A DNA stretch of 63,460 bases, filler included, from Lenisia limosa (taxonomy: Eukaryota; Protista; Breviatea): the NCBI GenBank assembly GCA_001655205.1. It is 10 parts of 10 records of this genome, joined end to end, with 100 filler letters (N's around TTAATTAATTAA, not from the genome) between each part and the next. Parts side by side here need not be neighbours in the genome. Positions count along the whole stretch, not along the records: positions 51,340 to 63,460 come from LPNZ01011701.1; 9 more parts are not named here. One strand, given 5' to 3'. Every line of letters begins with the position of its first letter. Position 1 is the first letter of the stretch. This document shows positions 1 through 63,460 of the stretch, in pieces. The translations under genes were made by a program, and so were the position numbers. The notes beneath the pieces were generated by a model. It was not told the origin of the DNA and ran no database searches. It worked only from the letters and a program-made list of their open reading frames with translations.

Positions 1-3000
1 TTCTCTGGCGATTGTCTGTCACGACATATCTCCCAGCATAAGTCACCAGGATTTTGGCCCATAATTGAAGAGTTCCTTCAATGTTAGATTTGGTTCTAGG
101 CATACATTTTAGATTTCATATTTTCCATTTCTCATATTACTTTATATTATTTCATATTTATATTATTTCAGAGTTTCATTTTTTTTTTCACTCTGTTAAT
201 AAAACCCAATTTTATTGGACAAAATTTATTACGGACATTGAACATGATAAGTCCTGATACGATTATAAACAATAATATGCTCAAGATACGGGTCAGGTCT
301 TACCGCGGTCAGTGCGCATGAATTCCCGCCCACCTAGCGTAATAGTGATCAGCAGAAGCGATTTAATCAAGTCACTTAGAAGAGTCCGCCAGAATAACAG
401 AATGCCGACACATGCAAACACAAAGAACACCATCACGAAGGTCAGCGCTAAGTGCCCAGCCTGGGAGCAATAAAATCTGATATAAACAGTGTCTATATCA
501 TATATATTAGAGAGATGAGAAGTAAAACAGGTTGTTTCTGGCCGAAGCCGTCCACTACGCTTAAAAGAGATATTGAATTATAGTATAATTAATATTATTA
601 ATACAGCAATGAGACCCCCTAAATGAACCTCCTAACACCAAGAAAGTTCCCTGAACAGCCACAACGCATACCTGAACTCCGGGGTACGTTGCAATAGCCC
701 AGGGTGGTGCGTACTCTGTGGGAATCGGGTTAAGCCCCCTTCTCATCAACATCACCTGAAATCGTTAGATTTTCGTTTCGGAAAAGGGCAATCTTTTGGT
801 TTACAAAAAACATGCACCAAAACTTCCTCAAATTCCCCCCGCCCCCCACAAAACAANNNNNNNNNNNNNNNNNNNNNNNNNNNNNNNNNNNNNNNNNNNN
901 NNNNNNNNNNNNNNNNNNNNNNNNNNNNNNNNNNNNNNNNNNNNNNNNNNNNNNNNAGGATTCTCAGAGAAAGATCCCCCCAACAGTATCTTGGAAGGTC
1001 ATGAAGATGTTGACCCAAATGACAATCAGCACCAAAACGGTCACAACAAAGCTGAATATCATGGCACTTCGAACATCCACACGGAAGTCTTCAATGAACG
1101 CAATGGCCTGGGGTGTAAGGAGAGAAAAAGAATAATCTTAAGTGATAGTTTTATTTCAGTGAAAGAGGAACGTAAACAACGAAGGCAAAAATGAGTCTTC
1201 AATGAACGCTAAGGCCTGGGGTGTTAGGAGAGAAAAAGGATAATCCGAAAAAAGACAGAAGCATTTAAGGATAATGATGATGAAAAATATATACTAGGTT
1301 AAAGATAATGGTATGAAAAAGAACCAGTATTTAAGATAAAAGGAAACGAGTTTTCGCTGACAAATTTTCCATTCCAAACACTCAAATAATAATAATAATA
1401 ATAAAAATTACACTCTGGTTGGGAGCTTTACCTCATTTGAGTGCGTTTTCAGCTCGTGGATAAAGGCAGATGAAGGTGACCCCACGCCAAAAAGCAGACC
1501 TGTACAATATTAATAAATAAATAAATAATAATTATAATAAGAAATCTCAGCCACGCAAATACATAAATACATCCAAAAACCACTTTGAGATAAACAGAAT
1601 AGCGACACCAAGAACAAGAACAAGCCAGGAATGGAACACCAAAAACAAAATAACAAAGCAAAACCAAACAGAATAAATAATAATAATGATGAAGTGAATA
1701 GCAAACCGGGAATGGTGATTGCGAGTTGGACGAAGAGCGATGTCGACGAACCCTCCGAGTTATCGGGAAGAGCCGTCTCCAATCCAGCTGAAACGTCAGT
1801 GATAGGAGAAAATGAGAAATAAACAATAAGTTTGTCCACACCTCCACGCAAATAGGGAAAATTCAGCCTTTCGTACCCAACACTCAACAAATTCGTTCTT
1901 GCTTACCGGCAGTGTCGAGAGCGATTTTGTCTTCGGACGCAAGGAGGGAAAGGTGGATGGTCGTTTCAATCTGGTCCATTTGATGGTCAAAGATATTGAG
2001 ACTTGAGTTCAGCAGAATGCCAAAGATGACCACAAACTAAATGGGGTTAAAGTGGGTCTCCAAACAAGTTTACAGCAAGGGCTTCACCCCGGTACGAAAA
2101 AGATCGGGAAATATACTATATCCGAACCGAAGTGAAGCCCTAGTCCTGACCGCCAAGGAAAATCGGTCAAGAATCAGACTGGGGATTATCGAGTAATTCA
2201 GTCATTTTCTGGATCGGAGTGAAGCCCTTGTTAAAGCAACCAGATTCATTATGCAATTGTGAGCACCAAATCCAAAATGTTGCATCTAAACCTGAACAAA
2301 TCACTACTCCTATTTTGACGACTGAATTGCCAAGGTTTGACCCCACCCTCCCCACTTATCTACATTATGTCCAAACCGTACCATCATGGAGAGCGCCAGC
2401 GATTGGAAGAGTCGGAGAGGGAATCGGAAGGGCCATTCAAACGCCTATAAAATGAGTTTATAATTATGGTGAGGTAATTTCTATATTATTGGGCTTTTAA
2501 TTAGTTAAATAACATAATAACCTTGAAATGGTAAAATAAACGCCAAGCGAGGGATTAAATATGAATATTATTCAAGAGGGAGAGGGTGCTGATTGACATA
2601 AACCTTGGAATATTTAGCTAAACAAACGCCTGCGGAGGGTTATACCATGGAGAAGTAATAGTGTAATAGTGAAGGTCTCAACTACAAGGGTTCAGACCTC
2701 CATAAAAAGTACCCATTTTGCCTCAATGTTATAAATAGGGATACCCTAAAATCTTAAATAAACATCGAAACATCACCGATCTTATCGGACCGTGTGTAAT
2801 CTCAAATTTTACATCATTAATTATTTTCTGGGGTAACATTTGCGGAAAATTTCTCTCTCAACCCCTCCAAACAATTGAAGAGTGCATTTCATGAGGGTCA
2901 ATGTAGTGCTTGATCTTCCAAATGTAGTCGTATTTCATTCGGAGCAGCGCTTTGACAAAGAGGTTCTTCTGGTTGAAGGCCGACTAAAGTGGTAAGAAGC

Positions 3001-6000
3001 AATGGAAAAGAATGTTAAGAATAAAGTTGTAAGAAACAAATATTGCTAAAAAAACAAACTACAGTGGAAAAGAAAGAAAAAAAATAAAAAATAAAGGTAA
3101 GAACTAACAGTGGCTCAGAAAAACTACATGTAAATAATGGTAACAAAAAACATGGAAAAATGTTAAGAAAAATAAATAATGGGTAGGAAGCAATGGAAAA
3201 GAAGCAGGCTTCACTTCTGTTCGAAAAAAAAAGACCGAATTTCTCGATAAATCCTCGAAAACTATCATAATGTTAAGAGGAACTAAACAATGGGAAGAAG
3301 CAATGATAAAGAATGCTAGAAAAATGAAGTGTAAAAAAAAAAAAATTGCGGCTCAGTGCAATTAATTGCAATTAGTTACCTGACCATCGCAAATAATTGG
3401 CAATTTTTTAAAAACAATTGCTAAATTAATAAAAATGTTAAGTTACAGTCTGAAATTAAACTTTCGCTTCAGGAAATAATACTCCCAGGGTTCTGTAATT
3501 TCGTAAATTCGAAAAAAATGGAAGAAAAAAGTAACGACACCGGGATTCGAACGCAGAGCCAAAAATTTGGTCAACACGAGTTAACATTATTCATTGTTTA
3601 TCCTATATATTTACGTTTTAAATCTGTTATGAAGGGTCAAACAAGGCCAACACAGGTGGCTAGAATTGGGCACCTGTCAAGGCCAGGCATAAAAGCAACG
3701 GTATTTCGCCTTCTCCAGTTACCCTTTTCAGGTGGGTCTGTGCTATTGAGGACCGCTAGCTGTTCCTTTTTGCTTGAATTAAGATTAACGCCCATTTTAG
3801 GATTGCTCTGGTGGCCCGATGGCAGAAGCTGAAGCGAAGAGCTCCTCTACAAAAGAGTATGCTCAAAGGATATTACTGAGAGCATATTATTTTAATAGGA
3901 AGTGTAGACTTCATTCATTATCTATCGTATTGTTTTCTATGAGTGGGGTTGTTTGTTATTGATTTGTCAACACAATGGGCAATGAGGCGTTGGGCTATTG
4001 AAGCTGTATCTAATAATTCCTAGGAAACATGGCTTGAAGCAAGCTGGTTGGTCCAACTATAAGACTGCGAAGGAAGGCAAATTTCAAGCTCACAGGTTGG
4101 CTGTTTTTTCTTTTCTATATAACACACTACATTCAACATTTCAAGGGTTTGTTACTTCTAATATACGTGTAGCCCTTCAGAAAAGTTCGTTGGGAACATT
4201 CTTAAGAAACCTCGTGATGACGATGCTCCTGAGACTCGTGGCCGCAAGCGCTGTACTACGGAAACCACTGATCGCTACATTGTCCGAAGGCGTCGTATGG
4301 AACCTCGTATGACTGTTGTTGAGTTAGCTTCTGAGGTTACACACACCCTTGGCATCAATCTATCTGAAAATACTGTAATTAGAAGAGCCAATGAAGCTGG
4401 GCTGTTTTTTCGTCTTGATCGAAACTGCTGCTTAATGTCCGAGATTTGGCAGATTTGAAAACCAGGAAAGCACGACAAAAGATGAAAGAGAATTCTGATG
4501 AATTACCTTGGTCTAATCATCCTGATCTGCTTTCTGATGATCCCACTATTGGAAAATGCTGCGACAATAACAAAAGGAAGCTAGAGGAAGCCGAATCACT
4601 GAAAGCAGCTCAAAAAAAGAAAAAGACCAAAGATGATGAAACACATAGTTTTAGCTGTTGTTAATAATGTTGAGACTGTCACTATCGCTACTCGAGGCCG
4701 AGGCCGAGGTCGATAAAGAGGAAGAGGACGTGCAAGGGGAAAGTAAAAAATTTGATTCATGTTTATTTTTATCTGTTTACTGGTGGGTGAGCACAGGAAC
4801 TGTCTGCATTTTCGAAAAAAATAATTCATTTTTATCATTAAATTTCAAGAAAAAACAAGTCAGGATTCAACTAAAAAGGCGCCTTATATGCTAATATATA
4901 GTTTGATTGTTACAAAATTTTTAATTATGCAAATATTTTCAATTAATTGGCAGTTAATTGCTTCGAAAATAACCATTTATGGCAATTAATTGCAAGGCGC
5001 CCTAATAAAAATAAACAGTTGCAAGAATAAGAATAAAAAATAAAGACAATATTGTTCCATATTATTAACCTCAAGATACACGTTTTTGATACAATCAAAA
5101 AAAAAAAAAAATTGCCCCAAGCAAACATAAGGGTCTTCCTCTTTCGCACGCCAATGTTCCTCATCAGTATGGACAGACGTTCGGTGCATTCGAAGGACCC
5201 ACAGAAGAGCCCTTAATTGAAAGTTAGGGTTATACTCTATGAGATCACGACAAATGTACAAAAAAGTTGTTCCAGTTAAAATTTGTCAAAAACACTGACC
5301 GCGCTAGTCCTGACACAGATATTTAGCTTTATCATACGTCCATCGGGTCAGGACTTTTCGTGGTCAGTGTATTTGATATTTTAAGGTCACAATAAAAGTC
5401 CACATTTCAACCCACTTTCTCGAGGCGTATCGAATATCCCAGGGCTTATAAGTGCGGTGGTCCAGACTCAACAGTTTGCGCACAACAATGACGTCACTCG
5501 AACGGACCAAATGGGAGGGGTTGCAGCCCTTTGATACCGAAATCTGCGGCGTGAAAAGGGTGAATTGGAAAATTTATGGAGCAAAAAAAAACGCCATGTT
5601 GGCTGACAAAACACGAGGGTTGATAAAAACAAAACAAACAAAGCCNNNNNNNNNNNNNNNNNNNNNNNNNNNNNNNNNNNNNNNNNNNNNNNNNNNNNNN
5701 NNNNNNNNNNNNNNNNNNNNNNNNNNNNNNNNNNNNNNNNNNNNNNNNNNNNCACTTCTGTTCGAAAAAAAAAGACTGAATGTCAAAAACTATCTATATT
5801 TTACCGCTTTTTCGAACCTAAGTGAGGCCTTAAATAACACGCATGAAAAGTGACAGTCTATGAAACAAAGGGGAAGATGGAGATATTGGAATATTAAATC
5901 ATTGGTATAGCTACCATATATACATGTATGCCATATCATATAGGACTTCACTTCGGGATGAAAACGATCGATAAAATATCAAAATAGTCAATAGAGGATT

Positions 6001-8508
6001 TATCGATAAATTCAGTCTTTTTTCGAACCTAAGGGAAGAGCTAATCATATGGTATAATATATAGTATATAAGTATATCAGGCGATGGCCTATAGCATACC
6101 AGGAAACGAAGGGTGAAGAAGGCATAAAGGACAGCTACGATGATGAAGAAGTTGGAGGAGAACTTGAGAGAAAGGTAGGCGCTTCTATCAAGGTGTTGGT
6201 CGTACTCTGAGAGAACCATGCTGGAAAGGTTACAAGGACTAGGGGGGGGGGGGNNNNNNNNNNNNNNNNNNNNNNNNNNNNNNNNNNNNNNNNNNNNNNN
6301 NNNNNNNNNNNNNNNNNNNNNNNNNNNNNNNNNNNNNNNNNNNNNNNNNNNNNNNNNNNNNNNNNATATGATGTGTTGCCTCATGTACACTAATCGATCA
6401 TGGTTACAGGAAAATTCATTGTATATATCATAAACAGTGACTGGGATAAATCTTGACCGATTTTCTCAATGTTCCCAAGGAAAATCGGTCAAGACTTCTC
6501 ACGGTCACTGTATATTGCCCAATATCAACTAATCTATCATATTTACACCACGCTGAAAAGGGTTACAAGTGAAATCATTGCATATATCATGTGAGGTGTT
6601 GTCCGATATCCACTAGTAAGGCTTCACTTCGGTTCGAAAAAAAGACTGAATTTCTCGATAAGTCGTCGAAAATTATCGATATTTTACCAGTCTTTTTCGA
6701 ACCGAAGTGAACCCCATCCCCCCACAATCGGTAAACAAGGAAGGCATAGAAGATAACGAGAAGCAGTCCAAGGGGGTAAAGAACCCGGCCAGTTGACACT
6801 CTGTTACCGAGTACTAGGGGCACCATTGGTACCAAAATGGCGTAAACAAGCAGCTCAATGTTGCCTAGATTGTTAAGCATTGTTTTCTGTAATACTATAT
6901 CATATATACTGTCTGCATATTGCCTAAATTGTCAAATATGGTTATCAATCATATATTGCCTAATTGTGAATCCATATATAATGCAAGCTTAAATGAATCA
7001 AATTATAAGTCGGGCTTCACTTCGGATCGAACAAACAACAGAATTTCTCGATCAATCCTCGAAAACTATCAATAAATATTTTACTGGCATTTTTCGGATC
7101 AGAGTGAAGCCCTAATCATAATGAACCTAATTCATTTTNNNNNNNNNNNNNNNNNNNNNNNNNNNNNNNNNNNNNNNNNNNNNNNNNNNNNNNNNNNNNN
7201 NNNNNNNNNNNNNNNNNNNNNNNNNNNNNNNNNNNNNNNNNNNNNNNNNNNNNNNNNAGGTACGGACGCAATCTGTGATGTTAACGCAGTAATCACAAAG
7301 TAATAATAAATGGTATTTCAAAATTTGACTGTCACAATGGCACACCTAATATGATATCGAGCGCTCTCCTATGGCGAAATTTCTCAATAAATCGCGATAA
7401 ATATCGATATTTAACTGGTATTTTACGGCTCAAGCAATCCCAAATGATACCGTATGACATTATCGCATATCGTATATCGATATACTATAGCGATGACAGC
7501 CTCCGCCAGATACAACATTGTTTTCTAAATTCTCATTTCAGTGATATGTACATGTAGCTCTGTAGTAGATAGATATATATATATAGTATATATGATATGT
7601 ATTATCGATATATCATAGCAATCTGGGATGTAAAAAACGCAGTACTATTACTGTTATGACAATCTCATAAGTCTCTAAAATGGTATTTCATAGCAATCTG
7701 GTTCCAACTTTGAAGATGAAGCGGTATGTACCCGAACTCCCCGAGGTCAGCCTGAATGTTATTAAATTTCGAAAATAATGGGGGTGGGGGGGGGAGTTAA
7801 ATGGGAAAATTTATGAAACAAAAAAACCCAAAATCATCTCTGCTGGCTGTCTACATCATTACGCATATACATGAGCATGGGAGAGCCTTCGGAATTCACA
7901 ACTACTTCCAACCATTTTTTGTTATTTACGGTATTTTTCAGACCTAAAGAGCCCCTGTTGATATCACCCACATGAGGTCCTCGAATTGGAACGTGCCATT
8001 CCTTGATGTTACGCCCGGAGTGAAGGNNNNNNNNNNNNNNNNNNNNNNNNNNNNNNNNNNNNNNNNNNNNNNNNNNNNNNNNNNNNNNNNNNNNNNNNNN
8101 NNNNNNNNNNNNNNNNNNNNNNNNNNNNNNNNNNNNNNNNNNCTGTCTTGGATATTTAACGTTTCTTGTTTTATAGTAAATGAAGGCTATCTTTAGGGTT
8201 TCACTATGGTCCAAAAAAGACCGGTTTAATTCGAGAATTTATCGAGAAATTCAGTCTTGTTTCAAACCGAAGTGAAGCCCTAATTAAAATTTAGTCTATG
8301 ATGAAATAAGGCAAAAGAAAACAAATAATGAAAGGTTATGTAAGTACCAGCAGGGAGTTCATCAGATGAAGAACGAATGTCAAACAGAAAATTGCCCCGA
8401 AAAGAAAACATTGATATATAACACTCCTCACCTTGAGCTCTTCAACAGCAACCTCAACGTTTTTGAAGGCCACTGGCAAGTATCCAGTCGGGAATATCTG
8501 CCAATCAT
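1..8508 (-). CDS. Multi-exon multi-pass membrane protein of unknown family, partial (may be more than one gene)
   Basis: GT-AG-bounded exons, e.g. 8425-8508 DDWQIFPTGYLPVAFKNVEVAVEELK; 6720-6865 GNIELLVYAILVPMVPLVLG..LLLVIFYAFLVYRL; 6095-6218 SAYLSLKFSSNFFIIVAVLYAFFTLRFL; 2865-2985 SAFNQKNLFVKALLRMKYDYIWK; 335-460 AGHLALTFVMVFFVFACVGILLFW. Many hydrophobic helices; exon coordinates approximate. Confidence 0.6.
3350..5003 (+). mobile_element. Tc1/mariner-like non-autonomous element (DNA-binding domain only), inside an intron of the minus-strand gene
   Basis: KHGLKQAGWSNYKTAKE (about 4025-4094), short intron, then PSEKFVGNILKK..TRGRKRCTTETTDRYIVRRRRMEPRMTVVELASEVTHTLGINLSENTVIRRANEAGLFFR (4171-4420). 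This matches the Tc1 paired-like HTH pattern GRPRKTT..DR.I.R....P..T..L...VS..TVRRRL.E.GL. One frameshift, no DDE domain. Degenerate inverted ends of about 100 bp around TGCAATTAATTGC at 3358 and 4982. Confidence 0.8.
6434..6512. mobile_element. Palindromic MITE family B (about 80 bp, TIR starting CAGTGAC, core CTTGACCGATTT)
   Basis: cagtgactgggataaatcttgaccgatttt...aaaatcggtcaagacttctcacggtcactg|ta. Copies or halves at 9225-9296, 31783-31812, 32900-32932, 37110-37236 (tandem), 37555-37650, 45765-45822; variant at 5292-5371 and 248-315. Confidence 0.8.
6618..6715. mobile_element. Palindromic MITE family A (65-105 bp, TIR GGGCTTCACTTCGG, often TA-flanked); representative copy
   Basis: ggcttcacttcggttcgaaaaaaagactg...cagtctttttcgaaccgaagtgaacc. 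Other near-complete copies: 2078-2141, 5753-5831, 5942-6042, 7012-7113, 8195-8281, 14590-14675, 20751-20848, 22222-22322, 22966-23036, 23628-23725, 24341-24428, 30087-30174, 31650-31740, 35886-35985, 45457-45570. Halves near 2210, 3206, 32631, 36465, 36620, 41215. Confidence 0.9.
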
Positions 8509-8546
8509 CTGTGGGATATGTAAATACGTGTACATGCGAGATGAAT

Positions 8547-8646
8547 NNNNNNNNNNNNNNNNNNNNNNNNNNNNNNNNNNNNNNNNNNNNTTAATTAATT
8601 AANNNNNNNNNNNNNNNNNNNNNNNNNNNNNNNNNNNNNNNNNNNN
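8547..8646. other. Artificial contig spacer (44 N + TTAATTAATTAA + 44 N), first of nine
   Basis: Identical 12-mer with stops in all six frames, centred in a 100-nt N block, at 8591, 15311, 20958, 26117, 30604, 37957, 46680, 48994 and 51284. Confidence 0.97.
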
Positions 8647-8800
8647 ATCGTGGGCATCATAAAGTCGATTGAAGGAGGGATATCAAAATGAGGGAAAGGA
8701 ACAAGCAGCAACAGGAAAGGAGGAATATTGTTGGAAGGATAGTCTCTATTGAAACTACGATCATAAAGAAAATGAGAGCAAAAGTACCCAAGAAAAGATA

Positions 8801-11800
8801 ACACGCTTACCTGTATTGCTGAACTGAGGATTGCCTGGAACCGGCTCAGTGCCTGTGATGGTTATTGGGGGGGGGGGGGNNNNNNNNNNNNNNNNNNNNN
8901 NNNNNNNNNNNNNNNNNNNNNNNNNNNNNNNNNNNNNNNNNNNNNNNNNNNNNNNNNNNNNNNNNNNNNNNNNNNNNNNNNNNNNNNNNNNNNNNNNNNN
9001 NNNNNNNNNNNNNGATTTCCTCGTTAAAATAAAACCCGAAGTATTCTTCTTGCATCCCCCGACTTGATTTATTATCTTGTTACCCAAAAAAGTTCCACCA
9101 GTACATAGGGATCTTTTGATGGGAACAAATAGAAACGTCCTCACCTATTGCAGTGGAGCGAAGGGGTGAAGGAGCCTTGGTTGGGGACGTGGCTATCGGG
9201 GAAGTAGCTAAGAGGTCACAAATATATAGTGATCTTGAACGATTTGCTATGTGATATCCCAAGAAAAATCGGTCAAAACATATCCCAGTCACTGTATGTG
9301 AATATTATGAAAAAAGAGATCCACGAACGAAGATCTGAAACACGCAATAAACAGATATCTGTAACACCCAATAAACAAATAGTATCTATCTGAAACACAC
9401 TCAGAAGATCTGAAACACGCAATAAAGCGTACCAGTTGCTTGGAACTGTTTGGCTAGAGGGGAATGTGGAGCCGCGGCTCGTGGAATGATCGGGAGGTGG
9501 AAGGGACTGAAATGTGACAGGCTAATGGGGGTATGTGACAGACTAACGGAGGTATGTGTTTGTATACATCATAAATATATGTATATATTATGTGTGTTTG
9601 TGGAGGGATTTTTGGGTGAGAATACAATGAATACAATAAATACAATAAAATATATGGACACAATAAATACATGGGGAATATGAGGGAATTTCTCGATAAA
9701 TCATCGATATAAGCCTTAAAAATTATAAGTAATTTATCATATAAAATATGTAATTTTGTACGTGGCCATTTCAAGTCATTGGGTAAAATAAAAAAAAAGA
9801 CAAAAAAAAAAAAAAATCAAGTTCAGCAACCCAGCCGACATNNNNNNNNNNNNNNNNNNNNNNNNNNNNNNNNNNNNNNNNNNTGTGCAAGAACGGAAGA
9901 GGGCGGCCGGGGGGACAGTCGGGTGGGATAAGCGCAAGGTTCGGGACCAAGGGACCCTGGGCGTACCCGGGGTGAAGGAATGCATGCGATCTGAATGATC
10001 AACATCAAAGATCTCAGGGGGTGGAGAATTTCTTTGTAATTTGAATCTAACACTCACAACAGACCCCCCGCCCCCAACCCTGAGCTTGGGCGATCATGAA
10101 GATCCGAATGATGATTATGAAGGAATCGCTCCAATGGTCTCCCAGAACCCTCATTGCCGTAGGTAGGTCCCTGGTAATACCCGGGCCTCTGATTTGACCC
10201 GGCTCGGGCGTCAGAAGACTGATTGCCATAAAGAAGCGGAATACCCGGCGCCCTGTTGGAGTACCCGGGTGTGTCACGTGCATGTTGCTCACGGCTGTTG
10301 TGGTGGGGGTAGTAGGGGTCATGCTTCTCAAATTGTNNNNNNNNNNNNNNNNNNNNNNNNNNNNNNNNNNNNNNNNNNNNNNNNNNNNNNNNNNNNNNNN
10401 NNNNNNNNNNNNNNNNNNNNNNNNNNNNNNNNNNNNNNNNNNNNNNNNNNNNNNNNNNNNNNNNNNNNNNNNNNNNNNNNNNNNNNNNNNNNACAACTTT
10501 GTGCACACAGCTTTTTCTGCGTGCACAAAATACCAAGGACAAAATTCTTACCTAATTGAAAAACAAACAATATGACACTCAGTACACTCCACAGAATATG
10601 CATATGATTTATTAGTATTCTTCTTTAATTAATTGATATACTTACATTCTTGTTCTAAAAAAAAACATCCCACAACCGAGAGAAGCAAAAGTAAGGACGA
10701 CAAGCCTAAGATAATTCTCTACCAACAGCATACTGTTCTGCTCCGAGTCTGTAGGGTGCTGCAGATGCAAAAACTGTGGGTCTCTGATGGGTTCCTCCTC
10801 CTCCTCTTCAGATGATGACGACTGTGGGGGGGGGGGAGTAAGTAAGTATGGTGCAATACAAGTGNNNNNNNNNNNNNNNNNNNNNNNNNNNNNNNNNNNN
10901 NNNNNNNNNNNNNNNNNNNNNNNNNNNNNNNNNNNNNNNNNNNNNNNNNNNNNNNNNNNNNGAGAAACAGTCATTATACAATATGTGACAGTCATATGTG
11001 ACATACTCTGAACACAGCGTTATAATACGTTTGTATTTGCAATTAACCTTCCTTTTTTTTTATTTCATAAAAATACCACTTTTAACACTTTTACCAATTT
11101 TTATTATTTGACAACAGCTGTCACCCCCTTTTCAGATGAGCTCCCAAAATCACCCCCCCCCCCCNNNNNNNNNNNNNNNNNNNNNNNNNNNNNNNNNNNN
11201 NNNNNNNNNNNNNNNNNNNNNNNNNNNNNNNAACTTTGGAATTGTTCCCCTCAGAGGGCTGGAACTTCGCCCAGGGTCCCTGAGGCGCTACTACTGTCTG
11301 GGGGGGGAGTAAAATTGGAAATTTTTGGAACAAAAAAAAAACGTCCAAAACCAACTCTGTTGGCTGACAACACACGNNNNNNNNNNNNNNNNNNNNNNNN
11401 NNNNNNNNNNNNNNNNNNNNNNNNNNNNNNNNNNNNNNNNNNNNNNNNNNNNNNNNNNNNNNNNNNNNNNNNNNNNNNNNNNNNNNNNNNNNNNNNNNNN
11501 NNNNNNNNNNNNNNNNNNNNNNNNNNNNNNNNNNNNNNNNNNNNNNNNNNNNNNNNNNNNNNNNNNNNNNNNNNNNNNNNNTCTTAATGCTCGGATTCAC
11601 TCAGTGGAATGATATGCATGGCGTTGGCCCGATATCATATACTAAGTTTGACAAGTTTGTATGTATACAAATTTAAAAAATGAGGTTGAGCAATAAAATG
11701 AAAAGATATTGATCGGCTGAAGGTAGATAGATACCTAAACGAGAGAAAGATAACGTAAGAGCAGGGGTTGTTGTACCAGAATAATTCCCAGCACCTGCTT

Positions 11801-14800
11801 TCATCAATAATTAGGAAGGGTTTCTTTTTATCTGTTAGAGTGCTATTATAATCACTCTAACCTTTCCTGTTATTAATAATATGCTTCCTATCCGTATGTT
11901 GAGCAGTAGTTTTTCTTTTGATATTTTCACTGACGGAACATTATATACAAGGAACATGGGGTGGTTTACTCTGGGAGGTAAAAAAGGATCATGGAAAAGT
12001 TGAAAGAAGTTGGTTATGTAAACTAAATATGTTTATTAAATCCCCTTCATCCCCCAAAGTCGCAATCAATAGGATCGAAAGTAATTATTCATTTGAGTTT
12101 CTTTTGATGTGTCTAGTTTTGAAGGTCAGAAATGGCGGTGCGAGGACTCTACTTCCCGGTCAGATGTGGGTTGCCATCGCGGCGATCGACTATCGACCAG
12201 CTTCCCTCCCTCAGATTCCGTTACTCGCGGTCAACGACTTATTCTCTTTGATCCTCCTCTCTATTTTTCTTATCAAACAATGAGTTCCCGTGACAAAGCA
12301 GGATCTTTCTCTGAGAAAGACGTCGTGCTTTACGTTGCCCACATTGTATATAGATTTAATTTCGCGAACCAAACGTGCAACTAAACGATTGGTTGGCTAA
12401 AATTCTCTCCACCAAGTGAGTTATTTACCAAATTTCCATATTCTTCCTTTGGAGATGTTGTGTTTTGATTTTCGATTATAAGCGTGAATTCTGGCAACAC
12501 CGCGGGAAACAGTCCAAATTATACAGGGGCAATGATTACTGAAAAAAAAAAAGATCAACAAAAACAGAAAATATCTTTTTAGATACCAGGGAATAATAAT
12601 ATAGCAATGAGAAATAAAAAATATGGTTGTATCTGGCCNNNNNNNNNNNNNNNNNNNNNNNNNNNNNNNNNNNNNNNNNNNNNNNNNNNNNNNNNNNNNN
12701 NNNNNNNNNNNNNNNNNNCTTACAACTCTGTGCACACAGCTGAGTGCCTACCCAGGATATAATAAAAGTAATACTGTCCCAAAAAAACTAAGGGCTAAAT
12801 GCGGGCTATATACAATCCAGTATGAGGAGGTCTATCGGGTTCTGCGAGTGGTCAAATTCCCTGTTACCATCCTGGGACTCCCTGGTGGTGAGCGCAGTCG
12901 ATGCTAAAGACGACACTGGCGAAAAGATCTCTCCGACGTTTATGATATCTGGTACCTCCAGGTCTGTGAGTTGTTAACAAGGGCAGGGGAGATGGAGCAA
13001 TCAAATATTAAAAANNNNNNNNNNNNNNNNNNNNNNNNNNNNNNNNNNNNNNNNNNNNNNNNNNNNNNNNNNNNNNNNNNNNNNNNNNNNNNNNNNNNNN
13101 NNNNNNNNNNNNNNNNNNNNNCAGGAGAGAAGACTCACTCTCACTATCACTCACTTCTTCTGTCTCTTCTGCATTTTCAACACCTTCATCTTCATCTTCA
13201 TCTTCTCCATCCTCGTTCTTGACAGTGTCCGGGGTGGCAACAAGGGGAGACTGGTCCTGGTCAGCCGATGCTGTTTGGAGATGCGGGGATTCCTTCAGCT
13301 TCTGCGAAGGTCACAGGGCAATTATTATGTTATATTCAGTTTAATTCAAATAATGGCAGAAAGGAAAATCAGTCAACAACAAAACCAGTTCATTCCTTAC
13401 TCCCACCAGGAAAGGCTGTTCCGAGCTCTCCTGTGATTCCTCAGTCTGCTCGGACCGCAATGACGGTTCGAGGGATGAGACAGCAAAGGGGGAAGGCGAC
13501 AGTGGCGACCTGACCGGACTGGCCAACATGGACCTTTCGAGTGGCTGCAGCAGTAAGCAGAATATATCACAAACTATCGCTCACACCACATTCAATATTC
13601 CACTCAGAGGAGAATAAATATGTAGGGGATGGGGATGTGTTATACATATTTTATGACGCGATTGAGAAATTTATTCTTGTTAGGGGCAACAGCCCTTATA
13701 TTAATGAAGTAATAATGATCTCTATTAGTATATATAATTGTTAGTGTATAGTGGGCCTTTAACTCTGTTCAAACAGCCCAGAATCCAAGACTGCACGCAA
13801 AAAGGTTACAATTGTTATTAGTACCTAACGTAATGGAAATAATCCATATTAGGGACAATGCTGTACAATAGTTTATATCCAAAAGTGTCAGCCGCTGAGG
13901 TATTTAGTACAAGCAAGTCCCTAAAACTATGCGGCAACACAGAGCGAGGCCCTACCATTTCCTCCAGGAGGGAGTCGGCAAGCCTCAGCACGGGCTGAGT
14001 GGTGTCACAGGCCGACTCGTCAGACGCGTCGTCCTCAGGGACTATGTAGTGCAGACCAAGAGATGACAGGCCATTGGTCGAGACCAGTGAGTGATCCCTG
14101 TGGATTGGAAAATTTATGAAACAAAAAAGCGCATTTCAACTCTGTTGGCTGACAACACACAAGGGTTGACAACAACAAAAAAAAAAACAAAGCCNNNNNN
14201 NNNNNNNNNNNNNNNNNNNNNNNNNNNNNNNNNNNNNNNNNNNNNNNNNNNNNNNNNNNNNNNNNNNNNNNNNNNNNNCGGAAATAATTAAGCATGTCAG
14301 TAACATTTTGAGTAAAACAAAATAATTAATCAGCGTAAAGTTACTCATAAACCCGAAACGAATACTCAAGTGAAAACGAAGGGAAAAGCAACCAAGACAG
14401 CTACGCTTTCCATACCGTTCATCGGGCTGGGGTAAAGTGAACTTTGGGGGCGCATCAGGCTGGATAGATTGCTCAACAGAGGGCGCTTCAAGAACAGTCG
14501 AAAACTCTGCAAGAGGGTTTAGTATTTCGGTTAAACCGCCCATATTGCATGTATTTTAATAGGTCTTTGAAACTACATGTAATATTTCTGGGGCGTTCCC
14601 TTGTCCAAAAAAGACTGTCAAAATATTTATCGAGAATTTATTGGGAAATTCAATTTTGGAACGTAGGAAAGCCCTAAATATATGGTATCATATAACCCTT
14701 CCACACTTCCTCTTCCTCCAAAATGATATCACACCCACACTACACACCTCTTAGTAGCCCCCCCCCCCCCAATACCCTCTCTCCCGGNNNNNNNNNNNNN

Positions 14801-15266
14801 NNNNNNNNNNNNNNNNNNNNNNNNNNNNNNNNNNNNNNNNNNNNNNNNNNNNNNNNNNNNNNNNNNNNNNNNNNNNNNNNNNNNNNNNNNNNNNNNNNNN
14901 NNNNNNNNNNNNNNNNNNNNNNNNNNNNNNNNNNNNNNNNNNNNNNNNNNNNNNNNNNNNNNNNNNNNNNNNNNNNNNNNNNNNNNNNNNNNNNNNNNNN
15001 NNNNNNNNNNNNNNNNNNNNNNNNNNNNNNNNNNNNNNNNNNNNNNNNNNNNNNNNNNNNNNNNNNNNNNNNNNNNNNNTATCCAGAGGGCCGCTGCCGA
15101 GTGCAATGTCTCGCTGAATTTCGAGTGCTTCTTCCAATTGTTGCTCTGCTCTCAGCGTTTCCTTCAGCACCTCAGCTTCGTGGTCCCTCTGAGCGCTCTC
15201 GATTGTGTCGGACAAGAGGTCTGCGAGCAGTTCGTGCACAAATTGTTGGGGCACACTTGGGGCGTG
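8801..15266 (-). CDS. Run of Ser/Pro/Glu-rich low-complexity exons, probably the cytoplasmic tail of the 15.5-20.7 kb receptor
   Basis: GT-AG exons: HELLADLLSDTIESAQRDHEAEVLKE (15081-15266), EFSTVLEAPSVEQ, DHSLVSTNG..LLEEM, PLERSMLASPVRSPLSPSP, KNEDGEDEDEDEG, SREQHARDTPGYSNR. Same strand as the upstream receptor; continuity across the spacer is inferred. Confidence 0.55.
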
Positions 15267-15499
15267 NNNNNNNNNNNNNNNNNNNNNNNNNNNNNNNNNN
15301 NNNNNNNNNNTTAATTAATTAANNNNNNNNNNNNNNNNNNNNNNNNNNNNNNNNNNNNNNNNNNNNGTTCGAAACTCAATAAATGTGACATAACAACATC
15401 ATTACCCCCTATGTATTTATATGTTTCACTAGATTTCTTGCATATCATTTCTCTTTTTCTAGCAAAATATAAAATAAAAAAATAACAAAAACAAAACAC

Positions 15500-18400
15500 C
15501 TACCTGCTTGGTGCATTTGAAGAACAAGAGAGCCGAAATCGTGGACAGCGGGTAGATGAGGGTCATGAGGTAGGTGAACATGTTGATGGAGATGGCTGCA
15601 AATTGCCTCTTGAAGTTTATGACTGAGGNNNNNNNNNNNNNNNNNNNNNNNNNNNNNNNNNNNNNNNNNNNNNNNNNNNNNNNNNNNNNNNNNNNNNNNN
15701 NNNNNNNNNNNNNNNNNNNNNNNNNNNNNNNNNNNNNNNNNNNNNNTATGATATGAATCTTAGATAGGGACAACTGTACAATGACACCGGAAAAACACCA
15801 ACTCATTTACCTTTTACACCTATCCACGATACCAGACAAAACAAACAGAAAACAGCAAGCTGAAAACCCTCCACCCTCCGCACCTCCTCGCCACGAGCGA
15901 TTTGTTTCTTTGCTTTGAACTTCATGACCGTAACCATGGCAATGTTACCCAAGAAGAAGAACAGAGCAATAACGAAGGGGATCAGCATCTACGGTGTTAC
16001 AATGGCAACACCAATATGCAACAAATATGTTTAAATGCCGAGATGCGGGTGTGATAAACTCAGCAAATTCCCCCTCGCTCACCTTCAGCAAGAACAGCGT
16101 GAAGTACGTTGTAGCCACCATGCAGGGCAGAGCCAGAGCATCGAAGTTCAAAGAGGCGAACTGCAGAATGTCAAACACTCGTTGGAGCGTTTGGGGCCAT
16201 GCGTTGACTTGAGAGTAGAACGCTACAATTTGAACCTGGGGGNNNNNNNNNNNNNNNNNNNNNNNNNNNNNNNNNNNNNNNNNNNNNNNNNNNNNNNNNN
16301 NNNNNNNNNNNNNNNNNNNNNNNNNNNNNNNNNNNNNNNNNNNNNNNNNNNNNNNNNNNNNNNNNNNNNNNNNCCCCCCCTACGAAATTGATAAACACCA
16401 CCAATGTGCCGAAATCGAAGCCCTTCTTAAGCAGCAGAAGGGCCGAGACCGATATGGCCAAACCGGCCGCGAGGAACAATACGAAGTAGAGGTACACAAA
16501 GGCTGGGCATCCGACACACACTCCGTTGAGTCTGGAGGGGTGGGGTGAAAGGGGGTGGATTTCAATTTTATACGGGATACGGGACAAACCAGAAGAGTAC
16601 CTTATATAAACACGCGTGACGTCTAGAAAAGCGTTACATACCTGTAATGTGTCTGTTCAGCGCCTTCAGACGCACAAGAGCCGCAATCAGTTCCCTCGTA
16701 AGCCTCGTCACAAATGTTTCCGCCTGTACAGGGGGAGGGGGTGAAAATCTGATGAATGGTATGAGATTAATCGAGGTGAGGGATGAGGATCGATAAATAA
16801 CATTCTAACATAGCAATAAGTAACAAAATGAAAATATGCGTGTGTGAGAGTATCAAAGTCGTCTTTACCTAGACATGCTTCGGGAGGGAGGCAGCTGTGA
16901 TAAACCTCGTCATCGTGTTTGAAGAAACTAAATATAGAAGGTTAGCTTTCATTTGGAAGGATACGAAATCTGAACCGATTGATGAAGAAAACCAACCGAG
17001 AGTATCAAAAAGACCACTTATACTTTTAGGCCAATATTTGTCATCGAACTTTTCTTCGTTTACCTCACCCCCCACCCCCATGCGGACTGCGGGTCCGTAG
17101 TACCCGGGAGGCTGCAGTTAGCCCCGACCACACAGGGTGTGCACGGCCCGGCATTGGGGCCCCAGTATCCCGAGGCACAGAGACACTTATTGATGTTCGT
17201 TTGTCCGGTTAGTCTGGGGAGGGGAAGGGAGGTGAAAAATTTGTCTCACAAGAATTTCCTTCGGGACTCTGCTTTAATGATTATACAGCCATGCCAACCC
17301 AGCGGTGGTGGTGAAGCTGATGCAGCTGGTGCACTGGAACACTTCGCAGTTGAGGCACGGTGTTGTTGGAATGTCGAACATCTCGCTACGAGGGTCGAAC
17401 GTGTCCTAAACTGTCAACAAAACTGTCCCGGCATCTCTGATGATAAGCCTGACCAGACAAGACCCCCCCCCCTCACAGTTGGACACTCAATACATTCGCC
17501 GTTAAAGAGCCCGTTTTTCGGCTGCTGGCCCAGGGGACAGATCGATCCGACGGAAATGATCTTTGGGCTGTCTTCAAGCTGGTATATGCCGATGAAGGCC
17601 GATATCTTGGGGTGTGAATGGTCATTTAAGCAAAAAAGGGAGCAAATGCGACGTATGTGATGTTGGCCTCATATAGGGATGTGATGATGGGGCTGTTAGC
17701 CTCCATCTAATAATAGTGTTCAATTATCAGCGTTGCCTTTTGATTTTTTTCATTGAATGTTCCACATCACACCGCCAAACTAATTCAAACCAAAAAAATA
17801 CATACAAAAGAGGTAGGTACTCCCCCCCCCCACTTCGAAGAGACCTCCGGCATCCGGAGTGAAGTTGGCATGGAAAACGTTGGGGGTTAGCTCCTTGACC
17901 GTCACTTCAACGCCCGGACTTCCTAAATTGGTAAGTCTGAGGCAAAACTTTCCTTGAAAGGAAAGGGACAACTACGTTTGATAATGTCAACACTGAAACA
18001 ATGACCCCACTTACCTGCCTCATAAGGCAAGTGGCGAGCAAACACCGTGAATTTACCGCCAATAAGCCCATCAAGGTTGGCGTTGCCAAACTCGTCAAAG
18101 CCCTGGAGAAGAATATACGTCTCAGTGTATGAAACACCGGAAAGAGTTCCCGGTCCGGACATCGATGACGTGGCAGCAGACGTGGGGCCCGGAGAAACGG
18201 TCGCGGTAATGTTCGTATTGAGCGCGTCACCCGGGAGTTCCCCGGTGATGAGGGTGAAGAATATGCGGTACGTGCCGACGCGGGCCAGTGAGACGGAAGC
18301 CACGTAGGTTCCGTCGGTTAGATCGGTTACGGAGAGGCCCTGTGTTGTGAGTTCGGCTGTGTAATTCGAATCAAAGGGTATTACACAGGCATCATTACAG

Positions 18401-20720
18401 GGACTAGCAAATGAGAATATGGAATAAGAAGTATCAGGCCAACACCGTTCAAATTTGTAATGAAGAGGAAAGTTGAATCAATTACGCTCAAAATCTGTCA
18501 CCTGAACGTGTTTCATCATCATCACTTATTAAGAGATACTAGGTCATTAAAAATTAGATTTTGAAGCTAATAACAATTCTCAACAGACCACAAAAGTCTG
18601 CTGTACGTCTCTGAGACCTGTGTTGGAATACGCTGGAATAACAATGTCAAGCTGTTCGTTTACAGCGGTGCTGTTTTCTCCCCTGTAGGGTGAGGGAAAA
18701 TGATGTAAACTTTACTCCGATGGAATTCAATGTTTAACACGTATTCCAATCATTAAAAACTCCCAAATTACAGACTCCCCTCCAAACGTTTCAGTATTGA
18801 TCACGGTCATGCGCCAGACGTTACCACCAGATGTTCTCGGTGTACCGTCCTCTCTTATTGCCTATTGAGGAAGAGGGGAAAGTTAAGTGTGAATAGCAGG
18901 CAACAGAAGATAACGACTAGGAGACCTCCCCCCCTCCCTACTTGGATAACGAACTCATTTGCAACACCGGCCAAGAACTCCGTTGAGCCTGAAACTGTCG
19001 ACTGGGGGGGGGGGGGNNNNNNNNNNNNNNNNNNNNNNNNNNNNNNNNNNNNNNNNNNNNNNNNNNNNNNNNNNNNNNNNNNNNNNNNNNNNNNNNNNNN
19101 NNNNNNNNNNNNNNNNNNNNNNNNNNNNNNNNNNNNNNNNNNAAAGAAAGGTGACCAAGTTGAAGCAAAACAAGTACACCCACTAGGCTGCCCTTTGTTG
19201 GGATCAATTCGAACGTAGGGGGGTCACTTGACGCTTGTCTGAAGCCTTCGGCCGCATAGGGGTCAACACCGACAGGACAAACTCCACCAAGGGGGCAGGG
19301 CAGACACGTGCTGTTGAAGGGGAAGGTTCCACCTTTGCGAAGTTATTATTGTTATCACGCATAGGGTAAGGGTGGGATGTGATCAATCTTAGTGCTTGAT
19401 ATTGGACAACAGTGTTAAATAGCGTGATTGAATCAGAAGGTCTCTTGGAGATACCTTCACTTCAGACGTCAATCGTTATAATGGATGATATCATATACAT
19501 ACGCTATGGAATAGTAGGTATATCTCAAAATAATGATTGCGCCCCCCCCCCCCNNNNNNNNNNNNNNNNNNNNNNNNNNNNNNNNNNNNNNNNNNNNNNN
19601 NNNNNNNNNNNNNNNNNNNNNNNNNNNNNNNNNNNNNNNNNNNNNNNNNNNNNNNNNNNNNNNNNNNNNNNNNNNNNNNNNNNNNNNNNNNNNNNNNNNN
19701 NNNNNNNNNNNNNNNNNNNNNAAGTAGCCACTTGGACAGCTGCATTCCTCCACATCAACCGCTCCCGTTCCTAGGGAAGTAATGCGATGAAAGTTTGCAA
19801 AAGCGTAGCAAAAAGTCAGTTGAGTCGGTGTTTGATGGAAAAGACTTGATGTTACGATGATAAAGCAGCCAACCATTCAAGGTGGTGGAGATACCCGGGC
19901 ACAGTGTGCAGTTCTCAGCTCGGTAGTCAGTTGAGTAACTTCCGATCGGGCAGGATGCACAGATGCCTGACAGCAATAAGCGTTAAACAGGAAGATAGGC
20001 GTCTTTTGCTATAATAAGGCGGGGTAGGANNNNNNNNNNNNNNNNNNNNNNNNNNNNNNNNNNNNNNNNNNNNNNNNNNNNNNNNNNNNNNNNNNNNNNN
20101 NNNNNNNNNNNNNNNNNNNNNNNNNNNNNNNNNNNNNNNNGTACTGCCCGGGTTCGCATTCAATGCAGTTAACGGGAAGCAATTCATTGAAGTCAGTGTA
20201 AGTCCCTGCAGGACAGGGGGAACAGGCGTCGACGTTTTCCGAGACATTGTTGTACTGCACAAGTCATTTGGCGATAAAGTAATCGGTCTTTACGCAGCAA
20301 AATAATACACTCCCATTATTTTAGGGCAACAGTACGTCTCACCCCTCCCCACATGGCCAAGCGGACAGCTCTCGCAAGGACCAACAACACTTGTCAGATA
20401 CTGGCCGACAGAGCATTGGGGAGTCCACGTGACAGCCGCGCTGTGGATCAGAAGATCTTCCTCGCCCAGGATCGTGATCTGCAGAGGTGAGAGGACGGTG
20501 TAATGTTCTTTAGCAAGCTGGTGGTCTTTCTCAAAATAGTTTTGTGAATTGAAGGCGCTTTGGTAAACGGACTGACAAACCAAAACAATACAAAACACAA
20601 AAAGCCAATTAAAATTTCACAACTTATTTTGTCAAAAAGAGCCCAACTCACCTCAATCATGCCTGCACGGGTCATGGCGTAAGTAATGCGGAAGATGCCG
20701 TCACCCTCGTAAGACTGCAG
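15500..20720 (-). CDS. Large receptor-like protein: filamin-type Ig repeats + Cys-rich (ephrin-receptor-like/GCC2_GCC3-type) repeats + TRP-like multi-pass domain, partial
   Basis: Filamin motifs SYEGDGIFRITYAMTRAG, STVSGSTEFLAGVANEFVIQ-AIREDGTPRTSGGNVW and DLTDGTYVASVSLARVGTYRIFF. Cys-rich CESCPLG, CSPCPAGTY, CASCPIGSYS, CLCASGYWG..CTPCVVGANC, CDEAYEGTDCGSC. Then TM exons FVYLYFVLFLAAGL..VVFINF/VQIVAFYS..NFDALALPC and MTLIYPLSTISALLFFKC. Confidence 0.8.
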
Positions 20721-21149
20721 GGTCAGGCGGTAGTTAATAAAGGGAGGAGTAGGGCTTTTCGGTGAGAAAAAAAAAAAGACTGAATTACTCGAAATCCTCG
20801 AAAACTATCGATATTTAGCTTCTCTTTTTCGAACCGAAGTGAAGCCCAAGCCCAAGGGAGGGGATGCTGAGAACCAATCAATCGAAAAGGGATGTCGACA
20901 CCATCCCCCCTCCNNNNNNNNNNNNNNNNNNNNNNNNNNNNNNNNNNNNNNNNNNNNTTAATTAATTAANNNNNNNNNNNNNNNNNNNNNNNNNNNNNNN
21001 NNNNNNNNNNNNNATTTTTCTTCTAATTTTGCGAGATCAACATAAAATATAATCCAATATTTTATCATCGTGATGGTGTGCATGGGTTCGGGCAGATACA
21101 TTTCTCATTTCTATATTTATTTTGTTTTCGCTGCTGATAACGAAACAGG

Positions 21150-24100
21150 GCAACATCCACCCCGTATCTCAGCTGGCTCCCCCACCCCGGGTACACTCAA
21201 GGCCATTCAGGGGGCTGTCAGGGGACTCCAGGCAAGGTTGGGTGTTGAACATTCACAAGTCTCTTTGATGATGCTCTAAAATTATCTTTAATCTCACCCC
21301 CATTGCGCTAATAATTCATTTACGAATCAACATATAATTGTCGCAAACATCAAGCTCACTGTGTGTAGGTGGCCTTGGATTGTTGCTGGTAGTGACGAAG
21401 AAATCCAGATTCCAGAACCGGAACTTCAGCAGGAGACAGAGGTGAGAGAGCCATTTTTGTGCAAGAAAATAATATGGGAAACATCAGAATTTTACATTGG
21501 GATACCATAAACAAATCACCATAGTTATCGCGGTCCTCTCTCAGCCGTAGCTGGGTGAGGACTTTTCCCTAATACCAGTGGGATCTGTAATCTTTCACTC
21601 AATCAAATAACAACAACAAAAAAACCTGTGTGGGAACTGGCGCCAACCAAGACTTTTATAGGTGGAAATTTCAAAGCCCAAAAAGAAGATTCCATCCCGT
21701 CTGGCGAAGCGACTTGCTCAGAAGTAGGAGCCATTTTTATTTAACACGTGTGTGTGTGTGTGTGGGTGTTTTTCTTTTGTAGTATGCCATTTTGTACGTT
21801 TTAAAAGCGTCACAACAACAGCAATAAATAGTAGCAATTAAACCATAGGTAGAAGAAACAATAAGAGTAGAAGAAATAGAAACAAATATAAACAAAAACT
21901 ACGTAAAGAAAAGCGCTATTTTACCACATTCCAGCAAGTCACGTCACCTGACACATCTCCCGCGTATAACCTGGGAGGAGGGGGGGGGGAGTAAAATTGG
22001 TAATTTATGAAACAAAAAAAAACCCAAATCAACTCTGTTGGCTGAATTCACACAAGGGTTGATAACAACCAAACAAAGCCCAGGTCAGTCAAAACACCTT
22101 ATAATCCTTAATCCCCGTTGGTGTAATCTGACACCCCACTCCTCTTAATAGAAGTTGTTTTTTCCTTGCTGTTTTCCACAAAATGTTCAAACAAAATGTT
22201 CCCTCTTATGCAATGAGTGACAAGGCCTTCCCTACGTTCCCCAAAAAAGACTGATATATTTCGATAAATTCTCGATAAATATCGATATTTTACTGGTCTT
22301 TTTCGGACCGTAGAGAAGCCCTGTGATAAGGCTTATGAAAGTCTGAGAGGCACCACTCAGATTATGAAAACTTTTTATCACCCCCCCCCCCCCTCATTCA
22401 AAATATGTTCTTGAAGCCCTTTAGGAAGCAGNNNNNNNNNNNNNNNNNNNNNNNNNNNNNNNNNNNNNNNNNNNAACATGCTATTTATGTCCAGTGTATG
22501 TAAGCACCACATGATAGTAGCAGAGCCCACCTTGAGGGTATGGGGCTCTGAAGGACCGAAATAGCAGTACCGCTTCCTTGGTACTCGGCAAGTTTCTCCA
22601 AATCGAAGGCATCGAAGATTTGAAGACCTCCTTTGAAGTGAGGATGGGAAGCGGATGATGACGTGAGGATAAATAAGGCGGGGATGTAGAAGTTTGGATG
22701 CCATGAAAAATGGAGCATTGGCTTACCCCCTCCCTCCCCCTTTATTTTTAGAGTTCCCTCCATCAATACTAATATATGATATACCTCTATGAGTACACAA
22801 AATGATAATAAGATTGACAACACCAAGATGATAGCGGTTAAAATAATAATAAAAAGCTCTTATCCCTCTTTCAGTGACTTCGCAAACGCCAGCTTTTGAA
22901 ATAAGAAATACAACAACGTCACTCCCACACGACACTGGATTAGAGTATCTTTTTTACAAACAATTAGAGCCTCACACGGCGGTTCCAAAAAAGACTCGAT
23001 AATTTGTCAGTTTTTTGGAACCGAACGTGAAGCTCTACAAACAATCCAACCCGAATACCCTTTGACGTTCCGATGACAACGACGCTCCTGCCGACCCCCA
23101 TTGGAGGCCCGAAGGTCGTTACAGCGGTCACAACAGCCGGGACGGAGACGTGGCAGATTGGCTTGCAGCTTATTGTCATGAGGTGCATGGTGGTGGTGGG
23201 AACGGCCGTGTCCTGGGGGGGAGGGTGAAAAAAAAAAGAAACGGATTGTATGAAACAAAAACAATCACTCGACAAAGCGTTTGAAACAAAACCCAGAATC
23301 AATTGGCAAAGCATTTGCGAAATATATCAAGGTTTTAAAAAATAACATACAAACAACAAAAAACACACACAAAACAAACACACACGCCTCTGTATGACGC
23401 ATTTCATCACCCCAGGGGCTTGTATTGAGTTCCCAAGCAACATAATCTCAAAAGATGCCCCCCACCCCTCGCACCTCCAGAACAGTGTACACAATATCTC
23501 CCGAGGCTTCAACAACATGCGCAGTTGTGATTGAGCCGTTTGACTGGACGCGATGCACAACCACTCGTCGGTCCGAGTCCCAAACAAGAAGGCACCTGCG
23601 ATGTAACTATTATGGAAGGTTGGAACAAGTGCTTCACTTCGGTTCAAAAAAGACAGATAAAATATCGAAAGTATTCGAGGATTTATTGAGAAATTCAGTC
23701 TTTTTCCGAACTGAAGAGAAGCCCTAGTTGGAATTTCACTTCAGTCCTCAAGACNNNNNNNNNNNNNNNNNNNNNNNNNNNNNNNNNNNNNNNNNNNNNN
23801 NNNNNNNNNNNNNNNNNNNNNNNNNNNNNNNNNNNNNNNNNNNNNNNTACCAACAAGAACAGGGGGAAAGCCCGAGGACGCCACACTCACCCGTCAGCCC
23901 CGGTTGAGACAATAATGCCCCAAGATGGACTTGGGACAACATTAGTTACAGTAGCTGCATGTCCGGGGCGACAATCTCCGAAGACTGGTCGAGGCTGTCG
24001 GCCTGGGGAGGAGTAAAATTGGAAATTTAAAGAGCCCAAATCAACTCTGACAACACACAAGGGTGATGAAGAATATTGGCGTAAAGGTACATCACTGGTG

Positions 24101-25934
24101 AAATTGGGAAATTTTAAAAAACAAACAAAAACAAAACAACGATATCAACTCTGTTGGCTGAGAGAAGGGGGGGATTGAATAAAAAGCGACGACACAACAA
24201 CAAAACAAAACAAAAAAGTCAGCTCTTATTCCCTTCCGTTTTATTAAGAAAAACAAAAAGAGGGAGACTGGGGGTGCTTAGATAAGCTATCGAGTTGTTG
24301 TTTTGCCTCAGAATATTTCTTCATATTACGAAATGCAGATAGTGTTTCACTTCGGTTAGAAAAAAAGACTGAATTTCTCGATAAATCCTCGAAAACTGTC
24401 GACTATTCCCGAACCGAAGTGAAGCCTTAGATACAGACCTGATGAAAAGGCATGGAGCGACGCGTGTATTGGACGGGTGGATGTCTGGATAGTCAGCAGG
24501 TGTGTGTGTGTGTGTGTGTGTTCTAAAATATAGGAACTGATATGAACTACAAACTGGATGGTTTTGATGAATGTGAATGTTGCAAGAGAGAGGGAGATAA
24601 AAGTAAATGAGGAAGGGGCAAAAGAAAGTTAACGAGACAGAAAAAAGCGAGGGAAAAAAGAAAGTGAGGAGGAGTGTTTGACCATTCACAATTAACAGGA
24701 CCCCCACACCCACATAATTGTTTGATACTCCCCCCACCTGGCCAGAAGAAGGGACGGGTAAGTCTCCAACACTTGCGTTGTTGGATTCGCTGCCGTTTTG
24801 GTTTGCAGCAGACCAGAACCTTAGACATCCTGGCAGCGGTCAGGTCTTCATTTGTACCACATACGGCAAAAAAGACCAATAAGCATAAAGCCCAACAACA
24901 TATCATTTGTAATATTGACAAAAAACGAATAATAATCATCAAAAAACAACACAAAAAACAAGTGCTCAGTCGACTTCGAACTATGGACCCTCATTTTACA
25001 CAGGGAGATTATCGTGAAGTAGTGTGAACCAACAGTAATAGCTGTATTTACCTCCCCCCCCCCCCCNNNNNNNNNNNNNNNNNNNNNNNNNNNNNNNNNN
25101 NNNNNNNNNNNNNNNNNNNNNNNNNNNNNNNNNNNNNNNTGCAAGGCACGAAATTGACTCGCTAAACGCGTGAGCAATAAATCAAAATAAGACTGGTGGA
25201 TATGGGACACTATTACAAGTCATATATCACTGCTTCTCTAATAAAATTTAATCTCTAATCATATGTCAATTTTTTGAGATATTGTTGCATTTTGTGGACA
25301 CACCACACTGAGAGCAAAAACGAAATAAAAAGCCCCCTCGCAACCTCGGAGGCAAAGGGATACTCAATGATGGTTTGGTGGCTGTAGGAGTAGGGAACGC
25401 TTCGATGAGAGCAAATGGTTTCTGCCATGACATAATGGCTCCTCCAAAGGCCGTGCATCGCATGGGGAGTGCTATGACTGGATGCCGCGACCCTGGCCTG
25501 AAGTTTCGTAAAGTGGCTGTTATGGTTGCTATATGGCGAGGGACATTTTCCTCGAATAACATTATACAGCCATGATAGCGTGCCACTCACTCTGTTTTGA
25601 ACATCAAGGCCCCTACAGCACTTCCGATCGACTGTACAGTAAACAAAAACAACACACAAGGTGATTGGATATGAAGTTAACACAAATACAACATACAAGG
25701 TGATTGGATATGAAGTAAGTAGAAATAACATACAAGGTGATTGAATATGAAGTAAGCTGAAATAACATACAAGGCGATTGAATATGAAGTGAACAAAATT
25801 GAGGCAGATGAGCCTCATCACCACTTCATCCCCCCCACATATGAAGATGAGCTCTGGAGCAGGGCTGGGGAGTTGGCAATACTGGCTAGCACCCTTGTTC
25901 CCACTCGTCGTCGCGGGTGGCCAGAGGTGAAGAG
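21150..25934 (-). CDS. Multi-exon gene of unknown function, with beta-propeller-like strands
   Basis: GT-AG exons GGLQIFDAFDLEKLAEYQG (22525-22640), ..GRSVVVIGTSK (23055-23212), GAFLFGTRTDEWLC (23485-23597), and an exon near 25340-25550. Reading frames not fully resolved; may or may not join the receptor gene. Confidence 0.45.
25650..25792. repeat. Intronic minisatellite, 4 units of about 36-38 bp
   Basis: acatacaaggtgattg(g/a)atatgaagt four times, with short AT-rich linkers. Confidence 0.85.
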
Positions 25935-26269
25935 CTGGGAGAGGGTGTGTGTAAAAAGCTGAATACCACCAGCAAAATACTATAACTATTTACATGTAAC
26001 AAATATATAATTATATTATACTATAACTCTATTATATATAATATACATAGGATGAAACCATACACATATACANNNNNNNNNNNNNNNNNNNNNNNNNNNN
26101 NNNNNNNNNNNNNNNNTTAATTAATTAANNNNNNNNNNNNNNNNNNNNNNNNNNNNNNNNNNNNNNNNNNNNCTGATACCACACAAATTAATGGAGATGA
26201 TAGTGATGACGGTGGTGGTGAAAATTACAAATACAATTCCAAAAATGTCATCTATATCATTTTTCAGGA

Positions 26270-28645
26270 GAATTCTCAGTCAAACACCCAAAGCTCGCTT
26301 CTTCAATCACCACAGTCTCTTGCGTTTGTGGGGGAGGACTATAATCCTAAGTCGGATTTTATGGGTGTTAAGTAGGAGTAAATGGAATTCCGGGGTCCTT
26401 AAGTCGGATTCTCGTCCTAATGCGACGGAGGATCATTCCTGCAACCGTAAGTCTTATCGGTTTATATTGTCAAGACTTATCGCAGTTATGGCATCTAGTA
26501 AATTTGTCAATTATTTGCACGCAGCCCTAATAATTACAATTCCAGGACGATTTCAAGCCTCAAAAGGCCAAGCCCCTTCATGGATGATGAGGATGATGCT
26601 GATGATGCCGCTTCACAAGAAACTGTAAAAGTATGCCAATATCAAAATAAGAATTAATTGCATCTATAATCCCTCACTTTCTCACCATCCTCTAGCATAC
26701 AGAGTGTAAAACCCCCGTCCCTCTCAGTTTATAGATAACACAACCCCCGTCGGCCAAATATTTTACGAGGATATGAGATATCATATCACTGCGTGGAAAA
26801 GATTGAAAATGATGCAGAAAGTTATTTGTCATGGAGTATACATGTATAATTAATAAGCCAATTTGACTCTTTAGGAGATCGTTCTTTCTCAAGATTCATG
26901 CCAGAGGCGAAGCAATTNNNNNNNNNNNNNNNNNNNNNNNNNNNNNNNNNNNNNNNNNNNNNNNNNNNNNNNNNNNNNNNNNNNNNNNNNNNNNNNNNNN
27001 NNNNNNNNNNNNNNNNNTGTTTATGGAAATATGTAATTAGGTCCTACAATGTTTCAACTATCTATTTCTACGATGATTTACCATCATAGATGTCCAGATA
27101 GTTAAAAACCCAGAGTACCCCCTTGCCGCCCAGGCTGATGACTATGATATGGAGCAAAACGACCACGATGGGTGAGTGAGTACAATATCTAGCAAAATTC
27201 ATGTTTTCCTATTCTCCAATATCTCGTTGAAGCGTGTGGATGGCTTCGACCAGATACAACCTTGTTTTTTTATTTCTCATTACCATTTTGCTTCAAAAAA
27301 AAATTCAGATATTTGAAAAATCACAGATATATTGACAGTATACCACATCATACTGGGAAAAGAACAGATATATTCTTCGTTTTATTGTATATTTTTGATA
27401 TTTTAGGAAATTAAAATTAATTACTTCTATCCAAACGCATTTCAGGGAACTCATCCTTTTTTTTTCTCCCAGTTTACTCTTTTATCCCCCCCCCCCCNNN
27501 NNNNNNNNNNNNNNNNNNNNNNNNNNNNNNNNNNNNNNNNNNNNNNNNNNNNNNNNNNNNNNNNNNNNNNNNNNNNNNNNNNNNNNNNNNNNNNNNNGAT
27601 TTCATGAAGAGATTGCCCCCTCATTTGGTTTGTTTAGGACTTTTCTCTGAAAAACGAGCAGTCAAATATTTGTCAAATTGTGTATAAATTATGAAATCCA
27701 ATGTCTTTGTCTTCGGTCGAATACCATCTTATTTCTCATCTCTTCTCCTTTTCTTATGTTTATAATTTTGACTCGAAAGTCGGTCATATGATCATATCAC
27801 TAGTGGATATGGATTACCATCTCTTACCCTTTTCTTATGTTTACAGAAGGAGCACTTCCGCCCTGCTGTTGTCAAAGCCATTAAAGCTGAACAGGTATGT
27901 ACATACAGCTTTGTTTTCATCAAAGGCAATTGTTTACAAAGACCTTGTTTTTCAATAGTACCATCAAAATGAGTATCGGTAATAATGTTAGCAATTGTCT
28001 CTCTTGACTTTTTAGAACAAAGTCGCCGCAGAAGTTCCCTCTGACACTGCTCGAAAACTTGCCGGCTATTCATGGGCATACCAAAACTCCCCCTCTTTCA
28101 GAGGTATGAGTTGGGAGCATCTTCTTCAAAATGCAATTAATTATGATGTATTATATCTCTTTATTTTGAGCCAGATAAATGCTCTTGTTGCTAAGATATT
28201 TTTATTGACCCTTATTTCCACAGCATATGTTGACGTCCTCTCTACTGCTGCCAATAACCTCTACAACTCAGACAAAGATGTGGGGGGGGGGGGCTAAACA
28301 CGAAAATTTCTCAGAATCCTAAAAATAATGGGATGTTTGATAGACTTTATTATTGCGATTGCTATTAATGAACTTGACATAATATAATCTACAATCTTTG
28401 TGCTTTTATCATCATTGTTTTTATAGCTTCACAATGACATATTTGACATGATGCTGGCTCTCCATCAGCTCCTTACAAACAGCATCATATCCGATATTAT
28501 TTTTTGTCATTATATCATGTTTTTCTCCTCATCCGAGGGTCTCCGGGAGGACGAGGGTGCGCATTGCGTGACAAAGTAGATTGTACTCTTACATTTTAGT
28601 TCGCCACTGCTGTCGACGTCGCTAAAGCGCAGATGTTTCCTCTCA
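26270..28645 (+). CDS. Multi-exon hypothetical protein, C-terminal part
   Basis: GT-AG exons SPFMDDEDDADDAASQETVK, DVQIVKNPEYPLAAQADDYDMEQNDHD, KEHFRPAVVKAIKAEQ, NKVAAEVPSDTARKLAGYSWAYQNSPLSE, AYVDVLSTAANNLYNSDKD, FATAVDVAKAQMFPLSQF*. Confidence 0.6.
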
Positions 28646-28809
28646 GCCAATTCTAAAACCCTCCCCACCCTCTTCCCCGCCGCCCATGTTTTTTTTTGTT
28701 AGTTATAGTATTGTTGTCAGTGGGGGGGGAGCCGTATGTATTTAGACTTTAATCCAATATCTCTTCTAAGCGTGATGGTGTGGACGGCACAAACTAATTT
28801 TTTATTTCT

Positions 28810-29620
28810 CATTGAGTATTTGCTTCCCAAGATTTTCACTAATTTGCTCCATGAACACTCTCAGAACGAAGCTACTTTGGAGCTCAAGCTGGATTGACGG
28901 GAGGGTGAAGAAAAGAGGACGGGACTATCACCACCATGATACAACGCCCAGCCCGGCTTCAGCTGCAGAGCCCTGGAAAATCAATCCCGTAATAATTAAT
29001 AACCCCTCACCCCGTCATGCCTCTCCTTTAAACCATACTTCACAACTCCACCCCCCCCCCCATATTATTCGTGATTTACTTCACTTTAGGATCCATAAAC
29101 AGTGAATATTAATGACATTCAGGAATTAATGTAGCCTTGCAACCCAACTTGTTTAAGTTAGTGGGTGGTTAGAAGGAAATATGACAAGGACGTGTAAGAG
29201 AGGAGTGATGGTTATTGTATATGTCGGAACGGGGAAGGTTTGGACGGCTTCGGAATGCGCAATAAATGGGGGATCTGCCCGAAGCCGTACACACTATTGT
29301 GTTTAAGAGTTTTATTTTATAAATGAGAAATAAAACAAGTTTGTTTCTGGTAGAAGCCCCCCCCCCCAAAAAAAAAAAANNNNNNNNNNNNNNNNNNNNN
29401 NNNNNNNNNNNNNNNNNNNNNNNNNNNNNNNNNNNNNNNNNNNNNNNNNNNNNNNNNNNNNNNNNNNNNNNNNTACCCCATTCCGACCTATTTTCAATAA
29501 CCTTCACCACACGTCCTTGGCATATTTCCAATCTAAGAACCTGATCTTTTCTCTTTCCACCCCCCTACAATAACTTTCAGTGCAGGAGGGCCTTCTTCGG
29601 TCAACTCCATTCGCTTCCCA
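28810..29620 (-). CDS. Terminal exons of a convergent minus-strand hypothetical gene
   Basis: Acceptors tcaccctcccgtcaatccag and ttttctag; last exon LELQSSFVLRVFMEQISENLGKQILNEK*. Confidence 0.4.
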
Positions 29621-30823
29621 CTAGAAAATAAAATAAAGTGGGAGTAAAATTGGAAAATTTATGAAATAAAATAAAAGCCCAAAATCAACTCGGTTGCCAA
29701 GCAACACAGGATAGTTAAGAACAACAAAACAAACAAAGCGCGGGCCAGTCGCTTCGGCAGCACTTCATCCCATCACTCCAGCGTGCATTAAAAATGGAAA
29801 TATTTATGTTACAAAAATGCACCTAATTTTGTTTTAAAAAAAGGGGGCAAATGTTTTAGGGGGGAGACACATACCTTGTCGGTTTGTAGATTTCACACTC
29901 GGACACACGTAGTCGAATAGTTTGGTCGAGATCGAACCAAACTGAAAATGTTACAAAAGTCATTTTTCTATTCTCTTGTATCCATAGAAAGTTGTAAGGG
30001 ACGGGAGAGGATTATGTTCACTATCCCTGTGTAAGGATTCCCGTCCGAAAAGACCATCAAAATATTATTAAAGTACACATTCATCAAGGGCTTCCCTACG
30101 GTCCGAAAAAGGCAGGTAAAATATCCAGGATTTATCGAAAAATTTCGTCGTTTTTTGGACCGCAGGGAAGCCCAATTGATTAATACTGAAAAATGTCTTG
30201 TTTGAGAATAGCAGAAAAAAAAAAAGAGAAAAAAAGTCATTATCACAAAAAATTCAAAGAATCCGTTTAAAACAATCATCAAAGAACCTTCAATAAACTT
30301 GTATCAATGAACAAGCCCACCCCTCTCACATTCGTTTTCGTCAGACTTCCAAAGGTACACCCCATCATTCCTGAAATGATCACAAAAGTTAGCAAAAGTT
30401 GACCCATATCCACTTAATCATATGACCGACTTTCGAGTCGAAATGATGAACGAAGATAGCATCAATGCGACTTGTCGGTCAAATATCATATGGGTGGGTA
30501 CCAGGTCTCAAATTATTCTCAAGACAATCAACATATTTATAAGTGTTTTTCATCATGAGNNNNNNNNNNNNNNNNNNNNNNNNNNNNNNNNNNNNNNNNN
30601 NNNTTAATTAATTAANNNNNNNNNNNNNNNNNNNNNNNNNNNNNNNNNNNNNNNNNNNNCCAACTCATACTGGGTGTTATCACAGGGTTTTGTTTCTTTC
30701 TTTTGTCTATTAATTCAACAACTGTAATTTACCCCACCCACCCGTGTGTGTTGTCAGCCAACAGAGTTGATTTCGGCTTTTTTTTATGTTTCATAATTTT
30801 ACAATTTTACCTCTCCACCACAG

Positions 30824-33800
30824 CAAGTACAAAGACATGGTGGACTCTAGGATCTTTTGACACCTCATCATCGACGTTTTTCACCAATCTGGTATGAGTC
30901 TTTTTTTACCAATCGTTTGATATCTTGTTAGTTCACCCATATCCACTTGTGATATGATCATATGACCGACTTTTAAATCGAAATGATGGAAGAAGATAAA
31001 GGTTCATCCCGAGTGTACTAGGGTATCATTGAGACCTGTCGTTCAATTATCATAGTATCATATCACTGCGTGGACAATAATACTTCACCCTTGTGAAAAC
31101 GATTCAAAAAGTGGGGTATGATGTTGTTCTTGCTTGTTTTTTTTTTNNNNNNNNNNNNNNNNNNNNNNNNNNNNNNNNNNNNNNNNNNNNNNNNNNNNNN
31201 NNNNNNNNNNNNNNNNNNNNNNNNNNNNNNNNNNNNNNNNNNNNNNNNNNNNNNNNNNNNNNNNNNNNNNNNNNNNNNNNNNNNGACAGGTCAGGGCTTT
31301 GTTTGTTGGAGTTATGGGATGCGGTGCTGCAGAAGAGACTGGTCAGGGCTTTGTTTGTTTTTTATCAACCCTCATGTGTTCCAGCCAACAGAGTTGATTT
31401 TGGCCTGTTTTTTTTGTTTCAGATACATTTTCCCATTTCACCCCCGCCCCCCTCCCACAGGAAGATTCTGGCTCATGGATGCAAGTTTTTTATGGGGGCG
31501 CCATCCCAGTTACAGATGTTGTAGTCAGTGTGAGCCTCCCGCACTCCGAGGCTGCATTTCTCACGACAGGTATGGGCCAATGAGGGCAGCTGTAATATGA
31601 TAACCCATATGTACTCGAAACATGATAACCCATATTCATGTTAACTATTAGGGCTTCACTTCGGTTCGAAAAAAGACTGAATTTTTCGAGAAATCTTCGA
31701 AAATTATTTACTGTTGCTTTTCGAACCGAAGTGAAGCTCTAATAACAATATCGTATCATATTATCTTGTCTTACTATCATATACAGTGTCAGGATAAGTC
31801 TTGACCGATTTGCTTTGTGGACAAGATTAATATCCCGATCACACGGTGCTGCAGAAACGACTGGTCTTTGCTTTGTTTTGTTGTTCTTAACCCTCGTATG
31901 TTGTCAGCCAACAGGGTTGATTTTGGGCCTTTGTTTGTCAGAATATTCTCCAATCCCCCCCCCCCCCAGACANNNNNNNNNNNNNNNNNNNNNNNNNNNN
32001 NNNNNTTGGTGTGGGCACTCAGGCTTTCACAATCTTTGAACCAGCCCTGGTATGGGGGGATATTCACAACAATATTTTTTTCCAAAATAAAAATAAAATG
32101 GACTGAACCACCTTAACTCTGGCTCCAACTTTCCTCCAAAATATTCACGTTCATCCTTCTTCTTTCTTATCCCCAGGTGATTGGCCTTCCAAGTGCCCCC
32201 AAAGCCCTTTCCACTTTTGAAATTTCAATGGTTTATGGACCTGGTATTTCAGTCAGCGCAAATATCGTTTTGACAAGTAAGATGGGTGGGGTAAATATAC
32301 CTATGTTTTATAGTTTCCCTTCGTGCAAAATGAACATCTCACTTGTGGAACTGGTATATTTTCCGACTGCGATAAGTAACTGGTATTGAGGTATATTTTT
32401 GTCACTCGTGTCAAGATCTATCTCCGTCACTGTATGTATGATCAAGCCAACATAGAGAATCGTTGGGTTCTTTTGTTTCATAAATTTTCTTTTATCCCTC
32501 CAACCCCAGAATCAAATATTCTGTTCCGAGCAGGGAGTAGGCTTTTCACTCCTTCTCCTGAAATATCTTCTCAAGTTTTTGAAGAGGTAAATGAGAACCT
32601 GTTCTTGATAGTATCATATCTACTCCAAGTAGGGCTTCATTTCGGTTCGAAATAAGACTGAATTTCCTGATCTTCGAAAGATATTGTATCGGTATTTTTC
32701 GAAGGGAAACCGTTAACTCCGCCTTTCAACTCTGTACACACTGCTTTCTGCGTGCCTCCCCATTTTATGCTATTATGCAGCCTTTCCCCTGTTAACTTCT
32801 CCAGATTTTGAAGGACGTTACAGCAGTGACGGTTTCGCAGTGTGGAGATACACAATTTCTGACTTACATCGAAGGTAAGATTCAGGTCTAATGATATCCT
32901 AAAGGAAATCGGTCAAGACCCAGGTCACTGTAAAATCAGACTATGTATTCCCAGAGTTGTAAGGCAAATGGTTAGGTAAATTAATATTATAATATATAAT
33001 CCAATATCTTTTATAAACGTGATGTGGACGGCTTCTGCCCAATACAACCTTCTTTTTTCATATCCCTTACATCTCTACATCCAACCTTAAAATTTTAGGA
33101 GGAAACCTCTACATAACTCGTAACAATGCTACGGACCTCTCTACAACCCCCCTGGTAAGGGAAATTATGAGGGTTTCTCTACGGTCCAAAAAGGACCTGT
33201 GAATTATGGATAGCTATGTATCAAGGATCTATCAAGTGAAACGATAGTTAATTCTATACAATATTATACTTTGATTCAATATCTCTTATTGTGGATGGCT
33301 TCGGCCAGGTATTAATAACACACTTTTTTTATTTCTCATTGCTATTATATTAATAACAATCTTAGTTTTTTATTTCTCATTGCTATACATATTTACAATT
33401 ATATTACCCTATTAATAACAAACCATTAGCCTCACCACCCAATGCTTAGGCCAAAACCAATCCAATAGCTAGTTTTACACGTCCTTCACGTATTTCCAAT
33501 GTAAGATCCTGCTATTTTCACCCTCCTCACAGCCATCGGGCGGTTTTGTTTCCGTCTCAAGCTATTCCATGGGAGGCTCTGAGAGGAGTGTTGTCATTGC
33601 TGTTAAATGTTTGAGGGAGGGGGAGGGGGGGTACCCTGTACCCTCCAGGGGCTCCTAGCGACGCTTGCGGAGCTACTCAAGGGGAGATTTTGGGGGGTCC
33701 ATAGTGGGGAGGGGAGATGGCGCATTTTTGTTTTCTTTAATATGTTAGGGTTATTTTTAAAACAAGAGAAATAATATATACATACATTAGAATCTGGGGA

Positions 33801-36800
33801 AACAAATAAATACATAGGGATACCATGAACAAATTACCATGCTTCAAGAGGAGGTAGCGCACTCATGTTCTTTCCTGTATTGGCAAAAGGAATGCTACAT
33901 ACTCTTTTGTTTCAGCTAATATCATAGACATTAATTGTCATTTGAACCCTCTTTCTTTCTTTTTTTTTTTTTGAGATTTCATAAAATACAAATCCATTCA
34001 CGTCATACAGCAAATGGAGCAGTATATTCATTGGGAATGCGAACGACTTTGCAATCTGCTAGCTGCGAAGCTACCGATGATGGATTGACGCTGGTGCATC
34101 TCACAACCTTGAGCAGTGGTGGGGGGGGGGGGNNNNNNNNNNNNNNNNNNNNNNNNNNNNNNNNNNNNNNNNNNNNNNNNNNNNNNNNNNNNNNNNNNNN
34201 NNNNNNNNNNNNNNNNNNNNNNNNNNNNNNNNNNNNNNNNNNNNNNNNNNNNNNNNNNNNNNNNNNAGGAATAGAAAGATATAAAAAATAAGGTTGTATC
34301 TGTCCGAAGCCGTTTACACCATCACGCTTATGCATTATATTGTAATATTATTCACGCAGTCATTTGCCTTAAAACTCAAAACACTGATTTTTCGACCCTC
34401 GAAAGCTATCGATATTATACCAGTCTTTTTCGACCTTCGAAAGGTATCAATATTTTAGCAGTCTTTTTCGAACCTCGAAATCTATCGATATTTCGCCAGT
34501 CTTTTTCGTGCCGAAGTAAAGGCCATTTCTAAATGGGAATGGGATGATTGGGGGTAGAGGCCGGGAGAAGAGGGTTAATTTCAGGGCCCGTCCAATTAAT
34601 TGAAAAATTATTTTCATAATTTGACATGACTTATTGTTATGGGAACTCAATTTCAGACATTTAATTTCAAATTTTTTGTCAATTAATTTCTTCAAAAAAT
34701 AATTGCATGGAGTCGTGGTTTATTTGGAAGCAGTATTTGTGCCTTCGTAAAGCTCAAGCATCAACTGGATAACAATTTAATTTGATAGCTATTTAGGCTA
34801 CTCTTATTTGATAGCAGTTTAACCAATTCAAAGAATGTAATGCAAATAACTTTTGCGCAGATAGTCCTTTGAAGACTTTAATATGATACGCATCAAATAT
34901 ATTAATAGCACTTCATATCATATAATATAGATTATAATTAAAAGTTAAAAACAATTGTGGTTTTATTTTTTTTAAAAAAAAAAATATGCGGAAAGTACTC
35001 ACATTTACTTTAATTTAGGCTACTCTCATTTGACCTCTGAACGGCATGCCTATCCCATGTTCTCTTCTGGTTGGGGGGAACTACGATCTTTTCCATTTCA
35101 CACCAATGGGATGCTGCAGAAGCGACTGGCCTGTGCTTTGTTGGAATGATGGGATGCTGCAAAAGCGACTGGCCTGGGCTTTCTTGCTTTTTTTTTTTGT
35201 TTCACAAATTTTCCAAATGTACTCCACCCCCTTTTATCGGTTTTTTTTTTGTGAGGGGGTTGTTGGGGGATCCCTTACACGTCCTTTGCATATTGCCTAT
35301 CTAAGATCCTGCTCTTTTACGCTCCCTCCCTCAACAGGAGCCAATAGGAAAGTCCTCTCGAACTCCCTGGCCCTTTACTCCAAGACCAACAATGAATTTT
35401 ACCCCCACCCGGGGAGGCAGGTGGGGGGGGGGNNNNNNNNNNNNNNNNNNNNNNNNNNNNNNNNNNNNNNNNNNNNNNNNNNNNNNNNNNTGAAAGTAGG
35501 ATCATAGAGATTATAGTAGGACCATAATGATAAAGTCTCTATTGAAACTAAAAACTAGGATAACTCTATTGAAACTAGGATCATAGAGATCCGGCTGTTG
35601 AGTGTACTCAAAGAAACATCCACAGGAAACGACAGAAACTAGGATAAACCGTGCGTCTTCATGTTAACTGGACGTGATGAAGAAGAGCCTGGCCTATTTT
35701 ACCCCCCCCCCCCNNNNNNNNNNNNNNNNNNNNNNNNNNNNNNNNNNNNNNNNNNNNNNNNNNNNNNNNNNNNNNNNNNNNNNNNNNNNNNNNNNNNNNN
35801 NNNNNNNNNNNNNNNNNNNNNNNNNNNNNNNNNNNNNNNNNNNNNNNNNNNNNAACTTCCTCACCAACTCCAATGGGGTAAGCGTGGGGCTACACTTCGG
35901 TTTGAAATAAGACTAAATTTCTCGATAAATATTTGAAAACTATCGATATTTTACTGGGGGTTTTTTTGAACCGAAGGGAAGCCCTTCCCCTTAACAGCCA
36001 ATACTGCTTCAATCCTATAGTCTCACCTGCATCACCATAGTCTCACCCATTCACCCATCCCTTTGAAGACGTTAAACATATTCCAACACCCACATCACAT
36101 TTTAGGACCGTCTCACTGGCTTCAAGTCTCCCCCAGTCGAACTTGTTGGCGTACAGAGCTACGAGCTGTCGTCGCTGATGTTCGACCTAGGTATCAGGGA
36201 GGGGGGTGAAATATGATACGGTGTGGATGATGGGGATATTGATTCTGAATAATGTGTGCGTGTGTTAATGATGTGTGCGTGTTTGATCGGGCACCACATT
36301 TAATTTTTCTCGTGATGGTGTGGAAGGCTTCGCCCAGATACAACCTTATTTTTTGTATTTCTCATTGCTATATATTATGTTTTGATTATTTTGAATACAG
36401 CATCAGTTGTTCACTATCCTAAGACAAATGATGGTCTTTCTATACTCAAATATATCTTATAAGTAGGGCTTCACTTCGGTCCGAAAAAGACCGGTAAAAT
36501 ATCGATATTTATCAATCTTCCTACTTAGAAGCGTGATTTTGTGGACGGATTGGTCGGATACAACCTTGTATTATTATCTCTATCTAATCTGACTTTACAT
36601 ATCTCGTTTTCATTATTTATAAATCAAAAAAAGACGAATTTCTCGAAAACTCCTCGAAAACTATCGATATTTTCTTGAACCTTAGATATTCGGTTTTCAT
36701 TATTTAGAGTATCAATCCTGTTTTGTTTTGACTCTTCAGGAACATCCATTTACGGGCTTGATAACGCCACTGACACCCCTGTAAGTTATACAATATTTCA

Positions 36801-37055
36801 TTTAATATAACTTCTTGGTCAATTTGTGGTTACAAAAATGGACCAAGAAGTGACATGGAATATAGCTATTCACTTTTCATATCACTACTTAGGCTATTTG
36901 TAAGTTCTTCTTGTAACTTTTGACGAGTCCTTTACATATTTCCTATTTAAGATCCTGCTCTTTTTGCTCAGTTATCCCCCAGGTCACCTTTAGCGTCTCT
37001 GACAGCGACACCACAAGAGGCCATTGCTACCCAAAAGGCTTTTGCATTTTCAGTG
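30824..37055 (+). CDS. Multi-exon hypothetical, probably extracellular, protein; partial
   Basis: Short GT-AG exons ASTKTWWTLGSFDTSSSTFFTNL, EDSGSWMQVFYGGAIPVTDVVVSVSLPH, VIGLPSAPKALSTFEISMVYGP, DRLTGFKSPPVELVGVQSYELSSLMFDL, VTFSVSDSDTTRGHCYPKGFCIFS. Confidence 0.55.
31285..31460 (+). repeat. Intron-3'-end module D (longest copy), ending at the acceptor AG
   Basis: gggatgcggtgctgcagaagcgactggtcagggctttg..atcaaccctcgtgtgttgtcagccaacagagttgattttgg..tttcataaattttccaattttactcccccccag. Acceptor-forming copies: 5544-5645(-), 11298-11376(-), 14098-14194(-), 21971-22088(-), 24003-24063(-), 29621-29790(-), 30735-30823(+), 31841-31969(+), 47238-47295(+). Confidence 0.85.
31650..31740. mobile_element. 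MITE family A copy with TA on both sides
   Basis: ta|gggcttcacttcggttcgaaa...ttttcgaaccgaagtgaagctc|ta; 8195-8281 and 22966-23036 are also TA-flanked. Confidence 0.9.
33478..33532 (+). repeat. Intron-3'-end module E (CACGTCCTT..CATATTTCC.AT.TAAGATCCTGCT.TTTT)
   Basis: Copies 33478-33532, 35277-35337 and 36925-36982 each run into a C-rich acceptor AG; a further copy is at 29508-29570. Confidence 0.75.
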
Positions 37056-38189
37056 GGTGGGCTTGTTTGTAGTGAATGTGTGAAAGGGGAGGTAAGGGGG
37101 CCTTACAATATATAGTGACTGGGATAATCTTGACCGATTTGCGATGTGATATACAGTGACCGGGATAAGTCTTGACCGATTTGCTATGTGACCGGGACCG
37201 ATTTGCTATGTGATATATAGTGACCGGGATAAGTCTTATTTTTACTCATTTGCTGATGCACTTTAGGATATTCGGGAACCTCATCTGCGAGGATCTTTTC
37301 CTATAAAGTGGGCAGGTTCTTTTGTGTGATATTTGATCGACAAGTGTGAATGACACTCTGTTACACTCGGGATGAACCCTCGTGTTGTCTTTTCGACTCA
37401 ATTGTCGGTCAATTAATCGCATCAGTTGAAGAGTCAACACATATACATTTCCATACAGTATATATTTGTTTTTATCCATGACCGCAATATGTTCTAAAAG
37501 AACATTGGGCTTTATCTTTGTAATCCTGGGACCCTCCTCCCCCCTACTCCTGGGATTGACCGATTTCCTTTGTGATATACAGTGACTGGGATAAGCCTTG
37601 ACCGATTTGACATGATTTCCCAAGGACTCATCCCATCCCAGTCACTCTACATAGTATAGTATCTCTAAAAAGCCATGGGGGTGGGGACTCCTTTATTGTA
37701 ACCAGCTTTGCTGGGGAGTGGGGTCGGCTTAGATACTAGGTATACATTTGGTACATATTATACATATGGGGTTATGGCTTCAAGCCGAAAATTAGGTGTA
37801 TGTTATATATTATCTGATATCATATATTACAAAAACATAGCTAAATATATATCTAGGTGACTATACATGAACGCGAACACTCCCATGAACGCGAACGCTT
37901 TTTAGAAACACCNNNNNNNNNNNNNNNNNNNNNNNNNNNNNNNNNNNNNNNNNNNNTTAATTAATTAANNNNNNNNNNNNNNNNNNNNNNNNNNNNNNNN
38001 NNNNNNNNNNNNAGTTCCAATGATCATCATGAAGAGGAAACTGCCCTTCTTGAGCCCAGAGTACGCCCTACAATATCAGTAGCTGGAAAGAGCACAATGA
38101 TCCATACTATACTATTCATATACTATGTAGAAATCGAGGATCAAGTATTTTTCAAGTATTTATGGAGGATTTATCGAGGATATAATAAT

Positions 38190-39685
38190 GTCTTGTAGCC
38201 CAGAAAGACTCTTCCAAACCCCTGTATACCCGGCATAGAAGATGGTCACGAAGTAGATTGATATGGCCATTTCAGACCACTGGCTCAGAGCTGCAATGTT
38301 ATTAATGTTATAATATATGATATGTTATAATACCATGTTTGAAAATGCTGTTAATAGATTTGATGTTCATAGTGTCAACATAATGTTAAAACTGTTGTTG
38401 TTGATGATAATGATTTTAGTAATGCTGATGTTGATGTACAGTTATAATGTTGAAAAGCTTTTAATGATGCTTACACAAGAGCATGAAAATTGTAATCAAA
38501 TTATCAAACCAAAATCCTGCACCCCACCATCATTATTAACGAACCAGACGCTGAGGAGGAACAGGGCGGTACCCCACATCAGACTCATAGCGAACTGCAG
38601 TCTGGGCCGGGTTAGGGTCGNNNNNNNNNNNNNNNNNNNNNNNNNNNNNNNNNNNNNNNNNNNNNNNNNNNNNNNNNNNNNNNNNNNNNNNNNNNNNNNN
38701 NNNNNNNNNNNNNNNNNNNNNNNNNNNNNNNNNNNNNNNNNNNNNNNNNNNNNNNNNNTTTAAAACACAATAAACCAGCTATGGCCACTCTTCAAATCAT
38801 TCTTTTCTCAGTCCTCCCCATATATACAAGTCTAATACCCCCCCATACCCAGGCATAATGGTGATGGCAATCTTGCGGAATGCCAAGTACCGAATAGCAG
38901 CATATATCACAATAAACTGAGAGAGTAAATATGTGAATAAAAAGGCCCAGACTCAACTCTGTTGGCTTGGTTGGGTTGGAACAACAAAACAACTACATAT
39001 TGTCTCAACTTGCCAGGTAGAAAAAAAGGGAAGAAACAAAAGGAAGAAATAATAATTAAAAAAAACAACGACTAATCCCTCATATGATTCTGAAAAACTG
39101 GTGCAACACATCTGAGGTTTGAAAAAACAAAAAGGAAGAGGGCGGTCCAATCAACAGGTAAACATAAACNNNNNNNNNNNNNNNNNNNNNNNNNNNNNNN
39201 NNNNNNNNNNNNNNNNNNNNNNNNNNNNNNNNNNNNNNNNNNNNNNNNNNNNNNNNNNNNNNNNNNNNNNNNNNNNNNNNNNNNNNNNNTCATGCGACTG
39301 TGATTATAAGATCAATGTAGCCACAGTAATAGTAATCCTGGCAGAATGAAGGAAACGCAGAACACCTCTCAACGGACCAATATCCGCCATGTCCATCCTT
39401 TCGCCCTTCTTCCCCACAATGGCAGCCACCAAAACGCCAATGACTGAGTCGAACGCATGGTCGTCGATGTCAAGATGGCTAAGATGATCAGACAAGGAAA
39501 GCGGGATGGAAACGAACTTTTGAAGGTATGCCAGGGCAAGGAAGAAAACAGCCATCAAAGGTGCTGCAGTCTGGAAGGTTATAAGAAACAAAGAAGCGAA
39601 TGGACAATTACCGCGGCCTCTTGGAGGGTTGAGATCCAACGAAGGGACTGCAGCTCAAATGACTCATGCATTGTGGAATCCATCT
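38190..39685 (-). CDS. Multi-pass membrane protein of unknown family
   Basis: MDSTMHESFELQSLRWISTLQEAA/TAAPLMAVFFLALAYLQKFV..FDSVIGVLVAAIVGK../FIVIYAAIRYLAFRKIAITIMP/LQFAMSLMWGTALFLLSVWF/ALSQWSEMAISIYFVTIFYAGY; divergent from the prefoldin gene. Confidence 0.6.
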
Positions 39686-40029
39686 TCGATTATTCTTCAA
39701 AGATGTATAACTAGGTGAAACGAGGGTCCCGATGTCGGGATAAGCAAATGAAGAAACAACCCCAACACTACTGACACATTCTCAACAAAATCTACCCATT
39801 AATAAATCTATTCCTTCTTTAATTGGTCACAGTCAAGCCTCCTCTGACTCGGAAACCAAGAACATTTTTCGGGAAATTGAAAACCTTATATACTCGCGCC
39901 ACGTGCGCGTGACTATTTAAAGAATTTTGAATTTTCACAATTGCCTGTTTCGCATTAATTTAAGAGCTATTTACGCTTATTTCACCTACTAAAACAAGTT
40001 AACCCTAGTATTTTTTGTAAGTTTACACA

Positions 40030-41774
40030 ATGTTCGAAGATGAAGAAGTTCACAAGGTTCGTTGGGGCGTAGTGACCACGTAGTTTACTATTTTTAGCAA
40101 TTCACCGAGCTCCAAGCTCAACTGTACAAGGATCAGAAAACTATGAATCAGCTGGACCATGAGTTGAGAGTTCTTGCTGGCGATAAGGTATGTTGCCATC
40201 GAAATACAACTTATGTCCTATTTAGAAGCGTGGATTGATCACTTCTGAGCAGCTTAAGCTTCACCCCGAAGACAGAGACACCTTCCAGGCTCTTGGTTTG
40301 CCTCCCTTCTACCTTTCCTTCTTACCATTCTAGGAAAGATGTAGGAGAGGTTGTGCGAGTGCTGAGCGTACTGGCTTCACGTTCCCTGTTTATTGTTGTG
40401 TTATATAACAGAATAACGATGACCTCTGATTGGGGGTTTGAAACTAAACAGCAATCTTTTGAGACTTGTTCTTAGCGTATCTGCTGGGTTGCTTTCTTTG
40501 CTTTTTTTTCATATGATTCTGTACCTATAACTCAGTGACAACCTGGGCTTTGTTTGTTTTGCTGTGCTTTATTTAGAGATAAGAAATACAAATAGGAAGT
40601 ATCTGGCCGAAGCCGTCCACACCAGCATGCTTATAAGAGATGTTGGATTTTAGAACCATCAATTCACTCAATCATTTGCCTGACAAGTTTCTCTGTTTCT
40701 CCAAAGTGTTTATTTTGGGCTTTTATATCATAAACGTTCCATTTTCTCCATATCGACACGTATTATTCATCTTTTATTCCCATCCAAATAACACACCTTT
40801 TCCATTCACCCCCCCAGGTTCATCAAGAAGTCCAAGAACGACATTCTCACCGGTATCCAAACCGAGATTTCCAAGGTGGGGGTTGAGCAACACACTTGTT
40901 GCGTGTCTTTCTTAGCAGAAACAATTAAATGAAATTGTATTACAGGAAAAAATTTATCACTCTTCTCATCTGCCTCTTATATATTCATGTGGCTTAAAAA
41001 CGAAAGAATCTTTCTGCTCATGATGGTACTCTATATTGTTTTTCAATTGAGAAGGAAGGGAGATCTGTCGTGTATTCTCATGTGATCATATGACGGCTTC
41101 GGTCAGATACTCCCTTTGTTATTAAGTATTTCCACTAAGTTAAGAAGGGGCACAGCAGACTCATTACTACCTGCCCTATAGTGTGTACAAGTTTATTAAT
41201 TGTTTACGAATCCGCATTCATTTCGGTCCAAAAAAAAGACTGAATTTCTCGCCAACTCCTCGAAACATATCAATAGCCTTAGCAGTAACCCAGCATCATT
41301 TTACCAGTCACCATTTCCTATAGCTAATTGTGAAAACCATGCTGGTACTCTTTCTCCAACTGATGGGCTGACTTTTTAGCAGCATTCTGTACAGTCATTT
41401 ATTATAATATATAATGTCAAAACATTAGGACTTTCACATGGCTATTTTTTAATGTCGTTTTGCCATTGAAAGCCCCGTTACTAATCTCGATTTGTTCTTG
41501 ACTTTCTCGCTCTCCACCTTCGTACAAGAAACCTTTTACTTTATGGGAATATTACAGTACAATCCTACAGTCTTCCAAGAGCTGGTTTGATAACTTCCAT
41601 TTTCTGCTTTACGCCAATATTCCTTATCAACATTTCCGTCCTTTTTTATTGGCTCCCCCCCCTCCCCAGCTGGACCAAGAAGCCATGTCTATCGACGCCC
41701 GCATGCAGTACACACACAAGAGCATTGTCAGCACCGAAGCGTCCATGAAGGAAATCCTGGAGAAGAACAAGTAG
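40030..41774 (+). CDS. PFDN1: Prefoldin subunit 1 (118 aa, 6 exons)
   Basis: Exons 40030-40056, 40098-40187, 40226-40295, 40334-40340, 40818-40875, 41670-41774, all GT-AG and in phase. Product MFEDEEVHKQFTELQAQLYKDQKTMNQLDHELRVLAGDKKRGLITSEQLKLHPEDRDTFQALGKMFIKKSKNDILTGIQTEISKLDQEAMSIDARMQYTHKSIVSTEASMKEILEKNK*, matching the PFDN1 pattern (FTELQ.., ...GRMF, C-terminal coiled coil). Confidence 0.9.
40580..40650. repeat. Dispersed ~70-bp repeat family C with a GGC-TTCG-GCC mini-hairpin
   Basis: Consensus ccaatatctctt..aagcgtgatggtgtggacggcttcggccagatacaaccttgtttttttatttctcatt. Copies near 510-580, 12610, 21055, 27215, 28750, 29270-29355, 33000, 33275, 34285, 36308, 36525, 40580, 41090, in both orientations. 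Confidence 0.8.
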
Positions 41775-41849
41775 AGCGTGACGGGAGGTGGTGTATTTCG
41801 TTGTATTTTGGTATTTATGCATGGTTGAAGTTCTACACGTGTTCTTTAA

Positions 41850-44800
41850 CAATGGCTCCAACCGCTCCAGTGGTCAGGTGCTTCTTTCTTCTTAATTAGT
41901 GCTACCCGAGAGCAAGCAAGCAAGTCGACTTACACGCTTTTTTATATCGTTCGTAAAGTCATGAGGGAAGATTGTGTTCGTTTTTTCCCAACATGCCCAT
42001 ATTTGTCAGAAAGTTTTGATAAAATAACACTCCTGGCGATACACCTGCTTATCCTCCCAAAAATCGATATCATGAGGTTCTTGCCCCCATTGGAACTCCC
42101 TCGTCAACTATTTAACAGAATACAATACATAACCACCTTCCAACATAATAAACATACTAACATAATACACAACAACCCCATATCATACCTCACATTACAC
42201 TAAAACAGGTTCCCACACCTTGTCGCATTTGGCAATTGCCTTTTTGAGCTTCTGGGTATTATATACCTTACCTGCTTGGGACACCGCAGTGTCCTTCATT
42301 CCTGAGGGAGGGTGAAAATCGAACATTTAAGAAACATGCTATTAACACAGGTGGAAACAACAAAACATTCGATTAACACAGGTGGAAACAACAAAACATG
42401 CTATTAACACAGGTGGAAACAACAAAACAAAACTCCCACCATTCAGTACCACCCTTTTGAAGACAAGAGAAGCGTTCGGTACAATCAGGGATATTTCCGA
42501 TGCGGTGTGAATATCGTCCTAGAGGGGTGAAGGGAACTGGGAAGCGATAACAAGAAGGGTATGAAAGAACTGAGAGAGAAGCTAAGAACCCGCTCCCGCC
42601 AACATCGGTTCCATAACCTTCTTGGAGAACTGCAGCTTCCAACACCGCGTGCGAAACTATTGAGGTGAGGTGTATTATTGGTGTACATTATTAATAGAGG
42701 GAGGTGCGATAAAGTTTAGAGAGGGAGGTGCGATAAAGGAGGGGTCTGTGGTTGCAATATTATATTATACTTACATATACTATGTATATATATATAGCTA
42801 TATATTAATATGCATATAGCTATATATTATATCATATTATATACCTTATATCATATCATATGATAAACACTAACATATATCATATCATATGATAAACACT
42901 GCATACCATCACTAACTGTGAACTATCAGGTGTATAATACTCTATTGTGATTATGATGTAATATATTGTTGTGACTGAGTTTCCCATCAGCCACCCCATG
43001 TTGACACGCCATACGACACCACGTACCTAAAATGGCGCCATGCGCTGACGCTTGTTCGAGGGCGTCAACTTCATCTGGGGCATCACCCCACTAAATAATA
43101 AACCCATGGATGACAATATTTTGATTTCAATGAGTAGCTTAATTAATCAATAATTCCTTCTCAAAGAATGACTCTAATATTATACTCAGCCCAGAAACAC
43201 ACTCAATACGGAATCTCAGCCCAGAAACACACTGAATAGGGAATCTCAGCCCAGACACACTCAATAGGGAATCTCAGCCCAGAAACAACACCACCCCCCA
43301 CAATCAAGAATCTTGGCCTGATAGTCCCAACAACTCCCGCCACAGCTGACGCCACAGTAACGCCCACGCGAATGTCGAACGTATCTTCAAGGTTCTGGGG
43401 GGGGGGGGGGNNNNNNNNNNNNNNNNNNNNNNNNNNNNNNNNNNNNNNNNNNNNNNNNNNNNNNNNNNNNNNNNNNNNNNNNNNNNNNNNNTAACAAAAC
43501 AATATTTCTAAGTTCTGCGGTGGAGATGGAGTAAAATTTTACTTTTGAAAGAATAAAAAAAGAAGTGACGTGTGGAGGCGTGAAGAGAGAACGCACCTCA
43601 GTGATGTTCTTGAGAGACTGCAGGAATTCGAAGGCCGAGAGGAGTGACGCCATAGCGGGCGTGTTGCTAGTGTTCGGTATGCCGGATACTCCCTATGGTG
43701 TTACGTCCTGATTTACCTTTCAGATTGACCGCCTTTTTCATCTCCTTCCAACCCATATCCCCTCGTACCACCCAGGCATCTCCAACAGTGTAAACTCGGT
43801 ACACGCCTACAATCATGAAATTCAACGGTCAAGTCATTTTTCGAGTTAAAGATCGCAGAAACTACTGAGTCCATTGATATAGCCCGGGAATTGTCAATTG
43901 TGGATCGACCCCTCCCCCCCTTTTTTTTGAATATTACATCTTAAGTGTAATTATAAGTATCATTTTGGCATTTTAGGTTCAATTTAGTTTAATTTTCAAC
44001 TGTATTTTCAGTTTATTTTGAGCTGTCGTACCCTTCTTCTTGGCTGTGATGTCGAAAGAGACAAACAAGTCGTTGAGCACCCTGAAAGGGGTCAATAGCA
44101 GAAAGGGATATGAAAAGTGGCAATGTAGGAAATTGAGTAACTTCACACAGCCGCCAAAAAGTTCCCCACTGGAAGAGGTCTTTCGGATCCAATCCTCGCG
44201 ACATCTTCGTAAACTCCACAATGTCCGTCTAAGTTGTCATAATGAGGTGGGGGGGGGGGGAGTAAAACGAAGGAAATTTAGATGAAGAATAGTGGCGTAA
44301 AGGTAATCACGAACCGAATAATCTGAACCTCCTAACACCCCACCTGGACCATGGCGATTTTGCTGGGTAGCTCGGCAACAACGTTGACATTTTTAACGAC
44401 GTCGGACACCAGGAAGGAGGGGATGAGCCGGCAGAGGAATGCTGGGCATGAGCAAGGAGAGGCGTTATATGTGGTCATAATTTTCGTTTATAAACTAAAG
44501 ATACTACGAACTACATTCATACTAATATAAACACTCACTATACTGTACCCCACATACTACGAGTTTGACGCCGTTTCATCCGAAGTGCGTACTGAGAAAT
44601 GAGAAAAGTTTGTCCCGTACAGTTGCAAGCATAAGAAACATAGTAGCGTACCCCGGGACAACATATGATAATGCCTTTTCAACCCCCCCCCCCCACTCTC
44701 TCGATAAAAAGTTTGCGGGACTGCCGCTCAATTCGCATCGAATAGTAGACTCCACTCAGGAAAATCTGGATAATTAAGAGAGGGTTTGTCATCTGTAGCA

Positions 44801-46564
44801 ACCTACATATCATCTAATATTACGATAGTCAATTCCCCTTCTCAATAATTATTCCACTTGAATAAAACAGTCTTTCACTATCCAAATAGCTCCACACCGG
44901 GATAGAAAGCATGGTCCGGATGATGATGTCGGAATTGGCGATAGCGTCATCGTTATGCAGCAACAATATCTGTGACAGGAGAGCAAGAAGAGTGGTGCAG
45001 ATTCTAAAACGGTCATTTCGTGGCTTGGTCATGCGTATGGGAAGTTTGCTGTTCAGACTCTCAAAAAGATTTAATTTTAACATGTCAACCCCCCCCCCCC
45101 CNNNNNNNNNNNNNNNNNNNNNNNNNNNNNNNNNNNNNNNNNNNNNNNNNNNNNNNNNNNNNNNNNNNNNNNNNNNNNNNNNNNNNNNNNNNNNNNNNNN
45201 NNNNNNNNNNNNTCACCCTCCTTGACAAGACCCCCTCCCCCACCTCGGAAGGCAGAACAATGGCGTTGAGGTGCAGCGTGACGTAGAGCAAAAGCGAGGC
45301 ATTCATACGCGACTTTCTGAGGAGGGATGTGTGTGATTTATTGTCAGGAGAGAGCGTAAATATGTTTTTAAATATGCGATAAAATAAAAAAGCTGGAAAG
45401 GAAGGATGAACGAATTGAAGGCGGTAAAACAGCATGTACTATAGTTAGAGATTCCATAGGGTCCGAACAAGATTAGTACCCGGTACTTATTGAGGATTTA
45501 TTGAGGATTTATTGAGGGTTTATCGAGGGCTTATCGAGAAATGCATTCTTTTCGGACGAAGTGTAACCCTTGTAAGAGTCAATAAAACAACCCACACACT
45601 CAGTACAGGAGGAAGCCTCGTATATGACCACATGAATGAGGGCGATTAGACCGACTAAAACACCCGTCCAAATGCGATACTAAAGTGTTAGCAATGGGAT
45701 GGCAGTGTAAGGTGATCTGATGATAGGCCCGAAGATAAAGGCATGACAACTCTGGTGATTATACATGACCATGATAAGTCTTGAACGATTCTGAAGGGAA
45801 ATCGGTCAAGACTTATCACATGCAGCCGACTTGATATTTCAGCTTTTACAATAAAACACGCGATTTACGAGCAACATGCCACCGTTCCCATTTATATATA
45901 CTATGGTATATATATAATATACTCTGATATATACATAATATATATATTACATGATATATGTAATATACTATGTATATCACAATGATAATGTTGAAATATT
46001 CAAAACTCAAATTATAGCCTCAAATACTCAATTTATAGAGATTCCATTCTAAGTCCGCTCCAGGCCCACCAAACCTGTGTATTGGAGCGGGCAGCATAGG
46101 CCACATAGGCCACGCGGACGGCAAAGACAACCCATCCTACTGCTCGTTGGATGTCCTAAATGGGAAATAAATGGGGGGGGGGGGAACCTTCCTAAAAAGG
46201 GAATAAATCGGGATATTATGATATGATATCTGTTATGTCAACTTGTTGAATTGCCTAACTATACCCTCGCAATCAAGAGATACAAATCAACTCAGTCCTT
46301 TATTCTAAAACAGACATAGTTGACATCATATGAATAAAAAGCATCACATACATAGTTCTCGTGATGGAAAGGAAGGTAGAAGGCTTCTTCCATGTTCCGA
46401 GCCTCATGCTGCACAAGCTGCAATGTCAGCCGACAGTTTGTAGAGGTTTTATTTTATTAGCATCCCCACGTTCACTTTTAATGTATTTCTTTTGCTTTCA
46501 CCATACCCCCACCAACCTCGGCAGTTTTGTCCTTTTTCGACGAGTGTCGGCGGCCTGAAGAGCT
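41850..46564 (-). CDS. Transmembrane class III adenylyl/guanylyl cyclase, partial (TM block + one catalytic domain)
   Basis: After hydrophobic exons and YYSMRIERQSRKLFIER: AFLCRLIPSFLV..KIAMVQ/TDIVEFTKMSRGLDPKDLFQ/VLNDLFVSFDITAKKK/GVYRVYTVGDAWV/..ASLLSAFEFLQSL../DIRVGVTVASAVAGVVGTIRPRFLI/WGDAPDEVDALEQASAHGAIL/VSHAV. This is the canonical motif order. Confidence 0.85.
42340..42428. repeat. Intronic tandem repeat, 3 x 28 bp
   Basis: attaacacaggtggaaacaacaaaacat.. three times. Confidence 0.85.
43183..43285. repeat. Intronic tandem repeat, about 4 x 30 bp
   Basis: ctcagcccagaaacacactcaatagggaat units. Confidence 0.85.
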
Positions 46565-46748
46565 CTACAGCATTAGTTGCATTAGTTGCATATGTTGTGT
46601 AAGCTGTGTAAGTTGTGTAAGCTGGTTGGTTGCTTNNNNNNNNNNNNNNNNNNNNNNNNNNNNNNNNNNNNNNNNNNNNTTAATTAATTAANNNNNNNNN
46701 NNNNNNNNNNNNNNNNNNNNNNNNNNNNNNNNNNNTTATTCCCCTCAG

Positions 46749-48757
46749 GTACGGTATCGGTATCCCCCTCTTCGTGTTCTTCATTTTGGTCCGTAACAGA
46801 CACCGTCTTGATGAGCCCATGTTCCGAATGAGGTTCAGTGCTCTCTACCTGCGCTACAACAGAAGACGGTTCGAGGGATAGTAGACTGTTGAGCTGTGAT
46901 GAAGGAAGAGCGTTAGAAAGGATGCTGGGGTGGGGGGGGGGGTTGTCTACATATCTGATGCGACCACAGCATGGAATATTTACTTCGTTAAAATAATATT
47001 GTGTCCAATATCAGGAGTCCTAACAAAACCGTGGCCATTTTTTTCTAAACACCCCAGGTACCTGTGGGAACTGACGATTATCATTCGAAAGGTCCTGGTG
47101 CTGACGTCCTTCCTCTACTTCACAACGACCATGTTCCAAATCATGTTCGGCCTTGTCACTATTTTCACGTTCTACTCGTGAGCTTGGAGATAAATCTCGA
47201 TTGTTTGCTCTTGTTGGGAAAACGTTTTGCCCTCTTAACGACTGACCTGGGCTTTGTTTGTTACATAAATTTTCCAATTTTACTCCCCCCCACAGGTTCC
47301 ACATTTTCGCGCGGCCGCACGAGAGGTGGACTTTGATTCAGCTTGAGACCGTGTCCCTGGGCTCATCATTCCTCATCCTCTTCTGTGCCCTGGCGTTCCA
47401 GGTGCGTGTCAAGAGCGTGATAAATGTCAAAGAATCCTAGAGGAATACGTGATAAATATTAAATATCATAAATCCTAGAGGAATAGAGGAATTGGAATTC
47501 ATGTCTAACCCACCCCCCCAGGCCGGCATGCCCGACAGTGTGTCGCACTGGATTCTCATTTCAGCCGTTCTTTTGCTCATCTTCGGCACCCTCCTCCTGT
47601 TCCTTGTTGTGTTCTCTGTCGAAGTGTTTGCAGGGCTTTATGGGGTATTTCAAGTGCGGGTTGATTCTTCGGGGGGGGGGGGGTTGCTCTNNNNNNNNNN
47701 NNNNNNNNNNNNNNNNNNNNNNNNNNNNNNNNNNNNNNNNNNNNNNNNNNNNNNNNNNNNNNNNNNNNNNNNGGAAGCAGCGCAATATTGAACTGTTGCA
47801 GCGGAAACGCGAAGAGGCTGAACAGGTCACCTCGGGAGGCAAGGTGAGGTGGGGGACAGTTACAAATAGATTTATCGTATCATATGGTAGTACATTAAAT
47901 GATATGATTTGTACATATCGACAGGTATATAATTATGTTTCGCTTTTCACTTCTGAAGTGCCAAGATGATATCCACTTTTTGGGTACTAATCAAAATTTT
48001 GGGAGAAAGAGAAATATATCATAGGAAAACCTCACCCTCTCCAGCAGCTCCCAGCCCTGCCTGATACCCCCGTCATCAAAAGGACAAATGCTGACGGGGT
48101 CCCTGAGGAAGCGCCAGCAAGCGGAATCGTTGACGCTTTCAAGTTCTTCTCTGTGTTACCCCAGGTTCGAACCCCAGATTGCTCTCGTTTTTTTTTGGAT
48201 ATTTCTCTCGATATTTAGCCGATTTTGCCTGAAGTTCACCATTCAGAAAGTGGAGCTGACCAATACTACACTCTATAAGAGCACTGTCACAGTGGTCACT
48301 TGCCGTGTCCCCAATCTCGACACTCTCCTTGAGGTTAACCACAAGGTTTGAGGGGTATAGTGAGGGGGTTGATCTTGGGAATAGATTATCAATACCGTTA
48401 CAACGTCATCGCATAATCCAAATGACCACTCCAGTCGGTGAGCACGGCCTTTTCTGTGGCTTATGAGCGGCTTGCTGTCGCGCTCTCATCCCTTGACGGC
48501 GTCGAAATATCGTGGGGGGGGGGGGTNNNNNNNNNNNNNNNNNNNNNNNNNNNNNNNNNNNNNNNNNNNNNNNNNNNNNNNNNNNNNNNNNNNNNNNNNN
48601 NNNNNNNNNNNNNNNNNNNNNNNNNNNNNNNNNNNATAGTACACTTTTTACCCATTTTTCTCCAAGGAAGGTTTATTGTCGCAGGTCCACGGATGACATG
48701 TTCAAAGCAGGCTTCGACAATCCTCTTGATGCGCTCCAGTTCTGCCTCAAAATGCAG
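46749..48757 (+). CDS. C-terminal half of a TRP-like multi-pass domain followed by a degenerate class III cyclase domain, partial
   Basis: YGIGIPLFVFFILVRNRHRLDEPMFRMRFSALYLRY../YLWELTIIIRKVL../LETVSLGSSFLILFCAL/..LLLIFGTLLLFLVVF, then STVTVVTCRVPNLDTLLEVNHK..LDGVEIS/STDDMFKAGFDNPLDALQFCLKMQ, resembling the VFTDI..GYEVKTEGDAFMVAF..P..A..FC..Q cyclase type. Confidence 0.7.
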
Positions 48758-49099
48758 GTATGTTGTCATTGGTTCTGGGTGTGTAGGGCTTGGGGTTTGT
48801 GGGCGGCTCACAGGTTGAATAAGTATTTGTAAAATAAATATCATATCATATCAATAGTAGTATGTATGTCCTGTTTACCCCCATTCTTCATCGAAATTTC
48901 CTTCGTTGTACACTGGAGTGATGGGATGCGGTGCTGCAGAAGCGACTGGNNNNNNNNNNNNNNNNNNNNNNNNNNNNNNNNNNNNNNNNNNNNTTAATTA
49001 ATTAANNNNNNNNNNNNNNNNNNNNNNNNNNNNNNNNNNNNNNNNNNNNTCATAGAACTAGCTAGACTAAATTAGAATGGTATAAAGTTATTTTTTGTA

Positions 49100-51210
49100 G
49101 GTGAATTTTCTTCAAAAAAGGGATGGTCCCGATGATTTAATCAATACACCGTTTTATTATTGAATTAAGGATAACAAGTGCGTATGACGAATAGGAAGAA
49201 AAGACTCAACAATTTATTACATGGAGTAACTATTGCCTATTGACTTATGATAGAAATATGTTGCTGTGAAAAGTAGACAGTAAAGAACAATGGCTTCATT
49301 ATTGCACACACATTGAGTTGGTTGTTGAGCTTGTCAGTCCCCCCATCCCTATCCTCCTTTGACCCAATTTCTTGCTTGACATTTCCTTTGCCTCAGAGTC
49401 CCTCCTCTGCTACCTTGACTTTTTAGTTACGTTGTATACCTCTCTGAGTTTGCTGTCGAACATCTGNNNNNNNNNNTTCAAAAAAGGGATGGTCCCGATG
49501 ATTTAATCAATACACCGTTTTATTTTTGAATTAAGGATAACAGGTGCGTATGACGAATAGGAAGAAAAGACTCAACAATTTTTTACATGCAGTAGCTATT
49601 GCCTATTGACATATGATAGAAATACATATGTTGCTGTGAAAAGTAGACAGTAAAAACACTCTAGAAGGGGAGGCAAGGAAGTTTGGGAGTTTTGGGGGCT
49701 TCCAAGTTGGGACCAGGAGTATAATATCTCTTTGATAATTCCTAGCTCGCCTTACAGTTTGCCCTCTCCGCGGACTTTCACCAACTTCGGCCGACTACCC
49801 CTTCTTATTTGCCCCCAAGACGATATAAAATCTAAACTGAAAGGTTTGGCGGTCATTTGTAATTCCCCTTTATGGCTTCATTATTGCACACACACATTGA
49901 GTTGGTTGTTGAGCTTGTCAGTCCCCCCATCCCTATCCTCCTTTGACCCAATTTTCTTGCTTGACATTTCCTTTGCCTCAGAGTCCCTCCCCTGCTACCT
50001 TGACTTTTTAGTTACGTTGTATACCTCTCTGAGTTTGCTGTCGAACATCTGACCGCCCTCGTAATGAATGAACCTCTTACCTAGGACTAATGGTAGGGTG
50101 GGATGGTATCGGCGATATTTCGATACACTACTATTGCATTTTAATGATGGCTGAGTGGGGGGGTCTCTCAGCAAGATTGTTGGGCTTGTGTGTTTTATCT
50201 ACCTCAAATTGACCAGTTTTGAGAACCACCTGTGTGAAACACTATATTGGTTCTTCGTTTTTGTTTTACCCTTTCACTGTTGTAGCCTAATTAAACTTAC
50301 CTTTAGAAGGGAGTGTTTCAATTGTCTCAAACCTTGGAAATTGTTCAACCGAAAATTATATGACGTTTACCGTACCACCTATCTATTTGAGCCACCTGCG
50401 ACGCTATTTGCGGCAGTTCCATTCTANNNNNNNNNNGGTGGGGGGGGGGTCTCTCAGCAAGATTGTTGAGCTTGTTAAGGGGTCTCAGCAAGATTGTTGG
50501 GCTTGTTAAGGGGGGAATTGGCAAGCAAGATTGTTGGGACTGTCAGTCCCCCCATCCCTATCCTATTTTAACCCAGTTTTCTTGTTGAGATTTCCTTTGC
50601 CTCAACGTTCCTCCCCTGCTACCTTGACTTTTTAGTTACGTTGTATACCTCTCTGAGTTTGTTGTCGAACATCTGACCGCCCTCGTAATGTATGAACCTC
50701 TCTCCTGGGACTAATGGTATCGGGGATATTTCGAAATACTGGACTTTGGTGATTGTCATGAATACCATGTGGAAAACTTTTTCGCATTAAGCTGTTTTGA
50801 ATGGAGGTAGTTTTTTTGCTATCGTGAAACTTTACTTTTGACCTTTTTTTCAGTTTAGGCTTACTTCCCCTTCCCCCTTGATTTTCGTAATTCAGGAAGT
50901 ATTGATAAGGCTTTTGGAATTAACTCACAATCTATCTTTTGTTCACCCTTTACAAAGTTTTATTTAACTTAGTACTCTGAAAGAAGAAATGAGCCATTGT
51001 ATTTCATCGTTTTGTATTCATCCTGCTACCCCAAAGGTATTGTGTTTTATCTACCTCAAATTGGCCAGTTTTGAGAACCACCTGTGTAACTTGAGAAGGG
51101 AGTGTTTCAATTGTCTCAAACCTTGGAAATTGTTCAACCGAAAATTATATGCCGTACCACCGATCTATTTGAGCCACCTGCGACCCTATTTGCGGCAGTT
51201 CCATTATATC
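49100..51210. repeat. Contig built from overlapping direct partial duplications (150-350 bp blocks)
   Basis: 49110-49290 matches 49478-49650. The block ..gtcccccatccctatcc..gtcgaacatctg occurs near 49290, 49870 and 50540. 50190-50425 matches 51040-51205. Includes two 10-N gaps. Confidence 0.85.
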
Positions 51211-51399
51211 ATAAACAAACATAAGAGAACCCCCCCCCCNNNNNNNNNNNNNNNNNNNNNNNNNNNNNNNNNNNNNNNNNNNNTTAATTAATTAANNNNN
51301 NNNNNNNNNNNNNNNNNNNNNNNNNNNNNNNNNNNNNNNGTGTATTCCATACGACTAGCACTTTTTTTTCTATTGTCAATATTGATTGTCATTTGTAAA

Positions 51400-52450
51400 A
51401 GGTCGGAGACTCATCACCATGCGGAAGTCAACGCTGCAATTCGCAAAGAAATTGAATCTTATATTTCGCATTCGTCACAACGGTATGCGCTGGAAAAGTT
51501 CTTCAAACGCACTTCTTTTTCGTATATTTGTTTCGTTTTTGATCTCTTACAGGCCCATTCTTGAACAGAAGTCGTTGAAATTGCTGCCAAGGCTCTCCGC
51601 GCTCCAACATACTCAACAATCAACGCTNNNNNNNNNNNNNNNNNNNNNNNNNNNNNNNNNNNNNNNNNNNNNNNNNNNNNNNNNNNNNNNNNNNNNNNNN
51701 NNNNNNNNNNNNNNNNNNNNNNNNNNNNNNNNNNNNNNNNNNNNNNNNNNNNNNNNNNNNNNNNNNNNNNNNNNNATGGGAAAGCGAAGTGTATCACAGA
51801 TCTTCAAGAATTGAACCCAGAAGGCACTATTGAGTTTGAGCAAGCAGTTGCGCAGCAAACTTCAAGAGCAGTGAGTGATTTTATCAAGGAGGAGGAGTTT
51901 GAGGTATCATCAGATTCTGTAGCATATGCTGAAGGTTTTGCTGCAGCTCTTGCAGCGACGGTGCATCTGCACCCCGAAGTCGCCAGCGACTTATCAAAAC
52001 TAGTATACGCTGCTGCAAATGAAATCCTTCCTTTAGCACCCTTTATTAGTAAGGGTGTCAACTTTGCTGTCAACATTGGTGCAATTACTGAAGATGTCAA
52101 GAAGCCACTGTCGTTTGTATCCTTGTCGCCAACTCAACGTCTTGTGACTCTTGAGCCGGGACAGGTACAATGACCATACTGGGTTGTATTTTCATATGGT
52201 GGTCGAGTTTTGATAATCGTGAGTATATTTATTTAACAGTCCGTGAGCTAACTGAATTTGTTGTAAAGACGTGTGACTTTGACTCCAACAGATTATTGCC
52301 AATCCTGACGACCTCAAGCCCAATGTTGTACGGCAGATGAAGCTTCCCACGTCATAAGGAGAGATAATTTGCTTTGAGACTTGCCTTCGCGCTGGAGGCT
52401 TACCCAAGCTGCAGGATAACCGCCTTAGAAAGCAGAAGGCTGTCTGTTTG
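51400..52450 (+). CDS. Multi-exon hypothetical protein
   Basis: Exons SETHHHAEVNAAIRKEIESY../PILEQKSLKLLPRL../PEGTIEFEQAVAQQTSRAV..VTLEPGQ with GT-AG introns of about 70 nt. Confidence 0.5.
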
Positions 52451-53222
52451 GTTACAGTCTGTTTGTGAGTTATGTATGAATATAAAAATGTCCATTTTTA
52501 TGGGATATGATATCATTAGCAGCATTAACCACAGGTAACTCTGTTTTATAAGGGAAAAAATAATAATCGAAAACACCCAGTGATAAAGTCATTTATCACT
52601 GGGTGTTTTCAATGTTTCAATTTAGCTTTTCCTGAATAAAAACAAGTTGAACTTAGCAAGTTTGTGTAAGAAAATAAAATTCGGAGTTTTGGCGCTCCAG
52701 CATGTATATATCGTATATAATAACATATAATATATAGTAAAATTGGATTTTGTTGACACTCAGGCCGNNNNNNNNNNNNNNNNNNNNNNNNNNNNNNNNN
52801 NNNNNNNNNNNNNNNNNNNNNNNNNNNNNNNNNNNNNNNNNNNNNNNNNNNNNNNNNNNNNNNNNNNNNNNNNNNNNNNNNNNNNNNNNNNNNNNNNNNN
52901 NNNNNNNNNNNNNNNNNNNNNNNNNNNNNNNNNNNNNNAATGACGGGGTTTTGGCGCGGGAGCATAAACAGCAACCTTAACCATTTTTTTAATCTACGTA
53001 TGATATATTATACTGTGTATAATACATGTACAAACAGTATATAACTCTCTTTAGCATTGTATATGATTATGGCTTCTTGGGACTGTAGGGAGGCCTCTAA
53101 TTATATTATATACTATGCTCGCGGTCCTTAATTAGGTCATTAATTGTTATTTTGAGTTTTAAAGCCGCAGAAACCAATTTTTAGCCCAGTTTTCATACCA
53201 CATTCAATTTCTGGGTTGTTTT

Positions 53223-53615
53223 GAGTTTTTCAAAAAAAATTCACGCACAACATTTCGGATGAATTATATGCCTTTTTCAGACTAAAAACGTTAGTGGCAA
53301 TTATAAACGACTCAAATAAATTCAGTGGAATTCAAGGCTAAAAAAAGCAAGTTGCAGATNNNNNNNNNNTTTTTGTCACTACCGAAAGGACTTGCCTTCT
53401 ATGAAAAAAACAACAGAAAATTCCAAAAATCAGTGTTTTATTAATTTTTTACAGGAAAGTGTTGATTTTTTTATCTGCAACTTGCTTTTTTTAGCCTTGA
53501 ATTCCACTGAATTTATTTGAGTCGTTTATAATGGCCACTAACGTTTTTAGTCGGAAAAAGGCATGTAATTCATCCGAAATGTTTTGCGTGAAAAAAATAT
53601 TATTTTTGAAAACTC
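53223..53615. repeat. Long inverted repeat with arms of about 135 bp (foldback/MITE-like, or an assembly artefact)
   Basis: 53223-53359 is near-perfectly complementary to 53473-53615; the spacer contains a 10-N gap. Confidence 0.8.
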
Positions 53616-53948
53616 TAAGATGTGTGTCTTGTAGATCTTTGGAAAGTTGATCCCATCTCCAGCGGTTTTCTACTGGCTCTTCGCCTCCAGCTTGCTGTGT
53701 GCTATTTCAAATACGTTCTCAAAAGCTACTGACATAAACAGTAATACCATAAACGCAAAAGACACAATTAATGAGATACCTTTTGCATGTGGACTATAAA
53801 ATTATATCGGGTGACAAGGTTCAGTTCCTAATTGAGCTGAACTATGCTGTTTATGATATGGTTTATTACTCCAAATGAAACATGATTGCTATAATATCAT
53901 GATAACTAACCTGTGCTTAGCAATCATCAGACCTGCTCCTGCCCCGGC

Positions 53949-54293
53949 TCACCACCTGCAATGCACTATTGATCTGCCCCCCACAGCGGAGAAAAAGTAG
54001 AACACGAAAGTCACGCTATAGTCAATAATACTAAATAGGACTGCATTTTTTACGACTTGGCTAATTGGATAAGAGCATCTCTTGAAATTAATGGCATTTA
54101 TTGCTTTGTGGAGCGCGTTGATCTTGGTTTGAAGATCGTCAACGACGTCCTCCGGCTGAACGGAAACAGAAGTGACGCTATCAGTGTCATCTTGAAGGAA
54201 ATCGCGATACTGGCCTCTGTAGCAAATTGGAACATCTTCGACAGTCAGTAGTTCATCCATAGCAGTAGAAAGACTAATATACATGTACGTCAT
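53949..54293 (-). CDS. Hypothetical ORF or exon with a coiled-coil-like segment
   Basis: 114-aa ORF (..PEDVVDDLQTKINALHKAINAINF..); no recognised family. Confidence 0.3.
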   Translation of the reverse strand: MTYMYISLSTAMDELLTVEDVPICYRGQYRDFLQDDTDSVTSVSVQPEDVVDDLQTKINALHKAINAINFKRCSYPISQVVKNAVLFSIIDYSVTFVFYFFSAVGGRSIVHCRW

Positions 54294-55149
54294 GAAAGGA
54301 AACCGAGGAAAAGTATGAAATAAGAAGAAACCCCAACTAACATATCATATGGACTTGCCTCAGATGGGTCGAAGATCAAAATGTGCCGTCTCCAAGCAAC
54401 TTGTACAAATAAAAGGTCGCGCTTGGTGAATGAGTAGTCTCCGTGAACTGATAACTATACAAATCAAAAGCAATCCCCGGCCCGTCCGACCACAATGTTT
54501 CACTAAATTCAGGTTTGAACATTATTACTATTTATGAGCAACAAATCAGTGATATCATCTTCGTCCAACTCATCTGGATCGACTTCATTCAGTGCTGAGC
54601 AGCTCTCCCATGACTACTTGGTCTTTGTCACTTCCCAAGTCCATCACTCCTTGGAATTGGTCCTAAAACGACAAAATTTAACTGTCACCGACCAGGCGGC
54701 GCGAAATGGGTTCACAGAATGCAAGTTTCACTCCAATCCTGCAGCCATTTCGCATCTGATGGAGATCATGCCAAACGAGAGTTTCAAGCGAACACTGAAG
54801 GGAGGTTTGCAATAATGCGAAGATACAACCTTTTGGGTTTTTATATCTGCTCTTTCCCCTTTAACTGCCCCTTCCTGATCTGATTACAGGTGAAGAAACG
54901 ATTTATCTCGTGAAGATGTCTGATGTGCTATCTTTACTTGGCTGCAGCTACGGGTATGTTCGAATAAAATGGTCAATTATACAATGAAAGGGGATTAATT
55001 TAATCTTCTTCGCCTCTTTCAAGCCTCTTTATCACCTCTTTTTATGCCAGAAGAAGGTCAAGAAAACAACAAGATCAAAAAAAGCGGAGAATTATTACTG
55101 TTCTTCTTTTTCTGTCGGCAACTCTGGCAAATGGAAAGGCAACGCAAAA

Positions 55150-55202
55150 GGAGACCCTCCTCCTTGTCTGAGCAACGTCCTTAGACAAGGAGGAGGGTCT
55201 CC
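55150..55202. other. Perfect 20-bp GC-rich hairpin with 13-nt loop
   Basis: GGAGACCCTCCTCCTTGTCT (55150-55169) pairs with AGACAAGGAGGAGGGTCTCC (55183-55202). Confidence 0.9.
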
Positions 55203-56895
55203 TTTGCTGAAGAAGTCCCAGTTGATACTTTAAACATATTGCTTTCTCTTTAGGCAATCAAATGTAGTTACCTTGGGGGGAGCTATGTTGGTTTTGTAGA
55301 CTATTCTTGATTTACACGTCATCTTTCTTATAGATTTGTGGTTTTATGTGAAGAAAGCCAGTGCTGTAATAGAGGGAAAGTCCTGTGTCAAGGATTATTG
55401 TGAAAATCCGACATGCCCAGCCTGACTATAGAAGCTCTCGTACCCGCGGCGGTTCCACTTGAGGAGCTAGATCAGCAGTAACACTTGGTAGGTCTCGTCT
55501 TTGTAAAATATTGTTGGCCATTCTGCAATTTGGACTTAACAAGTGTAAATAAATTTGACAAATGTGGGTAAAAAGATCTGTTGGGCTGACAGAGGATTTT
55601 AACCGCTGACCTCAAATACACCTTAGGGTTACGAAGACCTAAGGATTATTTGAGGCGCCCCTCTGGAAACTATATGTACTATGTGAAGTAATCAAAGGAA
55701 TGGTGGGTAGGGATTTAAATAAATATCACAACTTCCATGGAGGTAAATTGATCACTAGATGGGGATCCGAGGTGACACTGCCCAAGAAGTTCAGCCAAAA
55801 CTGCAATTCGCAAAAAAAAGTCCATCGTTTTGTCGCTACAAGTGCCTGGTGTCATCGTCCAACTCTGAAGATCTTGACGTTTTGTGATTTTTTACAATGT
55901 TTTATGATGATATACGAAGTACTACTTAACCTGTAGATTTTGCATATTTTGAAAATGTTTTGAGGGAATATTTTGAGAAAAGATACGGGTAAATTTAAGT
56001 TCTCACGAGAGTTGTCGTGAAAAATCATCAATTCACGGTAAAAAAATGGCCGCCTATTTCAACAGTCAATTACCTCCATAAAACTTCACTAAACTACAAT
56101 ATTAACATGGGATTACATTGAACAAAATTCCATCTCCGAGGTTTTTTTTCCTGCTGACACAGATTTTCTCCTTAAGTTAATTTTTGGAAGTGTTGCAGAA
56201 AGTTGCACACTATATTATTTATCAAGAATCAATAAATACATCGATTTTACTGAGGTTTGAGGTCAAAATCTTGGGAAAAATTTAGGGTCTTCAATTTGTC
56301 TAAAAAATGTTGAAATAAAAACCTGTAAATAATGAGAAACTTTTTTCGAAATTGTTTATTTGACCTGCAATGACAACCTGAACCTACGTTACTTTTTACA
56401 ATAACCTCAAATAATTCACCAAAAATGACTATGATTTTGCTCCTGCGAAATAGAGCTTTCATCTCTCAAATCATTACGTCACCGTTGACTAATTATTTAG
56501 AGTGACCTTGCTCGATTTGGAGCCTTTGCAAGTATTCAACAATGCCCTATCTTTGTCCAAGCAACTGGGGAACCTACTGGTCTCGTACCTCAATAAAATT
56601 GGTTTATAAAGGCTATTAAATGGAGTCTATTTATGTTATGCGATTACTGTCGTTACATTAATTACATGATTATTTGGAACTGAGGTCTACCTACCCCCTC
56701 CTCCCGGGGTTTGAAAATGAAATAATGGTCGCCTCCCCTCCCCCCATAAAAAAAGCAGCTGACTGGGATATGGGGTTTTCTTTTGAGAGTAAGGAAAACA
56801 TAAAAGCAGTCGGATCACGAGCCAGCCTGTGTAGTTTTAAAATTCTTCGTCAAAGAATGATTTGAATGATGCATTGATTTTAAATTAGTTTTATT

Positions 56896-57053
56896 TAGCT
56901 ACTGACATTAACATGAATACCTGACAGTGTGAGACTGAGGAAAATCTCTTCAAACCCCATCACATCACAACAAAAAGGAGGGTCTCCTTTTGCGTTGCCT
57001 TTCCATTTGCCAGAGTTGCCGACATAGCTACTGACATTAACATGAATACCTGA
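56896..57053. repeat. 100-bp insert flanked by a perfect 29-bp direct repeat
   Basis: TAGCTACTGACATTAACATGAATACCTGA at 56896-56924 and 57025-57053; about 48 bp of the insert is the reverse complement of 55113-55160. Confidence 0.85.
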
Positions 57054-57959
57054 TATAGTCAAAACTGTTGTTAAAGCGATCCAACTAATGGTATATTTTT
57101 GAACTCNNNNNNNNNNNNNNNNNNNNNNNNNNNNNNNNNNNNNNNNNNNNNNNNNNNNNNNNNNNNNNNNNNNNNNNNNNNNNNNNNNNNNNNNNNNNNN
57201 NNACACTATATATTTAAAGAGTACAACTCTTGATGTCAAATCGAGAGATGTATTGTATAGCCATCCCAAGAACCAAATATTTTTGAACAAATCAAAAACC
57301 TTTAAATTAAAAACTGTTTTAATCCCCATACTGAAGACACTACAACCACAGCGTAAATTTAAGTCGTTTATTGAAGACCTAAATGCTTAATTGAATTGAA
57401 TACAATGGTAAAGAGCAGATATGTATGTGGTCAACAAATATCTCAATTTGTGTTATCATATTACCAGAGAGTTAGTTCCTTAAGAATTAATGCAAAATAG
57501 AGGTAAGAATTATCATTTTATGGTGATAAATATGATCAAAAACACAACCGCACTAACTTTGGTCCGGTGGCGGCTCAATTAAGCGGCTCAATTTTAAGAG
57601 CCAGGAAATGCACTTCTTTTCAAATGGATGAAACGATGAGTTATAGGGAAGCTTTGTCTTGAAGAATAGCAAAAAATAAAGTCTAAAAGTTCCAAAATTA
57701 TCTAAGAGGGGTGTTGAGTAAAAACAATATTGGTGAAAAGGGAAATGAACTGAACTGTGAACTGAACTTTTTTGAAACAATAATTTTTTCTGGATTGTTC
57801 TATTTATGCAATCAAAAGTAAGATATTACGTGGTGAGAAGGTCCTGTTATAGATCAAAAATCAAAACCGACACCAAATCACTAAGTCAAGTACTTACTCC
57901 TCGAGGATACACAAATACACGCCAAATACCAGCTTGAAACAACCCAGTCCACATGGTAT

Positions 57960-58445
57960 TTCTCATATCGAATAGGCAGCATCTTCCTTTGCCTCGTTGA
58001 ATGCCTCAAAAGAGATTGACTCGACGTGATAGCCTGTAATGCCGTCTTGAGTGACCTTCGGGGTAGCCTAAATATCGGTTAATATAAAAAAATTAGACGA
58101 CCAAGTCACATGAGGTCTTACATTTATTCCGTCGGGAACTTTGAGGTCGGTAGTTGTACGATGGCATTCAACGGGTGGCGAGGATTTCAATTCCGTTGGA
58201 TGAAAATGGCGAAACACCATATCCATCTTATCAACAGGAGGAGCACGCCATGTATACATTATTGTTGTATGAGTCAACTCCAAGTTGGTGCTTCTACTAT
58301 CGATTTGGCCGTTCCTGAGGGGTTTGGGGTAATATATTGTTTGGCATCTATATTTATCCTGAGTTTTACTAATCGGTGACAGTCCGCTGAAAATGATGAA
58401 AACCTGATGGTCTTTCTGTGTGTTGATACCGATGTGGTTGCTCAC
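57960..58445 (-). CDS. Hypothetical ORF or exons
   Basis: 125-aa ORF plus a downstream AG-preceded exon ATPKVTQDGITGYHVESISFEAF; no recognised family. Confidence 0.25.
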
Positions 58446-60602
58446 GCTAAGCTAAAGTTCAGGTTAGCGATGAAAAAAAGGTATTTTTCTTTTTCTTCTT
58501 TTTCTTCCTCCTGATACCGATATCACATTAATCGTTTTGATGATTTCAAAAATATAGATATTATATCATGGTTCTAATGTTATCTTTTTTTTGCCAGATC
58601 AAATCCTCTTCAAAATTTCCGCAGTTGCTATATTTGGTCCTTCACTTTCATCTCTACCTTTTTCGAATATATTATTCTTTATATTGCTTCCTTCTCTTTT
58701 GACCTAAAACAATGAAAATTGTATGTGCAGCAATTGAAATGGGTACCATTAAAATGGGCTGCAGCAAAAACAACATGACCATCCTAACCTGCTCAAAGAA
58801 ACGCATCTGATCGGGGCGCTCCAACCTTCGACCCAGCTCTTGTCCACAGCGTCGGTGAGGACATTACGTAGTTCTTGGACGCGAAGGGTGGAGAATGAGA
58901 CTAGAACCTTGCGAATTAGTCTTGCTGCGTTTTTAGGGCATTAGCCTTGTAATAGTGGGTGTCTAGGAGATCCTTAAACTCGGCGACAGGGATATAACAC
59001 ACGATGGCAACAGAAGAGTCACAAAACCCGGTGGATCGCACAAATTTGGGAGCTCAAACTCCGCTTCAAGCAGTACATTACTGAGTAAACGGATTAACCG
59101 GTTTGAAACCCCGTACAAGATAACAGCGCCCTCGCAGAGTCCCTGACTGCAGCTGCCGTAGTTGCCCCAATAATGTATTGTTCCACGTGCAATATAAACC
59201 GGCTACGTCACACTCCTATATGGCAACACCCCAGGACCATTCCAATCTCGGTTTAAGATCAAAGAGCCCAGGCGACAGACTTCAGAAGAAAAATACTTGG
59301 TGATCTTTAGGATGATCAAAGCTCCAGATTCAGTGCATCTTTAGCTTTCTGTTTAGCAGTGATTTAGAAAGAAAAAAAAAAAAAAAATTGTTGCCGAAAA
59401 CTGTCCACCCCAGGCCCAAAAGCGTATAAACTAGGTTACAACAATTAATTGGACTCCCGCTTTAAAGGTATTTATTTTTTTTGAAAAACAGGACGACCAT
59501 GGGATTTTCTGTGACACGGAATTTGTGGGATTTGGACGTTGATTCCAAGTTGATCCAAGGAGGAGTATAGATGAGGAAGGGGACACCAAGTTTTTTGGAC
59601 GCCCTATTTAGTCCAGTTTGTCGGAAGCTTTCTTTCGGAAGGAATTTTTCAGGGAAATGTTGATATTGCATGTTATTTCAACGTTATTTGGACAATTTGT
59701 CATTAGTAAAATAAGCAAGGTGGATCAATAGTACTACAAGCCTGCAGAGCTCCCATAAAGCTCATCTTTACGATTGATAAGGCTATACAAGCTTTCTTTC
59801 TTCTTATACCAACCTTTATTTCACAGAGATACAAATATTTAAATATTCAGCAGCGTTTATTTGACTAATGATCATCATTTTTTCAAACTTTCAAGAATGA
59901 AATTGGTCAGAGTAGCCTATTAAATGACATTTCTTTCCCCCAATTCCAATCCCTCCAAAGTTGCAAGTAGAGTATTTTAGGAATATAAAAAAAAAGTTGG
60001 TGTCCCCATATGTAATATCTATTCTCCTCGATCGGGGCTCGACGTCTCATTTTTGTGAATTACTGTTTCTATGCCTCAAGTTTTCCTGACTGTGGGAACG
60101 GTTTTCATTTACCTCCATGTTTTTTCTGGCCCTAATAGTTTTTTCCTGGAAGCTTGATTGATCCCCTTGCATGGTGGACACATCTAGGACATATCGCATG
60201 GGTCCCAAACCGAAAACCCTGAAATCGAAGAATCCAATACCCGGCATTCTGGGAAACTATTAAATCTTTTATAAAAGGTTCTGGATTTAAACCTCCCATT
60301 TCAACTTTAGCCTTTCCGAGACAAAAATCTCATACCCGTATTTTCCATCAATAATATTGATATTTAGGAGCAAGTTCAGTAAAGCGAGGTTGAGAAGAAA
60401 ATCGTATTTTCCTTGTGTTTGCAGAAACTATCTTTTGAAAATAGCAAGAGTAGGAGATATCTCCACTTGAAGGAACCAATCACAAGCAACTTTCCAAGCC
60501 TTCCCTCCCCACTTATGATATTAAGTCAAATTCCCCACTTGAAACTTAATAACAATGTTGAAACTTCAAAGAAACAAACAGCCAAGAAACAAACAGAATT
60601 GC

Positions 60603-61738
60603 TTAAAAATGATATACAACGCAGTCTCCCCCAGAGAGTCCAACAATCAAATAGTCTCAAACATAATAAAACCGAAAAGAACCTATTCAAAACCAAAGCG
60701 AGAGGTTGTTGCCTCATTAAAATTTTTGAAATTTCGTGAGAGCTTTCAAACTCAAAAATACAAAATAAGAACAAAACAAAGAAAACTAAACATGCTGCTC
60801 TCCACATACAATAAAAATTGGAAGAATAGGGTGACATCGCACCAAAGTGAAACAGTCATCCAGCAATTTTGTCCATAGCAAATCAAGAGATTTGTTAAAT
60901 ACAGAGATACTTCCATTTAATGAGACTGCAGCTGAAAAAGTAGTTGAAATACAGTTAAATTAAGAAGTCAAACCAAGCTACATCCTCAACCAAAAAGGGA
61001 AGAGAAACTCTATGAGGAACATTGGTGACTAACATGTCAAAGAGAAACATTCCATGATCTCCAGCAATTAAGATACTGTTTGCAATGAAATCAAAACAGG
61101 AAATATTCACCCTAAATTTCAAAAGAGGAAGAGAATCGCCCCACAAAAACAACTCATTTTCATCAAATGTGATGATCATTTCGCTGAAAATTTCACCTCC
61201 AATCACAGGCAAAGAGTGAAAATGTTCAGCAAGAATCTCACAGTTAAATAAAGTCACTTTGGCAGAACAATCCTGCCCTCCAGCAAGAAATCTGTCTTCC
61301 CTACTCCAACGTAAAAACTAACTAAGTATAAACATTGAACATTTACTTCATCTGAAAAAATCATTCTATTTGATAGTATTTTATCCAGTGGAAAATTATA
61401 AACAGAAACAAGGCCATTCATGTCAACAGAAGCAAGGTAACTTCCGCATCTAGAAAAACTCAGAATGGATACACTTTCTGTATGTATGTCATTAATTGTT
61501 TTGAAAACATCACCATTTATATAATCCCAAATCAAAACATTTTCACCTTCTCCACCTGAAGCAACCAACGGGAGATTTGGGTGAAGTGATATTGCAAATA
61601 TTGAAGCAAATGAAGAATAACAGAAAAACCTCCATGCTCCGAAAACATAAGAGATTCCTTTAACTGCTCATCACTCTTATCTGAAGAAGGCTTAACTGAA
61701 GTTAAAGATATTACTTCGTCACCACTACTCAAACTCAT
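60603..61738 (-). CDS. AAMP: AAMP/Sqt1-like WD40 protein (uL16/Rpl10 chaperone family), 340 aa after removing five 20-25-nt introns
   Basis: Exons 61738-61630, 61606-61341, 61317-60974, 60951-60792, 60771-60683, 60657-60603 total 1023 nt with consistent phases. FSEHGASIFAISLHPNLPLVASGGEGENVLIWD..HTESVSILSFSRCGSYLASVDMNGLVSVY..DEVNFLRWS..FLAGG parallels the recalled AAMP/Sqt1 motifs (F..H.ASVFCVSLDP...TGGEDDKAFVW, H.DSV....FS.D...ATGDMSG, LEWMEWHP). Confidence 0.75.
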
Positions 61739-62789
61739 TTTACACCCCTGAACCCCTGAACAGCGCACACCAAGCCTGCACCCAAACCCAACCCTTGGAG
61801 GTTGGGGTGGTCCTAGGTATTATAGGATTCCGGAACGAAAAGTTCCGAAACTTCAAAAAGGGACTATGTTCCTTGGCCACGTTCAAACTTATTTAACAAT
61901 ATTAATTCACAAGATAAGTTCGCCACAAGGTCCCTCTGAACCAACCAGAGGCTACTTTGGCGCGAGCGACCGGTTTGTTTCAATCCAGAAATGAATATCG
62001 TATTTTGACTGGTTTTTTGGTGTAATTTATAGAATGGGTCATAGAGGCACAGTAATTTCGTAAATGGGGATCCGAGGTAATTGACTAGATGTTAAAATTG
62101 TCCGCACGTTCTCCACTGGCATCATTTTCATCATCTAGAGGATGAGACGGTTGGAAAAGAAGTCGAAATAAGAAAAATAGTAGTGATAATTTAGTGGACT
62201 GCTGAATTTATCAATGCAATATTCCCTTTGATACTTGGTGGTTATTTTCGATTTCAAACGTAATCACAATATGATGACAAATCATCCGATTCATAGCTAA
62301 AGGACCTCATGCTAAGAACCTTTGAGTTAGTGCTATTTCTCCAAATTTTGAAATTACTTTTAAATCAATTTCAAGGATTCCAAATTAGTGACAACTAGTT
62401 GACAAAAGGTGTTTCATTGCAACAAGTCCCCACCCACCACAAGGTATTTGGATAGTTCTGGANNNNNNNNNNNNNNNNNNNNNNNNNNNNNNNNNNNNNN
62501 NNNNNNNNNNNNNNNNNNNNNNNNNNNNNNNNNNCCACAGTCGCTTATTTTCCAAGATGAGTCCATCTGGCGATATTCCCATAAACTACTGGTGGTCCCA
62601 GGACGCTACTGGTGCTGTCACAAGCCCACATAGGATGAACTAGGCCAATTAAAGCTCTCCCAAAAGAAAACAAAATAAATTAATGATACATGTTCAAAAA
62701 ATGATCAAAACAGATGACATGTATAACAATTATCACAACAATGTTAAAAATCTATGAATGACAAAATGTAGAAAACATATTCAGTACTG

Positions 62790-63460
62790 CTCACCTTTGC
62801 AGAGGGGCGGCCTTCATAAACTTGGTGATAAAAGTGAGCAAACCGCTCGGCTCATTATCTGTTCCATGCTTCAGGATGGCATCTTTGTCAAATTGATTTG
62901 GGGCGTAGAGAAGCAGTTGCGTCAGGTAGAGGCTTTGTATCCTTGGTTTTTTGAAGAACCTTATCGAGGTTGGTCTTTCGACGTTTGATATCGGCAATAT
63001 CACGAGGAGACGCATTGTATGGGTGGTAAATTCCATTTGGCATTGACCTGGCCTTTGCCATGGCAGCGTGGATTTTCTTTCGTTCTTCAACTAAAGTAAA
63101 GGCAGAAACTCGCAAAATATCAGGGACAAAACTTGCTGTTATCCTCAGGAACCGACCAAGTAACCACATTCTTTCTCCTTGGATTGAACATATTAGCTCT
63201 GTCGTGGCACTCATACTCATGTTTTGGAACATTTCTTGTCCGAGGCGATAGCATAATTTCGGTGGCTGTACATGATCAGGGTTGCGAATGGGCGTCGGTT
63301 CAGGAGCCAGGCATCGTAATGGAAGAGGTGGCTTCGGCGCCGGCGGGGAAGAAACGATTTTGGTGATAATACGAGGATCGCCAAAACCAGGGGGGAGGTA
63401 ATCTTCATCATCATCTTCATTGGAATCTGACTGGTCATCGCTACTTGGTTCTTCTTGACA
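62790..63460 (-). CDS. Multi-exon hypothetical protein with acidic and Pro-rich stretch, partial
   Basis: CQEEPSSDDQSDSNEDDDEDYLPPGFGDPRIITKIVSSPPAPKPPLP..QEMFQNM, followed by a 39-nt GT-AG intron with a GCTAAT branch-like motif. Confidence 0.5.

Follow-up and report, generated by a model that had tools for sequence, protein, structure and literature searches.

Five ultra-short introns, four of them without a 3′ AG, in an expressed WD40 gene of the breviate Lenisia limosa

Gene structure and protein family

The window analysed here is a stretch of 63,460 nt, filler included, from the Lenisia limosa assembly GCA_001655205.1, in which ten parts of ten records are joined end to end; positions count along this stretch, and its last piece (51,340-63,460) comes from LPNZ01011701.1. 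On the minus strand of this piece, from 61738 to 60603, lies a WD40 gene whose coding frame is spread over all three reading frames, as the initial annotation had reported. The exons and introns are defined by gaps in an assembled RNA contig and, where named, by a second transcript contig, L001 (both described below).

Exon 1: 61630..61738, minus strand, 109 nt; ATG at 61738-61736, phase 1 at its end; RNA contig colinear over 61850-61630.
Intron 1: 61629-61607, minus strand, 23 nt, GTTTTT...CATTTG (GT..TG); missing from the RNA contig but kept in the DNA contig.
Exon 2: 61341..61606, minus strand, 266 nt; holds the best conserved WD repeats.
Intron 2: 61340-61318, minus strand, 23 nt, GTTCAA...AGTTAG (GT..AG); absent from the RNA contig and L001.
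Exon 3: 60974..61317, minus strand, 344 nt; divergent propeller blades.
Intron 3: 60973-60949, minus strand, 25 nt, GTTTGA...CTGTAT (GT..AT); absent from the RNA contig and L001.
Exon 4: 60787..60948, minus strand, 162 nt; placed by the RNA contig, L001 and translation.
Intron 4: 60786-60761, minus strand, 26 nt, GTTTTC...ATTTTG (GT..TG); absent from the RNA contig and L001.
Exon 5: 60683..60760, minus strand, 78 nt; placed by the RNA contig, L001 and translation.
Intron 5: 60682-60658, minus strand, 25 nt, GTTCTT...TGTTTG (GT..TG); absent from the RNA contig and L001.
Exon 6, coding part: 60603..60657, minus strand, 55 nt; TAA at 60605-60603.

When joined and translated, the six exons yield exactly the transcriptome protein P0151 (337 aa) from a spliced CDS of 1014 nt whose frame is intact across all 337 codons, and the transcript continues beyond the TAA stop at least to 60583, the point to which L001 is colinear. 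The ORF originally predicted from the genomic sequence (1023 nt, 340 aa) does not match this CDS; its product carried one extra I and read FLFC where the real protein has VY.

Judged by its sequence matches, the product is a member of the WD40 beta-propeller proteins: the whole protein matches the Pfam WD40 family (E=8e-12) along with many other propeller families. Matches in Pfam and among PDB sequences were of the generic WD40 kind and fell mostly within residues 30-140, and exon 3 alone had no match among PDB sequences. A phmmer search of PDB sequences placed WDR5, LIS1 and designed propellers first, and Sqt1 was not among the best 60 matches. The ten best clusters in an ESM-atlas feature search were all AAMP (0.95-0.96); these clusters measure 264-454 aa, nine of them at least 372 aa, against 337 aa here. 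A word-indexed homologue search with the protein returned nothing but the protein itself, and a single-sequence AlphaFold model (pLDDT 36) was unusable. Thus, the WD40 part of the AAMP/Sqt1 assignment made in the initial annotation was borne out by the spliced product, while the protein is possibly AAMP/Sqt1-like, a label that is a reasonable lead from the language-model match only.

Transcript and DNA contigs

We placed Logan contigs from two runs (X1 and X2) of one 2016 study on positions 57500-63460. The evidence is at the level of assembled contigs rather than single reads, and rare variants drop out of contigs. Run X1 covered genes and spacers alike at ~42x and therefore behaves as DNA. 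Its 1998-nt contig over the locus (59853-61850, depth 42) has 0 differences from the window and keeps all five segments. Run X2, a polyA RNA-Seq library with a metatranscriptomic flag, covered nothing but the gene within 57500-63460 apart from short repeat matches. RNA depth was zero across the flanks (57500-60484 and 62077-63460) except for a repeat at ~59298-59355, indicating an RNA library without DNA carry-over. The RNA contig of the gene (1129 nt, word depth 148.9, 60630-61850) differs from the window by exactly five deletions, at 60658 (25 nt), 60761 (26 nt), 60949 (25 nt), 61318 (23 nt) and 61607 (23 nt), with no mismatch and 0 other letters. No deleted form was found among the DNA contigs of X1 for any of the five segments. 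Both assemblies, DNA and RNA, break at 61850. The five segments are removed from the transcript precisely and, as far as assembled RNA goes, completely, and the proposal of genuine very short introns in this gene is upheld.

Searched in full with phmmer, exon 2 had a single close match, P0001, all others being generic multi-repeat WD40 proteins. EukProt lists P0001 under EP01086 Lenisia limosa, together with P0151 and P0152 from the same cluster, all three being Trinity proteins, and P0153 comes from an ENA assembly. The label of these proteins, the date of the two runs and the mixed-culture flag of the library are consistent with the 2016 co-culture study of Lenisia and Arcobacter. Dicyemids and myxozoans, plausible as source organisms given a GC content of 37%, introns of ~25 nt and many repeats, were set aside because the spliced product is identical to a Lenisia limosa transcriptome protein, and mikrocytids because their introns measure 16-17 nt and are sequence-conserved. 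P0001 (EukProt Lenisia limosa P002196) ends in GRRKSVV, which is translated Illumina adapter joined at 60630, and the same adapter chimera, at the same position, forms the loose end of the RNA contig from Logan. We therefore regard the EukProt assembly as built from the same reads as X2 and count the two as one source; the true C-terminus is that of P0151, not that of P0001. The ENA contig L001 (ERZ25043465; 826 nt, coverage 1) spans 61508-60583 and has the same junctions for introns 2-5, along with a T>C difference of its own and one homopolymer slip, and is probably, though not certainly, independent of the X2 reads. At the protein level, the intron 3 junction reads VAC/STTF in P0001, P0151, P0152 and P0153, and the intron 4 junction reads EQHV/YIFEF in all transcript proteins.

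P0152 (Trinity isoform i3) reads ...SHEISNFNEATTSRFGFE on the minus strand at 60730-60745, where a run of five A is two bases short and the frame shifts; this is probably an assembly or slippage error rather than a splice variant.

It is very improbable that the five deletions are artefacts, whether of template switching by reverse transcriptase, assembler error, RNA derived from an intronless paralogue or a retrocopy, or errors that turned AG into TG in the genome assembly. All evidence does come from assembled contigs rather than single reads, as such an explanation would prefer. Nevertheless, microhomology at the junctions is only 0-1 nt whereas template switching needs longer repeats, the five deletions together restore one frame and the exact transcriptome protein, the DNA contigs hold no deleted form, and the second (ENA) assembly is concordant. 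Moreover, the TG and AT bases at the intron ends were reproduced by an independent re-assembly of the DNA run, with no variant recorded at those places, and are therefore not assembly errors.

Other features of the piece

Exact look-ups of window ORFs, P0001 and P0151 gave no match that would supply a second gene with both DNA and RNA, homologue searches returned P0001 or nothing, and a JGI metagenome scan found no relative. Among the ten longest ORFs of the piece, Pfam gave only a sub-threshold match to CorA. A run of N at 51629-51775 is a scaffold gap inside the piece, so ORFs that span it are not real. An ORF of 120 aa at 51811-52173 has a coding-like composition, and just downstream of it, at 52219-52239 on the plus strand, a 21-nt segment (GTGAGT...TTAACAG) looks like a candidate for a canonical tiny intron; no homologue was found for this candidate region.

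Several repeats are present. At 53240-53592 lies a long inverted repeat with two 120-nt arms that are 97% complementary and 113 nt apart, with the look of a hairpin or MITE. Inverted repeats of 55 nt (55113-55167 and 56970-57024, 96% complementary) flank ~1.8 kb, as the terminal repeats of a DNA transposon would, and a 26-nt perfect-like palindrome lies in the left arm (55147-55205). This palindrome produces the only Rfam matches, weak hairpin ones at 55142-55209 (mir-368, below threshold, both strands). The stretches 59291-59489, 62475-62673 and 62873-63460 have DNA contig depths of 140-440x, against 42x for the gene, and many partly matching contigs, and are therefore multi-copy repeats. An open frame of 190 aa on the minus strand (62891-63460) is cut short by the end of the piece and has no RNA cover; Pfam gave no match for a 114-aa part of it (62888-63232). 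At positions 61821-61850, 61939-61970 and 59298-59355, the overlap with other abundant RNA contigs (depths 16-237) is limited to 30-58 nt, such that the short repeats just upstream of the gene belong to other transcripts as well.

Intron boundaries and 3′ ends

We listed every equivalent gap placement for each intron. Introns 2, 3 and 4 each allow a single placement; for introns 1 and 5 the only freedom is a shift of 1 nt, which would turn both into GG..TT and bring them no closer to canonical ends. The 5′ end is GT in all five introns (in three of the five if the sliding introns 1 and 5 are read as GG..TT), and GTT in each case, such that the GTT start described in the initial annotation holds at the RNA-defined boundaries. 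The 3′ ends are TG in three introns, AG in one and AT in one; four of the five thus lack a terminal AG. Since introns 3 and 4 can be placed in only one way, at least one AT and one TG intron are non-AG whatever the alignment.

Placements that would make the four non-AG gaps canonical were also sought, and no placement of any of them gives GT..AG. There is no AG within 50 nt downstream of intron 1.

These boundaries modify the original description in several respects. The coordinates given there for introns 1, 2 and 5 are exact, but those for introns 3 and 4 were misplaced: according to the RNA contig, intron 3 is 60949-60973 (25 nt, GT..AT) rather than 60952-60973 (22 nt, GT..TG), and intron 4 is 60761-60786 (26 nt, GT..TG) rather than 60772-60791 (20 nt). 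Correspondingly, the single AG intron had been recognized correctly, as had the lack of AG in most introns, but the count of four TG ends was too high. TG as a rule fails at intron 3, which ends in AT and bypasses a TG 3 nt upstream. Alternatives in which the gene is a pseudogene, the bases are sequencing errors or the boundaries are canonical likewise fail. The observation is real and beyond chance, and the original one is confirmed in part: its most surprising element holds once the coordinates and the count of 3′ ends are corrected.

Potential acceptor dinucleotides are skipped in three introns. In intron 2 an AG at 19 nt is passed over and the second, at 23 nt, is used; in intron 3 a TG at 22 nt is passed over and AT at 25 nt is used; and in intron 5 a TG at 21 nt is passed over. 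These skipped sites argue against a pure dinucleotide rule.

Could this gene be a mere oddity, an outlier or decaying copy with cryptic non-AG acceptors in a genome whose tiny introns are ordinarily GT..AG, so that no general 3′ rule follows? We studied only one gene and it was selected for its oddity, and the piece also contains the canonical-looking 21-nt candidate at 52219-52239 (GTGAGT...AACAG). Against this, expression of the gene is strong (depth 149), its frame is intact over 337 codons, the same junctions occur in all transcript isoforms, and, if the genome-wide rate of non-AG introns were low, a single gene would be very unlikely to have four of them among its five introns. We therefore consider this explanation unlikely.

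Intron composition, putative branch point and structure

Intron lengths (23, 23, 25, 26 and 25 nt) are narrowly distributed and all below 30 nt, for five introns of one gene. None of the five is a multiple of three, so retention of any intron shifts the frame: retention of introns 1, 2, 3 and 4 brings a stop at codon 69, 154, 246 and 294, respectively, and retention of intron 5 causes a frameshift. The introns are 61% T and 14% A, compared to 38% T in the exons. The base after GTT is T or C in all five, giving a 5′ motif of GTTY rather than the usual GTRAGT.

Counting back from the 3′ junction, all five introns have an A at -5 to -7; measured from the 5′ end, this A lies at 18-21 nt. In intron 4 it stands at -6 and is the only A of the whole intron. 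The contexts of this putative branch A (CTTCA, CTTAG, TTAAC, CTTAT and ATTAT) loosely fit yTnAy. When intron interiors were shuffled, 5.5% of shuffles (P ~0.055) gave an A in all five introns within some 3-wide window, and the pattern in these sequences is thus weak and only suggestive of a branch point.

We also folded the introns with 10-nt flanks and found no stable structure joining intron ends (z-scores -1.38 to +1.24); intron 4 formed no structure whatever. The lack of a structure that joins the ends argues against a structure-guided mechanism of the euglenid type. More broadly, excision might follow a non-spliceosomal route, either by endonuclease and ligase (as for tRNA or XBP1/HAC1) or guided by structure as in euglenids, which would explain the missing AG. 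The four non-AG ends, the GTTY motif in place of GTRAGT and the fact that a branch consensus is not established are all in keeping with such a route. It is nonetheless quite unlikely, because GT begins all five introns, their T-richness is like that of pyrimidine-rich spliceosomal introns, folding yielded no conserved hairpin or end-pairing, the defined stem-loops that IRE1- or tRNA-type sites need are absent, and the narrow lengths resemble those of known tiny spliceosomal introns (PMC10245619, PMC13644364).

A proposed mechanism

The explanation that we favour, and consider likely as a whole, is that an expressed nuclear gene at this locus encodes a divergent WD40 propeller protein and that its five segments are ultra-short introns of the spliceosomal type, in which the GT start is fixed while the 3′ end may differ from AG. 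We infer a spliceosomal origin because of the GT start, the pyrimidine richness, lengths in the same class as those of known tiny-intron lineages and the absence of structural signals of another kind.

Under this explanation, a U2-type spliceosome that has lost the need for AG at its second step would excise the introns. The first step might be fixed by the 5′ GT together with a branch adenosine ~18-21 nt downstream, and the 3′ junction might then be chosen mainly by distance, either 5-7 nt after the branch A or as measured from the 5′ end, within so narrow a window that the site would be selected by where it lies and not by its sequence. A terminal G would be favoured but not obligatory. In structures of the exon-ligation spliceosome, the G residues at the two ends of the intron are paired with each other, and the penultimate A is paired with the branch A. 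An intron-terminal G could still pair with the 5′ G here as in those known exon-ligation structures, such that GT..TG introns would retain the G-G contact and lose the contact between A and branch A, whereas a GT..AT intron would lose the G-G contact. Intron 3 ends in T, so the proposed G-G pairing is broken there. Support for this mechanism comes from five introns of one gene.

A wider reading is that the AG rule has been abandoned throughout the genome of L. limosa, and perhaps in breviates generally, with introns mostly of ~23-26 nt that start with GTT and end at a set distance from either the branch point or the 5′ site. We give this reading about an even chance.

Significance

The 3′ AG of introns is among the most conserved signals of eukaryotic gene expression and is read twice, early by U2AF and at exon ligation by the catalytic centre. 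With a natural, well expressed gene in which four of five introns lack AG and all are shorter than 27 nt, the way in which the second step finds its site becomes directly testable, and U2AF1, Slu7, Prp18, Prp22 and Prp8 are the splicing factors of interest. Ultra-short introns also gain a new carrier lineage that is neither parasitic nor ciliate.

Gene predictors limited to GT..AG introns of at least 30 nt would break most genes of such a genome, and this annotation problem bears on gene absences reported for Lenisia, whose genome and transcriptome have been described as highly fragmented (10.64898/2026.01.29.702055). If the genome-wide reading is true, Lenisia, whose free-living lineage lies at the base of Obazoa, would have solved intron recognition in a third and independent way, besides canonical GT..AG and the non-canonical tunicate system, and its current gene models and proteomes would be systematically wrong wherever GT..AG was assumed.

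Comparison with known systems

Introns shorter than 30 nt have been described in ciliates, microsporidia, dicyemids and myxobolid myxozoans (PMC13644364), as well as in mikrocytids, heterotrich ciliates and a chlorarachniophyte nucleomorph (PMC10245619), and dicyemid tiny introns have very weak 5′ motifs (PMC2483917, PMC2222250, PMC6543705). This cited literature on tiny introns (PMC13644364, PMC10245619, PMC2483917, PMC2222250, PMC6543705) reports GT..AG only and includes neither non-AG ends nor breviates. A search of literature that mentions Lenisia, which did not extend to the original genome paper and its supplement (PMC4900452), found nothing on its introns or splicing. Tiny introns as such are therefore known, and non-AG ends among them are new relative to the cited GT..AG reports, a comparison that leaves aside the supplement of the original genome paper.

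The closest likenesses are to Paramecium (~25 nt), dicyemids (~25-27 nt) and myxobolid myxozoans (22-27 nt), which share with the Lenisia gene its length class, narrow spread and many introns per gene, in addition to a weak 5′ motif past GT and no clear branch consensus (PMC2222250, PMC2483917, PMC6543705, PMC13644364). Introns in those three groups are GT(A)..AG, however, whereas in the Lenisia gene the third base is T in five of five and the 3′ end is non-AG in four of five. The host, a free-living anaerobic breviate, also belongs to a lineage that PMC13644364 and PMC10245619 do not name among the carriers of introns under 30 nt. Heterotrich ciliates (15-16 nt), mikrocytids (16-17 nt) and the Bigelowiella natans nucleomorph (18-21 nt) show the same extreme shortening and tight length window (PMC10245619), but their introns are shorter and sequence-conserved with canonical ends, while those of Lenisia measure 23-26 nt and vary at the 3′ end. 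Such shortening within a tight window suggests that spliceosome geometry limits the position of the 3′ site (PMC10245619).

A large-scale escape from GT/AG, with introns still removed, is described for the tunicates Fritillaria borealis and Oikopleura in PMC13326754, in which the authors link it to divergent U2AF function and changed snRNA modification. Those are animal genomes, whereas in the Lenisia gene GT is kept in five of five introns (three of five with the slide) and only the 3′ end varies. Non-canonical introns of tunicates are also longer. The nonconventional introns of euglenids are similar in that their terminal dinucleotides are not fixed. They depend, however, on pairing between the intron ends, while the Lenisia introns have no such end-pairing (z-scores -1.4 to +1.2) and a constant 5′ GT.

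Finally, rare TG and other non-AG acceptors, together with yeast 3′ splice-site mutants that are rescued by prp8 alleles, show that ligation at UG is possible when fidelity is relaxed. Such acceptors and mutants are minor alternatives or poorly efficient, whereas the non-AG ends in this well expressed Lenisia gene are the major and apparently the sole form.
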